DNA of 54,155 bases, from positions 1-54,155 of IMG/VR virus record IMGVR_UViG_3300022602_000132. One strand, given 5' to 3'. Numbering within the stretch: position 1 is the stretch's first letter; the number at the start of each line of letters is the position of its first letter. The notes under the pieces were generated by a model, which worked only from the letters and a program-made list of their open reading frames with translations, ran no database searches and was not told where the DNA came from. The DNA is from a virus (lineage: Duplodnaviria; Caudoviricetes). Positions 1 to 54,155 of this stretch are shown here, in pieces. Made by a program: the position numbers and the translations under genes.

Positions 1-1
1 A

Positions 2-3000
2 ATAGGTCAAGATATTATTAAAATTGGAACAAAGGTTCTCGAACTGGGAAATAAGATATCAAGCATATTCCAAGGCTTGCCAGGCCCAGTAAAGTTCTTC
101 TTAGGGCTTTTGGCGGGACTCACAGTAATAGCTGGACCTATTATCATGTTAACTGGTCTTATGGCTAACTTTGTTGGAAACATACTTAAGGGTGTTATTA
201 ACTTAAAAGACCTTATAAGTGGTGGAAAAACAATGCGTCAATTGTTCACTCCAGAATTAGTAGCAGCACAAAATGCAACATATTTATTTGCAGATGGATT
301 AAAGGGCGATGTTGATCAAGTTCAACTTCTAACACAAGCTATTGAAGATTTAACTGCAAAGCTTGGATTAATGAAAGATCAGATGAGTGTTGGAGCAGGA
401 ATTGATAATCTTAAATCTGCTGTTGGAGCTACTGCACAAGTTGAAACAAGCATATTTGAACAAATGGCATTACCAGGATTTGCAGGTGGCGGAATAATAT
501 CTGGCCCTGGGTCGGGAACTTCAGATAGCATTCTTGCAAGAGTTTCTAATGGTGAAACAATTCTTACTGCAGAACAAACAAGAAAAAATGCAGGTGTTAT
601 TGCAGATATCATTACTGGAAGACATATTCCAGGGTATGCTGATGGAAATATTGATCCTACAAGTTTTGTTGAAACATTTATGTCAACCAATAATCGAAAA
701 GGAAGACCAAATGTACAAATTGGGGATGAAGTTCCAGAAAACTTAAGATCATCAGTAAGTGATTGGTTGAAACAATGGTTAACTAATCAAGTAAGATCAA
801 TACAAGAAGCAAACCCAAATATAAACAAAACTGACCTTACAACGGCATTGCGTAGAGCATATCATAATTCTGAAATATCAATAGAAGAAATACCTCAAGA
901 ATTACAAGGATTTTTTCAAAACATTAAAGATGAAATGGGAAAGAATTTAAGTCCAAGACAATTTGTTCAAAAATCTTTTAGAACTTTACAAAATAGACCA
1001 GATTTTGCTCACGCTAGCGAAACTCCTAGCATAACACCTTCTAGTGGCGATATTAAATTTACCCAAGCTTGGCAAGATGAGCATATTGCAGACCCAAAAG
1101 TAAAAAATGATTTACAATTAATTAGCCAAACTCCTGAATTACAAAATGTAAATGTAGGGTTTAAGGGTAGTTGGGGATACTCTCAAGCTCATGCATTGAA
1201 TAACCGTATGCAGGGTAATGCACCTGTGCCAGTTTCAGAGTTTAATACAGACTTTTTAAGTCGTGGTGTAGAAAAGTGGAACGATTCTTTCAAGGTAATT
1301 GGAAAAAAGATAACAGACTTATCGCAAGAATCACAAGATGCTTTAACAGAATATGACAATAATATTAAAGAAGGTCTTGAGCAATTCGCACAATCAAGTG
1401 CAGATGGTTTAATTAGACAAAGTGATTTTGATGCAATTGAAAGAGAAGCAAGAGAAAACCTTCCAGCCAATTTAAAGGGTATTGTTGACAATTTAGATAA
1501 TACTATAAGTGAAATTAGGGCAACAACAGCTGACCCAGTAGCCCTTGCTAAAATTAATGAGCTTAAGCAAAGCGGAGCTTGGAGCTATGCTGCTCAAGCA
1601 GAGTCGGGTAAGCGAATAGGTTTGGGTGCAAGCTCTACTACTGCTTTTAGAAAAGTTGGTAAAAATACTGGTGTTGCAGGAGTAGGAAATTTTTCTGATG
1701 ATATTGATGAGCAAAGAGAAATAGTTAAACGTACACAAGAAATTAATAGCCCGTCAGAAGTTTGGGCAAATGAAGTAGGAAAGCCTATTGCACAAGGAAT
1801 TGGTAAAGGATTTACGGAAACAATTTCTTCTGTTGGCTCACAAATGCATGAAGATCTATTAAATTTTATACCTGAAATTAAAGCAATTGCTCCAATGACA
1901 GAAGAAGCTTCTCAAAAAATTGGTAGTTCAATGTTGGCTGGAATTACCGTTCCACTTAATACATTAGGTGGGGCAGTTCAAGAAAAATTCATGCAAATGG
2001 CTGCACAAATTACAGCCGAAGGTCCTGCATTAACTGAAGCAATTGTTGCACCTGTAGAAGCTGCAAATGTTGAAATTCAGGATATGCAAATGGAGCTTCC
2101 ATTATCTTCTTCGCAGACACCTGATTTAACACCTCAAGTTGGCCCAAGAATGGCAAATGGTGGATTCTATTCTAATGAAATTGCTCCAGGAATAAGCGGT
2201 ACTGCTGAAGAAGCAGCAAATGCAGATGCTGAAGCAACATCTAAATTAGCTAAGGCAAAAGAATCTTTATTAAAGAAGGTTCAAAAAGAAGACGGATCAA
2301 TGAAAGCATCTGTAAGGGGCGGATTAGGTATGGCTGCAATGGTAGGCGGTCAAGCTATTGCTTCAAATTTGCCACAAGGAAGTATTGCTCAATCAGCAGC
2401 AAGTAATATGTCAACTTATGTAGGAATGGGATCAATGTTTGGCCCAGAAGGTGCTGCAGCAGGTGCAGCAGTAGGTGCGTTGGCAACAGCAATTCAAATT
2501 ATGGGCAATAATGCTAAACGATCAGCACAAGCATGGATGGATACCCAGTCTTCATCAGCAGCAGACTTGCAAATGTTAGGTGGAGTTGCAAATGCAACAG
2601 TTCCAAGATTTAGTGCTCTTGCAACAACAACACAAACAGCGGGTGATAATGCAGCTACAGCTGCTGGACAAATTGGTGGTCTTGCCACAACATTTGGTGC
2701 TTTTGCTCCAAAAGTAAATGCAATGATAAATTCTATAAATCAGTTGCCAGATACTGATCCAGAAAAACAACTTAACAAGCAATTGAAAAGTTATGGTGAT
2801 ACCTCAGCAATAGGAACACTTAAAACTTCGGTTTTAAATAAGCTTTCAACAAATCAAATGTCGCCAGATGACATGAAAGCTTATGTTGCAGCACAACTTC
2901 AATTGGCTGGAAAGATGTCTGATTATGGTGCAGCAATGAAAGAAATTACTGCATCAACTGGATATCAAGAAAAGAAAGACAAAAATGGAAACGTTACATA

Positions 3001-4333
3001 TTCAGTAGATTATTCCAAAATTGCACAAAATACTGCGGGATTGTATGTAAATCAAAAAGATTTTCAACAAGGAACAAATATGGCGGTATATGCAGCAACT
3101 GGCGGTAATGCTGGTTTTGATAAGAAGATTAATATGAATAAGGGCGGTCCGTCTGCAGCTAGTTCCTACAATCAGCTGAACGGAGGTTTCATGAATACAG
3201 CTATTCTAGAAACATCTTCTCAATCAGCAAAAGCTTTTGCAGATCATATGGGCGATGTTGCAGCTGCTGCAACTAATGGAACTATGTCGTATGCTCAACT
3301 TACAGCAACTCTTAAAGGATTAAAATCAAGTACAGATGATACGGGAGCATCATTTACTGCTTTGTATCAAAAATCAATGGCAGGAACTTCAGATGTAAAA
3401 AATAATTTTACTAGTGCGATGGATATTATAAAAAAATCTGGCAAACAATATTCAGCTTCCCTATCTTTGGAAATTCAAACACTTTTGGCTGCAGGAGTTA
3501 ATGAAAAAACATTAAATGATTGGATTACAACAGCTAAAAAAACAGGTGAAAAAGTAGGTGTAACCCTTAGCTCAACTATATCTGATAAGATGGATGCTTA
3601 TTTCAATAGCCCAAAAGGAAAAGAAGCTATAGCATCATTAAATTCAGGTCAAACTGGGTATAACGCCGCAACTGGCGATGATGGCCATAACCCACCTCCT
3701 GATTCAACTCCAGCACCATTTACAGGAACTACTGCAGAAAAAGCAGCCCAAAAGCAAATTCAAGGTAATTTGGATGCTCAAAATGCACAATTAAAAATTG
3801 CAAAAGATCAATTATCTATGCAACAAAAAATTTCTCAAGAAAATAAAGCACAACTACAATATCAGCAACAAATTACAGGCTTGCAGAATGATATGAAAAC
3901 TGCTATGATTAGTGGTAATTATTTGCAAGCAGCTTCATTAAAGCAGCAAATTTCTGGTGCAAGAGTTGATTTTAATGCTACATCTGTTCAGCAAAAAATG
4001 CAAGATCAAGTTGATACAATGCAGTCAAATGCTGATTTAATTAATCAGGGATTGCAAGATTTAAAGGATGCTATTTCTAATGGTGTATCAAGTCTTAGCA
4101 AAATGCCTGCATCTGTTGCAAAAGCTCAAGCACTAGCAACTGTAAATTCACAAGATTTAGCTGCTGGGGTAGCAACAGGTCAGGGAGCAACTGTTACAAC
4201 AATTATTCAAGTAACAGGAACCGTCACTGGTACTTCAACTCAAAGTTCTCATCCAGGCACAAAATCTTCTGTTCAGGTTTCGGGTAGCGGGGTAAATTCA
4301 AATGGATCAAAAGCTTTGGCAGGAAGAAATTAA
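2..4333 (+). CDS. Tail tape measure protein, 5'-truncated by the window edge
   Basis: Frame is open from position 2 (IGQDIIKIGTKV...). Long Ala/Gly/Gln-rich helical protein with the TMP-typical motif GFAGGGIISGPGSGTSDSILARVSNGE and a C-terminal coiled coil; precedes tail genes. Confidence 0.85.
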   Translation: MGQDIIKIGTKVLELGNKISSIFQGLPGPVKFFLGLLAGLTVIAGPIIMLTGLMANFVGNILKGVINLKDLISGGKTMRQLFTPELVAAQNATYLFADGLKGDVDQVQLLTQAIEDLTAKLGLMKDQMSVGAGIDNLKSAVGATAQVETSIFEQMALPGFAGGGIISGPGSGTSDSILARVSNGETILTAEQTRKNAGVIADIITGRHIPGYADGNIDPTSFVETFMSTNNRKGRPNVQIGDEVPENLRSSVSDWLKQWLTNQVRSIQEANPNINKTDLTTALRRAYHNSEISIEEIPQELQGFFQNIKDEMGKNLSPRQFVQKSFRTLQNRPDFAHASETPSITPSSGDIKFTQAWQDEHIADPKVKNDLQLISQTPELQNVNVGFKGSWGYSQAHALNNRMQGNAPVPVSEFNTDFLSRGVEKWNDSFKVIGKKITDLSQESQDALTEYDNNIKEGLEQFAQSSADGLIRQSDFDAIEREARENLPANLKGIVDNLDNTISEIRATTADPVALAKINELKQSGAWSYAAQAESGKRIGLGASSTTAFRKVGKNTGVAGVGNFSDDIDEQREIVKRTQEINSPSEVWANEVGKPIAQGIGKGFTETISSVGSQMHEDLLNFIPEIKAIAPMTEEASQKIGSSMLAGITVPLNTLGGAVQEKFMQMAAQITAEGPALTEAIVAPVEAANVEIQDMQMELPLSSSQTPDLTPQVGPRMANGGFYSNEIAPGISGTAEEAANADAEATSKLAKAKESLLKKVQKEDGSMKASVRGGLGMAAMVGGQAIASNLPQGSIAQSAASNMSTYVGMGSMFGPEGAAAGAAVGALATAIQIMGNNAKRSAQAWMDTQSSSAADLQMLGGVANATVPRFSALATTTQTAGDNAATAAGQIGGLATTFGAFAPKVNAMINSINQLPDTDPEKQLNKQLKSYGDTSAIGTLKTSVLNKLSTNQMSPDDMKAYVAAQLQLAGKMSDYGAAMKEITASTGYQEKKDKNGNVTYSVDYSKIAQNTAGLYVNQKDFQQGTNMAVYAATGGNAGFDKKINMNKGGPSAASSYNQLNGGFMNTAILETSSQSAKAFADHMGDVAAAATNGTMSYAQLTATLKGLKSSTDDTGASFTALYQKSMAGTSDVKNNFTSAMDIIKKSGKQYSASLSLEIQTLLAAGVNEKTLNDWITTAKKTGEKVGVTLSSTISDKMDAYFNSPKGKEAIASLNSGQTGYNAATGDDGHNPPPDSTPAPFTGTTAEKAAQKQIQGNLDAQNAQLKIAKDQLSMQQKISQENKAQLQYQQQITGLQNDMKTAMISGNYLQAASLKQQISGARVDFNATSVQQKMQDQVDTMQSNADLINQGLQDLKDAISNGVSSLSKMPASVAKAQALATVNSQDLAAGVATGQGATVTTIIQVTGTVTGTSTQSSHPGTKSSVQVSGSGVNSNGSKALAGRN

Positions 4334-4342
4334 GGAGATAAA

Positions 4343-4876
4343 ATGGCATATCAAATAGCACAAGGAGTTCAGGTATCCATAGATGGATCGAATTGGTATG
4401 CTTTGACAGATCATAATCGTCAACCAATAAGCATTACTTATAACTTAGTTGAGCAAGCAGATAGAATGGCTAATGGAACAATGCGTAAATATGTTATTGC
4501 AAGAAAATTTACTCATAAGGTTTCATGGAAAGATGTTCCAACTTTGGATAGCTATTTAGTGGATGCCCCATCCAATGGCCCAGCTTGGATAAAAGCTTTT
4601 TATGAAGGTAATTATAGCAATCCAGTTTATGTAAGATTTATTTTTGCTCAACAAGAGCCTCAACAAAATAACTATCCAGCTGCAGGAACTTATACTTCCT
4701 CTCAAAATCAAAATCCAATAGGAACTAATCCACAAACTGGTAATGCTTGGAATGTTTATCAAGCTTTTATGACTACATTTACATATGACATAACAAAAAG
4801 AATGAAAGGCAATGCCATAACGGGCGGAGTTGGTTATGATCATGTTGATGTTACAATAGAATTTACGGAGGTATAA
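4343..4876 (+). CDS. Minor tail protein (distal-tail-like)
   Basis: Immediately after TMP, AAGGAG SD, 'DRMANGTMRKY' and terminal 'VTIEFTEV', typical of Dit-like proteins. Confidence 0.6.
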   Translation: MAYQIAQGVQVSIDGSNWYALTDHNRQPISITYNLVEQADRMANGTMRKYVIARKFTHKVSWKDVPTLDSYLVDAPSNGPAWIKAFYEGNYSNPVYVRFIFAQQEPQQNNYPAAGTYTSSQNQNPIGTNPQTGNAWNVYQAFMTTFTYDITKRMKGNAITGGVGYDHVDVTIEFTEV

Positions 4877-7800
4877 TGTTAAATAGTCAATACGCAAACG
4901 TATTCTCTGGAACAAACCCCGCAACATCTGTAACTTTAACACCAGTGGTGTCTGCAGAATGGAATCAAAATTTATTCAATCAACCATATATTACGGTAGC
5001 AGGAAATGGAATACCAGAAGATAACACTGGCAATCCTTCAGCAGTGGGAGTAAATGATGATAGAACAACATTCCCAATAACAGTAAATACATCTCAGGCT
5101 TCAGACCAAAACTCTTATGTGGGAATTGAAACTAAAAAGTTTTCGATGAGCACTAATCAATCTATACTTTCTTATTCTATTAGTACGGCAAATAGTTCTC
5201 CAGCTTATAAAATTATTACTTACATCCAAACAGATTCTGATTTGCCAATACAAGCAAACGCCTATGCTTCTGGCGGATCAACTCAGTATGGTTCATCAAC
5301 AATAGATGTAAATGCATTTGGATATGTAAGGTTAATCACATATATTGGTGGGTCTGATTATACTGATGGGATAGGAGAAATAAATTATTCTATATCATTC
5401 AATTCTTATGGTAGCAATGATATAACTTCCCCAATTAATATATATTACACTACCCCACAAGTTTATGAAACAACATTTTTTGATTATCAGTATGGATCAC
5501 TTTGGCCTACCGAAAGCCCATTTGGATTTTTTAGGCCAGGAGAATCATATGTGCCAAGTGGTAATTCCCTGTTTTCTTTCCCATCAAATTATCGTGAAAT
5601 TACGACAAATATAATTAATGGTAAAAGTGGTTTTTATTCACCAGTAACACCAGTTATTCAAAACCCAGGTTTTACTATTGCAACAGCACCAAGTCCTTTG
5701 TATAAACATGTGTTTCCAAGTGATATGTCTGTTTATAAGTATTTTGTTTCTGATAGTGCAACTAATCTTTCAAATTATTCCAACCATCAGTTACCTCAAA
5801 TTACTGCTATTTATGAACCCAAGGTTAATGCTAATAAAATAGTTCTAAAGTTTAATACTCTTCAAACCATTCCAAACATTACGGTAAAAATTGATGGTAC
5901 ATCAATTTGGACGGGCGATGTAAAAAGCTCAGTAACTAATCAAGCAGAATCAGATCAAGGTGTAGTAACGCTATACTATAATGGAGCATCTTGGTCAACA
6001 TCAAAATGGTCTACAATGCCACATTTCAGTTCCACTGGAACTATTACTCCATTGCTTAACTTTAGTAAAATTACAGTTATCCAAAATTCTAAAACTACCA
6101 AATCTGATTTTACTGATTTTGAAAACAGTAGTATATACGTAAGTCAAGATTTAACTGCCATGCATTTGGTAGAAGTTTCCCCAAGAATTGAAATAGATAT
6201 ATCTCCATATGTAATGGAACTTGATATAACAAAGGCTTTGGATTCAAAAAATAACTACATTCCTATTTCTTCAATAAATCCAAATCAAGCTAGCTTAACG
6301 TTGTCTGCTATACCTTTAACTGTTAATGATTCTCCAGTTCCTATTTTTTCAAGTCAAAACCAATCATCTGTTCTTTATGACATGATGAAGAAAAACATTA
6401 AGTTTTATTTTGGCTGGAACTTACAAAACTATTTCCTTAGTGGAGAAAATTATCCTAATGCATACATACCAGCAGGAATATACTGGGCTAGTGCTTGGGA
6501 TGAAACAGATATTCAAACTGTAAAAGTTTCTTGTTTTGACATAGTTAATTATATGCAAACTACCCCAGCACCAGATTATGTTGCAAGCAATAAAAATATT
6601 TTTGATATCTTGACGAATTTGTTTGATTTGGTTGGGTACACAGATTATGACTATGACTCTTTGTATAAAGTTACGCAAGATTCATATACGCCAATGGACA
6701 TGTATTATTTCTTTAGCAACTCCCAGTCTGGAACTCTTTATGACGTAATGTCTGAACTTTTCTTAGCCCATCAAATCGGTGCTTATGTTGATGAGTATGG
6801 TGTTATGAAATTCTTAAGTCTAACAAATATAATGAGATATCACCCAGTTACAACAACATTTAGTGATGCAAGTGTAATTCAAGGCGGTTATTCAATAACC
6901 AATAAGACAAAGCCAGGTTCTATTACTGTAAGTTATCAAGAGCCAAAAGTTACACAATCTCTTGCTTTGCAAAATGCTACTAATCCACTAGTACAAAATT
7001 CTCCATCGTTTATTTATACAACATCTAATGAAGTTGTATGGTCTCAAAAAGACGCAGACTCTGTGGGATCCAACTATCTTTCAGATAGCATGATGCAAGA
7101 AGATAATTATTTTCAAATGAATAACAATAGTCTTCTTGATATTTTTCATACATATCTTTTAAATAATGATGGTTATGCTGTAATTGAAAATGAAATAGTT
7201 TCATTCTTATACAAAGAATACCTACTTCAACAAACAACAGATCCAACAGTTCAACAAAAAGTTTATCCAAAAACAGATCTAGAGCTAAGTGCTGCTATTA
7301 ATGATTTTATAAAACAAAATCAAATTGGTTTTGTTCCCTCAAGTTTTGATATAACTCATGCTGTTGCCAATGGCACATCAATCACATATACTATTGCCAC
7401 GGGCGGACATAATACTTTTCAGGTTGGAATGAATGTATTTATAAGTGAAGTTGTTCCAACACAATTTAACGTTTATGGGTATATAACTGCTGTTACAGAA
7501 AATTCATTTACAATAAAAAGTAGTCTTGCTAGTACCTATAGTTATACTTCGGGTGGTAAAGCAACTGCTTCATTAGGTGATAACAGTTATGACATAACGG
7601 TAACGCCGACTGGCAAAATAGCTAATATTCAAAGAGGTATGTTCGGAACTTTTGCATCAGATCATTTAGTTTTACAATCTGATATATATGAAAAATACTT
7701 GACAGCAAGCAATTGCTCAACAGCAATTGTAAATCAAAGTTTGTCAGTAGAAGATAATCCATCTGTTGCTAAAATAGCAGTAACCCCAAATTCAGGTGAT

Positions 7801-9321
7801 GCTTATATTTACAATAACAATGTAGAAAACCCTGGATTTAATACATACTCATGCAAATTTGATTTAAATGGAATAGATATGTCCAAGGGTGGGGTGTTCT
7901 TTAAATCTGGCGATACAACGTATACTGTAAATCTTTTGCAAATAAATAATTTTACTTCAGAATATGAAGGATCTTCTTTGGCAGCAAACTGGTCTAATCC
8001 TAAAAAATATAATTATTATATAACAGTAAATAAAATTGAAAGTGGAGCTGAATCAATATTGGCGGTTTGTGAAGCTAATGGTATAGCTTTTGATGTTCAG
8101 TCAAGATGGGAAAAGGTTTTAACTAAAGTAAAGCCAACAACAGCAAATCCTCAAGGTTATGCATACTCATATGGGACTGATCAAGAGTATTCGCTAAAAG
8201 TAGTTTTAACTACATCTGACGGAACCGATGGCGAGGTGCCAGGACAGCTTTTAGATGTATACCTAAATAATATTATCATAACTGGATGGCAGATACCAGA
8301 TAACACTGGTAACAACTCTATTATAGATGATGATGGTAACGTAACAACATTAAAGTGGAAATCACCAGGAGTTAACAGTATAACTGGCATAGTTCAGAAA
8401 GTCAATATATCTTCTGATCCAGTTTCATTTGAAGGACAAGGTAATTTTGGATTTGTAACTTCAATAACACCTATGATTCCAGGAACTTTTCCAAATCCAC
8501 CAACGGGTCAAAATTCAGCTGTATCTGCAAATTTAAGAGAAATATATGCTTGCGAAAAACCTTTGATAGAAAGAAGCGTAAGCTATTATTATCAAGATAG
8601 AGAATTTTTAAATGGAATGATTCAGGGAAACAGGTTGTTTAATCAATATAAATCATATATGATGCAAACAAATCCAGAAGTTACAGGAATAAATTATTAT
8701 GATGTTCAATTCCAAACACCTGCAGCTACAAGCGTGGATGTTTTGCCAATCGAGTACCTTTGGTATTATTTTCCAGGCACTCAACCAGTAGATCAACAAT
8801 ACTATCAGAGCCAAATGGTTGATGAATATTCGTTATCATATTCCACACCAATCAATACTGGGTTTAGAGCAAGAATGGCTATAGTAAATAATGTGGGGCA
8901 CATGGTATATCTCACGCATGCATCTGATAGTGTTAATCAATTTACAGTATCATTAAATCTATGGACGCATGAAATAGTTGCTCCGTCCGATGCACAAACA
9001 TTACAAAGAGTTATTGATCAGGCAAATAAAACAGAAGTTATTCAAATTGACTCTCCTTGGATTCAATCCAGACAAACTGCAAACAGAATTATAGATGTTA
9101 TAGCCATAGGAAACGACGGGTTTTCAAAAGACACCCAGCTTCAGGTTTTTGGCAACCCATTGATTCAAGTTGGAGATATAATTAATCTTAGCTATAGTTT
9201 GGCTGGTATTAATAGTGCTAAATACCTAGTGCATCAGGTAGAGCATACATTTAATAAAGGACTAAAGACTACATTAACTATTAACTCGCTCAACAAGTCC
9301 GTAAATCCTACAAATCAATAA
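4876..9321 (+). CDS. Large tail tip/baseplate hub-like protein
   Basis: 1481 aa, position after Dit-like gene, C-terminal 'GNPLIQVGDII...YLVHQVEH' hub-like signature. Confidence 0.65.
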   Translation: MLNSQYANVFSGTNPATSVTLTPVVSAEWNQNLFNQPYITVAGNGIPEDNTGNPSAVGVNDDRTTFPITVNTSQASDQNSYVGIETKKFSMSTNQSILSYSISTANSSPAYKIITYIQTDSDLPIQANAYASGGSTQYGSSTIDVNAFGYVRLITYIGGSDYTDGIGEINYSISFNSYGSNDITSPINIYYTTPQVYETTFFDYQYGSLWPTESPFGFFRPGESYVPSGNSLFSFPSNYREITTNIINGKSGFYSPVTPVIQNPGFTIATAPSPLYKHVFPSDMSVYKYFVSDSATNLSNYSNHQLPQITAIYEPKVNANKIVLKFNTLQTIPNITVKIDGTSIWTGDVKSSVTNQAESDQGVVTLYYNGASWSTSKWSTMPHFSSTGTITPLLNFSKITVIQNSKTTKSDFTDFENSSIYVSQDLTAMHLVEVSPRIEIDISPYVMELDITKALDSKNNYIPISSINPNQASLTLSAIPLTVNDSPVPIFSSQNQSSVLYDMMKKNIKFYFGWNLQNYFLSGENYPNAYIPAGIYWASAWDETDIQTVKVSCFDIVNYMQTTPAPDYVASNKNIFDILTNLFDLVGYTDYDYDSLYKVTQDSYTPMDMYYFFSNSQSGTLYDVMSELFLAHQIGAYVDEYGVMKFLSLTNIMRYHPVTTTFSDASVIQGGYSITNKTKPGSITVSYQEPKVTQSLALQNATNPLVQNSPSFIYTTSNEVVWSQKDADSVGSNYLSDSMMQEDNYFQMNNNSLLDIFHTYLLNNDGYAVIENEIVSFLYKEYLLQQTTDPTVQQKVYPKTDLELSAAINDFIKQNQIGFVPSSFDITHAVANGTSITYTIATGGHNTFQVGMNVFISEVVPTQFNVYGYITAVTENSFTIKSSLASTYSYTSGGKATASLGDNSYDITVTPTGKIANIQRGMFGTFASDHLVLQSDIYEKYLTASNCSTAIVNQSLSVEDNPSVAKIAVTPNSGDAYIYNNNVENPGFNTYSCKFDLNGIDMSKGGVFFKSGDTTYTVNLLQINNFTSEYEGSSLAANWSNPKKYNYYITVNKIESGAESILAVCEANGIAFDVQSRWEKVLTKVKPTTANPQGYAYSYGTDQEYSLKVVLTTSDGTDGEVPGQLLDVYLNNIIITGWQIPDNTGNNSIIDDDGNVTTLKWKSPGVNSITGIVQKVNISSDPVSFEGQGNFGFVTSITPMIPGTFPNPPTGQNSAVSANLREIYACEKPLIERSVSYYYQDREFLNGMIQGNRLFNQYKSYMMQTNPEVTGINYYDVQFQTPAATSVDVLPIEYLWYYFPGTQPVDQQYYQSQMVDEYSLSYSTPINTGFRARMAIVNNVGHMVYLTHASDSVNQFTVSLNLWTHEIVAPSDAQTLQRVIDQANKTEVIQIDSPWIQSRQTANRIIDVIAIGNDGFSKDTQLQVFGNPLIQVGDIINLSYSLAGINSAKYLVHQVEHTFNKGLKTTLTINSLNKSVNPTNQ

Positions 9322-9323
9322 AA

Positions 9324-9334
9324 GCTGGTATAAT
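9324..9334 (+). promoter_or_regulatory. Extended -10 promoter (TGGTATAAT) followed by a (TA)n run
   Basis: gcTGGTATAAT in intergenic gap upstream of AAGGAG SD of 9361. Confidence 0.5.
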
Positions 9335-9360
9335 TTAGTATATATATATAAGGAGAAAAA

Positions 9361-9897
9361 ATGGGATATGTAAAGATTTCTGACCCGAACATACTTGACA
9401 TTGCTGCATGGCAACAGTTAATTAATGTGGTAAACCAGCATAGCGATAGCATCACAGCCCTTACAAACAGCTTTAATGGCACCTCTGGAGCAGCTACAGA
9501 CTGGGGATCTACAACTTGGTCGCACGTCTGGGATCCTGGATCACAAGCAATTGTTTATGGAAAAATTAAATTTACTATTGGTTCAAGCGGAACAGTCACT
9601 GCCCCAGCCAGCGGTGTATCTTATGCAAGCACTGGCGATGTTTATTATGGAGATGCAAGTTTTTCAGATCCAAACATATCGTCTGTTTTTCAATTTTCTT
9701 CTGCACCAGCTATCACTGCTACAATAACAACTCAGAATGCAAGTGGTACAACAGGATATCCAACTACAAATACTGCTGCAATAATAACAACAAGTAATAT
9801 AGGGACGTCGGGATTTAGCTGGAGAGTTACTAGTGCAAGCTCACAAAAATTAAGTGGACAGATTACAGTATATTGGACAGCTATAGGTCCAAGATAA
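9361..9897 (+). CDS. Minor tail protein with C-terminal H-type-lectin/gp53-like beta domain
   Basis: Thr/Ser-rich, ends 'GFSWRV...ITVYWTAIG', typical of this tail domain. Confidence 0.5.
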   Translation: MGYVKISDPNILDIAAWQQLINVVNQHSDSITALTNSFNGTSGAATDWGSTTWSHVWDPGSQAIVYGKIKFTIGSSGTVTAPASGVSYASTGDVYYGDASFSDPNISSVFQFSSAPAITATITTQNASGTTGYPTTNTAAIITTSNIGTSGFSWRVTSASSQKLSGQITVYWTAIGPR

Positions 9898-9910
9898 AGA
9901 GGTGTAGAAC

Positions 9911-12900
9911 TTGACTCAACCAACTCCACCGCAATATAGATCATCAACATCTACTGCACGTAGAAATACTTTATTTGTTGACTCTGAAGATCCACGTTTA
10001 CAGCCAGGAAATGCTAATAACCATAGGGGTCGAAGTGGTGCTGATATTGCAGAAATTGATGCAGGTAATTCAGGTTCACTAAATGCAGCGGGAGTTTCAG
10101 CTACTTTATCTGAAGGCGGTGGAGGAACTGAACAACCACCAGTATATGTACCTCCTATGGGAAATCAACCCCCAAAATATTATCCTGGCGGTAGTGGCCC
10201 ATATGTTTATATTTTAGATACACCAGTCATCACAAATGTGCAGTGGCAAACATCTGATCCAAATAGCCTAGAAATAGATTTTACATGGGATCCATCAGCA
10301 CCAGATAATGCTACCGCATCATCTTTCACAGTTTACCTAGTTGATACTTATGGTAATTCTGTGCCATATGCAGGCCTTCCAATCGCCCCAGGAACTACAA
10401 GTCAAAAAGTTATAGTTACTGCTGCAATGAATGAAGCTATGTTTAACGTGTTTACAGTAGCATTTAGCGATGTGGGAATACAAGCGGCGGATCCACTTAA
10501 TAATACTTCATCAATTGCTTATGCTTCTAAGATGACTCCTCCAATTGCAATGCCAGTTTATGTTTTGCAATTGAACCCACCAAAAATAATACCAGCTGGC
10601 GTAAGCCTTGGTTACACTATCAATTTCTGGGAAGACTCAGGTACTTACGGAAATGGAACTTTTGCTGCAGGAGAAACTGTAGGTATACCACCATTTGGTA
10701 GTGCAGCATATGACGGAATTGAAATTTGGGAAGTTGAATCACCCATAAATAATGTACCTACTGTTTTATTAAATTCAGGCGGGTTCCCTATTGGATGGAC
10801 AAGATCTTATATTGGCAAACTAGATCCAGTAACAATAAATACAACGGACACTCTTTACAGATATGTAATTGCAAGATTTGCTTCTATTGGTGGGGTATAT
10901 AGTCAATTTTGTAGTCCAGTAGGCGTACAACCAATAAGCCCAGTATCAGTAAACATCAAGGTTCCAACAGAAGCAACGGCAACAGCAGCTTGGGGTGGTG
11001 CAAATAATACCTCTATTATTATCAGCTATACTCTTCCAGGATCTACAGCATCAATAACTGCTGCATCTGGAGATGGAACAACAATAACTTATACCGCACA
11101 AAATACATTCAATGCGGGGGATCCAGTTCAAATTACTGGAGTTACCCCATCTTCTTACAATGTAACTGGGGTAGTTGGAGCTAATCCCACTTCAACAAGC
11201 TTTACTGTTTTAGGTACTACTACATCAACTTATACTTCTGGTGGAACTGCGACTTCAACAAATAATGCTGGTGTTTCGTTTATTACAACTTTAAGTTCTA
11301 ACAATCAGACTGGATTTTTTTACTACACACCAACATCAATATCTTTAACTGGAACAATTACTTTATCCGCAAATGATCTTCTAAACTATTTTTCACAACC
11401 ATTACCAACTTCATTTAATATATTACTTCAAAGTGTATCTGCAGTTGGTGTAAAGAGTAATGGAATTAGCGTATCTATAGGTTCAAGAACAGATTCACTA
11501 ACTTCTGTAAAACCAGATGGATCAGCAGTTTCGGTAGCTTCAGTTGTTGATGGCTATACAGTCAATGCTAACTATTCAGCAACAGATGCAAATACAATGC
11601 AAATTTATCAATTTTTTACAAATCCAACTTGGGTGGGTGACAATGATGTGCCAGACTATATGGATGCAGTGGTCTCTAGCCCATGGTCATCATCATCTCC
11701 AAACCAACTTATTGTAAATAACTTAACTGCAGAAAATGGTGGATACCAAATACCATCAGGAACGTTGCCTTATGCTGGATATCAGATAACATCTTCAACA
11801 GCAGGCTCAACATATATAGCTGGTTCAGACTACAATTACATTACAGGCATAACAGGATCTGGTCCATATACATTAACTTTAAAAAATCCATTAACATCAT
11901 TAACTGCACCCCCATTAAATACTAATGTTCATTTGCAATCAAAATCTTATGATGGTGCAGGACCAGCAGATATATTTTTAAACTATACCAGTCAAGTATG
12001 GCTTGTAGTTGCGTTTTATAATATTTATGGGGGAAGATCTAAAAGCTCTACAGTATTTACTGTAACACCTACAAATGCAACAACAACTTTAATTAATCAA
12101 GCAATCGCAGTAGCAAAAGGATCAGGATCAATATATCTGGGAGCCGATGCAGCTTCTCTCCCAAATGTAATAATAGGAGAGAATGGGTCAGGTTTAGGTG
12201 CTGAAGCAGGAATATTTGTATGGGGAACTGGATCTGGAACTACATTAAATACAGCACCATCAACATCAATTATAGGAGATGCAAATTCTCCATATACATT
12301 TGTAACCTCAAATGCACAAATTGCTGACTGGTCAATTACTGGAACACATATTCAAAATGATTTGTCTAATGGAACCTATCAAACTGGCTATGTTGGCCTA
12401 TCTGGTTCAAACCCAAGTTATTCAATTTGGGCGGGATCAACACATTCCGATAACTCTACTGGAGATGCTAAATTTAGTGTAACTCCATCAGGAAATGTTA
12501 AAGCTAGTAATATTCAAATAACAGGCGGTAACCTAGATTTGGGTGCTCCATCATACACATTAAATGCTACAGGAACTCTTAATACAAATACTTTAACTCT
12601 TACAGATACATCTTCTTTATCTAATGGAATGTACGCTTTTGCAAACGGTATCCCATTGGGAACAAAAATAACTGTAACCAACTCTACAACATTAACTTTA
12701 AGTAATAATTTAACTGTTGCGGTAAGTGGATTAGTTCAGTTTGTATCAACCACTGGAGCACATATAACAAGTACTGGTAATTTTGTTGCTAACAATGCAA
12801 TTTTAATCGGTTCCATAAATGCGACTACTGGATCATTTACTGGAAATGTAAATGTAGCGTCAGGTGGTTCCTTATATTCTGGAGGTTTAGATGGTAGTGG

Positions 12901-14224
12901 TAATTTAATTACTTCTGGCTATATCTTAAATTCAAGTGGACTATTCTTTAGTGGTAACGGTACAAACAGAAATACTTATATAACTTCTTCGGGCCTTACT
13001 ACAACAGCTGCAAATATTGGCGGATGGTCAATTAATTCAAATGCTATTTCTAGAACAGGGTCAGCTGGAAGCTCGGGAACGATATCCTTAGATTCATCAG
13101 CTGGAACAATATCTGTTTCTGCACCAAATGTTCCAAACTATGCAGCGGGAATAAATGCACCGTGGGTAGGTTCAAGTTCACCTCTTCAAATACCTTCGAC
13201 TTCAGGATCAGCGACTGGTGCCGAGAACGTATTTTGGGCTGGAACTGGTGGAGCATACTCAACGAGTAATTCTTTTAGAGTAACAATAGGTGGAGACTTA
13301 TATGCAACTAAAGCATATATTTCTGGCGGATTAATTCAAACATCTGGTGGAACTGGCTCTAAGAATGTAATTAAAATTGATGCTTCTAATGACTGGATAT
13401 CTTTAGGTGATTCTGCAGGTACAGGATATTTTGCTACAAGAAACAATAATATATACTTGATATCTCCTTCTAACTCAACTCCATGGTCAGGTGCAGCAAC
13501 TCCAGGAGCACCAACTGTTGCAGAGGGTAAGGCAGCTCCAGTATCAGGTAGCCCTTATTTAGCAGCAGGAAAAAGCTTTACAGATTCATATGGTCAAGCA
13601 GCATCAGGAATTGGAATATATACTGGAGCATGGGATTACTTTAACAATGGTGGAACAAGTGATCCTTTTATAACAGTAACTAAAACAAATGCTGGAACTG
13701 GCGGAAGCATACAGATCTCTGGTGGTCCAGCTATAGGTATACTTGTTGAAAAAGGTGGAGAAGCAACAGACAACTTTAGTCAACCAACAATTTTAATGTA
13801 TACCGCAAACAACACTGCTGGAAGTGGAAGCTATTCCCCATCAACAGCCTATGGATCTTGGATGACCTTATCAAATCAAGAAATTACTATATCTACTGCT
13901 TCACTGCCAGTTGGAACCTATACAGGTTCAGATGGCCAACAACATTCACAACCTGCACAACAGTATATTAAGTTTGGTAAAGATGGACTTCATATTAATG
14001 GTCTAACAGTATTTGGAAGTGATAATAGACTTGCTAATATAAGTCCAACGAATTCACCATTTACAAGAGTAATGCAATATGCCCCATATCAAACTGTAAG
14101 CGAAAATACTCAAATTAACGGTGGCGACATTGTGACTGGATTTGCGGTATACTATGGTAGTATATCACCTGTATCTGGCGGAGCCAGTACAGGTTTCATA
14201 GGAGATTTGTGGGTACAGTTCTAA
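9911..14224 (+). CDS. Long tail fibre / host-specificity protein
   Basis: 1437 aa Ser/Thr/Gly-rich, Fn3-like segments, 'IGGWSI' and 'FSVTPSGNV' fibre motifs, C-terminal 'GDLWVQF'. Confidence 0.7.
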   Translation: MTQPTPPQYRSSTSTARRNTLFVDSEDPRLQPGNANNHRGRSGADIAEIDAGNSGSLNAAGVSATLSEGGGGTEQPPVYVPPMGNQPPKYYPGGSGPYVYILDTPVITNVQWQTSDPNSLEIDFTWDPSAPDNATASSFTVYLVDTYGNSVPYAGLPIAPGTTSQKVIVTAAMNEAMFNVFTVAFSDVGIQAADPLNNTSSIAYASKMTPPIAMPVYVLQLNPPKIIPAGVSLGYTINFWEDSGTYGNGTFAAGETVGIPPFGSAAYDGIEIWEVESPINNVPTVLLNSGGFPIGWTRSYIGKLDPVTINTTDTLYRYVIARFASIGGVYSQFCSPVGVQPISPVSVNIKVPTEATATAAWGGANNTSIIISYTLPGSTASITAASGDGTTITYTAQNTFNAGDPVQITGVTPSSYNVTGVVGANPTSTSFTVLGTTTSTYTSGGTATSTNNAGVSFITTLSSNNQTGFFYYTPTSISLTGTITLSANDLLNYFSQPLPTSFNILLQSVSAVGVKSNGISVSIGSRTDSLTSVKPDGSAVSVASVVDGYTVNANYSATDANTMQIYQFFTNPTWVGDNDVPDYMDAVVSSPWSSSSPNQLIVNNLTAENGGYQIPSGTLPYAGYQITSSTAGSTYIAGSDYNYITGITGSGPYTLTLKNPLTSLTAPPLNTNVHLQSKSYDGAGPADIFLNYTSQVWLVVAFYNIYGGRSKSSTVFTVTPTNATTTLINQAIAVAKGSGSIYLGADAASLPNVIIGENGSGLGAEAGIFVWGTGSGTTLNTAPSTSIIGDANSPYTFVTSNAQIADWSITGTHIQNDLSNGTYQTGYVGLSGSNPSYSIWAGSTHSDNSTGDAKFSVTPSGNVKASNIQITGGNLDLGAPSYTLNATGTLNTNTLTLTDTSSLSNGMYAFANGIPLGTKITVTNSTTLTLSNNLTVAVSGLVQFVSTTGAHITSTGNFVANNAILIGSINATTGSFTGNVNVASGGSLYSGGLDGSGNLITSGYILNSSGLFFSGNGTNRNTYITSSGLTTTAANIGGWSINSNAISRTGSAGSSGTISLDSSAGTISVSAPNVPNYAAGINAPWVGSSSPLQIPSTSGSATGAENVFWAGTGGAYSTSNSFRVTIGGDLYATKAYISGGLIQTSGGTGSKNVIKIDASNDWISLGDSAGTGYFATRNNNIYLISPSNSTPWSGAATPGAPTVAEGKAAPVSGSPYLAAGKSFTDSYGQAASGIGIYTGAWDYFNNGGTSDPFITVTKTNAGTGGSIQISGGPAIGILVEKGGEATDNFSQPTILMYTANNTAGSGSYSPSTAYGSWMTLSNQEITISTASLPVGTYTGSDGQQHSQPAQQYIKFGKDGLHINGLTVFGSDNRLANISPTNSPFTRVMQYAPYQTVSENTQINGGDIVTGFAVYYGSISPVSGGASTGFIGDLWVQF

Positions 14225-16954
14225 ATGGGATTTTTTGTAAAGAAGGATAGTTCTACTTGGACTAAATCCACGGGCTTCTTTGTAAAATCTGCAAATGGTT
14301 GGAAAGCAATAACAAATGCTTTTGTAAAAACAGCAACTGGATGGATTCAGTTTTGGCCAAAAGCTTTGGTATCTGATTCTAATGCTACAATTTCAATAAC
14401 CACATCTAATTATTTAATTACTCTTGTTGGAACAAATTATCATTGGACAAGCTCTTCTGCTGTTACATTAACTTATGATTTTCAATGGTCAACAGACAAT
14501 ATATCTTGGTTATCTATGTATACAGGCACAACACCAAATGGATTGTCTGGGTCACAATCAATGTCAAACCCATCATCTGGATCAAGCAATACTGTAACAT
14601 TTCCAATATCTAGTGCATCAAGTTTTGTTCAATCAGATGCAACTAACTATTATCAGTTTGTGGTTTATGCAAGTGCGGGTGGCGAGACAGGTTCTTCTTC
14701 TGCTGTAACAAATTTTGTTGGACCAACAACTCCAAGTTTAACTGCAACTTTACAATCTAATGGGTCAATTAAGCTTACACCTTCATCTTATGGTTCTGAT
14801 GCAAGTTTTAGTTATTATAGGTACGATAATTCATTAGGTTATTATGTTCAACTTAGTGGTTCAATAGATGGATCACCTCAGTCTGGCACCAACTCATATG
14901 AAGTATATGGATGGACAGGGCCGAGCCAAAATGGTTATCAAAGCAATAACTCAATCCCAGCCAACGCTACTTCAGCAACATTTTATTGTTTAACCCAAAC
15001 TCAAGCATTTCCAGGATATCCTTCAACCTGTTCCTGGACACACGCATCGTATGATCAGTCTGGATCAGGTACGGGCTATTCTACATCTTGTCAAATAAGT
15101 ACATATCCATCAAACTCAACTTGTATTTATCCATTATCAAATCCAGGAGGCGGGGATACAAGTTATACTGCAGATTATAAGTGCACAGCAGCAGTTATAG
15201 CATATCCAAACTTTAACTGTTTTTATATAGAATCTCAAACTAATCCAAATAATAGTTATACTTGCAACTACGCAAGTCCAACCTATCCTACTGTAAATGG
15301 TTGTGGTGGCAGAACAACTCAGAACCCTCAATTAGGAGATGCAACATCAATTGTTAATGGAACTCCAGTGGTCACTACAACTACTGTTCAGTATCCAATT
15401 TGTACTGATGGATCAGTCACTACAGATTCAGGCGGAAACCTGAAATATAATTCGGGAACTTACACAACATATTATAATGTTGTAGTTACAGCAACTCCAC
15501 AATTTATTAGTGGTGATGGACAGCAAACCCCATATATGGATACTACATATTATCCTCCAACTCAGCATTATGTGAATGAGTCAACTTATTACACGACTGC
15601 CAGTGCTTCTCAACTATGTAATGGCGGTTGTGGATATGCACCTACATCAACCAGTTCAACAGCTGTAAATTTGGACTTGTCTTCTAATGGAACAGATTAT
15701 CCAGGAACAGAGTCGGGTTGTACGGATTCTTCGGGTAATTTTAATACTAATGGAACATACTATACAGTTATGTCGTATGATACTTATGCTTATCCAGTTA
15801 CAAATTTATGTACAAATACAATTGTAGCTTATGTTAATCCATACAACGTAGTATTATCTAAAACTAGCACACAATCTTGTGGAAAATGTGGTTATACCTG
15901 TCAGTGGTACTGCACAACAAGTACTCAGTGTGCTGGTACGGGAAATTGTGGATATACTACTCCAGGATACGATGCTTCTGGAAGCGGAACTGGGTATAGT
16001 ACAGCATGTTCATATAACGGAACTGCAACATATCCAACTTGTGCTTCAACAAGCTGCCCAACATATTATTGCACTAAAGAAGTAGATGCTTATCCCTATT
16101 ATAGTTGCTATTACACAAGTGGATATTCTTCATCAGTTTCTGGATATACATGCCAGCTAAACAGTTATCCTGTAGTTGGAAATTGTACCTATCCTAATAA
16201 CTCAGGAACCCTAGGTCAAACACAAAATACTCAGGTGGCATCACCTTCACCAGTTGTTGCACAAAATACTCAGGTGGCATCTCCACCTGCACCAGTTCAA
16301 AATACTCAGGTTCCAGCACCAGTTTCCAATGGTGCTCCACCAATTCCAGCACCAGTTCAGCAAACACAAAATACTCAGGTGGCATCTCCACCTGCACCAG
16401 TTGTTGCACAAAATGCTGGTGTGCCACCAGTTGTTGCACAAAATACACAAAGTACACAGATTACGGGCGGATGTTTTGTGTATGGAACTCAAATTCAAAT
16501 GGCAGACGGTTCATGGCAAAATATTGAAGACTTGTATATTGGAGACGAAGTAATGGCAGCTATTGTTCCTACAGTTCCAGATATTGAAGATCCAGCAGCA
16601 GACTACATTTATACTTGGTCTGCAAACAATATTGATGGGACAACAAAGAGTTCAGCATACGTTACAAACGTTGTAAATAGAGCATTTACATCATATTACC
16701 TTATCAATGACGAGGTTAAGGTAACATTTGAGCACGTTGTTCCAGTACAACAAGATGGTGTATGGAGATTTATAGAAGTTCTTGCAATTAATGTTGGAGA
16801 CAACATAATGGATGAAAATCTAAATATAGTGCCAGTTAAATCAAAGGAGCTTATACAGGACCTAGTTCAAACAACATCTATATCTATGAATGAAAGAGAT
16901 ATTTATTTTGTTAAGGGTATGATGGCTCACAACTCACAAGCAGTAGCTAAGTAA
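14225..16954 (+). CDS. Tail fibre tip/adhesin with Cys-rich repeats, Pro-rich repeat tract and C-terminal Hint domain
   Basis: N-terminal triple (F)VKxxxxW motif; Cys/Tyr/Thr-rich middle; QNTQVASPPAPV repeats; Hint motifs at the C-terminus. Confidence 0.7.
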   Translation: MGFFVKKDSSTWTKSTGFFVKSANGWKAITNAFVKTATGWIQFWPKALVSDSNATISITTSNYLITLVGTNYHWTSSSAVTLTYDFQWSTDNISWLSMYTGTTPNGLSGSQSMSNPSSGSSNTVTFPISSASSFVQSDATNYYQFVVYASAGGETGSSSAVTNFVGPTTPSLTATLQSNGSIKLTPSSYGSDASFSYYRYDNSLGYYVQLSGSIDGSPQSGTNSYEVYGWTGPSQNGYQSNNSIPANATSATFYCLTQTQAFPGYPSTCSWTHASYDQSGSGTGYSTSCQISTYPSNSTCIYPLSNPGGGDTSYTADYKCTAAVIAYPNFNCFYIESQTNPNNSYTCNYASPTYPTVNGCGGRTTQNPQLGDATSIVNGTPVVTTTTVQYPICTDGSVTTDSGGNLKYNSGTYTTYYNVVVTATPQFISGDGQQTPYMDTTYYPPTQHYVNESTYYTTASASQLCNGGCGYAPTSTSSTAVNLDLSSNGTDYPGTESGCTDSSGNFNTNGTYYTVMSYDTYAYPVTNLCTNTIVAYVNPYNVVLSKTSTQSCGKCGYTCQWYCTTSTQCAGTGNCGYTTPGYDASGSGTGYSTACSYNGTATYPTCASTSCPTYYCTKEVDAYPYYSCYYTSGYSSSVSGYTCQLNSYPVVGNCTYPNNSGTLGQTQNTQVASPSPVVAQNTQVASPPAPVQNTQVPAPVSNGAPPIPAPVQQTQNTQVASPPAPVVAQNAGVPPVVAQNTQSTQITGGCFVYGTQIQMADGSWQNIEDLYIGDEVMAAIVPTVPDIEDPAADYIYTWSANNIDGTTKSSAYVTNVVNRAFTSYYLINDEVKVTFEHVVPVQQDGVWRFIEVLAINVGDNIMDENLNIVPVKSKELIQDLVQTTSISMNERDIYFVKGMMAHNSQAVAK
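16217..16450 (+). repeat. Imperfect intragenic tandem repeats (CAAAATACTCAGGT.../CACCAGTT modules) encoding QNTQVASPPAPVV
   Basis: Four copies of CAAAATACTCAGGT, repeated CACCAGTT and three CCAGTTGTTGCACAAAAT units are directly visible. Confidence 0.9.
16472..16933 (+). other. Hint / mini-intein domain (aa 750-903 of 14225..16954)
   Basis: Block A 'CFVYGTQIQMADGSWQNIEDLYIGDEV', block B 'VTFEH' (TxxH), block F/G 'IYFVKGMMAHN' followed by Ser+1; no homing endonuclease. Confidence 0.85.
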
Positions 16955-16964
16955 GGGGAATAAA

Positions 16965-17543
16965 ATGGAAAAAGAAGTAATTGGAGAAAAAATAGTAGTT
17001 TACAAAAACTTAATAGATGGTGAACAAATAATTAAAGATGCATATGCGTTGTCATCTAAATTTCAATTAAAGTGGACTACTGGTGTTATTAATGAGGGGG
17101 TAGTTGATAGAAATGTGAAAAGCTGTTCAATCATTAACCTGCATGATAACGCAGCCGATTCAAGAGATCTGTATCGTGAAAAGAATAAAATTACTAGAGT
17201 GCTAGATGAATCATTTGGTCCTGCTATGATGGATTACGCAAAAACATATGGCTTTAGAGTAAAGCAAAAAGAAGGTTGGGAATTTATGAGGTATGAAGAG
17301 ACTGAGAAATTTGATTTTCATACTGATCAGTCAGAATTTCATCCTTGCGAAATATCAATGGTTGTTTATCCTAATAGTGATTATGAAGGTGGCCAGATGC
17401 AATTTTTTAATTACATGGACGGGTACCCATGGAAACCTGTTGCAAATAGCATAATCTTTTTCCCATCAACTGCAGACTATAGACACAGAGTGCTTCCAGT
17501 TACATCTGGAACAAGATATTCAATTATTAACTTCGCTTTTTAG
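16965..17543 (+). CDS. 2OG-Fe(II) oxygenase, prolyl 4-hydroxylase-like
   Basis: HTD...YPNSDYEGG...HRVLPVTSGTRYS. Confidence 0.85.
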   Translation: MEKEVIGEKIVVYKNLIDGEQIIKDAYALSSKFQLKWTTGVINEGVVDRNVKSCSIINLHDNAADSRDLYREKNKITRVLDESFGPAMMDYAKTYGFRVKQKEGWEFMRYEETEKFDFHTDQSEFHPCEISMVVYPNSDYEGGQMQFFNYMDGYPWKPVANSIIFFPSTADYRHRVLPVTSGTRYSIINFAF

Positions 17544-17573
17544 TTGACATAAAAAGAAATGGTATGGTAGAAT
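17544..17573 (+). promoter_or_regulatory. Sigma70-type promoter for a leaderless mRNA
   Basis: TTGACA-N18-TAGAAT (with TGn), ATG only 5 nt downstream, no SD. Confidence 0.7.
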
Positions 17574-17578
17574 AAAGC

Positions 17579-17800
17579 ATGGCTAAAACGTTAGAAGGAA
17601 TTCCAGACGACTGGAAATGGATTGCACTTATTATAGATGATGAGATAGTATCCAAAATGGCTTGGGACCCAAGGCTTGCATCAATCCTTTTGAGTAACCC
17701 TCAGATTGTTGATGTTACAGATATTTGGGATCAGGTTCATGAAGGATTTAAATTTGATGGCAAAGATTTTATACCGAATGGAGAAGAAGTTGAGTGGTAG
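17579..17800 (+). CDS. Small hypothetical protein (possible fibre-associated protein)
   Basis: ORF with own promoter; 'ALIIDDEIV...SILLSNPQIVDVT...GFKFDGKDF'. Confidence 0.55.
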   Translation: MAKTLEGIPDDWKWIALIIDDEIVSKMAWDPRLASILLSNPQIVDVTDIWDQVHEGFKFDGKDFIPNGEEVEW

Positions 17801-18068
17801 AGAGTGGGATAACCTCCCAGAAGAACAGAAGCGTGTAGCTCGTCCTTGGGATATTTTAGATCCCAATATGCCAAAGGTAACTGAAAAAATCCGTAAAGAG
17901 CGAATTGATGCTTGCATGGGTTGCGAAAACTTAATCAAGTTTACAAAGCAATGTAAAAAGTGTGGTTGTTTTATGAAGGTTAAGAGCAATATTCCATGGG
18001 CATCCTGCCCTATTGGAAAGTGGGATGCTGTGGCGGACGAGCCAGTAAATAACCCACCAGTGGTATAA
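17790..18068 (+). CDS. Small Cys-rich protein (DUF6171-like)
   Basis: 'ERIDACMGC...QCKKCGCFMKVK...ASCPIGKW'; GGAG SD before TTG at 17790 (ATG 17778 is an alternative start). Confidence 0.65.
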   Translation: MSGREWDNLPEEQKRVARPWDILDPNMPKVTEKIRKERIDACMGCENLIKFTKQCKKCGCFMKVKSNIPWASCPIGKWDAVADEPVNNPPVV

Positions 18069-18103
18069 TATATATATAGTGTTTATAAAATATAGGGGGA
18101 AAA

Positions 18104-18349
18104 ATGGCAGAAATATCAATTGATGAAAAGATCAACATTGTTGAATCACACATCAAAAATGTTGAGTATAATCAATATAATAACCAGCTTGGAATTCTTG
18201 AGGAAAAAGCAAAGGCTTCTCCTAGCCAAGCAAACCTTTCTTCTCTCTCAGCTAATGCTGCAGACTATGTTAATCAGCTAGCCTCGCTTAATGCTGAGCT
18301 AGTTACCTTGCAGGCACAGCAAACAGTAGTGCCACCAGCAGCCAACTAA
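18104..18349 (+). CDS. Small coiled-coil hypothetical protein
   Basis: TGGTATAAT upstream, GGGG SD, heptad pattern. Confidence 0.55.
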   Translation: MAEISIDEKINIVESHIKNVEYNQYNNQLGILEEKAKASPSQANLSSLSANAADYVNQLASLNAELVTLQAQQTVVPPAAN

Positions 18350-18364
18350 TAGAATAGGTATACA

Positions 18365-18559
18365 ATGGAAAAAGCAGAATTAGTTATTACTGCTCTACAA
18401 CAACGCATCGGTGAAATGGCAGCTCAATTTGAGCTAGAAAAAGCTATGTTAAGAGCAGAGTACACAGAACTTTTAAATAAGCATGAAGAATTAAATAAAC
18501 AAATTTCACTTGAAGAATACTCTCAGGATGTTTCTGATAAAGCGGGAATTAAAAATTAA
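18365..18559 (+). CDS. Small coiled-coil hypothetical protein
   Basis: 'LVITALQQRIGEMAAQFELEKAMLRAE' heptads; AAGG SD. Confidence 0.55.
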   Translation: MEKAELVITALQQRIGEMAAQFELEKAMLRAEYTELLNKHEELNKQISLEEYSQDVSDKAGIKN

Positions 18560-18567
18560 GTAGATAT

Positions 18568-20064
18568 ATGATATATGTTTCTATATGTTCATACAGGGAT
18601 CCGTTACTACAATCAACAATAAATGATTTATTTGCAAAGGCAGATAATCCAGATAATATATTTGTTGGTTGTTTTATTCAGACTTCAGATAAGTATTCAG
18701 ATCACAACAGCTGCCTAGTTGAAGAAAGAAAAAATCTAAAGTTTGAGATTGGCATTCCTGGAGAAACATTTGGAATAAATATTTGCAGAAATAAAGCCTT
18801 GCAATGGATTGGCTCAGAGCACGAATTCGTTTTTCAAATGGATTCGCACATGAGGTTTAAGCAGGGCTGGGATACAAAGATTATTGAGTCCTATAAGTCT
18901 TTAAATAATGATAAAGCTTTAATAAGCACAACTACTACACCTTGGTATATAAATGAAAACCTTGAAGAGGTATATAATAGTGATGACAACATAATCACTA
19001 TACAAGAATTTAATAATAAGTATGCTGAAGATTGTTTTAAAAAGTTTTATGAATTTATTCCAGAAGGGATAAGTTTTGATGCCAAGTCTGATTTTCATAA
19101 AGGCTGGTATTTATGTGGTCATTATATATTTGGAAAAGCTAATTATTTTATAGAAAATCCTCAAGAAGAGTGGATATTATTTTGGGGCGAAGAATTAATC
19201 AATAGTATTAAGGCATTTATAAATGGCTGGGATGTATATGTTCCAGCTAAAAAATATGCTTACCACATGTTCCCTCAGCATATGACGCATACAAAATTAA
19301 ATAAAATATGGAATGATTTTCCTGAAAACTGGAAGCCAATGCAAATGGAAACCAATAGAAAAATAATTGGTTATTTAAATAGTCTTGATAAAAAAGAAAG
19401 ATCATATGACGATCTTGTAAAAATGCTTGGATATGATATGAGGCAGCTTTTTAATTTATGGTACAATGATGTTGTGCGTGAGGAGAAGAATGTGGATAGC
19501 GAAATAATATTTGAAGAGCTTGCACCAGGAATAATATCTTTTAAAAATGTTTATCCCAGATTAACCAACTTGCTTGAACATGTAATAGAAGCAGAAACAA
19601 AGTGGCTTCCTGCTCAAGTTTTAATAGACAATGCTATTTCTGGAGAAGATTATAGTCAAAGAAATACAGATATGATTCCTATGAGAAGTCAAGAAAATCC
19701 TCATATTATAAATTTTGCAGAGACATTCCATAAAGAAATCTGGCCATACATAGATGCATACCAAAGGCAATATGGTGCACACATAGAGTCAGTAGAAGAG
19801 CCTCAGCTGCTCAGGTACGGAGTCGGACAAGAATTTAAAAATCACATAGACGATCATCCTAAAATAGGAGTTAGAAGAATATCTTTAAGTTATTATCTAA
19901 ACGATGACTATGAAGGAGGAGAAATTCTTTTCCCTCGATTTAATGTTTCTATTAAACCAGAAGCAAATCAGCTAGTAATATTTCCATCAAACTTTGTATT
20001 TAATCATACTGTAATGCCAGTAACAAGTGGTACAAGATATGCGGTAGTTCAGTGGATGTGGTAA
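18568..20064 (+). CDS. Fusion: GT60-like (Skp1-hydroxyproline GlcNAc transferase-like) glycosyltransferase + prolyl 4-hydroxylase-like 2OG-Fe(II) oxygenase
   Basis: N-terminal 'IYVSICSYRD', 'QMDSHMRF..GWD', 'FWGEE', 'GWDVYVP...YH' match the Gnt1/GlcNAc family; C-terminal HID...YLNDDYEGGE...HTVMPVTSGTRY. Confidence 0.8.
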   Translation: MIYVSICSYRDPLLQSTINDLFAKADNPDNIFVGCFIQTSDKYSDHNSCLVEERKNLKFEIGIPGETFGINICRNKALQWIGSEHEFVFQMDSHMRFKQGWDTKIIESYKSLNNDKALISTTTTPWYINENLEEVYNSDDNIITIQEFNNKYAEDCFKKFYEFIPEGISFDAKSDFHKGWYLCGHYIFGKANYFIENPQEEWILFWGEELINSIKAFINGWDVYVPAKKYAYHMFPQHMTHTKLNKIWNDFPENWKPMQMETNRKIIGYLNSLDKKERSYDDLVKMLGYDMRQLFNLWYNDVVREEKNVDSEIIFEELAPGIISFKNVYPRLTNLLEHVIEAETKWLPAQVLIDNAISGEDYSQRNTDMIPMRSQENPHIINFAETFHKEIWPYIDAYQRQYGAHIESVEEPQLLRYGVGQEFKNHIDDHPKIGVRRISLSYYLNDDYEGGEILFPRFNVSIKPEANQLVIFPSNFVFNHTVMPVTSGTRYAVVQWMW

Positions 20065-20616
20065 ATGAATAATGATATAAGGCTTTATGAAAGTTTTTTG
20101 TCAGAAGAAGAATGTAAATATTTTATTGATTTTGCATTGAATTCAAATAATTGGTCTTCTGGAGGTAAAGACTGGGAAGATAGAATTTTGTTTTTCGAGC
20201 ATTTAGATCCCGATAGCCCAGTAAGAGAAAAAGCAATGGTGATTGCTAGTAAAATTAAAGATAAAATAATCAATGATTTTAACATCAGGGATATATGGCC
20301 AGATACAATACATGTTGTAAGGTGGCCAGAAGGCTCCGTGCAAGAACCACATGCCGATTCTGTATGGCAGGACGGCACCCCTAACATATCCTCTTGGAGA
20401 AGCTTTGGATCAATTATTTATCTGAATGATGACTTTGATGGTGGAAAAACTTATTACACTAATTATGAGTATGAGGTTGAACCAAAAATAGGCTCTTTAT
20501 TAATACATTCTGCAAATCTAAAATCAACGCATGGTGTTACTCAGGTAGGTGGCGGGACAAGGTATACAATAGCTTCTTTTTGGACAACAGACGTTTCGAG
20601 AAGTGTAAACGGGTAA
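20065..20616 (+). CDS. 2OG-Fe(II) oxygenase, prolyl hydroxylase-like
   Basis: HAD...YLNDDFDGG...HGVTQVGGGTRYT. Confidence 0.85.
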   Translation: MNNDIRLYESFLSEEECKYFIDFALNSNNWSSGGKDWEDRILFFEHLDPDSPVREKAMVIASKIKDKIINDFNIRDIWPDTIHVVRWPEGSVQEPHADSVWQDGTPNISSWRSFGSIIYLNDDFDGGKTYYTNYEYEVEPKIGSLLIHSANLKSTHGVTQVGGGTRYTIASFWTTDVSRSVNG

Positions 20617-20642
20617 AGGTCATTTGTGATATAATGGTTATT

Positions 20643-21182
20643 ATGAATCCAGTAGTAAGAAAAAATATCTTAAATGAAGATGATTTTTCTGTGCTGCTAA
20701 ATTATATTTCCAGCCATCCAAATATTAAAGATAATAACTATGATGGGTATGGCAGAAAACTAATAGGTGGAAATGGTTCGGGAGTCTTAGAAAGCCTTCA
20801 TAATAAATTAACTGATCTTGCGAGAGAAATATTTCAAAGCAAAACTTTGGTGCCAACATACTCTTTATTTGCAGAGTATTCTGGCAAAGATGTACTTTTA
20901 GATAAGCATACAGATAGTAATGCTTGTACATATACAATTGATTTAGTGGTTTATCAAAATAAACCATGGGGGTTGTGGATTAATAATGAAGAGTATATAG
21001 CTTTTCCTAATGAAGCAATATTTTTTATGGGTGAAGACCAGGAGCACTGGAGAGAAGTGAAGCATAATAATGAAGATGTCCTTGGCGTTGTTTTTTTTCA
21101 TTACGTAGAGCCAGATCATTGGTGGTTTACAAAAGGCCCAGAATATGTTGAAGTGATCAGGAGGAATAAAGGGTATGGATAG
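20643..21182 (+). CDS. 2OG-Fe(II) oxygenase (HxD-x2-AC...HWRE subtype)
   Basis: KHTDSNAC...EHWRE...VFFHY; start placed 7 nt after TGATATAAT (leaderless). Confidence 0.75.
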   Translation: MNPVVRKNILNEDDFSVLLNYISSHPNIKDNNYDGYGRKLIGGNGSGVLESLHNKLTDLAREIFQSKTLVPTYSLFAEYSGKDVLLDKHTDSNACTYTIDLVVYQNKPWGLWINNEEYIAFPNEAIFFMGEDQEHWREVKHNNEDVLGVVFFHYVEPDHWWFTKGPEYVEVIRRNKGYG

Positions 21183-21879
21183 TTTTGAGCCAGCATCAAT
21201 TAAAAATTTTTTACCAGATGACATGTTTGAAAGAGTAAAAGAAAAGGTTCTTTCTAAAAACATGGGTCCACATGGTCCTCATTTTTATCATACTGTGATA
21301 GGACGTTGGCTTACAGATATATCTTTTGATGATGAAATTGAAAGCTTTATTCTGAATAAAGTAAGAGATTATTTTAATGAACCAGACTTGGTAAGAGCTG
21401 GTGTTCATACTGCAAGATATCAAATGCAGAATGGAGTGATTCCTCAATTATGGAAGCATTATGATCAGTCAGCATGCCAGTACTCGCTGGACATCTGCAT
21501 AGACAAAAATTTTGATTGGGGAATTTTTGCGGGTGATAAATATTTTGATGAAGAACCCAATTCTTGCGTAATCTTTAGCGGAAATAATCATATGCATTAT
21601 AGACCAGATTACCCTAGCAGGGATGAAAATGATTATGTAACATTACTATTTATGCAATTTACAAAGCCAGACCATTGGATTTTTGAAGGTGAAGATGCCT
21701 TTAAGAAGTATAGTGCTATGGCTGATTTTAAATTCAGGGAAGACTACGGATATTGGGCGCAGCCAGATTATGAAGGAAGAGAAGTATGTCCATGTTGCGA
21801 TTATCGTAGAGTGTTAGATCATGAAGAAGAATATCAAAAAGGCAAAAGAGCTTCAGACTTTCTAAAGAAAATGGAATAA
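21175..21879 (+). CDS. 2OG-Fe(II) oxygenase, paralogue of 20643..21182
   Basis: KHYDQSAC...HYRP...LFMQF..PDHW. Confidence 0.7.
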   Translation: MDSFEPASIKNFLPDDMFERVKEKVLSKNMGPHGPHFYHTVIGRWLTDISFDDEIESFILNKVRDYFNEPDLVRAGVHTARYQMQNGVIPQLWKHYDQSACQYSLDICIDKNFDWGIFAGDKYFDEEPNSCVIFSGNNHMHYRPDYPSRDENDYVTLLFMQFTKPDHWIFEGEDAFKKYSAMADFKFREDYGYWAQPDYEGREVCPCCDYRRVLDHEEEYQKGKRASDFLKKME

Positions 21880-21880
21880 T

Positions 21881-22255
21881 ATGTTTAAGAAAAAAATAAA
21901 AAAACAATATAACCCTATTGTTCCAAGTGGGCTAATTGCACATACGGAAAAAGGTTATTTTTATATCAAGGGAAATAAAAGGTTTAAGTTTGTTTCTGAT
22001 AAAGCCATGAATTCATGGTCTTTGCCAATTGTTGAAACCTCAGAAGTTTCTTTAGTTGGATTTTCATCGGCGGGAGTGTTAGGTTTTCGTGATGGCAGTT
22101 TGATTAATGACATCTCTGATGGTAGAATATATCTTATAAGCGATTCAAAACGTCGTCACATAGTTGATCCAGACGTGCTAGAATGGCTTGATAGTGAAAT
22201 CATCAAGGTAGGGCAAAAAGAAATTTTTGTTCATCCAGAGGGAGAAAAACTATAA
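21881..22255 (+). CDS. Hypothetical protein with internal duplication
   Basis: Two similar halves (YFYIKGNKR / IYLISDSKRR). Confidence 0.55.
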   Translation: MFKKKIKKQYNPIVPSGLIAHTEKGYFYIKGNKRFKFVSDKAMNSWSLPIVETSEVSLVGFSSAGVLGFRDGSLINDISDGRIYLISDSKRRHIVDPDVLEWLDSEIIKVGQKEIFVHPEGEKL

Positions 22256-22256
22256 C

Positions 22257-22517
22257 ATGTATCAGCCTATCAAGTTTTGGACAAAGCGTGATAGGAAGAT
22301 CGGTAAAGAAGGGTATGTGCTGGTAAAAGTTCCAGAACATCCAAAGAATTTTAAAGGCTGGTATTATGAGCACCGCCTAATAATTGAAAAACAAGTAAAT
22401 AGGATAATAGAAGATTGGGAAACTGTTCATCATATCAATCATGATAAAACGGATAACAGATTAATCAATCTTTTTCTGTGTTCAAGAATAGAACATAATA
22501 AAGCTCACGCAGCTTGA
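22257..22517 (+). CDS. HNH endonuclease (HNH_3-type)
   Basis: 'YEHRLI...VHHINHDKTDNRLINL...EHNKAH'. Confidence 0.8.
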   Translation: MYQPIKFWTKRDRKIGKEGYVLVKVPEHPKNFKGWYYEHRLIIEKQVNRIIEDWETVHHINHDKTDNRLINLFLCSRIEHNKAHAA

Positions 22518-22543
22518 CAAAATCAAACAAGTAGCAGTACAAT
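22514..22543 (+). promoter_or_regulatory. Sigma70-type promoter
   Basis: TTGACA-N18-TACAAT, AAGGA SD downstream. Confidence 0.65.
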
Positions 22544-22568
22544 ATACTAAACCTAAACAAAGGATTCT

Positions 22569-23372
22569 ATGAGTAACGACTTAAAGTGGATGCTATCATC
22601 TGATCAGCAATTCCCGTATCAAGATGATAAGGCCATTGAACTGTGGTTCAAGGTTATGAAGTGGATGAAGCCAGATGTTGTTGACTATCTAGGTGACACA
22701 GATGACCAAGCATGCTATAGCAAATATACGGAGGGACGTTCAGCAGAATTCCTTCAATTACATAAGAATGATAGCAAAGATCTTATTGTTCCTATGATGA
22801 GACATGAAGCAAAAGGTGCAAGAGATTTCTATGCTAAGACAAGAGAGATGCTTCCAAATGCACAATTGTTTTCAGCTTTAGGAAATCATGATATCCGAAT
22901 CTTTGATTATCTTGATAAAAAGCTTCCAGAATATCTTTCTGAAGTTACACCAGAGTCCCTTTGGTCATTAGATTCACTTGGGTACGATTATATTTATTAT
23001 AATGAATTGCCTAAGCATCGTTTTGGAGATATCCATGTTCATCATGGACTTTCAATTGCAGATACGGGTGCAGTTAGAAAAGATATTGATGATTTACAGA
23101 TTTCTTTAATTAGAGGTCATTCACATAGAATAGCCTCACATTTTCAAACTTATGAGTTGCCAGTTGCAACTAATGGAAGAACAATCCGTGGATATGAAAT
23201 TGGTCATATGTGCGATGAAAAAAGTGATGGTATGAAGTATGCCACTAACCACAACTGGCAAAAAGGTTTCGCAGTCGCAACAATTGAGAATGGACAACAT
23301 CCTCATGTGCAGATTGTGGAAATTTCCCCTAACTACACTTGTGTAGTTGATGGAAAACTATTTAGTCTATAA
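22569..23372 (+). CDS. Calcineurin-like metallophosphoesterase
   Basis: SDQQ, LGDTDD, GNHD, HHG, GHSH motifs. Confidence 0.85.
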   Translation: MSNDLKWMLSSDQQFPYQDDKAIELWFKVMKWMKPDVVDYLGDTDDQACYSKYTEGRSAEFLQLHKNDSKDLIVPMMRHEAKGARDFYAKTREMLPNAQLFSALGNHDIRIFDYLDKKLPEYLSEVTPESLWSLDSLGYDYIYYNELPKHRFGDIHVHHGLSIADTGAVRKDIDDLQISLIRGHSHRIASHFQTYELPVATNGRTIRGYEIGHMCDEKSDGMKYATNHNWQKGFAVATIENGQHPHVQIVEISPNYTCVVDGKLFSL

Positions 23373-23382
23373 AGGAGACAAA

Positions 23383-23679
23383 ATGAAGATAACAAATTCG
23401 GAGAAGGCTCTAGTAGAGCACTACGTATATGCAACAGCATCAGCAGCAGTCATTCTTTGGCAGCGTGGTGGTGTAGCAAACCATAACCTCAAGCATGTTG
23501 CATTTGCAGCACTGTATGGTGTTATTGGACCAGTTCTTGCAAAGGTTAACCCTCGTGGTTTGGTTGCAAAGCTTACTAAGCAGGAGCATTTGTCTGCACC
23601 AGAGGCAGCAGTACTTACTAATGTTGTAGCAACAGCACAGTCAGATGCTGAAAAGGCACTTGCAAAGGCAGCTAAGTAA
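23383..23679 (+). CDS. Small membrane protein, possible holin
   Basis: AAGGAG SD; two hydrophobic segments followed by 'NP' and a charged tail. Confidence 0.45.
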   Translation: MKITNSEKALVEHYVYATASAAVILWQRGGVANHNLKHVAFAALYGVIGPVLAKVNPRGLVAKLTKQEHLSAPEAAVLTNVVATAQSDAEKALAKAAK

Positions 23680-23694
23680 TTAGATAATTAGATA

Positions 23695-23880
23695 ATGCTT
23701 AATTGTAAAAAATGCAGTGGCCGAGTATTTATAGATAGAGTTTATTCTCAAAATCTAAGAATAGAGCTGTTCTGCATTATGTGTGGTAAGAGATGGATGG
23801 TTAAGAGAGATACTAGGTTCGGTACATGGCTAGCAAAAAGAGAGCAAGCAGTTCAACTGGGTTACGGTATTTCTATTTAA
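23695..23880 (+). CDS. Small zinc-ribbon protein
   Basis: CKKC...CIMCG. Confidence 0.6.
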   Translation: MLNCKKCSGRVFIDRVYSQNLRIELFCIMCGKRWMVKRDTRFGTWLAKREQAVQLGYGISI

Positions 23881-24341
23881 ACGGAGTGCTGCATAGAGTC
23901 CTTAGACGTTCTCGTGCAGAAGACCTTCTCATCGCTTGGGACTACAAAAACGAAAAGCGTGTTGCTTATAATTTAACAGATGTTAATAAAAATAAGCAAC
24001 ATGCTTATCCCATATCGCAAGTGGTAAAAATTATCGGTAAGCATGAGGATACAATTAATCTTCATATGAGGCGTGGTAATTTAAAGTACCCACAAAGATC
24101 TTATTCTTTAAATGGAAATAAAACTCCAGGAAAATATTTTTGGAGTGAAGATGACATTCGGGAGATGCATGATTTTTTTAAAACAGTTCATAGGGGCAGG
24201 CCTAGAATTGATGGCGGTGTTACACCTGGCAATATGCCATCGAGAGCCGAACTAGAAGCTATAATTAAACAAGAAAACATTTTGTACATAAAAAACAACG
24301 ATGGGGATTTTGTCCCAGTTTGGAAGCAACCTGAATGGTAG
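23826..24341 (+). CDS. Putative HTH DNA-binding protein
   Basis: 'YPISQVVKIIGKHEDTI' MerR/excisionase-like HTH; 'WSEDDI'. Confidence 0.5.
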   Translation: MASKKRASSSTGLRYFYLNGVLHRVLRRSRAEDLLIAWDYKNEKRVAYNLTDVNKNKQHAYPISQVVKIIGKHEDTINLHMRRGNLKYPQRSYSLNGNKTPGKYFWSEDDIREMHDFFKTVHRGRPRIDGGVTPGNMPSRAELEAIIKQENILYIKNNDGDFVPVWKQPEW

Positions 24342-24565
24342 ATAAAAAAGTAAATAAAGAAGCAAAGCATGTTCTTGATCAAGCTTTGCGTGTGTTAGAA
24401 TTCACAATGGATATGGCTGTACAAAAGCAGGACATTGATGCTATGATAGGTATATCCGACAGGTTGATGATTTTGTACCAGCATTTATCTGAGGGTGATG
24501 TAAAAAAGTTTAAGCCAGGATTTGCTATGATGCATAAGGAAGAAGTACAGGATGAATCAGACTAA
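24335..24565 (+). CDS. Hypothetical protein
   Basis: Translationally coupled ORF in operon. Confidence 0.55.
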   Translation: MVDKKVNKEAKHVLDQALRVLEFTMDMAVQKQDIDAMIGISDRLMILYQHLSEGDVKKFKPGFAMMHKEEVQDESD

Positions 24566-24767
24566 CGTTAAGGTTGATTTGCAATTTACTCGTAACCTAG
24601 GTAACTATGAAAGTTTAAAGGTCGGGATTGGCATTGAAGATTTTAAGCGTGATGGTGAAACCATTGATGAAGCAACAGATAGAGTTTATGCTTTTGTTGA
24701 AAAAAAGTTAATGGAAAAGGTAAATGAGATTGAAGCAGAGTTGAATTCGAATAAGGCAAAGAAATGA
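24552..24767 (+). CDS. Conserved-type phage hypothetical protein
   Basis: 'TRNLGNYESLKV' motif, common in small phage proteins near helicases. Confidence 0.6.
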   Translation: MNQTNVKVDLQFTRNLGNYESLKVGIGIEDFKRDGETIDEATDRVYAFVEKKLMEKVNEIEAELNSNKAKK

Positions 24768-25096
24768 CAAAAGACGAAGCAAAAGAAGCCTATGGATTAG
24801 TAGGACTTTTTTGTGCTCTTTATAAAGAAAAGTATAAGAAGGTCCCAGTAGTAAATAAGTATCGTGAAAAGTGGGCCATGAAAGATGTCATTGATAGTGT
24901 TGGATACGAAAGAGCAAAACAGCTTTTAGAACAATATTTTAAATTAAATAAATCAGATCATAATCTCACTTGGTTCTTCTACAACTTTGACAAGATTGAT
25001 TCCGCTTTGGTAGAATCAGAAAAGGATAAAGCTCGTAGAGAATTAATTATTAAGCAAACGGAATTAATGGTTAAAGAAAGAGATAATGAACACTGA
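24764..25096 (+). CDS. Hypothetical protein (possible helicase loader)
   Basis: Overlaps and precedes the DnaB-like helicase. Confidence 0.5.
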   Translation: MTKDEAKEAYGLVGLFCALYKEKYKKVPVVNKYREKWAMKDVIDSVGYERAKQLLEQYFKLNKSDHNLTWFFYNFDKIDSALVESEKDKARRELIIKQTELMVKERDNEH

Positions 25097-26312
25097 ATCA
25101 GCGGTAATCACAGCGGTATGCGAGAACAAAGATATTTCTACTGTTCTTGCTGATAATATTGATGAGGTATTCACATCTCATAGAGATGTTTGGGAAGGCC
25201 TAAAATCATATTATTTGAAGTTCAAGGCTGTTCCAGATATCTCTGTTCTTACCGAGCGGTTTAAAGATTTTGAACCAGTTAAGGTAAAAGGCGAGACTGC
25301 ATATTACCTTGATCAACTTAAGAATGAATATCTAGCAGGTAGAATCAGAAACCTTCTGTTGACTACTGGTGCTAGTTTAAAGACAGAAGCATCTGCAAGA
25401 GTTATTGGTGAGATGCAAAAAGAACTTACGACATTAGGAAGATTGACAGCTAATGTAAGAGATATTGATTTGACTGACTATAAGCTTGCGGAAAAGCATT
25501 TTGAAGCGGTTAGAACACGTTCGGATGCCATGGGTGGTAGTCCAGGAATTATGACTGGCTTTAAGGCTATTGACTACGCATACCCCACAGGAATGGCTCC
25601 AGGACACCTTATAGTCATGATTGGTTGGCCAGGTAAGGGTAAGACTTGGTTCTCCTCTTATTTGGCTTGTAAGGCTTGGGAGCAGGGTTTTAAGCCTATG
25701 ATTATCTCTCTTGAGATGACTCCTGAGAATATGCGTGACCGTATCTATACAATGCTCGGCTCTGGGCTATTTAAGTCTTCAGATTTTTCTCGGGGTAGCG
25801 TTGATATAGCAGAATTTGATGACTGGGGGTCTAAGAAGTTCCTAGACAAGAATGGGTTTATACTAGTTTCAAATGAAGGTTCTGGTGTAGTAAGTCCTAC
25901 AACAGTTCAAGCTAAAATTGATCAACATAAACCAGACTTGGTTATCTTGGATTATCATCAGTTGTTTGTTGATTCAAATAACTCAAAAGCACCAACTGAA
26001 AGAAACATGAATATCTCTCGTGAATTTAAGATGCTTGCTATGAGAAATAATATTCCTATTATTGATATTACTGCAGCAACGGCAGAGGAAACATCAGACC
26101 ATGATGCACCACCAATGCTAAATCAAGTTGCTTGGTCAAAGGCTATTGAGTATGATGCTGATATGGCTATTGCAATTCACAAAAACCCTGATTCAAATAT
26201 CATGGAAATTGTTAGTAGAAAGAACCGTCATGGTACAGAATTCGGTATGTATCTAGATTGGGATCTAAACAGAGGTATTGTTAAAGAGGTTTACGACATA
26301 CCTGTGGGTTGA
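25086..26312 (+). CDS. dnaB: DnaB-like replicative helicase
   Basis: Walker A GWPGKGKT, SLEM, ILDYHQL, IEYDAD, KNRHG. Confidence 0.92.
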   Translation: MNTESAVITAVCENKDISTVLADNIDEVFTSHRDVWEGLKSYYLKFKAVPDISVLTERFKDFEPVKVKGETAYYLDQLKNEYLAGRIRNLLLTTGASLKTEASARVIGEMQKELTTLGRLTANVRDIDLTDYKLAEKHFEAVRTRSDAMGGSPGIMTGFKAIDYAYPTGMAPGHLIVMIGWPGKGKTWFSSYLACKAWEQGFKPMIISLEMTPENMRDRIYTMLGSGLFKSSDFSRGSVDIAEFDDWGSKKFLDKNGFILVSNEGSGVVSPTTVQAKIDQHKPDLVILDYHQLFVDSNNSKAPTERNMNISREFKMLAMRNNIPIIDITAATAEETSDHDAPPMLNQVAWSKAIEYDADMAIAIHKNPDSNIMEIVSRKNRHGTEFGMYLDWDLNRGIVKEVYDIPVG

Positions 26313-26364
26313 TTTATGTAATCAATCTATAACTTGATATAATTATCAGGAAAGATTGGTGATC

Positions 26365-26646
26365 ATGTACCCACGAAAAATACATGACTTTTGGATAAAT
26401 GGAACCATCAAAGATGACTCCAAGCTCCGAAGCTCAAGGGAGAACTATGAAAGACTTTTGGTCCAGCAGATGCGAGACAAAGGTTATGTTCCAGTTCTTG
26501 ACATACAGCCACAATTTAATATAAAATATAATCACGAGAAAGATCACTATACTTTCAATTTAGTTTTGTACGGCATGTACCTAGGCAAAGCTAAGGCGTT
26601 GATATACGAAGGTTTTTCTGGTCAGAGTTTAATACCAAGAGGATAA
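26365..26646 (+). CDS. Hypothetical protein
   Basis: ORF between helicase and primase; TGATATAAT and GGTGA upstream. Confidence 0.55.
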   Translation: MYPRKIHDFWINGTIKDDSKLRSSRENYERLLVQQMRDKGYVPVLDIQPQFNIKYNHEKDHYTFNLVLYGMYLGKAKALIYEGFSGQSLIPRG

Positions 26647-26648
26647 AA

Positions 26649-27611
26649 ATGGCAGACACATACACTAAAGCGGATCTCCGCTCTATTTTGCGTTCTTGTA
26701 ATATAGAGATTATTTCTCAAACAGGAACAGACTTTCTTTGCTTATGCCCGTTCCATCATAATACAGATTCTCCAGCATTTGCAGCAAGTTATTCCAAAGG
26801 CCTATATGTTTGCTACAATCAAAATTGTAATGCAGCTGGAACGATACTAGATTTAGTTGTAAAATTAACTGGCAGAAATACTTTTGAAGCAATGCGTTTT
26901 ATATCTTCAAATAAAATGTCTGATGCAGAGTTGCTTGAAGAAGAGTTGAAAGAATTGTTGGATGAAAAACCAGAATTTGAAGAATTTTCAGAAGAGACAT
27001 TGGTTAAACTATACAATGGGCTTTTGGCAAATGAAAAAGCTAAAGATTACTTTGCTTCTCGCAAAATTAATTTCAGTTCCATAGCACATTTCTCTTTGGG
27101 TTATTCGGAAAATATGAATATGGTGACTGTTCCACTGCATAGCCCAGACGGCATTCCCGTTGGGGTTATTGGTCGTTCAATAGAAGGAAAGTCTTTCAAG
27201 AATAGCCCTAACTTGCCACGCAACAAAACCATGTTCAATCTACATAGAGCAAAACGAGAAGGCGGGACTATTATTGTAGTTGAGTCTAGTTTTGATGCTA
27301 TCCGTTTATGGCAGGCGGGATTCCCAAATGCTGTGGCTACGTTAGGTGGGAGTATATCGGATACTAACATTAATCATTTAAATAAATATGCATCAACTAT
27401 TATTATTATGACAGATAATGATAGGGCGGGCAGAGCATTAGGTGAAACTATTGCTAATAAATTAAAGAATAAAAATGTATTGTGGGCACGTTATGATAGT
27501 TTAAATATGTATCCACATGATGCAAAAGATGTGGGCGATCTCACAGATGAAGAAATAAAGCAATGTATAAAGAATGCTATCCCGCATTTTGAATACGCTA
27601 ATATTGACTAG
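26649..27611 (+). CDS. dnaG: DNA primase (CHC2 zinc finger + TOPRIM)
   Basis: CPFH...C..C, 'VVESSFDA', 'ATLG', 'DNDRAG', 'KDVGD'. Confidence 0.9.
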   Translation: MADTYTKADLRSILRSCNIEIISQTGTDFLCLCPFHHNTDSPAFAASYSKGLYVCYNQNCNAAGTILDLVVKLTGRNTFEAMRFISSNKMSDAELLEEELKELLDEKPEFEEFSEETLVKLYNGLLANEKAKDYFASRKINFSSIAHFSLGYSENMNMVTVPLHSPDGIPVGVIGRSIEGKSFKNSPNLPRNKTMFNLHRAKREGGTIIVVESSFDAIRLWQAGFPNAVATLGGSISDTNINHLNKYASTIIIMTDNDRAGRALGETIANKLKNKNVLWARYDSLNMYPHDAKDVGDLTDEEIKQCIKNAIPHFEYANID

Positions 27612-27637
27612 ACAAAACCAATATTGGGTGCTATAAT
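27609..27637 (+). promoter_or_regulatory. Sigma70-type promoter for ssb-dnaE
   Basis: TAGACA-N17-TATAAT with TGn. Confidence 0.6.
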
Positions 27638-27681
27638 AAAGACACAGGACAAGTTAGAGTCCATTACACTAAGGAGAATAT

Positions 27682-28371
27682 ATGGGTATCGTAAGAGGCC
27701 TTAATGCACTAAATCAACAAATGGAAAAATCAGAGTATTCAGGCGATGGCCAAAAGGGTACTTGGTTAAAGATTAATGATGGTCAATCTGTAAAGATTCG
27801 TTTTATGCAAGAGATTGATCCAAACTCACCAAACTACAATGAAAAAGCAGGAACTGCTTTTATTGCTGTTGAGCACACAAATCCAGATCACTACCAACGC
27901 AAGGCACTTTGTTCTATTGAAGACCAAGGTCGTTGCTTTGGATGTGAGATGCATCGTCGTGACCCAAAGGCAAAGTGGGGCGGTAAGAAGCGTTTTTATG
28001 CAAATGTAATTGTAGATGATGGTTCTAAGGATCCATATGTTGCAATCCTTTCACAAGGCCTAGGGCCAAAGGCAATCACAGAATCTGTCATTGCTTGGGC
28101 TGGAGAAACTGGAAGTATTACAAATACAAACTGGAAGGTAAAGCGTACTGGTAGCGGTGCAACCGACACTAGCTATTCAGCAATTCCTCTTCCAACTGCA
28201 AGTGTTGAGCCAATTGATTTAGATAAGTACGAAATGTTTGATCTTGAAAAGACAGCAGTTCGTGATGTGCCTTATGCAGAGCAAGAGGCATTTTATTTTG
28301 GAACATCAACTGATTCAGCATTATCAAATACGGGATCTTCTGCTGAAACTTCATCAGCAGTTGAATGGTAA
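27682..28371 (+). CDS. Single-stranded DNA-binding protein (gp32-like)
   Basis: 'WLKINDGQSVKIRF', H/C-C-C zinc ligands, 'KRTGSGATDTSY', acidic C-terminal tail ending W. Confidence 0.7.
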   Translation: MGIVRGLNALNQQMEKSEYSGDGQKGTWLKINDGQSVKIRFMQEIDPNSPNYNEKAGTAFIAVEHTNPDHYQRKALCSIEDQGRCFGCEMHRRDPKAKWGGKKRFYANVIVDDGSKDPYVAILSQGLGPKAITESVIAWAGETGSITNTNWKVKRTGSGATDTSYSAIPLPTASVEPIDLDKYEMFDLEKTAVRDVPYAEQEAFYFGTSTDSALSNTGSSAETSSAVEW

Positions 28372-28398
28372 TGGTTACCTACTAAAAGAAAGTTAAAC

Positions 28399-31300
28399 AT
28401 GTCTGACTTTGTTCACTTGCACGTACATTCGCACTACTCCCTGATGGATGGTTTAAATACCCCTCGTGAGTTGTTGCAGGCTGCAAAAGATATGGGTCAG
28501 ACAAGTTTGGCTATCACAGATCATGGAACGTTGTCATCTCATAGAGATATGCAAATCGCAGCTAAAGAATTAGGCATGAAGCCTATACTCGGTCTAGAGG
28601 CTTATATCTCGGCTACGGACCGTTTCGATAAAAGAGCAGTTGCAAAACGAGATGACAACACTTCCTTGTATAACCACATTATTCTTTTGGCAAAAGATGA
28701 TTTGGGACTTAAGAATCTTCAAAAGCTTTCTCAGATTGCTTGGACAGAAGGCTACTATCACAAGCCAAGAATTGATATTGATTCCCTTTGGGAATTTGGT
28801 GACGGTATAATTGTATTGTCTGGTTGCATGAATGGCTTAATGTCAAAAGCAATTGAACGTGGGGATAATGAAAAGGCAAGAGAGTATGTCAAAATGTTTA
28901 AAAATCGTTTTGGCAAAGACTTTTATATCGAAGTGCAAGCTCATAATCCCAAAGAATTGAATATCGCTCTGCTTAAACTAGCAGACGAATTGGGGGTGAA
29001 GCCAGTTGCTACAGGCGACTGTCATTTTGCAAAGAAAACTGAGAGGGATTTGGAAGAACTCCTACTCATCCTCTCAACCAAGCCAGCCCAAAATAAAGAA
29101 GCAGATTATGAAAGTGGTCGTAAAAGATCTACTATCCTTGATCGCTTTGATCATATTTATCCCGATAGGCCTATTAGTTTCGCTGATATTAACGTTTATA
29201 TTCAATCCCGCTCTGAAATTGAGGCAGACTTTGTTGCAGCGGGTTTTGAAAGAAAAGACATATACGAATCATCTGTAGAGATATCGGATAAGGTAGAGGA
29301 ATACGAATTTCAAGAAAACCTTGATTTGCTTCCAGTACCTAAAAAGAATGCATTAAAAACATTAAAAGAGATGTGTGAAACATCATTAAGTGAAAAGGGT
29401 TTAGAAGATGAAGTATACAAAGAAAGACTCCAAGAAGAGCTTCAAGTCATTTCTGATAAAAACTTTGCTAGTTACTTCCTTGTTGTTAGCGATATGGTTA
29501 ATTGGGCAAAAAACAACCAAATCATGGTTGGCCCAGGACGAGGATCCGCTGCTGGAAGTTTAGTATGTTATTTGCTGGGTATTACAGAAGTAGACCCAAT
29601 TAAGTTTGATTTGCTGTTCTTTAGATTTATTAATCCAGAGCGTAATGACTTCCCTGATATTGATACGGATTTTATGGACCGTCGTCGAGGTGAAGTAAAA
29701 GAATACCTAAGAAAAAAATTCAAGCATGTAGCATCTATATCTACCTATACATATTTTAAGGATAAAGGTGTTATTCGTGACGTAGCAAGAGCTTTTCTTA
29801 TCCCACTAGGAGAAGTTAATAAGGCTCTAAAGGGAGTTGAAACTTTCGATGAATATGAAGTGTCGCCAAGCACTGCAGAGTTTAGAACCAAGTATCCAGA
29901 AGTAACTAAGTATGCCTCTATGTTGCGTGGTAAGATTCGTTCTAATGGTATGCATGCTGCGGGAGTCGTTGTAGCTAAAGATGATATTAGCAAGTATGTT
30001 CCTATTGAAACACGTAAAGACCCAGACGATTCAGTCTCTGGACGTATCCCAGTGGTTGCTTATGACATGGAGCAAACAGCAGATCTGGGCTTGATTAAGC
30101 TTGATGTGCTCGGACTTAAAACACTTTCTGTCATTGATGATGCTATTACTATTATTAAAAATAATAAAGGTGAAAACGTTGTATTAAAAGATATTCCCCT
30201 AGATGATGAAGCAGTTTATGCAGATTTATCAAGTGGTTTTACTAAAGGTGTCTTTCAAGCTGAAGCAACGCCATACACCAATCTACTAATGAAGATGGGG
30301 GTAGATAATTTTGAAGACCTTGCTGCATCCAATGCTTTGGTACGTCCAGGAGCAATGAATACTGTAGGAGCCTCTTACATTAAGCGTAAGCGTGGTGAAG
30401 AAATGATTACATATGCCCATCCAATTATGCAGGAGTTTACAAAGCGTACATACGGAGTTATTATTTATCAAGAACAGGTTATGCAGGCTTGCGTACACTT
30501 GGGCGGTATGTCATGGGCAGATGCAGATAAAGTTAGAAAAATTATCGGAAAGAAGAAGGATGCAAGTGAATTTGATGCGTACAAAGACCAATTTATTACG
30601 GGTGCTTCACGTCACATTACCGTTGAAGATGCCACAAAGCTATGGCATGATTTTGAAGCTCATGCGGGTTATTCGTTTAACCGTTCTCATGCTATTGCTT
30701 ACTCTATGCTATCTTATTACACTGCTTGGCTTAAGCACTATTTTCCTATTGAGTTTATGTTTGCCATTCTCAAGAACGAAAAGGATAAAGATGCTCGTAC
30801 GGATTATCTCATCGAAGCAAAGCGATTGGGTATTAAAGTTCTTCTCCCGCATATTAACGAATCTGCACTAGAATTTACAATTCAAGGCAACTCTTTAAGG
30901 TTTGGTTTGTCGGATATTAAATATATATCTGATAAGGTAGGAAGCAAAATCATAGCTAACAGACCTTATAAATCAATGACAAATTTTACTGAGGTTGCGG
31001 GAATGAAGGGTAGTGGAATTAATTCGAGAGCAATAGACTCCCTAAATTCTATTGGTGCTGCATCCTTCAAAGATAACCCATTACGTGGAACTGAGAATGA
31101 AAACCTTTACGAATATTTGGGTATTCCAAAGTTTGATACAGGAAAGCTAAGCCCAAAGATTAAAGCACAAGTTAACCCGTTAGAAGATTTTCTTGAGCAG
31201 GGATGCTTTGTTTTGCTAGCCATGGTTAAGTCAATTAAAAAGGGTCCAACTTGGTCAAGAGTTGAGCTTGTTGATGATACAGGATCAATCGGTATTTTTC

Positions 31301-31674
31301 ATGAAGTCAATACTCAGATTGAGCCAGGCATGATGTATTTCTTTTTGGTCGGAGATAATAGAATTCACAAGTATGTAACAGTTGAAGATGTTGTAAATCA
31401 AGTTGATGATACATTTGTTCACTGGTTATATCGTGATAAGTTAAAGATTGACACAGGCAAGAGGCTTGTGGTAGACTTTACACACTACAAAACAAAAGCT
31501 AATAAAATGATGGCTCATATTATTTTATCTGATGCAGATAAAAATCTAGAGCGTGTTATTGCTTTTCCTAAGTTCTATCCCACTGCTTTAGGCAAGATGA
31601 GAACAGGAATGATTTGTGACCCAGCCATTTCTAAAATGGATGATGGCACTCTATATGTAAAGGAGGTGATTTAA
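28399..31674 (+). CDS. dnaE: DNA polymerase III alpha subunit
   Basis: PHP (HLHVHSHYS, TDHG), GRGSAAGS, PDIDTD, HAAGVV, KLDVLGL, YSFNRSHA. Confidence 0.95.
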   Translation: MSDFVHLHVHSHYSLMDGLNTPRELLQAAKDMGQTSLAITDHGTLSSHRDMQIAAKELGMKPILGLEAYISATDRFDKRAVAKRDDNTSLYNHIILLAKDDLGLKNLQKLSQIAWTEGYYHKPRIDIDSLWEFGDGIIVLSGCMNGLMSKAIERGDNEKAREYVKMFKNRFGKDFYIEVQAHNPKELNIALLKLADELGVKPVATGDCHFAKKTERDLEELLLILSTKPAQNKEADYESGRKRSTILDRFDHIYPDRPISFADINVYIQSRSEIEADFVAAGFERKDIYESSVEISDKVEEYEFQENLDLLPVPKKNALKTLKEMCETSLSEKGLEDEVYKERLQEELQVISDKNFASYFLVVSDMVNWAKNNQIMVGPGRGSAAGSLVCYLLGITEVDPIKFDLLFFRFINPERNDFPDIDTDFMDRRRGEVKEYLRKKFKHVASISTYTYFKDKGVIRDVARAFLIPLGEVNKALKGVETFDEYEVSPSTAEFRTKYPEVTKYASMLRGKIRSNGMHAAGVVVAKDDISKYVPIETRKDPDDSVSGRIPVVAYDMEQTADLGLIKLDVLGLKTLSVIDDAITIIKNNKGENVVLKDIPLDDEAVYADLSSGFTKGVFQAEATPYTNLLMKMGVDNFEDLAASNALVRPGAMNTVGASYIKRKRGEEMITYAHPIMQEFTKRTYGVIIYQEQVMQACVHLGGMSWADADKVRKIIGKKKDASEFDAYKDQFITGASRHITVEDATKLWHDFEAHAGYSFNRSHAIAYSMLSYYTAWLKHYFPIEFMFAILKNEKDKDARTDYLIEAKRLGIKVLLPHINESALEFTIQGNSLRFGLSDIKYISDKVGSKIIANRPYKSMTNFTEVAGMKGSGINSRAIDSLNSIGAASFKDNPLRGTENENLYEYLGIPKFDTGKLSPKIKAQVNPLEDFLEQGCFVLLAMVKSIKKGPTWSRVELVDDTGSIGIFHEVNTQIEPGMMYFFLVGDNRIHKYVTVEDVVNQVDDTFVHWLYRDKLKIDTGKRLVVDFTHYKTKANKMMAHIILSDADKNLERVIAFPKFYPTALGKMRTGMICDPAISKMDDGTLYVKEVI

Positions 31675-31931
31675 TGACAGACGAAACAACACCAGTAGAT
31701 GCAGCACCTGCTGATCCAGGAATTCAGATTAGCGTAGAACAGATCCTAGCATCTATTCTATCTTTGGGACCTTCAACAGTTCCTTTGGAGAATCTTGTTG
31801 CAAATTATGGCGGTAAGAATATTGCTGTAAATCAAGACCCAGATACAAAGGCAGTAACTTTTGAGCTTGCTGATATCGTTCTTCCAGTAGAAGATAACGA
31901 GCCAGTAGCAGAAAATACTCCTGCGGAATAG
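31674..31931 (+). CDS. Acidic hypothetical protein
   Basis: GGAGGTG SD, coupled to dnaE stop. Confidence 0.55.
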   Translation: MTDETTPVDAAPADPGIQISVEQILASILSLGPSTVPLENLVANYGGKNIAVNQDPDTKAVTFELADIVLPVEDNEPVAENTPAE

Positions 31932-31947
31932 TGTATAATATAAGTAT

Positions 31948-32202
31948 ATGGCTGACTCCTATGTACTTAAAGGAACGGAGAACGAGTATCTTCTGGTTAT
32001 AAGAGCAGAAGATGAAAAAGCAATCTATCTCGTTATAGACGCTTTGTCAGCAAGTCGTAACGAACAAATAAAAGAAGTAGCAGTTGAATTAGAGAAGAGT
32101 TTACATGATAACGGAAGAGATTCTAGCAAAGCTGGATCCAAAAACAAGAGCAAGATTACAACTAGCAACAACAGTAAACGTAGAAAAGCAAAAGACACCT
32201 AG
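31948..32202 (+). CDS. Hypothetical protein overlapping recA start
   Basis: TATAAT 8 nt upstream of ATG. Confidence 0.45.
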   Translation: MADSYVLKGTENEYLLVIRAEDEKAIYLVIDALSASRNEQIKEVAVELEKSLHDNGRDSSKAGSKNKSKITTSNNSKRRKAKDT

Positions 32203-33103
32203 TATTGGTTTAACAATGGCCCTTAAGGGTGGCTTAGGTTTTGGTCGCCAAGTTCTTATTTGGGGAAATAAATCTGCTGGAAAATCATCATTCTGTTTGC
32301 AGATGATTGGTCAGGCTCAAAAAGAAGGTAAGACATGTGCATGGATTGATGCAGAAGCATCATATGATCCAGCATGGGCTGCACGATTGGGCGTTGATTC
32401 AGACTCTCTTATATATTCGCCTGCTAAATCTATTAATGATATGGTTGATGTTGCACAACAACTTATGGAAGCGGGAGTAGATATTATTGTTGTAGATTCT
32501 ATTTCAGCACTACTCCCCGCCATCTATTTTGAAAAAGATAGTTCTGATCTAAAGAAACTTGAAGACACCAAGCAGATTGGTGCAGAAGCAAAGGATATGA
32601 CACATGCAGTCAAAATGCTTAACTACGCTAACAAAAACACGTTACTCGTTCTTATTTCTCAGCAGAGAAACCAATTTGGTTCTATGCATGCAAGCCACAT
32701 CCCAACAGGGGGCATGGCAGTTAAGTTTTTCTCCAGCACCGTTATCAAGCTTTGGGCATCGGAAGCTGATGCGAATGCTATTAAGTCTGGAGTCCAAGTT
32801 GGCGACAAGATTATTGAACAAAAAGTTGGCAGACCTGTCAACTGGATCATTGACTACAATAAAACTGGACCAATGGGCCTCAGCGGTCAATATGATTTTT
32901 ACTTCCAAGGGGATCAAGTCGGAGTTGACTCCGTTGGAGAAATCCTAGATGTTGCTGAAATGATGGGTATTGTACAAAAAGGCGGGGCTTGGTATACAGT
33001 TGGAGAAGAACGTTTTCAAGGTAGGTCAAAGACCGTAGAGTATATTAGAGAGAACCCCGATATTGCACAGAAGTTAATTGGAGAGATATATGACAAGTCT
33101 TGA
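32105..33103 (+). CDS. recA: RecA/UvsX-like recombinase
   Basis: GNKSAGKS Walker A, WIDAE, VVDSISAL, PTGG, GAWY...FQG. Confidence 0.92.
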   Translation: MITEEILAKLDPKTRARLQLATTVNVEKQKTPSIGLTMALKGGLGFGRQVLIWGNKSAGKSSFCLQMIGQAQKEGKTCAWIDAEASYDPAWAARLGVDSDSLIYSPAKSINDMVDVAQQLMEAGVDIIVVDSISALLPAIYFEKDSSDLKKLEDTKQIGAEAKDMTHAVKMLNYANKNTLLVLISQQRNQFGSMHASHIPTGGMAVKFFSSTVIKLWASEADANAIKSGVQVGDKIIEQKVGRPVNWIIDYNKTGPMGLSGQYDFYFQGDQVGVDSVGEILDVAEMMGIVQKGGAWYTVGEERFQGRSKTVEYIRENPDIAQKLIGEIYDKS

Positions 33104-33287
33104 TAAATTTAATGAAAGAACTCAGGATGTAATTCATAAAGCAGAAGAGCATGATATTGCCCTAGGCATGTTTAGTTGTCAAAATTCTGAATGTCAAGAA
33201 GTTAACACAGAAGCAGATATAGACAAGTCCAGAAACAAGCTTAGCTGGGTTTGTTCCAATGGGCACAAATCGAGTGTAGCTTTCTAA
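33090..33287 (+). CDS. Small zinc-binding protein
   Basis: GGAG SD; C-x4-C...WVCSNGH. Confidence 0.55.
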   Translation: MTSLDKFNERTQDVIHKAEEHDIALGMFSCQNSECQEVNTEADIDKSRNKLSWVCSNGHKSSVAF

Positions 33288-33985
33288 TGTCTTACGAGGT
33301 AAATGCATATTTGCAAAATAAAGAAGTCAGAATAGATCCTCTTACAATCAAAAGAGATTTTTTTGATAATTCTGATGGAAAAGCTGCATATAGATGTTTA
33401 CCAATATCTTCAGCAAATATTATTGGCTGGGGCATATCATTTCCAGAAGACATATCTTTTATATGGGATGGAGAGCTTAATAATTTTCAGGAACATGTAA
33501 AGATATTGTCTGGTGAAAATTATATAGTGCCAATGGAAAATAAAACATTATCATTTAATTCGGGAATATCCTTAAAAACTGGTGAAGACTTAAGTGTTTT
33601 TTTGTTTCCAGTTCCAAATCAATTTTCAAATGAATGGTCAACTATGTCTGCAGTATTTTCTACTTCTTTTTATAACGATGAAGTAAGGCCAGCAATAGTA
33701 TTGCATAAATCAAACCAAGTGATTACAATTAAAGCAGGCACACCAGTAGCAGCACTGATACCAATATCTTTAACAAACTTAAATAACTCTACAATAAAAG
33801 TAGAAGATTGGGATAACAAAGATTTTTCTGTTTACAATGAAGACTATGCAAAAGCAATGGAAGATTCTAGGTACGCACCAGAGCTTGTAAGTTTTTACAG
33901 AAATGCTTGGAACCATAAAAAAGAAAAAATTGGCAAGCATGAAGTAAGTTATTTAAATTTAAAAACAATAGGTTATGAGGAATAA
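33287..33985 (+). CDS. DUF6065-like protein
   Basis: 'AYRCLPISSANIIGWGISFPEDISFIWDG', 'PVPNQF', 'IKAGTPVA'. Confidence 0.7.
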   Translation: MSYEVNAYLQNKEVRIDPLTIKRDFFDNSDGKAAYRCLPISSANIIGWGISFPEDISFIWDGELNNFQEHVKILSGENYIVPMENKTLSFNSGISLKTGEDLSVFLFPVPNQFSNEWSTMSAVFSTSFYNDEVRPAIVLHKSNQVITIKAGTPVAALIPISLTNLNNSTIKVEDWDNKDFSVYNEDYAKAMEDSRYAPELVSFYRNAWNHKKEKIGKHEVSYLNLKTIGYEE

Positions 33986-34293
33986 TGTCTGAAAGAGGAG
34001 AAGTAAAACGTGATGGTGCAAAAGCTCAAAAGAATTCTGGTAGAGGCGTATATCAAAAGGGTGATAGCCAATGGCATGATTTCGTGGTTGATTATAAGGA
34101 GTATAGTAAATCCATCTCCATTTCAAAAGAAATTTGGGCGAAAATTTGTACGGATACTTTTAAGGTTAGCAGGGACAAGTATCCTGTACTTAAATTAATT
34201 TTGGGTGGGGAAGGTCAAAAGACTAGACTTGCTGTTATAGAATGGGCTTTGTTTGAGCAAATGGTAGAGGCTTGGGAGGAAAAAAATGTATAG
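33985..34293 (+). CDS. PD-(D/E)xK nuclease, Holliday junction resolvase-like
   Basis: 'SER...NSG...KGD...VDYKE' pattern. Confidence 0.65.
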   Translation: MSERGEVKRDGAKAQKNSGRGVYQKGDSQWHDFVVDYKEYSKSISISKEIWAKICTDTFKVSRDKYPVLKLILGGEGQKTRLAVIEWALFEQMVEAWEEKNV

Positions 34294-34975
34294 TGCTGAA
34301 GTTTATCCAATGAATCATAATGTTCCTACTGCAAAAATAAAACAGCTTGGAGTAAAGCGTGATTGGATGCATACAAGTATTTATAACTGCACACCGTTGA
34401 CTTTGGCAAACACTTTTGGTTATGGAGTTTATTTTGATAAAGATATTTCTTTTATCTGGGATGGAGATGTTAGGAATCCAGCACAAGTTTTAAAGGGAGA
34501 ACAGTTCTTTGGACCAGATCGTGGAGGAGGAACAGTTAGTTTTCATACAAATTTAATTTTTAAAACTGATGAGAATACTAGCCTATTAACAATGCCAGTA
34601 CCAAATCAACCATTAAAAGATGCAACTGTTTTAACAACTATACTGTCTACTTCATTTTTTACACAGCTACTGCCCATAGTTTGGAAATTAGAAGTTCCAA
34701 ATAAAGAATATTTTGTTCCAGCAGGAACATGTGTAGGAGCAATATTACCAATATCTGTGGGTAGTTTTCAAAATTCAAGTTTAAATTTTCATAAAGAAGA
34801 AGCTCCAGATCAACATATTCATGCCGATGAATATATAAAGGCTTTAAAAGAAGGTCAAAGACAAGGAAAGTTTTTGCGTTTTTATCACAAGGGTATAGAC
34901 CAAAATGGAAAAGTTATTGGAAAACATGAAGTAAAGAACTTAAGACTAAATGTAAATGAGGCTAAAGATGTTTGA
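34286..34975 (+). CDS. DUF6065-like protein (second paralogue)
   Basis: 'YNCTPLTLANTFGYG...DISFIWDG', 'PVPNQ', 'PAGT', 'IGKHEV'. Confidence 0.7.
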   Translation: MYSAEVYPMNHNVPTAKIKQLGVKRDWMHTSIYNCTPLTLANTFGYGVYFDKDISFIWDGDVRNPAQVLKGEQFFGPDRGGGTVSFHTNLIFKTDENTSLLTMPVPNQPLKDATVLTTILSTSFFTQLLPIVWKLEVPNKEYFVPAGTCVGAILPISVGSFQNSSLNFHKEEAPDQHIHADEYIKALKEGQRQGKFLRFYHKGIDQNGKVIGKHEVKNLRLNVNEAKDV

Positions 34976-35822
34976 AAAACTAAGAGTCGCACCACAAATT
35001 GTTGTCTATAAAAATCTTCTTAAAAATTCAGATGAACTAATAGCTTTAATAGAGGACAAAGATAAAAAAAATTCTTTATGGCCTAACTGGGAGCCTTGGT
35101 ATGATCAAGGAGAAAATATCAATCAACTTTTTTCAAGAAGTGAATTTGAACCTGCAGACAATCCAGAAAAAGCAATGCTTAAATATATTTCCGAGGTTTA
35201 TGACTTTATTCAAAAGGATTATATGGATGAGTATTCGGGGGACAAAGGAGTTTGGCCTGATTATATAAGTCAATGGAGTAAAGTCTACGATAAGCTAGAT
35301 CCAATTCATATTAATATATATAAGTATAGCGATGAGCATTTTAGTAAAAAAAATAAAAAAGGTTTGATGCTTGAGTATCATGTTGATGAGATGCCAGAAG
35401 TAAATGAATCCCCTTGGCATCAAATTGCTACTATCACTTTTTATCTCAATGACAATTATGAAGGTGGAGAAATTTGCTTTTATTCTGAAGCAGAAAATAA
35501 GGCCTATAAGTATAAGCCTAAAAAAGGAGATGTCACAGTCTTCCCTTCTGGGGCACCTTTTTATCATGCTGTAGAAAACTTTTCGGGTGCTGATAGATAC
35601 TTTATGAGAATCTTTATTCCTTATTCCACAGAAGGCGATAAAGAGTTTATTGAAAAAAGTGTTTTTTATGATCAAGAGTTTATGAGAAAGCAAGAAGATA
35701 AAATAAATGATTTTGTATCTAAATATACTCATGCTGTTACACTTCAATTTCCAGGGCAACAAGTAGACAAAGTGTATGGCAAGCTGGTACAATTAGATGA
35801 GCAGATTAATATTATAGAATAG
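34968..35822 (+). CDS. 2OG-Fe(II) oxygenase (long subtype)
   Basis: YHVD...YLNDNYEGGEI...YKPKKGD..VFPS...YHAV...RYF. Confidence 0.85.
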   Translation: MFEKLRVAPQIVVYKNLLKNSDELIALIEDKDKKNSLWPNWEPWYDQGENINQLFSRSEFEPADNPEKAMLKYISEVYDFIQKDYMDEYSGDKGVWPDYISQWSKVYDKLDPIHINIYKYSDEHFSKKNKKGLMLEYHVDEMPEVNESPWHQIATITFYLNDNYEGGEICFYSEAENKAYKYKPKKGDVTVFPSGAPFYHAVENFSGADRYFMRIFIPYSTEGDKEFIEKSVFYDQEFMRKQEDKINDFVSKYTHAVTLQFPGQQVDKVYGKLVQLDEQINIIE

Positions 35823-35829
35823 GTTTATT

Positions 35830-36720
35830 TTGGATAAAATAGTTATAGAGCCAATGATACATGTGTATCAAAACGTGTTTTACAATATTGATGATATTTT
35901 TAATTTTGTAAAAAGCACAGAAGAATATAAAGAGAATACTGGCATGCTAGAAACTTGGCAGGAGTGGGCGGGATTTTGGAAGGGCGGGGCTTTAAAGACA
36001 GAAAGTCGTAAGCTAAGCAACAATCCTACAGAAGAACAGAAAAAGTATATAGGAGAGATCGTAGATGCTTTTTTAAAAGTCTCAAAAGATTATTTAAATG
36101 ATTACAAGAACAATGATGCTTGGCCAGATTTTATTGAAGACTGGAGCAACCTAGATCAGCACCCTTGGAGAAACGATACTTATATTGATTTTTTAAAGTA
36201 CAATAAAAATCAACCCGAGCATCTGGCAGATAGTTTAATTGCAATGAATTATCATACAGATTTTGACAATTTTGATAAGGAATCTGCAGATAATAAAAAA
36301 GTAATTACTGTAACTATTTACCTTAATGATAATTATGAGGGAGGTGAAATATCTGTATATTCACCTGAAACTGAAAAAATTTATAACTATAAGCCCAAGG
36401 CAGGTGACATTGTTGTATTTCCTTCAGGAATGAATTATTACCATGGTGTCTTATCGTTTTATGGAAATGACAGATATTTGGTCAGAATGTTTAAAACATA
36501 CGAGTATGCTGGCTCAGAGGAATGGTTGAAGAATAAACAATTCTATGGTGAAGATGTCTGGGAAAGCATGGAAAAGAAAAGATTACAGCATGCTTGGGAG
36601 AACGGATATAACTTAGTAAAAATGGTTTTTTCAGATAAAAGTTTGGGTAACCTAAACTTAAATGAAATACAGATAAAAGAAGATCCAATTTATATAGACG
36701 GGACAAAAAATGATAACTGA
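35830..36720 (+). CDS. 2OG-Fe(II) oxygenase (long subtype)
   Basis: YHTD...YLNDNYEGGEI...YKPKAGD..VFPS...YHGV...RYL. Confidence 0.85.
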   Translation: MDKIVIEPMIHVYQNVFYNIDDIFNFVKSTEEYKENTGMLETWQEWAGFWKGGALKTESRKLSNNPTEEQKKYIGEIVDAFLKVSKDYLNDYKNNDAWPDFIEDWSNLDQHPWRNDTYIDFLKYNKNQPEHLADSLIAMNYHTDFDNFDKESADNKKVITVTIYLNDNYEGGEISVYSPETEKIYNYKPKAGDIVVFPSGMNYYHGVLSFYGNDRYLVRMFKTYEYAGSEEWLKNKQFYGEDVWESMEKKRLQHAWENGYNLVKMVFSDKSLGNLNLNEIQIKEDPIYIDGTKNDN

Positions 36721-36892
36721 AGATAGTCAAGAAGAATTTTTAATTTGGTTTAATAATGGTGTTGAAAGAGGATGGATTTCAGATATGGTGTGTGCTACAC
36801 ATGATGGCATACCTCCTATTGATGAAGAAGAAGAAAAAGAATGGGAAGCTGGCGGGGACCCTTGTCAGTTTGTAGTAAGAATACTAGAATAG
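36710..36892 (+). CDS. Small acidic hypothetical protein
   Basis: 'GVERGWISDMVCATHDG...GGDPC'. Confidence 0.55.
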   Translation: MITEDSQEEFLIWFNNGVERGWISDMVCATHDGIPPIDEEEEKEWEAGGDPCQFVVRILE

Positions 36893-36899
36893 GAAAAAT

Positions 36900-37364
36900 A
36901 TGAATATATATGATTTTAGCTATACAGATAGTAATGGAGAGCAAGTACCATTTTCTAATTATAAGGGCAAGGTCTTGCTGGTAATTAATGTTGCAAGTCA
37001 TTGTGGGTTTACCAAGCAATATGAAGGCCTTGAAAAGCTTTACAAAAAGTATAATCAGCAAGGTTTTGAAATTGTTGCTTTTCCTTGTAACCAATTTGGT
37101 GCACAGGAGCCAGGAAATATTGAAGAGATTAAAGAATTTTGCAAGTTAAATTATGATGTAACATTTACTATAGCGTCTAAGATTGATGTGAATGGTGAAG
37201 ATGCTGCTCCATTTTATAAGTACTTGACTTCAGAAATTGGAAAAGAGATAGCTTGGAATTTTGAAAAATGCTTGATTGATAAGTATGGTAAAGTAGTTAA
37301 CTATGCACCACATAGAGAGCCACACGAAATGGAAGAATTCCTAAGCTTTATATTGATTCAGTAA
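36900..37364 (+). CDS. Glutathione peroxidase family protein (Cys-type)
   Basis: NVASHCGFTKQY, FPCNQFGAQEPG, WNFEK. Confidence 0.92.
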   Translation: MNIYDFSYTDSNGEQVPFSNYKGKVLLVINVASHCGFTKQYEGLEKLYKKYNQQGFEIVAFPCNQFGAQEPGNIEEIKEFCKLNYDVTFTIASKIDVNGEDAAPFYKYLTSEIGKEIAWNFEKCLIDKYGKVVNYAPHREPHEMEEFLSFILIQ

Positions 37365-37379
37365 AAGGATGATTAAAAA

Positions 37380-38324
37380 ATGATTGATAAAACAGTAGTA
37401 ATCCCAAAGGTAGTAATCTATCATAATGCACTAGAGAAGGTTTCTGGCATTCTAGAGCTTGCTAAAAATGGACAAAACCATGAGGATTCGCATGGAATAA
37501 TGCAGGGAATAAGTCCTTGGGGTTACTACGGCACTCTTATACAGGTAAGAAATTATAATCATGATATTCTTGAAAGCGATTCAAAAGAAGAAATCAATCA
37601 AAAAGAACTATTAAACTCTTTGTATGATTCTTTTGATGATGTTGTTATGGATTATATAAGTGAGTACAAGGATTCTGGTGGGTGGCCAGAGTATATAGAT
37701 CCCGAGCATATTGATGGTTTGGGAGACTATAAGAATAATCAATTTTGGAATTCTAGCTGGCTATCCTTTTTAAAGTATCACCCTAGAGATTATGTCTTAG
37801 ATAATTTAAATCGTGAGTCTGGAGATAAGAAAAGATTTGCTATGGAATTTCATACAGATTATGATGAAAGATTTTCTGAGATTCCAGAATCAAAACCGTT
37901 TATAACTGTGACTGCTTATTTAAATGATGATTATACTGGCGGTGAGATTTGCTTTATTGATGAGGTTACTGGTAAGCTATATTCTTATAAACCTAAAGCG
38001 GGCGATATAACAGTTTTCCCCTCTTCAGCACCGTATTGGCATGGAGTGTTGCCAGCCTATGATTCCGAAAGGCACCTGATTAGAACATTCCTTATGTACA
38101 ATTATCCAGGAGATAAGGAAGTTATAAATAAGTATGGAAAACAAGATACTGATTTTTGGACAAAATTTAAAAAAGAAAAGTATCAAGAGTTAGAAAAAAC
38201 TAATGATCCTAAATACATGTTGACTCTTGTATTTTTGCCAGGAGAAGAAGTTAATGTTGATGAAAAAGAATATAGAAAAGTTATATCAATTAAAGAAGGA
38301 CCTATAAAAGTTGGTGAGGAATAA
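37380..38324 (+). CDS. 2OG-Fe(II) oxygenase (long subtype)
   Basis: FHTD...YLNDDYTGGEI...YKPKAGD..VFPS...WHGV...RHL. Confidence 0.85.
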   Translation: MIDKTVVIPKVVIYHNALEKVSGILELAKNGQNHEDSHGIMQGISPWGYYGTLIQVRNYNHDILESDSKEEINQKELLNSLYDSFDDVVMDYISEYKDSGGWPEYIDPEHIDGLGDYKNNQFWNSSWLSFLKYHPRDYVLDNLNRESGDKKRFAMEFHTDYDERFSEIPESKPFITVTAYLNDDYTGGEICFIDEVTGKLYSYKPKAGDITVFPSSAPYWHGVLPAYDSERHLIRTFLMYNYPGDKEVINKYGKQDTDFWTKFKKEKYQELEKTNDPKYMLTLVFLPGEEVNVDEKEYRKVISIKEGPIKVGEE

Positions 38325-38647
38325 TGGAAAAACCAGTAATTGAATTAATTAGTGAGCTTACAGAATTTAATGATATGAAAGCTTACATGAATGATGCTGA
38401 CCTTGATTACGCTTTAGACTTGATCATTAAGCTAATTGCTAAACCAGATGTTCCATCAACAAAAGCACCTGACCTTATTGTAAAAATGCAAGCCCTTGCT
38501 GCTAAATTTGCAATCATGTCTAGGTATTACACCACTTTTGAAAAAGGCGGAGAGAACTCAAAGAAAAAGAACGTATACTACACAGCAGAAGAAGCAATTA
38601 ATAGACTCGTTGATGCTCTTAAGTATTCAGCAAGATTTGGAGCATAA
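38324..38647 (+). CDS. Hypothetical helical protein
   Basis: GAGG SD, coupled ORF. Confidence 0.55.
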   Translation: MEKPVIELISELTEFNDMKAYMNDADLDYALDLIIKLIAKPDVPSTKAPDLIVKMQALAAKFAIMSRYYTTFEKGGENSKKKNVYYTAEEAINRLVDALKYSARFGA

Positions 38648-38766
38648 TGAATATATTCAAGATTTTTCATAAGCACAAAACGGAAGATGTAGCTTGTCCA
38701 TTTACAGGCAAGACTTACATAATGTGTATTTCATGTAACAAGAGAGTCGGTATTCGCAATGGGTAG
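38647..38766 (+). CDS. 39-aa zinc-ribbon-like microprotein (not in ORF track)
   Basis: MNIFKIFHKHKTEDVACPFTGKTYIMCISCNKRVGIRNG; GGAG SD, TAATG coupling, fills the gap exactly. Confidence 0.55.
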   Translation: MNIFKIFHKHKTEDVACPFTGKTYIMCISCNKRVGIRNG

Positions 38767-39541
38767 AGATGTAATTGCTAATCTAAAATTTCAAAAACCT
38801 TTGGATGGAGGTTTTGATCCAGTTAAGTTTGCAAAAATGTATGAGGAGGCAGTTTTAAATGGAAAAAGAAAAGATGAGTTTACTCAAAAGAAAACCTTTT
38901 CTCCTAGCAGCGTTGGTTATGGCAATGGTAATTGTCCTAGATATTGGTTCATTGCTTTTACTGGTGCTGAATTTGAAAATGAAACCGATGCTATGGGTGT
39001 TATTAACATGGATAATGGTACGTATGTTCATGATCGTATCCAGAAAGTTATGGCTAAAACGCCAGTATTCAAAGCAAATGAAACAGAAGTTACTCATGAT
39101 GACCCTCCGATTAGAGGATTTGCAGATACTTTTATTGAATGGGAAGGCAAAGAGGTAGTAGGAGAAATAAAGTCTGCTAAACAGGAAATCTTTGATATAA
39201 GACAAGCAGAAATGCAAGGACTTCCTTATCATAAGATTCAACTGCTTACATACATGAAAATTCGTGGTGCAGAACAAGGATTCTTCTTCTATGAAAATAA
39301 GAATGATAATTCATTTTTGATTATTCCGATTAACATGGATGAGAAAAACACTAAGCTCATCGAGGGTGTGTGGGATTGGCTTAGAAAAGTTTATTTAGCC
39401 TATGAAGCTGGTACATTACCAGAACGTACATTCACCAAATCTCAGTGGGCATGCAAAGGTTGTCCTGTAAAGAAGGTCTGCTGGGCAGATAAGAAGGACC
39501 TCGGCGAAGTTTACATAGAACCGTTGGTGCTTGAAAAATGA
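38759..39541 (+). CDS. Cas4-family (PD-(D/E)xK) exonuclease
   Basis: CPR, GTYVH, D...EIKS, QLLTYM, C-terminal CKGCPVKKVC Fe-S ligands; no CRISPR array in window. Confidence 0.8.
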   Translation: MGRDVIANLKFQKPLDGGFDPVKFAKMYEEAVLNGKRKDEFTQKKTFSPSSVGYGNGNCPRYWFIAFTGAEFENETDAMGVINMDNGTYVHDRIQKVMAKTPVFKANETEVTHDDPPIRGFADTFIEWEGKEVVGEIKSAKQEIFDIRQAEMQGLPYHKIQLLTYMKIRGAEQGFFFYENKNDNSFLIIPINMDEKNTKLIEGVWDWLRKVYLAYEAGTLPERTFTKSQWACKGCPVKKVCWADKKDLGEVYIEPLVLEK

Positions 39542-40251
39542 AAAAAGCAGTATTGTTTACGGTTTTTAATAGAGTAGATTATCTAAGAGAAACGCTGGAA
39601 AGCTGGTCAAATGTAGATTTAATAAAAGATTATGATTTTTGTTTTTATGTGGAACCTAGCGATGTATCCAAACAGATTACAGATTTGATCTATAATTTTG
39701 AGGATAAAACAGACATTAACTTTAGTATACATTACAATGAAAATGTCCTTGGAACGGGCGGTAATACTTGGAGAGGTTTTGAAGATTTATTTAAAAAGTA
39801 TGATTTTGTTATATTGGCAGAAGATGATGTAGTTGTTTCTAAAGATGTTTTAAGATATTTTAATGCATCAGAAAAGATGTATCGTGAAGATGATGAGATA
39901 GCAATTATTTCTGCAAATACTAAATGGGATACTAAAGATCCTACTTTAGTTATTCGTGAACAAGGATTTAATGGACTTGTGTGGGGAACTTGGTCTAAAT
40001 ACTGGAATAATTACTTTAGAGATAATTGGGATAAAGATTATTCTTCTGATCCAGTACATAATGGCTGGGATTGGCATTTAAATTTAAGAATTTTGCCTAA
40101 TAATAGTTTAAAGAATATTAATCCTTTAGCTTCAAGATCAAATCATATAGGTATAAAAGGAATGCATTGTGATGAAAAAGCTTTTGATTTAACTAAGTCA
40201 CCTTCCTTTAGGATAGATCATAACTGGTATTGGCTGGAGGAATCTAAATAA
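39538..40251 (+). CDS. GT-A fold glycosyltransferase (GnT-I/GT13-like)
   Basis: 'FNRVDYLRETLES', 'AEDD', 'GWDW', 'SRSNHIG.KG'. Confidence 0.7.
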   Translation: MKKAVLFTVFNRVDYLRETLESWSNVDLIKDYDFCFYVEPSDVSKQITDLIYNFEDKTDINFSIHYNENVLGTGGNTWRGFEDLFKKYDFVILAEDDVVVSKDVLRYFNASEKMYREDDEIAIISANTKWDTKDPTLVIREQGFNGLVWGTWSKYWNNYFRDNWDKDYSSDPVHNGWDWHLNLRILPNNSLKNINPLASRSNHIGIKGMHCDEKAFDLTKSPSFRIDHNWYWLEESK

Positions 40252-40553
40252 TGAAATGTGCCCATAATCAATGCGGTAAGGAATTTACTCCCAGAACTCA
40301 TAACATGAAATATTGTTCTGATGAATGTTGCAGAACAGCAACTAACGAAAAGCTCAGAGATGCCTATTACGAGAAAAAAGATAGGCTTGCGGGTAAAAAG
40401 CGGGTGTGCAAAACTAATGGTTGCGATGTATTGTTAAGTAGATATAACGAAGGTAAAATCTGCAGTAAGTGTGAGAACGCAAAAAGAACTTCAGACAGAA
40501 ATGAAATCATAGAGATGGTAAGAAGTGTCACTGGCAAAACTAGCAAAGCCTAA
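40251..40553 (+). CDS. Cys-rich zinc-finger protein
   Basis: C-x4-CGKEF...KYCSDEC, C-x4-C, CSKC. Confidence 0.6.
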   Translation: MKCAHNQCGKEFTPRTHNMKYCSDECCRTATNEKLRDAYYEKKDRLAGKKRVCKTNGCDVLLSRYNEGKICSKCENAKRTSDRNEIIEMVRSVTGKTSKA

Positions 40554-41082
40554 AGCAGAGAAAGTTCTCGGAATAGATGCAAGCACAAATAGCTTTGCTT
40601 TCTGTCTGATGGACAATGATCGTGCTGTAAAATGGGGAGAAGTTACTTTTGAAGGTGCCGATGTTTATGAAAGAATATTGGACGCTAAAAATAAAATCAA
40701 ATCATTTAAGCATACATTAGATTTTGATTTTGTTGTTATAGAAGCAGCAATTTCAGTTAGATCTGTTCATACTGGAATGAAGATGGCTTACGTTTTCGGT
40801 GCTATAATGGGAGAGTTACTTAGTGAAAATGTTGAAGTTGTTGAAGTACATCCAATAACATGGCAGTCTTACATAGGTAATAAAAATTACACCAAGGCGG
40901 AAAAAGATGCAATCAAGGCTGAGTTTCCAGGAAAATCAGATAACTGGATCAAGGGGAAAATCAGAGAGCGTAGAAAGCAAAGGACAATTGACTTTGCTAG
41001 AAATTTGGGCATCAAAACTGAGTCCGATAACGTGGCAGATGCTGCGGGAATTGCATGGTATGCAGTAAATGAAGTTGTGTGA
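40525..41082 (+). CDS. ruvC: RuvC-like Holliday junction resolvase
   Basis: 'LGIDAST', 'VVIE', 'PITWQ', 'DNVADA'. Confidence 0.8.
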   Translation: MSLAKLAKPKAEKVLGIDASTNSFAFCLMDNDRAVKWGEVTFEGADVYERILDAKNKIKSFKHTLDFDFVVIEAAISVRSVHTGMKMAYVFGAIMGELLSENVEVVEVHPITWQSYIGNKNYTKAEKDAIKAEFPGKSDNWIKGKIRERRKQRTIDFARNLGIKTESDNVADAAGIAWYAVNEVV

Positions 41083-41091
41083 GGAGGTATA

Positions 41092-41265
41092 ATGGCTAAG
41101 AGTACAAAACTTTGGGAAAACAAAGACTGGGTAATCAAGAGATATTCAGTTGAGAAGAAGACTGTTCTTCAAATGGCTATGGAAGCAAAGTGCTCCCATA
41201 TGACAATCCAGCGAGCGTTGGAAAGATTCGAACTAATTAAAAAACCTAGAAAGTGGACTAAGTAA
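41092..41265 (+). CDS. 57-aa HTH protein (not in ORF track)
   Basis: GGAGG SD; 'WENKDWVIKRY...KTVLQMAMEAKCSHMTIQRAL'. Confidence 0.65.
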   Translation: MAKSTKLWENKDWVIKRYSVEKKTVLQMAMEAKCSHMTIQRALERFELIKKPRKWTK

Positions 41266-41606
41266 TGTTGAAACCTGTTTATGGAGATGTAAAACAATTC
41301 AGTTGTGATGACCTATATATGCATGCAAATAGTGCTCCCTCTGGCTATAAAATTTGGAATGCATGCCATGAAATTGCACAACTTTTAATTGAAAAGAATA
41401 TATCTTATGGAGATTCCGCCCTATCTCCAAGTCGTATATTTGCACAATCTGACAGTGTAGAGCAATTAAAGGTTAGAATTGATGACAAATTAAACCGTGT
41501 AAAGAACAACCAAGGTTTTGCTGGAGACAATGATATTGATGATTTGATTGGTTATTTAATTTTACTTAAAATTTCGGTTGACAAAAGTGACAGTTGGAAG
41601 GTATAA
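41265..41606 (+). CDS. DUF1599 / nucleotide-modification-associated domain 1-like protein
   Basis: 'KNISYGDS', 'VRIDDKLNR', 'DDLIGYLIL'. Confidence 0.7.
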   Translation: MLKPVYGDVKQFSCDDLYMHANSAPSGYKIWNACHEIAQLLIEKNISYGDSALSPSRIFAQSDSVEQLKVRIDDKLNRVKNNQGFAGDNDIDDLIGYLILLKISVDKSDSWKV

Positions 41607-41607
41607 T
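41578..41607 (+). promoter_or_regulatory. Sigma70-type promoter, leaderless
   Basis: TTGACA-N18-TATAAT, ATG 5 nt later. Confidence 0.7.
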
Positions 41608-41612
41608 TAAGT

Positions 41613-41792
41613 ATGCCAACATATGAATATAACTGTGTAACTTGTGAAGAAAAGACTGAAGTAACACGAGGTTTTAAAGACGAAGAAGTTCTACCGCCAT
41701 GTCCAAAATGTGGATATAAAATGGCAAGAGTCTATACCCCAGCAGGTATACAATTTAAGGGATCAGGATTTTATAAAACAGATAATGGATAA
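41613..41792 (+). CDS. FmdB-family zinc ribbon protein (not in ORF track)
   Basis: MPTYEYNCVTC...CPKCG...IQFKGSGFYKTD. Confidence 0.85.
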   Translation: MPTYEYNCVTCEEKTEVTRGFKDEEVLPPCPKCGYKMARVYTPAGIQFKGSGFYKTDNG

Positions 41793-42312
41793 TCAAATTG
41801 AAGTAGCAGGTAAGTTTGATCAAATGAATAAAGTTGTTGAAGAGCTTCTAAAGGGAAGCACTCCAGCATCTATTGCTCGTGCTCTTGACTTAACCCGTGT
41901 TCAGGTTGATAATCATATACAGACTTGGAAGGAATTGGTCCAAGATAACAGTGCTATTAAGGCTCGTGCCAAGGAAGCCCTTGCTGGTGCTGATGAGCAT
42001 TACAGTATGCTTATAAAAGAAGCTTGGCGTACGTTAGAGCAGGCTGATATGCAAGATGCACTGCCAGTTAAAACTCAAGCACTAAAGTTGATTGCTGATA
42101 TTGAGGCTAAGCGTATTGATATGTTGAACAAGGCGGGAGTCTTGGAAAACAATGATATGGCAGATGAGATATTAGAGTCAGAAAGAAAGCAAGAAATTTT
42201 AGTAGGAATATTAAGAGACGTGACTTCATCATGTGATCATTGTAAGTGGGAGGTTTCAAAAAGACTATCTCAGGTTACTGGTCAGGTAGAGGCTGTAATT
42301 ATTAATGAGTGA
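41785..42312 (+). CDS. Putative terminase small subunit (HTH + helical)
   Basis: N-terminal HTH 'PASIARALDLTRVQV'; overlaps large terminase start; start reassigned to ATG 41785. Confidence 0.55.
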   Translation: MDNQIEVAGKFDQMNKVVEELLKGSTPASIARALDLTRVQVDNHIQTWKELVQDNSAIKARAKEALAGADEHYSMLIKEAWRTLEQADMQDALPVKTQALKLIADIEAKRIDMLNKAGVLENNDMADEILESERKQEILVGILRDVTSSCDHCKWEVSKRLSQVTGQVEAVIINE

Positions 42313-44152
42313 TTTTAATATCTTTTTAGATGCTTTAAGTGGTGATGAATTTGATGAAACTCCAGCCAGTCTGGAAACTTTTGTAACTGAAAAAGAATAC
42401 CTTGGTTTACCACCATTATCAGAGTTGCAATATACAATGATTAAAGCATCAACCCAAATCTATAAACGTGAAACTTTGCATAAAATTTATGGAGAAGTAG
42501 AAGGCGAAAAGATATTTAAGCAAACTTGCAATGAAGTTATTTTGCAATTGGGTAAAGGATCTGGAAAAGACTACACATCTACCATTGCTTGTGCATACAT
42601 GGTGCATATGCTTTTGTGCCTTAAAGATCCAGCAAAGTATTATGGCAAACCTCCAGGAGATGCTATTGATATTATTAACATTGCTATTAACGCTGTTCAG
42701 GCTAACCGAGTATTCTTTAAAGGATTTAATCAGCGTATCGAAAAGTCTCCTTGGTTTCAAGGTAAATACATAGCAAAAGCTAACATGGTAGAGTTTGATA
42801 AAGGCGTTACTGTACACTCAGGCCACTCAGAATCTGAAGCTTGGGAAGGATATAACGTTATTGCTGTTATCCTAGATGAAATTTCGGGTTTCGAGTTAGA
42901 ATCTACATCTGGTCATCAGAATGCTAAAACTGCATCATCTATTTATAAGATGTATAAAGCATCTATTACATCTCGTTTCCCAGATTTTGGAAAGCTCGTA
43001 TTGCTTTCTTTCCCACGCTTTAAAAATGACTATATTCAGCAGCGTTATAATGAATCTATAGCTGAAAAAGAAGTTGTATTAAGACATCATAAGTTTAAGG
43101 TTGATCCAGATCTTCCAGATGGAACAACGGGTAATGAATTTGAAATTGAATGGGAAGAAGACCACATCATCTCTTACAAGCTGCCTAGGATATTTGCATT
43201 AAAGCGTCCAACATGGGAAATTAATCCAACGAGAAAAATTGAGGATTTTACAGAAGCTTTTTATACAGATCCACTTGATGCTTTGATGCGTTTTGCATGT
43301 ATGCCACCAGAAGCAACAGATGCGTTCTTTAAAAATCGTGCTGTAATTGAAAAAGCATTTAGCAATCCAAAGCTAAATGTAGATGAGTATGGTAGATTTG
43401 ATGATCATTTTCAACCAGATCCAGATAAGCTTTACTTTGTTCACGTAGACTTAGCCCAAAAACATGACCATTGTGCAGTTGCAATGTCTCACGTTGATGG
43501 CTGGGTAACAATGAAGATTGGCGATAAATACAAGGAAGCAGCACCTAGAATTATAGTTGATGCTGTACGTTTTTGGACCCCGACTGCATCTAAATCTGTA
43601 GATTTTACTGAGGTAAAAGAATACATAATTAGTCTAAGACAGCGGGGATTCAATTTAAAGATGGTTACATTTGACCGATGGAATTCTCATGACATGATGC
43701 AGCAATTAAAAGCACACGGAATAAATACTGAATTACTTTCTGTTGCAAAAAAACACTATGAGGATATGTCTTTGTGTCTTACAGAAGAGCGTGTTTTGGG
43801 CCCACAAATACAATTGCTTATTGATGAATTGTTGCAATTGCGTATTGTTAAGGATAAGGTAGACCACCCTAGAAAAGGCTCTAAAGACCTTTCTGACGCT
43901 GTTTGCGGTGCGATATACAACTCTGTAGCATTAACTCCTCGTGATCTAAATGGTGAGTTAGATATCTATACTTATTCTGGTGTATTTGCTGATGAATTAC
44001 AGCAGCTTAAAGAAGAGTCAGATGCTAGACTTGCAGCAAGTAATCAGATTAGAGTTCCAGAAAAGAAAGATATACCATTAAATTTGCGAGAATACATGGG
44101 GCTGGATGATGATGAAGAAGATTTTAGAGTTGACAGCATGAGAATTCTGTAG
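42305..44152 (+). CDS. Terminase large subunit
   Basis: Walker A GKGSGKD, Walker B ILDE, nuclease HVDLA...TFDRW...KDLSDA. Confidence 0.88.
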   Translation: MSDFNIFLDALSGDEFDETPASLETFVTEKEYLGLPPLSELQYTMIKASTQIYKRETLHKIYGEVEGEKIFKQTCNEVILQLGKGSGKDYTSTIACAYMVHMLLCLKDPAKYYGKPPGDAIDIINIAINAVQANRVFFKGFNQRIEKSPWFQGKYIAKANMVEFDKGVTVHSGHSESEAWEGYNVIAVILDEISGFELESTSGHQNAKTASSIYKMYKASITSRFPDFGKLVLLSFPRFKNDYIQQRYNESIAEKEVVLRHHKFKVDPDLPDGTTGNEFEIEWEEDHIISYKLPRIFALKRPTWEINPTRKIEDFTEAFYTDPLDALMRFACMPPEATDAFFKNRAVIEKAFSNPKLNVDEYGRFDDHFQPDPDKLYFVHVDLAQKHDHCAVAMSHVDGWVTMKIGDKYKEAAPRIIVDAVRFWTPTASKSVDFTEVKEYIISLRQRGFNLKMVTFDRWNSHDMMQQLKAHGINTELLSVAKKHYEDMSLCLTEERVLGPQIQLLIDELLQLRIVKDKVDHPRKGSKDLSDAVCGAIYNSVALTPRDLNGELDIYTYSGVFADELQQLKEESDARLAASNQIRVPEKKDIPLNLREYMGLDDDEEDFRVDSMRIL

Positions 44153-44158
44153 TAAACT
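44130..44158 (+). promoter_or_regulatory. Sigma70-type promoter, leaderless
   Basis: TTGACA-N17-TAAACT, ATG 6 nt later. Confidence 0.6.
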
Positions 44159-44164
44159 ACAGGC

Positions 44165-44452
44165 ATGATAGCAAACGGAACATTAAAAACAATTAATGAT
44201 GATGAAGACATTTATGTGTCTCTAACTCAACTATGTGAGTATTTTACTCAGTCCAGTCTGAATATGAAAAATGAAGCAGATCTTGTTGATAATAAAAATA
44301 AAAGGTATGCACAAGGAATGGTGGACCTCATGTTCACCATTGCTGAAGAAATGATTCAATTTGGAAAATTTGAAGCACAAAAAAGAATGATTGATGGGCC
44401 AGAAGATTTGCTTGCTATGATTGACAAAGCAGGTGGAGGTATAGTAGAATAA
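44165..44452 (+). CDS. Hypothetical protein
   Basis: ORF with own promoter. Confidence 0.55.
   Translation: MIANGTLKTINDDEDIYVSLTQLCEYFTQSSLNMKNEADLVDNKNKRYAQGMVDLMFTIAEEMIQFGKFEAQKRMIDGPEDLLAMIDKAGGGIVE
44421..44450 (+). promoter_or_regulatory. Promoter of tRNA cluster
   Basis: TTGACA-N18-TAGAAT 10 nt before tRNA-Asn. Confidence 0.7.
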
Positions 44453-44460
44453 TACTATAA

Positions 44461-44533
44461 TGGGGTGTAGCTCAGCAGGCAGAGCATTCGACTGTTAATC
44501 GAAGTGTCACAGGTTCGATCCCTGTCACCCCAG
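44461..44533 (+). tRNA. tRNA-Asn (GTT)
   Basis: Acceptor TGGGGTG/CACCCCA, anticodon arm TTCGA-CTGTTAA-TCGAA, GTTCGATC T-loop; CCA not encoded. Confidence 0.92.
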
Positions 44534-44537
44534 CTAA

Positions 44538-44611
44538 GGTCCGTTAGTTCAGTCGGTTAGAACGCCACCCTGTCACGGTGGAGGTCAGGGATTCAAGTTC
44601 CCTACGGATCG
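44538..44611 (+). tRNA. tRNA-Asp (GTC)
   Basis: Acceptor GGTCCGT/ACGGATC, CCACC-CTGTCAC-GGTGG, T-arm AGGGA-TTCAAGT-TCCCT. Confidence 0.9.
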
Positions 44612-44614
44612 CAA

Positions 44615-44752
44615 GGCAACACTTGTATTGCTTCTCAATGGTTGGAAGTTTACGCAAGTATCTAAGTGGACGCTAGCACGACTTAGACGGTATCATCGGA
44701 ATACTCGGTTACGAGACCTTACAGTGTGGTGAAAGATAAACTGATCCGATAC
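44615..44752 (+). ncRNA. Candidate structured ncRNA directly 3' of tRNA-Asp
   Basis: Non-coding gap with stems ACTTGT/GCAAGT, TCTAAGT/ACTTAGA, ATCGGA/TCCGAT enclosing CTCG-GTTA-CGAG and ACC/GGT. Confidence 0.45.
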
Positions 44753-44783
44753 ATTATTAACAAACTAACAGAAAGAGTATAAT

Positions 44784-45020
44784 ATGAATATGATGGCAGA
44801 AAAGACAGAAGAAGTTAAGTCTTATGTACTTGGACCACAAGATCGTTGTGACTCATGTTCTGCGGAAGCTTTAGTTTGGGTGAACGGCGTGGCGGGAGAG
44901 TTGCTATTCTGTGGTCATCATTATAATAAGCATGAAGAAAAGCTTAAAGATTATGCATTTGAAATTGTTGATGAAAGAGATAAGCTGATACAAAATAGAG
45001 CAGTTGGATCTGAAAACTAA
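44784..45020 (+). CDS. Small actinobacterial-type zinc finger (DUF7455-like)
   Basis: 'DRCDSC.AEA.V....GELLFCGHH..KHEEKL...IVDER'. Confidence 0.7.
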   Translation: MNMMAEKTEEVKSYVLGPQDRCDSCSAEALVWVNGVAGELLFCGHHYNKHEEKLKDYAFEIVDERDKLIQNRAVGSEN

Positions 45021-45028
45021 ATAGTTTT

Positions 45029-45103
45029 GCTCTAGTAGCTTAATCTGGTTAAAGCATTAGTCTTATATACTAACGAGTGTCAGTTCAAATCTGACCTAGA
45101 GTA
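45029..45103 (+). tRNA. tRNA-Ile (TAT)
   Basis: Acceptor GCTCTAG/CTAGAGT, TTAGT-CTTATAT-ACTAA, T-arm GTCAG-TTCAAAT-CTGAC. Confidence 0.85.
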
Positions 45104-45104
45104 C

Positions 45105-45178
45105 GGAGCATTAGCTTAGTTGGTAAAAGCCCCGAACTCATAATTCGGTAATCCTCAGTTCAAGTCTGAGATGCTCCA
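45105..45178 (+). tRNA. tRNA with CAT anticodon (elongator Met, or Ile2 if lysidine-modified)
   Basis: Acceptor GGAGCAT/ATGCTCC, CCGAA-CTCATAA-TTCGG, T-arm CTCAG-TTCAAGT-CTGAG; lacks initiator GGG/CCC and 1-72 mismatch. Confidence 0.88.
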
Positions 45179-45197
45179 CTTAAATGAAAAGGAAAAA

Positions 45198-45596
45198 ATG
45201 GAACACAAGGAAGAAATAATTAGATTGAGAAATAATGGTTTGTCGTATAGACAAATCGAAGAAGAGTTAGGATGCTCAAAGAGCACGATATCCTACCATG
45301 TTGGCGAGGGCCAAAAAGAAAAATCTTTGATTAGACAAAAAGAGAACAGAGAAGCAATCAATTCTTATATAAGAGATTATAAGGAAAGTAACCCTTGTAA
45401 AGATTGCAATAATTTTTTTCCATACTATGTAATGGATTTCGATCATTTAAAAGACAAGAGTTTTCAAATTTCAAGGCACAAAAACCACACTAAAAAGCTT
45501 GATGTTGTAAAGCAAGAAATTGATAAATGTGAACTTGTATGCTCAAATTGTCATAGAATAAGAACTAATAATAGAAAGAATGGACTAGACAAATAA
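45198..45596 (+). CDS. HTH-HNH endonuclease (free-standing homing-type)
   Basis: HTH 'GLSYRQIEEELGCSKSTISYH', then CKDC...DFDH...KCELVCSNCHRIRT. Confidence 0.8.
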   Translation: MEHKEEIIRLRNNGLSYRQIEEELGCSKSTISYHVGEGQKEKSLIRQKENREAINSYIRDYKESNPCKDCNNFFPYYVMDFDHLKDKSFQISRHKNHTKKLDVVKQEIDKCELVCSNCHRIRTNNRKNGLDK

Positions 45597-45614
45597 ATGT
45601 GATTGGTGTATACT
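45586..45614 (+). promoter_or_regulatory. Promoter for candidate ncRNA
   Basis: TAGACA ... TATACT, 7 nt upstream of the 12-bp stem start. Confidence 0.55.
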
Positions 45615-45621
45615 ATATTTA

Positions 45622-45745
45622 GGTTGTGAGCGACACACCTTAGGTATGGATATAGTTACGAATAACCAAGTAACCCGTGTGAACAGAGTTCTGCGGGAGA
45701 CTCTTAGGGCAGCCATTCAGTGCTGGAATATCGCTCACAGCCCCA
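45622..45745 (+). ncRNA. Candidate cloverleaf-like ncRNA with 12-bp terminal stem and 3' CCA
   Basis: GGTTGTGAGCGA (45622-33) pairs with TCGCTCACAGCC (45731-42), then CCA; internal arms CACAC/GTGTG (with GTTAC/GTAAC), AGAGT/ACTCT, CAGC/GCTG. Confidence 0.6.
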
Positions 45746-45760
45746 ATTTTAGGAGAACAC

Positions 45761-46345
45761 ATGCCCTTTAAAGATATGTCTAGTATAAAGATATTGGGGG
45801 ATGAAATATATGTATACGAAAACTTTTTATCCAAAAAAGAATTAAGTAAAATAAATAATAAATTAAATAATATACCAGAAGAGCTTTGGAGCAAGATGTG
45901 GGATGCAGAAGGACAAGTTCCAGATGTTAGTCCAAAGATGAGAATAACTAAAAAAATAATCAAAAGATTAAGTAAAAAGGTAAATGGACTTAATGTAAAT
46001 ATAAATGAAGTTTTTAGCAAAATGAAAACTGGAATTAGCTGGGGAGAACATGCTGATAATGCAGACTTTTTGGCGATAAGAAAATTATCTAAAACATTAA
46101 AAGATAAAGAAAAATTTAAGCTTGTTAAAAATTCAAAATATGGTGTTGTTCTTTATATAAACGATGATTATAAAGGTGGGGAAATATACTATGTTGGTCA
46201 AAATATATCTTATAAGCCAAAAGCTGGAGACCTAGTAGTTCATAGTTCAGAGGAAAAATGTAGACATGGGGTTAAACGTGTCACTTCTGGTGTAAGATAT
46301 GCATGGTCAAGTAATTTGCATGAATTACTAAGGATTCCAGAATGA
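45761..46345 (+). CDS. 2OG-Fe(II) oxygenase
   Basis: EHAD...YINDDYKGGEI...RHGVKRVTSGVRY. Confidence 0.85.
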   Translation: MPFKDMSSIKILGDEIYVYENFLSKKELSKINNKLNNIPEELWSKMWDAEGQVPDVSPKMRITKKIIKRLSKKVNGLNVNINEVFSKMKTGISWGEHADNADFLAIRKLSKTLKDKEKFKLVKNSKYGVVLYINDDYKGGEIYYVGQNISYKPKAGDLVVHSSEEKCRHGVKRVTSGVRYAWSSNLHELLRIPE

Positions 46346-46893
46346 ATAATATTTTTTTAGATTTATTTAATGAAGCAAGAGAAAATAAAAAACCATTGCT
46401 TTTAAAAAAAGTTTTACCAAATGTTCCTGGATGGGAAGATTTTATAAAAAATCTTTATAACAAGGCAAATTCAGAGCAATTAATGAAGTATGGTCATGGC
46501 AGAAATTTAAAGGATATAGCAGTCTATAATTATTTGGATCCATTTGTTGCTTTTGCAGCAAACACAGAAGATGAAAATGGTTTAAAGGGATTAAAAAATG
46601 TTACTGATTTTCTAAATATATACTTGGGTGCTGAGTTTTTCAATATTAAATCAATTATAAATTTTGCGGGGTATGAGGCTGATTACTTTAAGCATGAAGA
46701 TCCAAATGATGTTATATCTTGGCATTGCATAGGTACTGTAGAATGGCGTATATACAACGGTGATGAGTATGAGTCATATCATCTAAATCCAGGAGATATA
46801 TTTTATTGTCCCAAAGGAACAGTTCATCAAATAGTTGTGTCTGAGCCAAGAGCATCTATAGTTTTAGACTATTTCAATCCTCTAGACAATTGA
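46342..46893 (+). CDS. JmjC/cupin-4-like oxygenase
   Basis: KHED..DV...IGTVEWRIY...LNPGDIFYCPKGTVH. Confidence 0.75.
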   Translation: MNNIFLDLFNEARENKKPLLLKKVLPNVPGWEDFIKNLYNKANSEQLMKYGHGRNLKDIAVYNYLDPFVAFAANTEDENGLKGLKNVTDFLNIYLGAEFFNIKSIINFAGYEADYFKHEDPNDVISWHCIGTVEWRIYNGDEYESYHLNPGDIFYCPKGTVHQIVVSEPRASIVLDYFNPLDN

Positions 46894-46910
46894 TGTATAA
46901 TTAGTCTATT

Positions 46911-47351
46911 ATGACAGATGCACACAAAGCTAAACTAAATATACATTTAATAACTTCAATTCCAGAACATGCTCCACGTGAAGATGATCCAAATTATCAT
47001 CTATTTAATAATGCTAAAAATAGAATTAAAAGGCAGGGTCTTTGGAAGTGTATTATTAATGATGACCTATGTTCTGGAGAACCAGAACTTCATCATAGTT
47101 TTATAGAATTTAGTCAGATTAACGACATGGATCCAAATAAAGTGGCAGCAGCATTTGGGCTACATTTTGAGAATGATCAAGATTTTCAAAACTTTATTGA
47201 AAGTCCAGGAAATCTAGAGGTATTATGTGCTGCTCATCATAGAACACATTTTGGTATTCATCAAATTCCCGCACCTTTGTGGGAGACATTTCGCTTTAGG
47301 AAAGCAGGAACTGAGCCTGCTGCTGAGGTAATAACAGAACAAGATAAGTGA
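46911..47351 (+). CDS. HNH-like protein
   Basis: C-x6-C...ELHH...NLEVLCAAHHR..FGIH. Confidence 0.55.
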   Translation: MTDAHKAKLNIHLITSIPEHAPREDDPNYHLFNNAKNRIKRQGLWKCIINDDLCSGEPELHHSFIEFSQINDMDPNKVAAAFGLHFENDQDFQNFIESPGNLEVLCAAHHRTHFGIHQIPAPLWETFRFRKAGTEPAAEVITEQDK

Positions 47352-47363
47352 TATAATTAAACC

Positions 47364-47951
47364 ATGAGTATTAAAAAAGATTTTGCAGCTAACTCTGGTC
47401 GCATCAGCGGTGGAGTTGGCTGGTCCATTCAATTTAATACTCCAGATTGTCAACATGGTTGGTCAGTTGTTAAAGAAGGAACTGGTCAATCAATTGGCTG
47501 TTATTTTAAAAAAGAAGATGCAGAAAAAGCATTGGAGGCACTTGCTGTGACAGAGCCTATTGTGAACAAATGCATGACTTGTGGTTGCGATGATATGGGA
47601 AATGATCATCACTATATTTCTGATGTAGAAAAGTGTGCATATTGCTTAGATAAAGGTCAAGGTCCTTGTTGGGACGGCTATGAATATGCTGGAACAAAAC
47701 AGCAAGGCAAAAAAACTGTTCCTAATTGCATACCAGTTAAAAAAGATGATGTTAATGGTCAAACAAAACAAGATGAACAAGAAGGAATAGGTTCGCTTTC
47801 TTTTTGGAATGGATCTTTTGCACCAGTTTTTGGAAATCAAAAAGTTCAATATAGCTGGATGTCAACATACAATACTCCACCACAAAATGATGGTAAGCCA
47901 TCTGTAGGATATGGAAACCATTCAGATCCAAAGGGAAGAAGTAATTCTTAA
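47364..47951 (+). CDS. Mosaic hypothetical protein, possibly head-associated
   Basis: 'PCWDGYEYAGTK..GKKTVPNCIP' motif, CxxC motifs, repeated VxK; leaderless promoter TGATATAAT. Confidence 0.55.
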   Translation: MSIKKDFAANSGRISGGVGWSIQFNTPDCQHGWSVVKEGTGQSIGCYFKKEDAEKALEALAVTEPIVNKCMTCGCDDMGNDHHYISDVEKCAYCLDKGQGPCWDGYEYAGTKQQGKKTVPNCIPVKKDDVNGQTKQDEQEGIGSLSFWNGSFAPVFGNQKVQYSWMSTYNTPPQNDGKPSVGYGNHSDPKGRSNS

Positions 47952-48259
47952 TGCTACATAAACTATCATTATATATACAGAAATATCCAGCGAGAGTAGG
48001 TGGATATATGTCTGCTATAACGCTAAATGCATCAAAGTATTGGTCAAATCTGCCACTAGGCTTAATTGTTCCAATTGCTATGCTTTTAATAATGATGGGC
48101 GAGGGAAGCCAAAGACTCGAAGACAAAAAGACTTTAGAAGCATTATACACAGAAAACGATCCTCATAAGCCAGATGAGGAGATTCTTAATGAAATGATAG
48201 AACATTTAGAGATAGCTAAAAGGGGGAAGAAAAATGGCAGAGCAAAAAGATCTAGTTGA
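47951..48259 (+). CDS. Small membrane protein
   Basis: Hydrophobic 'LPLGLIVPIAMLLIMMG'. Confidence 0.5.
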   Translation: MLHKLSLYIQKYPARVGGYMSAITLNASKYWSNLPLGLIVPIAMLLIMMGEGSQRLEDKKTLEALYTENDPHKPDEEILNEMIEHLEIAKRGKKNGRAKRSS

Positions 48260-48692
48260 TTCACTTGTAAAATTACAGTCGCTTGTAGTAAAGATGTATG
48301 GACAGGCACACGGCTACCACTGGAATGTAGAAGGTGCAGGTTTTCCACAATACCATAAATTTCTTTTAAAGATTTATTCAGATGTCTATGAGTCAATTGA
48401 TCCAATTTCTGAAAACTTGCGTAAGCTTGGAGCAAAAGCTCCGTTTGGCGTAAAAGAGTGGAATGAAAATAGTGATCTTGAAATTAATGATTCAGAGGGG
48501 CTGGGCGTTAAACAGATGCTACAAGAATTATTAAATACAAATACAATAGTATTAGCAATGCTAAAGCGTACATTTGATATATCTAATGATATTGATGAAC
48601 AGGGAATTTGTAATTTTATTGCTGGTAGAATTGAGCAGCATCAGTTTTGGGCATGGCAGTTGACATCAACACTTAAGCCTACTATAATATAA
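48234..48692 (+). CDS. dps: Dps / ferritin-like DNA protection protein
   Basis: HGYHWNVEGAGFPQYHKF...IDPISENLRKLG...HQFWAWQL. Confidence 0.85.
   Translation: MAEQKDLVDSLVKLQSLVVKMYGQAHGYHWNVEGAGFPQYHKFLLKIYSDVYESIDPISENLRKLGAKAPFGVKEWNENSDLEINDSEGLGVKQMLQELLNTNTIVLAMLKRTFDISNDIDEQGICNFIAGRIEQHQFWAWQLTSTLKPTII
48660..48688 (+). promoter_or_regulatory. Sigma70-type promoter embedded in dps 3' end, leaderless
   Basis: TTGACA-N17-TATAAT, ATG 7 nt later. Confidence 0.7.
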
Positions 48693-48695
48693 ACC

Positions 48696-49409
48696 ATGAG
48701 CATATTTATTTTTGGTGATAGCCATGTCATTAGACTTTGGAAGTCACGTGGAGATCAAGCAGAAGTTGATCAATGCTATTTTCCATATATGCACCCAAGC
48801 CAACCAGTTCCAAAAAATTATCAAAAATCTTCATGTGAGTATGAACATATATATGAGGGAAGAGATTTGCCAGTTGATCTTTGGTTTTCTTATCATAAAG
48901 GTAAGTGTGCTTGGAACGTTCCAAAGATTTTAAATGAACTTAATCCTTGTATTAAAAAAATTATTCCAGAAGACGCTACAATTCTTCCTTACTTTGGTTA
49001 TATGGATGCAAAAACATATTTAACTCAATATAAAGATCCAGAAGCAACTGTAATTAAATATATGGATGCTATCAAAGAAAATTTTCCAAATAATCCAGTA
49101 AGATATATTGAGCCTATTCCTCAGTTTGTAAGAGACATTGGAACTGGCAATGGATTGATGCCATTTGAAGAAAGATATCCAATGCATAAACGTTTTGTGT
49201 CAGAACTAAGAAGGCAGTGCGAAATTCGTGGTCTGGAAGATCCTATAAGTCCAGAAAAGATTTTGGGTGTTGATAAATTAGAACAGTCGTATGAGTGTCA
49301 TGAATGCGAATATTGCTTATATCCAAGCAGTGCTGGTATACTTTGGGATCACCTAAAGGTTGAATATAACAGAATGATTTTTGACGAGATCTTAAATCAA
49401 TATTCTTAA
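48696..49409 (+). CDS. SGNH/GDSL-like protein
   Basis: N-terminal 'IFGDSHV', 'FGYMD', C-terminal 'WDHL'. Confidence 0.5.
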   Translation: MSIFIFGDSHVIRLWKSRGDQAEVDQCYFPYMHPSQPVPKNYQKSSCEYEHIYEGRDLPVDLWFSYHKGKCAWNVPKILNELNPCIKKIIPEDATILPYFGYMDAKTYLTQYKDPEATVIKYMDAIKENFPNNPVRYIEPIPQFVRDIGTGNGLMPFEERYPMHKRFVSELRRQCEIRGLEDPISPEKILGVDKLEQSYECHECEYCLYPSSAGILWDHLKVEYNRMIFDEILNQYS

Positions 49410-49415
49410 CAGCAT

Positions 49416-49488
49416 GCCTTCGTAGCTCAGTGGATAGAGCATACGGTTTCTACCCGTCAGGTCGGGAGTTCAAATCTCTCCGAGGGCA
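49416..49488 (+). tRNA. tRNA-Arg (TCT)
   Basis: Acceptor GCCTTCG/CGAGGGC, D-arm GCTC..GAGC, ACGG-TTTCTAC-CCGT, T-arm GGGAG-TTCAAAT-CTCTC. Confidence 0.88.
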
Positions 49489-50182
49489 CTATACTTTCTT
49501 GAAGTGTCTTCATTCTCTCGTTAGTTGAGAATTGATGTAGGTACGAGAAATGATCTGGATGGCTTGGGTCATAAGGATCTTCGTTTGAAATATGATGTTT
49601 AAATAAATTATTATCAACATAAAATTTAGAGCGTATGATATTAGAGTGAGTATATCTTATGCCAGATTTGACAGGATTGACTCCATGAGGAGTTTCTACA
49701 CAATGTACTACTAAGTCTCCTGAAATAGCTTTATAGTTAATTCCATATTCAGGATAAGATATTTCTCCTCCTTCGTAATCATCATTTAAATAAATTATAA
49801 ATGCCAAAGGATTTAGAAGTATTTCTTCTTTATCTCCAATAAAATCTTTATCAACTATCATCTCTAAAAGCGGGTTCATATGATTAACAAAATCAATATG
49901 TATTTTTTGATGATCGCCCCGATATCTTACTTGAATTTCAGATATAGGCTCAAAGTGTATATCTCCTTCAAAACAAGAGCGTAATCTTTCGTCATATTTT
50001 TTTATTGATTCGGGGTATATCTGATGTTGATCTACTGCAGAATTCATGATAGAATCAATCTCTAGTCTTATACTTGATATTTCTTCGGGGGATAAAAAGT
50101 TATGATAAACAAACGCTTCATCATGAAGTTTTTCAAATTTATCATTAAGCTTTATATCCATATGACTAGAAAGAATTGACAT
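49457..50182 (-). CDS. 2OG-Fe(II) oxygenase (only convincing minus-strand gene)
   Basis: IHID...YLNDDYEGGEI...PHGVNPVKSGIRY; GGAG SD on minus strand. Confidence 0.85.
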   Translation of the reverse strand: MSILSSHMDIKLNDKFEKLHDEAFVYHNFLSPEEISSIRLEIDSIMNSAVDQHQIYPESIKKYDERLRSCFEGDIHFEPISEIQVRYRGDHQKIHIDFVNHMNPLLEMIVDKDFIGDKEEILLNPLAFIIYLNDDYEGGEISYPEYGINYKAISGDLVVHCVETPHGVNPVKSGIRYTHSNIIRSKFYVDNNLFKHHISNEDPYDPSHPDHFSYLHQFSTNERMKTLQESIVPSERFELPT

Positions 50183-50213
50183 GTATTACTCCATTACTGT
50201 ATAATACAATTAT
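50176..50213. promoter_or_regulatory. Overlapping divergent promoters
   Basis: + strand TTGACA(50176)-N18-TATAAT(50200); - strand TATAAT at 50208-50213. Confidence 0.55.
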
Positions 50214-50233
50214 ACTACTAACAAAGGAATAAA

Positions 50234-51151
50234 ATGAAGGCAAAGAAGATTGTATCGTTGATTGGAATCATTGCAATAATCGGCTATTTGGCATTTTTGG
50301 GGATTTCAAAGGCTTCTGCATCAAGTATCCCTACTGTAGCAATCATTGATACTGGATATGACCCATCAATTACACAGTTTGCCAATAAAATTGTGGCAGA
50401 ACAGTGCTATACAACATTTTTTGCATCGTGTCCTAATGGTCAAAAAACAATGACGGGTGCAGGATCTGCAGCGTTAACTCCATCACAACTTGCTGTAGTA
50501 GGCACAGGTCATGGAAGCGAAATGATGGCTGGAGAAATTGCAACAAACCCAAATATTAATTTTGTATACATTCGTGCGTTTTCAATTGAAACAAAACCAT
50601 CTTTAATGGTTGCACCATTTGATACTGATTTGCCAATTATCTTGAATTGGATTGCAGCTAACGCATCAACTTATAATATTCAGGCAGTTGCTATGAGTTT
50701 TGCAAGACCAGTAACTGGTGCATGCCCAATTAATTCAGCAATTGCAGCATCTACTGCAAAACTAACATCATTAAATATTCCAGTATTTGCTGGTGCAGGC
50801 AACGAGGGTAATGAATCAAGTATTGATTTCCCAGCATGCAACACTGGGATTATCTCAGTGGGCGGGGAAATGAATAATGTTCCTGCTTATTGGAGTAACT
50901 ACAGCCCTAACATTGGTTGGGATGCCTTAGGAACATTGACTGTAAATTCAGTTGGTAATAAGCCAGTAGTATCTATTGGAACTTCTATTGCTACACAAAT
51001 TTCAGCAGCATCTTGGGTAGCCATTAAGCAAGCAAAGCCTAACCTTAATTATCAGCAGATTTATTCTTTGATTAAAAGCACAGCAAGTGTCTCAAATGCT
51101 ACCTATGCCAAGAACGTGCCAACTTTAAATCTGACAGCAGCTTTGAAGTAG
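50234..51151 (+). CDS. Subtilisin-like (S8) serine protease with N-terminal signal peptide/TM anchor
   Basis: VAIIDTG (Asp), GHGS (His), AGAGNEG (oxyanion Asn), GTSIAT (Ser); MKAKK + hydrophobic + ASA. Confidence 0.85.
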   Translation: MKAKKIVSLIGIIAIIGYLAFLGISKASASSIPTVAIIDTGYDPSITQFANKIVAEQCYTTFFASCPNGQKTMTGAGSAALTPSQLAVVGTGHGSEMMAGEIATNPNINFVYIRAFSIETKPSLMVAPFDTDLPIILNWIAANASTYNIQAVAMSFARPVTGACPINSAIAASTAKLTSLNIPVFAGAGNEGNESSIDFPACNTGIISVGGEMNNVPAYWSNYSPNIGWDALGTLTVNSVGNKPVVSIGTSIATQISAASWVAIKQAKPNLNYQQIYSLIKSTASVSNATYAKNVPTLNLTAALK

Positions 51152-51165
51152 GGTATAATTAATAT

Positions 51166-51501
51166 ATGGATGAGCCAGACTTTGATGAATTTTTTGATGG
51201 CATGACTGATGAAGAAACAGAGTTTGTGATTCAGTATTTAGTTGATCGTGGTGCTGCCGAATGGGATGGCATGGATGAGTACGGTGAAAGAATGTTCAGG
51301 TTTAATATGGATATCTTAGCCGAAGTTATGCCAGAACTTTGGGAGCAAGTAATGGCAGATGTTGATAATACTCTAATTGAGCTATTCGAGGCTGGCTTGG
51401 CAAATGTTGAGTATGATGAGAACTTAGAGGCAACTATTAGCCTAACAGAAGAAGGAGAAGCTATTCTTAAGCAAATGGGGATGGATTTTCCAGAAAACTA
51501 A
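51166..51501 (+). CDS. Highly acidic hypothetical protein
   Basis: Very D/E-rich; CTGACA-N17-TATAAT with ATG 6 nt later. Confidence 0.6.
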   Translation: MDEPDFDEFFDGMTDEETEFVIQYLVDRGAAEWDGMDEYGERMFRFNMDILAEVMPELWEQVMADVDNTLIELFEAGLANVEYDENLEATISLTEEGEAILKQMGMDFPEN

Positions 51502-51555
51502 CTTCTAATTTTGGCATTAATAAGGTATAATAAACGTAAAGGTGGTGATTTAAAT

Positions 51556-51795
51556 ATGGACAATAATCAGCAAGGTAAAGATGGCGGAACACAGCAACCA
51601 GCATCCGCTACTCCAGTAACAGAGCAGGCAGGACCTAACGGTGACTCAACGTCACCATCAGTAAAAGATTTGGGTGTTAACAACCCAGGAAAAGCTACTA
51701 CACAAGGTGCTTTTACAGGAAAAGATGTTTCAATGACAACTCCTCAGTATGCAGGTGGACCAATTGCAACAACTGAAGCAGGATCTCACGCATAA
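51556..51795 (+). CDS. Low-complexity hypothetical protein
   Basis: GGTGGTG SD; Q/T/G/P-rich. Confidence 0.55.
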   Translation: MDNNQQGKDGGTQQPASATPVTEQAGPNGDSTSPSVKDLGVNNPGKATTQGAFTGKDVSMTTPQYAGGPIATTEAGSHA

Positions 51796-52421
51796 TGAAT
51801 AGCGTGGAAAAATTTTTCGAAGACGTTAAAGATGCTTTTTCTAAAGCAATTGGAACTTCTTCGTCAGTAGATCAGGAACGTGACGAAAGAAGCGTTGAGA
51901 ACTATGTAAGACAAACTGCAAATACAAATGTAATTGCAGGACAACCTAACGACTACACGATTGGAGGAAACACAATGTCAGATCAAACAACAGAGCCAGA
52001 TCCAAAGGGAAATATTGCTGTTCAGAAAGATTTTCCAACTGCATCGGGTAATCTTGTAAACCAAGAGACACGCCCAGAGGGTGATGTTTCAGTTTCAGAT
52101 GCACCTAATAATCCAGGAGTTGTACCAAACCAAGCAACAATTCCTAGCGATGCAACATCTGCGGTTGCACCATCTCGTTCAGATGAGATGAACCAACCAA
52201 CAAAGATTACAAAGTCAACAACTTGCCCAGACTGCGGTGCCGATATGGTACACGAGTGCTGGGGAGATTCTTCAAATGTAAACAAGGCTGCGGGAGCAGA
52301 TGAAGTTACAGAAGAAAACGATAATGATCAACCTGTAGAGAAGGCTGCTGATGCACCAGTTGCAACAGAACCACAGCTTAAGAAGTCTCTTTGGGGTGGA
52401 GCATTTTCACCACGTAAGTAA
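51795..52421 (+). CDS. Low-complexity hypothetical protein, possibly head-associated
   Basis: Repeated (V/I/L)xK(A/S/D) motifs, CPDCG, C-terminal KKSLWGGAFSP. Confidence 0.55.
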   Translation: MNSVEKFFEDVKDAFSKAIGTSSSVDQERDERSVENYVRQTANTNVIAGQPNDYTIGGNTMSDQTTEPDPKGNIAVQKDFPTASGNLVNQETRPEGDVSVSDAPNNPGVVPNQATIPSDATSAVAPSRSDEMNQPTKITKSTTCPDCGADMVHECWGDSSNVNKAAGADEVTEENDNDQPVEKAADAPVATEPQLKKSLWGGAFSPRK

Positions 52422-52426
52422 TTAAT

Positions 52427-52444
52427 TATATATACGTATATATA
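52427..52444. repeat. 18-bp perfect palindrome TATATATACGTATATATA
   Basis: Directly visible, centred at 52435/52436. Confidence 0.7.
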
Positions 52445-52478
52445 CACATAAGGACGGGAAACCGTTCTTATGTGTTTT
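52444..52478 (+). terminator. Intrinsic terminator-like hairpin
   Basis: ACACATAAGGACGG-GAAA-CCGTTCTTATGTGT followed by TTT. Confidence 0.7.
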
Positions 52479-52490
52479 AGAAAGGAAATC

Positions 52491-52859
52491 ATGAGAGCAT
52501 TAGTTTTTGGTAGTAAAGAGTGGACTGATTATAACGATTTAGTTCGTCAAGTCACTCTCCTTTTGGAAGATAACAAACATCATTATCCAGATGATAAAGA
52601 ATTTGTATTTGTCCATAAAGGAAATCAAGGTGCAGAAAACATGATTACAGAGTATATCGGTAAGGTAGAAAAGCTTCTGAAGCAAAAGGGTTACAAGATT
52701 AAAGAAGAATTAGTTAGAGATAAATCTTCATTTTCTGATGTAACCATGATTGAATCAGAGCCAACCATCGCATTAGTTTTTGGGGAATCTTCCAGAAACA
52801 AGCAGGCTATTAGCCTACTTAAAACATATGGAATCCCATATAGATATTTTAAAGAATAA
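52491..52859 (+). CDS. SLOG/DUF2493 (YspA-like) protein
   Basis: 'MRALVFGSKEWTDY', 'FVHKGNQGAE', 'LVFG...YGIPY'. Confidence 0.6.
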   Translation: MRALVFGSKEWTDYNDLVRQVTLLLEDNKHHYPDDKEFVFVHKGNQGAENMITEYIGKVEKLLKQKGYKIKEELVRDKSSFSDVTMIESEPTIALVFGESSRNKQAISLLKTYGIPYRYFKE

Positions 52860-52861
52860 GC

Positions 52862-52890
52862 TTGACAGATAATAATAACGCTGATACAAT
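52862..52890 (+). promoter_or_regulatory. Sigma70-type promoter
   Basis: TTGACA-N17-TACAAT with TGn. Confidence 0.7.
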
Positions 52891-52918
52891 ATAATATAAC
52901 TACTATAAAAGGAAAATA

Positions 52919-53224
52919 ATGACTAATATTGAGCCACTAGGTGGTCTTGTCTTAATCAAGGAAATTGCAGAACAAGATACGCAGACAGCATCTGGTCTTA
53001 TTATTACTGCTTCTGCAAAAGAATCACAACTATCAAAAGGTAAAATTATTAAGATTGGTCCAGGAGAGCGTGATCAAAATGGAGTAGTGCATCCACTACC
53101 ATTAAGTGTTGGGGATATAATCATTTACAACGGAATGCAAGCAACTGAAATAACTGATAATCTTGGAGACAAGTATCATTTTATTAGTTGGAGAAACCTA
53201 TTTGGAACGGAAAATAATGTCTGA
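52919..53224 (+). CDS. groES: Co-chaperonin GroES
   Basis: 'IEPLGGLVLIK', 'TASGLII', 'GKIIKIGPG', 'VGDII'. Confidence 0.88.
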   Translation: MTNIEPLGGLVLIKEIAEQDTQTASGLIITASAKESQLSKGKIIKIGPGERDQNGVVHPLPLSVGDIIIYNGMQATEITDNLGDKYHFISWRNLFGTENNV

Positions 53225-53459
53225 AATTACTGAAGTAGTTAAATTTAATTATGAGGAAGCTCATGATTTTGTTGCAAAAAATAAGTACAATGGATTTTAT
53301 TGGGATGGCTACACCATCATGAGATGGTTTCCAAGCCCTAAGGGATACATGCAAAACAATGGTTTATTTAAAAATAATCAATGGGGAGAAGCATTCCGTA
53401 ATCCTATGACTGAGAACGGAGAATGGGTTATCCCAGAAGTTTATGGAAAATTTATTTAA
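53217..53459 (+). CDS. Hypothetical protein
   Basis: 'AHDFV...FYWDGYTI...G.F.NNQWG'. Confidence 0.55.
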   Translation: MSEITEVVKFNYEEAHDFVAKNKYNGFYWDGYTIMRWFPSPKGYMQNNGLFKNNQWGEAFRNPMTENGEWVIPEVYGKFI

Positions 53460-53769
53460 TTTCTTAGGCATTGATGACAAGGATGCAGAATGGTATCATC
53501 TTGCATCATGTAACGGCATGACTACAAGCAGCGAATACGATTGGTTTTACGATCTTTATGAGACAGATAAAGAAGTAGCAAAGCAAGTTGATCAAATATG
53601 TATCAGCTGCCCTGTTATTAAAATTTGTCATTATGAAGGGGTAAAGAATAAAGAGAAGGGTGTTTGGGGTGGAGTTTACATGGATCTTGGCAGACCAGAT
53701 AAACAATACAACGAGCACAAAACACCAGAAGTATGGAGAAAACTAAAAAAGCTTCATGGCAAAAATTAA
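53443..53769 (+). CDS. whiB: WhiB-family Fe-S transcription factor
   Basis: W...ASC...ICISCPVIKIC...GVWGG. Confidence 0.88.
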   Translation: MENLFNFLGIDDKDAEWYHLASCNGMTTSSEYDWFYDLYETDKEVAKQVDQICISCPVIKICHYEGVKNKEKGVWGGVYMDLGRPDKQYNEHKTPEVWRKLKKLHGKN

Positions 53770-54031
53770 TTATACAAGAGAAATGGCAAAAAAAATACGA
53801 GAGATTAAACCTCCCGTAAGAAATTTGCTTCTAGATATTAGGGATAGACCTAACTATCTTGCTTTGACTGTATATGAAAGTAATATCATGGAGTATAATG
53901 AATCAGATAGAATGGCAATCATGAACTATCTGCTTTTAGTTAGACAGCTTATTCAATCATTCGGAGTACCATGCGAGCTAGAGGGGATGAAATACACTGA
54001 TGAGCAACTCAGAAGAAGAAGATCTAAGTGA
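53756..54031 (+). CDS. Hypothetical protein
   Basis: Coupled ORF after whiB. Confidence 0.55.
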   Translation: MAKINYTREMAKKIREIKPPVRNLLLDIRDRPNYLALTVYESNIMEYNESDRMAIMNYLLLVRQLIQSFGVPCELEGMKYTDEQLRRRRSK

Positions 54032-54155
54032 AGGAACAGTAACATATGTTTATATTCCTGATGAAGGCATCTATGGAACCATCATTAGTCATGGAGCTTG
54101 GGCATCAATGATTGAGTATTTTGATGGTGGTGTAGGGTATGTTGTAGAAGTGCCA
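54000..54155 (+). CDS. Hypothetical protein, 3'-truncated
   Basis: Open frame MSNSEEEDLSEGTVTYVYIPDEG... runs to window end. Confidence 0.45.
   Translation, partial: MSNSEEEDLSEGTVTYVYIPDEGIYGTIISHGAWASMIEYFDGGVGYVVEVP

What the first reader, a model, noticed from the sequence alone, without database searches (positions are those of the whole stretch)
45586..45745. Promoter-driven ~124-nt tRNA-mimic-like ncRNA ending in CCA
Seen: a TAGACA/TATACT promoter places the start at about 45621-22, exactly at a 12-bp stem that closes a three-arm junction and is followed directly by CCA. None of the five real tRNAs here encode CCA. The terminal G:C pair then CCA resembles the G-1:C73 end of tRNA-His, and 12 bp matches an acceptor+T minihelix. 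There is no canonical T-loop or anticodon arm. Inference: an unannotated RNA, possibly a tRNA mimic or decoy for anticodon nucleases, synthetases or other defence proteins.
Basis: partly seen in the sequence, partly recalled or inferred. Interest (0 to 1): 0.75.

Follow-up and report, generated by a model that had tools for sequence, protein, structure and literature searches.

The report
Phage RNA antisense to ribosomal helix 69
This is a real, conserved small RNA of uncultured lake phages, usually sitting in a tRNA slot of their tRNA gene arrays, whose most conserved hairpin is the near-exact antisense of helix 69 of the bacterial large-subunit ribosomal RNA, which suggests that these phages make an RNA that grips the host ribosome.

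Summary
Bases 45622-45742 form a 12-bp terminal stem closing a multi-arm fold, preceded by a TAGACA/TATACT promoter and followed by CCA. It belongs to a family of at least 57 distinct sequences in IMG/VR phage contigs. All 12 stem pairs covary. It matches no Rfam family and is not called as a tRNA.

In 44 of 54 distinct relatives it abuts a tRNA, typically 2 nt after one and 3-7 nt before the next. Where there is no upstream tRNA, a -10 hexamer sits 4-10 nt before the stem in 15 of 17 cases. It is therefore a discrete RNA.

The CCA is not conserved (2 of 54), and there is no T-loop or anticodon arm.

The new finding concerns the conserved core, CUUAGG..AUAGUUAC, which is shown in a hairpin loop. 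It is the reverse complement of 23S rRNA helix 69 (loop, 3' strand and the following linker). It matches a canonical 23S at 19 of 21 positions and one sphingomonad 23S exactly.

The perfect 20-nt antisense also occurs in other phages on unrelated scaffolds. There it lies directly after the stop codons of structural genes and before terminators.

My best reading is an antisense RNA aimed at the 50S subunit or at nascent 23S. The pairing and its consequence are inferred, not shown.

The parts
45586..45591 (+). -35-like hexamer TAGACA. It overlaps the end of the upstream ORF.
   Evidence: Relatives without an upstream tRNA carry TTGACA at the same distance.
45609..45614 (+). -10-like hexamer TATACT, 7 nt before the first base of the stem.
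   Evidence: 15 of 17 tRNA-less relatives have TAnnnT 4-10 nt before the stem.
45622..45745 (+). The RNA itself: about 121 nt of structure plus a CC(A) tail. The 5' end is inferred to lie at 45622. The 3' end is not determined; it lies between 45742 and the T-run at 45747-45750.
   Evidence: Fold. Covariance-model match at 130.6 bits, E 1e-29. Homology to relatives begins and ends with the stem.
45622..45633 (+). P1, 5' strand of the 12-bp terminal stem.
   Evidence: 12 of 12 pairs show compensatory changes, and 99.7% of cells are paired across 57 distinct sequences. 0 of 500 shuffles reach this.
45731..45742 (+). P1, 3' strand.
   Evidence: 17 G.U cells against 2 non-pairs argue for the + strand.
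45637..45644 (+). ACCUUAGG, antisense to the 23S linker just 3' of helix 69 (about 1924-1931, E. coli numbering).
45647..45668 (+). P3 hairpin (UGGAUAU / AUAACCA). Its loop shows AGUUACGA.
   Evidence: Across the family, GUUA lies in a hairpin loop in 42 of 54 minimum-energy folds, with mean unpaired probability 0.84-0.89.
45652..45660 (+). AUAGUUACG, the exact antisense of the helix 69 loop and its closing bases (about 1909-1917, covering U1911, U1915 and U1917).
45674..45697 (+). P4 hairpin, containing the conserved GAGU.
45712..45726 (+). GCCAUUCAGUGCUGG, which resembles the antisense of 23S CCUGCACGAAUGGC (about 1962-1975). This is weaker evidence.
   Evidence: 13 of 15 positions with one gap.
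45743..45750 (+). 3' tail CCA, then AUUUU. CC is the conserved part. A T-run follows the stem in relatives that are not followed by a tRNA.
45171..45596 (+). Context. This ORF has an HTH domain and a C-terminal Cys/His motif that looks HNH-like by eye. It is inserted between tRNA-Met (45105-45179) and the RNA.
   Evidence: The same junction carries other insertions in L027, L041 and L051.

Best explanation
Bases 45622-45745 encode a discrete small RNA of about 121-124 nt. It belongs to a family found in uncultured, mostly lake-water phages.

Shown:
- The family has a covarying 11-15-bp terminal stem, most often 12 bp.
- Its 5' end is set either by a promoter 7 nt upstream (as here) or by lying 0-2 nt after a tRNA.
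- Its 3' end lies 2-11 nt before the next tRNA, or before a T-run.
- It matches no known RNA family.
- Its most conserved segment, CUUAGG-(2-7 nt)-AUAGUUAC, forms the 5' strand and loop of a hairpin. That segment is the reverse complement of 23S rRNA helix 69 (loop, 3' strand) and the following linker.

Inferred:
- The RNA is cut out of the tRNA operon by the tRNA-processing enzymes: RNase P at the downstream tRNA, and perhaps at its own minihelix-like stem, plus 3' trimming.
- The stem then serves as a protective clamp.
- The exposed loop kisses the helix 69 loop, which is free on unjoined 50S subunits and on nascent 23S rRNA.
- Pairing then spreads along the 5' strand of the hairpin into the helix 69 3' strand and linker. 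For the commonest variant this gives up to 19 bp with one bulge and one G.U.

The consequence is not known. I think the most likely one is that the RNA occupies or traps the intersubunit bridge element of free or immature large subunits. That would interfere with subunit joining or with new 50S assembly. The alternative is that it tethers 50S subunits.
For: Family and structure:
- Homologues occur in 21 of 105 searched loci.
- The core pattern hits 87 IMG/VR stretches, against 2 for the reversed control.
- 57 distinct members align. All 12 P1 pairs covary, 99.7% of cells are paired, and 0 of 500 shuffles reach this.

Discreteness (n = 54 distinct elements):
- 37 have a tRNA within 6 nt upstream; 28 of these are at exactly 2 nt.
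- 34 have a tRNA within 12 nt downstream.
- 27 have both and 44 have either.
- 15 of the 17 without an upstream tRNA have a -10 hexamer 4-10 nt before P1.

Strand:
- P1 contains 17 G.U cells against 2 non-pairs.
- The element is on the same strand as the tRNAs.

Antisense match to helix 69:
- The core pattern hit a 23S rDNA fragment exactly, in antisense (L194).
- Against a full 23S the commonest variant matches the antisense of about 1909-1929 at 19 of 21 positions with one gap.
- For 51 of 54 elements, the best duplex site of the motif on the whole 23S is helix 69. The mean is -22.2 kcal/mol, against -14.7 +/- 1.5 for shuffled motifs (n = 108, best -19.0).
- For 41 of 54 elements, the longest exact antisense match to a whole rrn operon lies at 1908-1921.
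- The loop is predicted to be unpaired, with probability about 0.85.

Independent scaffolds:
- The perfect 20-nt antisense of canonical helix 69 plus linker occurs in 8 IMG/VR stretches. Seven of them are not rDNA. The reversed control gives 1.
- In five of the seven non-rDNA contigs (L209, L210, L212, L213, L215) it starts 1 nt after the stop codon of an ORF that in L209 is a virion structural protein gene (phrog_1623, 9e-88; checked in L209 only, the other four share the flanking sequence). There it forms a hairpin followed by a terminator.
- A variant sits in the same way behind an unrelated major head protein gene in L108, L151 and L166.
- The 3' strand of the hairpin differs in every scaffold but always compensates. 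The 5' strand stays antisense to 23S.

Feasibility:
- Passages of a review report that a 13-mer PNA against H69 strand-invades the hairpin, blocks translation and inhibits E. coli growth.
Against: - There are no expression data and no binding data.
- The hosts are unknown, so the match cannot be compared with the hosts' own 23S.
- In the window's own copy, the 7 nt between the two complementary blocks do not match the helix 69 3' strand. Only 9 + 8 nt pair, at -19.8 kcal/mol, which is only slightly beyond the best of 108 shuffled motifs, -19.0 kcal/mol.
- Single-sequence statistics are modest. nhmmer gives E 0.005-0.1 for most members.
- An exact 11-mer is reached by 13 of 200 shuffles.
- Smith-Waterman z is only 1.1 for the window, and L110 and L133 align best elsewhere.
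- L053 and L054 also give weak sense-strand hits at 23S about 2724-2803.
- The duplex energy of the whole element on 23S equals that of shuffles.
- The exact 19-nt target type was found in 0 of 301 genomes of one phylum.
- From recall: m3-pseudouridine at 1915 would break one central pair on mature ribosomes. Helix 69 is also buried in 70S ribosomes.
- Phages need working ribosomes, so a purely inhibitory role is paradoxical.
- GTTAC and CTT[AG]G were required when the 54-sequence set was collected. Their invariance in that set is partly by construction. The unbiased support is the 16 sequences found by homology alone (ATAGTTAC invariant) and the covariance-model hits outside the pattern.
Confidence: 0.5

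Rival explanations
1. The RNA is structured and its conserved core binds a protein, or folds into a catalytic or ligand-binding core. On this reading the likeness to antisense 23S records descent from a captured piece of rDNA, or is a coincidence. It is not a pairing function.
For: - Several short conserved blocks (GAGU, GAGA, GUGCA, GGAAU) are scattered through a multi-helix fold, as in ribozymes and aptamers.
- After circular permutation, L072, L088 and L130 align colinearly with the antisense of 23S about 1909-2007. Smith-Waterman z is 5.4-5.9 for L072 and L130, and nhmmer E is 1.6e-4 to 1.4e-3 for all three. This looks like ancestry.
- Part of the core is paired inside P3.
Against: - Descent does not explain the other scaffolds. 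Unrelated ones (3' ends of two unrelated structural genes, and a stand-alone motif plus terminator) carry only the anti-helix-69 segment, once as a perfect 20-mer, with scaffold-specific compensating strands.
- No Rfam ribozyme or riboswitch matches.
- The L072 region aligns in two conflicting ways to antisense 23S, so the long-range homology is itself uncertain.
Confidence: 0.2
2. This is the first reader's reading: a tRNA mimic or decoy. A minihelix ending in CCA would soak up anticodon nucleases, synthetases, the CCA-adding enzyme or other tRNA-directed defence proteins.
For: - The terminal stem is 12 bp, the length of an acceptor+T minihelix.
- It sits in tRNA slots.
- A C or CC tail is common (43 and 33 of 54), like the N73-C74 that the window's own tRNAs encode.
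Against: - CCA is present in only 2 of 54.
- There is no T-loop, D-arm or anticodon arm.
- ARAGORN and the Rfam tRNA model do not call it.
- The conserved part is the internal core, not the stem, whose sequence is free to vary.
- The same core occurs without any minihelix in mRNA 3' ends.
Confidence: 0.1
3. The explanation lies at the DNA level. The motif would be a homing-endonuclease target, or the landing site of a mobile element, copied from the 23S rDNA helix 69 region. That region is a classical intron and endonuclease hot spot; from recall, the I-CeuI site covers the same bases.
For: - Endonuclease-like ORFs lie directly upstream in the window and in L051.
- T4 has SegB inside its tRNA cluster next to rnaC and rnaD (abstract in the listing).
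Against: - RNA-level signals are present: compensatory pairs, strand-specific G.U pairs, promoter or tRNA-slot 5' ends, and terminator or tRNA 3' ends.
- The insertions at this junction are of unrelated kinds: Hsp20-like and sugar-nucleotide-enzyme-like as well as HNH-like (by eye).
- A cleavage site would not be kept by selection unless the sequence had a function of its own.
Confidence: 0.05
4. It is a 5' UTR or riboswitch controlling the 2OG-Fe(II) oxygenase gene at 45761.
For: In the window, the stem is followed within 9 nt by AGGAG and the ATG of 45761.
Against: - In 34 of 54 relatives the next feature is a tRNA within 12 nt.
- The downstream gene is not conserved.
- The 25 distant homologues of the oxygenase that were fetched yielded none of the elements found when all loci were scanned by blastn, nhmmer and the motif regex.
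Confidence: 0.03

Closest known systems
Phage T4 species 1 and species 2 RNAs (rnaC, rnaD)
   Same: These are small stable RNAs of about 120-140 nt and unknown function. They are encoded inside a phage tRNA cluster, 1-6 nt from their neighbours, beside a homing endonuclease gene.
   Different: - There is no sequence or model likeness. R1 finds nothing in the T4 region at E<=10.
- rnaC carries a canonical T-arm, which this family lacks.
- Their longest antisense matches to rRNA are 9 nt, no better than shuffles.
Trans-acting antisense RNAs that start with a loop-loop kiss (CopA/CopT, RNA I/RNA II; recalled)
   Same: A hairpin loop complementary to a target hairpin loop, with complementarity continuing along one stem strand. 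A stable scaffold or terminator lies beside it.
   Different: The target would be ribosomal RNA rather than an mRNA or a primer. The RNA is encoded far from its target, in another genome, and is made from a tRNA operon.
Synthetic antisense oligomers against helix 69 (13-mer PNA of Kulik et al. 2017, seen only as passages in review PMC10777018)
   Same: The same target hairpin. The reported mode is strand invasion of H69, with a translation block.
   Different: Man-made, short and uncharged. No natural counterpart is described in the passages read.
snoRNAs and archaeal guide sRNAs (recalled)
   Same: Small RNAs with 10-20 nt of antisense to conserved rRNA sites. In eukaryotes, helix 69 pseudouridines are guide-directed.
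   Different: No C/D or H/ACA boxes are evident, though this was not tested formally. The complementarity is continuous across the loop rather than forming a pseudouridylation pocket. No partner proteins are known in bacteria.
Ribosome-binding 3' elements of plant RNA viruses (the tRNA-shaped structure of turnip crinkle virus; recalled)
   Same: A viral RNA element at the 3' end of a message that binds the large subunit. This resembles the variants placed after capsid gene stop codons.
   Different: The plant elements act by shape mimicry, not by Watson-Crick antisense. They are eukaryotic.

Membership tests
tRNA (Rfam RF00005, ARAGORN) | Cloverleaf with a 7-bp acceptor stem, D-arm, anticodon arm and T-arm with a T-loop. 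| tested here: not met
   ARAGORN makes no call at 45586-45745. Rfam gives no tRNA hit even at E<=10. The stem is 12 bp without a break.
tRNA (Rfam RF00005, ARAGORN) | Encoded or added 3' CCA after a discriminator base. | tested here: not met
   CCA follows the stem in 2 of 54 distinct members, and CC in 33 of 54. Post-transcriptional addition cannot be tested here.
tRNA-like processing unit | Sits in a tRNA array at tRNA-like spacing. | tested here: met
   37 of 54 lie within 6 nt after a tRNA, 34 of 54 within 12 nt before one, and 27 of 54 both.
tmRNA | tRNA-like domain plus a tag reading frame. | tested here: not met
   ARAGORN, which also searches for tmRNA, finds none in the window. No Rfam hit.
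Any Rfam 15 family (riboswitches, ribozymes, Y RNA/YrlA, 6S, SRP and others) | Covariance-model match. | tested here: not met
   The window at gathering score gives only 5 tRNAs. 45500-45850 at E<=10 gives one irrelevant weak hit outside the element. Eight related loci give only tRNAs.
T4 rnaC/rnaD | Sequence or structure likeness to the T4 RNAs. | tested here: not met
   R1 gives no hit in L191 at E<=10. The folds and sequences differ.
Trans-acting antisense RNA | Extended complementarity to a defined target, above chance. | tested here: met
   19 of 21 positions match a canonical 23S, and 19 of 19 match L194. Helix 69 is the best site for 51 of 54 elements, about 5 sd better than shuffled motifs. 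Reversed-pattern controls give 2 against 87, and 1 against 8.
Trans-acting antisense RNA | The complementary bases are accessible in the RNA's own fold. | tested here: met
   GUUA lies in a hairpin loop in 42 of 54 minimum-energy folds. Mean unpaired probability is 0.84-0.89 for GUUACA. The CUUAGG part is about half paired. These are predictions only.
Trans-acting antisense RNA | The RNA is expressed, and it binds and affects the target. | not testable with these tools
   No RNA run holds the stretch.
cis-regulatory 5' leader or riboswitch | Conserved position upstream of a conserved gene. | tested here: not met
   What lies downstream varies. In 34 of 54 it is a tRNA.

The most novel reading that the evidence does not exclude
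Phages encode a class of 'anti-ribosome' RNAs. These are modules with a hairpin loop that base-pairs with helix 69 of 23S rRNA, the central intersubunit bridge. The module is mounted either on a stem-clamped small RNA cut from tRNA operons, or on the 3' ends of the most abundant late messages. Through this pairing the phage would seize, block or tether large ribosomal subunits or nascent 23S rRNA. This would be the first natural antisense RNA known to target bacterial rRNA, and a new layer of phage control over translation.
Probability: 0.45. Interest if true: 0.92.

Novelty: categorically new. Interest (0 to 1): 0.85.

Why it matters
If the pairing is real, phages control the host ribosome with an RNA aimed at one of its most conserved and functionally central hairpins.

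- Helix 69 forms bridge B2a. It contacts A- and P-site tRNAs, release factors and the recycling factor (recalled).
- No natural antisense RNA against bacterial rRNA turned up in the five literature searches I ran.
- It would give a function to one example of the long-puzzling class of non-tRNA stable RNAs in phage tRNA clusters.
- It would point to a naturally evolved, broad-spectrum antisense design against a validated antibacterial target.
- The RNA is about 120 nt and its target is universal, so the idea can be tested directly with E. coli ribosomes.

Even if the pairing is not the function, this is a well-supported new structured RNA family with more than 50 distinct members.

Tried and rejected
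Earlier notes and databases of known sequences:
- The cultured-phage database has no match to the 3-kb region or to the element. The family core gives only chance hits inside coding genes.
- The perfect 20-mer hits only 23S rDNA held in phage records, including Paenibacillus phage Pd_22F, where 2.5 kb around it is 23S.
- Oxygenase-based relatives were too distant (about 25-54% identity). No family element was found in them.

Methods that did not work or were uninformative:
- mafft-qinsi is not installed. I therefore have no structure-aware alignment of the inner helices and make no covariation claim for P2, P4 or P5. The two small inner helices of model R1 are not well supported.
- RNAduplex of whole elements against 23S was uninformative. 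The observed mean of -55.5 equals the shuffled mean of -55.5.

Ideas tested and dropped:
- The T4 rnaC/rnaD comparison gave no likeness and no rRNA complementarity.
- Pairing of the loop with tRNAs, including my passing idea of the tRNA-Tyr anticodon loop, is weak. The best of 308 tRNAs gives -13.8 kcal/mol.

Host 23S:
- The MAG holding L193 has no 23S match.
- The exact 19-nt target type was not found in 301 genomes of that phylum. I ran no positive control for how many of those genomes hold any 23S.

Expression:
- No RNA holder was listed for the stretch. There are 21 DNA holders, all lake, freshwater or unspecified metagenomes.

Unresolved loci:
- The L211 context fold is not better than shuffles (z -0.3).
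- One of the four folds used wrong L211 coordinates and is disregarded.

Literature:
- Five searches found no report of a phage RNA antisense to rRNA.
- Fremin et al. 2023 (PMC10690425; passages read) predicted 8495 candidate structured RNAs from IMG/VR. Their list is in supplements I could not open, so this family may already be among their unnamed candidates.
Full report
**1. The observation**

The sequence is as described. TAGACA lies at 45586-45591, followed by 17 nt and TATACT at 45609-45614. Seven nt later a 12-nt strand (45622-45633) pairs with 45731-45742, giving 11 Watson-Crick pairs and one U.G. CCA and a T-run follow.

The stretch 45621-45748 folds to -44.3 kcal/mol, z -3.33, with 0 of 200 shuffles as stable. 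The long stem closes a junction with two inner domains.

ARAGORN finds five tRNAs in the window and none here. Rfam finds only those tRNAs at gathering score and nothing relevant at E<=10 around the element. None of the five tRNAs is followed by CCA. All end N73-C and then a non-C base.

The promoter match by itself is not above chance: 15 sites against 12.7 +/- 4.5 in shuffles.

**2. It is a conserved family**

The window is an IMG/VR virus record, about half complete. It has no near relative among cultured phages.

Using the terminase-like protein upstream, I fetched 80 related loci out of at least 599 matches. blastn and nhmmer with the element found homologues in 21 of the 105 other loci then held. 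Identity was 73-91%, and the homology begins and ends exactly with the stem.

An alignment of 16 distinct sequences already showed compensatory changes at 10 of 12 stem pairs.

A covariance model built from it (R1) found 40 matches in 81 sources, including much more divergent members.

The most conserved stretch, used as a pattern, hit 87 stretches of IMG/VR. The same pattern read backwards hit 2.

From all loci I extracted 59 distinct motif-bearing sequences. 54 of them have a terminal stem of at least 10 bp, and their lengths run from 77 to 136 nt.

On 57 distinct members aligned to R1:
- All 12 stem pairs show changes on both sides.
- 99.7% of cells are paired.
- No slid register comes near, and 0 of 500 shuffles reach the observed values.
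- The stem holds 17 G.U cells and 2 non-pairs, which fits the + strand and not its complement.

Among one genome for each of 185,579 species, the pattern found a single true member: L193, inside a tRNA array on a MAG contig. The family therefore belongs to phages and not to cellular genomes.

**3. It is a discrete RNA, usually in a tRNA slot**

In relatives the element sits inside the tRNA array. One example is L053, where tRNA-Leu ends at 8839, the element's stem spans 8842-8964, and tRNA-Gly starts at 8970.

Over the 54 distinct elements:
- 37 have a tRNA ending within 6 nt upstream; 28 of these are at exactly 2 nt.
- 34 have a tRNA starting within 12 nt downstream, mostly 3-7 nt away.
- 27 have both and 44 have at least one.
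- Of the 17 without a close upstream tRNA, the window among them, 15 have a TAnnnT hexamer 4-10 nt before the first stem base. Many of these have TTGACA 17 nt further upstream.
- Where no tRNA follows, a T-run often follows the stem after CC.

Two different routes thus put the 5' end at the first base of the stem.

In the window, L027, L041 and L051, unrelated ORFs are inserted between the upstream tRNA and the element. By eye these are an HTH/HNH-like ORF here, an Hsp20-like ORF, two enzyme-like ORFs and an HNH-like ORF. At least in the window and L041, a promoter-like site precedes the element.

Stem length is 12 bp in 29 members, 13 in 13, 14 in 7, 11 in 4 and 15 in 1.

The tail is C in 43 of 54, CC in 33 and CCA in only 2. 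The CCA and the tRNA-His analogy do not hold for the family. The minihelix length and the tRNA-like context do hold.

**4. What the conserved core is**

Sequence conservation is concentrated in CUUAGG-(2-7 nt)-AUAGUUAC near the 5' side. Short blocks follow further on (GAGU, GAGA, GUGCA, GGAAU), while the stem and most of the 3' half vary freely.

A caveat applies. The large set was collected with a pattern that requires CTT[AG]G and GTTAC. The unbiased evidence for their conservation is the homology-collected set of 16 (ATAGTTAC invariant) and the covariance-model hits outside the pattern.

In predicted folds the motif forms the 5' strand and the loop of a hairpin. GUUA lies in a hairpin loop in 42 of 54 minimum-energy structures. 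GUUACA is unpaired with mean probability 0.84-0.89.

The decisive lead came from the genome scan. One of the 5 hits, L194, is a 23S rRNA gene fragment that carries the exact 19-nt motif on its antisense strand. The matched rRNA stretch is GUAACUAUA..CCUAAG, which is helix 69 and the linker after it. I anchored the assignment on the three uridines U1911, U1915 and U1917, which passages of PMC5449589 place in helix 69. The 23S record I used is offset by one from standard numbering.

Against a full 23S (L197):
- The commonest family variant matches the antisense of about 1909-1929 at 19 of 21 positions with one gap. I read this as a 19-bp duplex with one G.U and one bulged G.
- The window's own copy matches in two blocks, ACCUUAGG and AUAGUUACG, separated by 7 nt that do not match.
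- When the motif is scanned along the whole 23S with RNAduplex, helix 69 is the best site for 51 of 54 elements. The mean is -22.2 kcal/mol and the commonest variant gives -24.1. Shuffled motifs give -14.7 +/- 1.5 (best -19.0, n = 108). The 16S gives a mean of -14.0.
- The longest exact antisense match to a whole rrn operon lies in 1908-1921 for 41 of 54 elements.
- The motif pairs poorly with 308 distinct tRNAs from these phages; the best gives -13.8 kcal/mol.

**5. Independent scaffolds carry the same antisense segment**

Three contigs (L108, L151, L166) have the motif hairpin without any terminal stem. In L108 and L151 it starts 2 nt after the tandem stop codons of a major head protein gene; L166 has a related ORF end. 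The phrog_3922 match (3.4e-28) was obtained for L108. An intrinsic terminator follows the hairpin.

I then scanned IMG/VR for the perfect 20-nt antisense of canonical helix 69 plus linker. It gave 8 stretches, against 1 for the reversed control. One stretch is true 23S rDNA. Seven show no other likeness to 23S:
- In five contigs (two sequence types) the 20-mer starts 1 nt after the stop codon of an ORF that in L209 is a virion structural protein gene (phrog_1623, 9e-88). It forms a 6-bp hairpin with a 14-nt loop and is followed by a strong terminator. That protein is not detectably related to the L108 head protein (BLASTP E 0.31).
- One (L214) is a motif directly before a terminator.
- One (L211) lies about 68 nt after a tRNA array.

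R1 does not recognise these scaffolds, apart from weak hits on the L108 type through the core.

In every scaffold the 3' strand of the hairpin is different and compensates. The 5' strand and the loop remain antisense to 23S. This is the pattern expected if complementarity to helix 69 is what selection keeps.

**6. A possible longer relationship to 23S**

I removed the terminal stem and placed the 3' part before the 5' part. After that, L072, L088 and L130 align colinearly with the antisense of 23S about 1909-2007, with the helix 71 hairpin missing. Smith-Waterman z is 5.4-5.9 for L072 and L130, and nhmmer E is 1.6e-4 to 1.4e-3 for all three. The window's GCCAUUCAGUGCUGG resembles the antisense of CCUGCACGAAUGGC.

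This part is weaker:
- Most members show only the core (E 0.005-0.1).
- z for the window is 1.1.
- L110 and L133 align best elsewhere.
- L053 and L054 give weak sense-strand hits at about 2724-2803.
- The same L072 stretch also aligns to a different antisense region.

I treat it as a hint of descent from an inverted rDNA fragment, or of additional pairing. It is not a result.

**7. How it most likely works**

Shown:
- It is a discrete, structured, conserved RNA.
- It has tRNA-operon or promoter-driven ends.
- An exposed loop and the adjoining strand are antisense to helix 69 and its linker.

Inferred:
- It is excised by the tRNA-processing machinery, and the stem acts as a clamp.
- The loop kisses the helix 69 loop.
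- Pairing then extends by strand invasion.

Feasibility is supported by passages of a review. They report that a 13-mer PNA against H69 strand-invades the hairpin, blocks translation and inhibits E. coli growth.

The RNA is made from tRNA operons or rides on the most abundant late messages. That fits a stoichiometric, very abundant target such as ribosomes.

From recall, helix 69 is buried in 70S ribosomes and carries m3-pseudouridine at 1915 when mature. The likely targets are therefore free 50S subunits or nascent 23S rRNA.

The outcome is open. It could be a block of subunit joining or of new 50S assembly, or the tethering of released 50S subunits at the ends of capsid messages. I put the pairing function at about 0.5.

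**8. Against the pairing, and rivals**

There are no expression data: 21 DNA runs, all lake, freshwater or unspecified metagenomes, hold the stretch and no RNA run does. The hosts are unknown. The exact 19-nt target type was not found in 301 genomes of one phylum. Whole-element duplex energies equal those of shuffles.

The rivals are:
- A protein-binding or catalytic core, with the rRNA likeness as an ancestral relic.
- A DNA-level homing-endonuclease site. The same rDNA stretch is, from recall, the I-CeuI site.
- A 5' leader of 45761.

Each is weighed in its own section of this report.

**9. Comparison with what is known**

The nearest analogue by context is the pair of T4 stable RNAs rnaC and rnaD. 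They lie in the T4 tRNA cluster beside SegB. They share no sequence, model or rRNA complementarity with this family.

No Rfam family matches the window or eight relatives.

Five literature searches gave no report of a phage RNA antisense to rRNA. The large IMG/VR catalogue of candidate structured RNAs (PMC10690425; passages read) may contain this family without a name.

**10. Verdict**

The finding is real and more interesting than proposed. The tRNA-mimic details (the CCA and the His-like end) are peculiar to this copy. The RNA belongs to a new family whose defining feature is an antisense hairpin against helix 69 of 23S rRNA, and the same feature recurs on unrelated phage scaffolds.

Noticed in passing
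L154:163-293 and L158:3628-3758; L154:366-534, L158:3909-4063 and L180:8060-8232; L178:2190-2269 and L182:5112-5251: Other recurrent non-tRNA stretches of 80-173 nt fill slots between tRNAs in the arrays of related phages. There are at least two or three further groups, recognisable by shared sequence. They have no Rfam match at gathering score and no notable antisense match to rRNA.
   Followed up: partly
window 45105-45621; L027:8825-9381; L051:2984-3522; L041:8859-10568: The junction between the upstream tRNA and the element is an insertion hot spot. Here it holds an HTH-domain ORF with an HNH-like C-terminus, whose start overlaps the last 9 nt of tRNA-Met. Elsewhere it holds an HNH-like ORF, an Hsp20-like ORF and two sugar-nucleotide-enzyme-like ORFs. 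These are judged by eye from the translations. Only the window ORF was scanned against Pfam.
   Followed up: partly
window 44461-45179 and 49416-49489: All five tRNA genes encode the discriminator base plus one C and then diverge, so the CCA is only partly encoded. The element's common CC tail has the same form.
   Followed up: no
window 45670-45674: GUAAC lies directly after the P3 hairpin. It is identical to the helix 69 loop bases and complementary to the element's own loop GUUAC. It could form an internal pairing that competes with the proposed target. It is seen in the window-like subgroup only (window, L032, L053, L054).
   Followed up: no
window 45761-46893: Two consecutive oxygenase-type genes follow the RNA. 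The first is a 2OG-Fe(II) oxygenase (PF13640, 5.7e-7). The second is a cupin with a weak JmjC_2 match (PF08007, 9e-5). From recall, that family includes ribosomal protein hydroxylases. The adjacency to the RNA is not conserved in relatives.
   Followed up: no
L108:10996-11056, L151, L166; L209:1902-1985, L210, L212, L213, L215: In two unrelated groups of phages, the anti-helix-69 hairpin starts 1-5 nt after the stop codon of the major structural protein gene. It would therefore lie inside the terminating ribosome and be released as the subunits part.
   Followed up: partly
L214:1489-1508: A perfect 20-nt anti-helix-69 segment lies directly before an intrinsic terminator, with a TATAGT hexamer about 55 nt upstream. 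It may be a free-standing small RNA on a third scaffold.
   Followed up: no
collection 'phages': PQ800148.1, KT319643.1, KM209255.1, MZ092003.1:82.2-84.7 kb and others: Many small records filed as phage genomes, and the end of the Paenibacillus phage Pd_22F record, consist of or contain bacterial 23S rDNA.
   Followed up: partly
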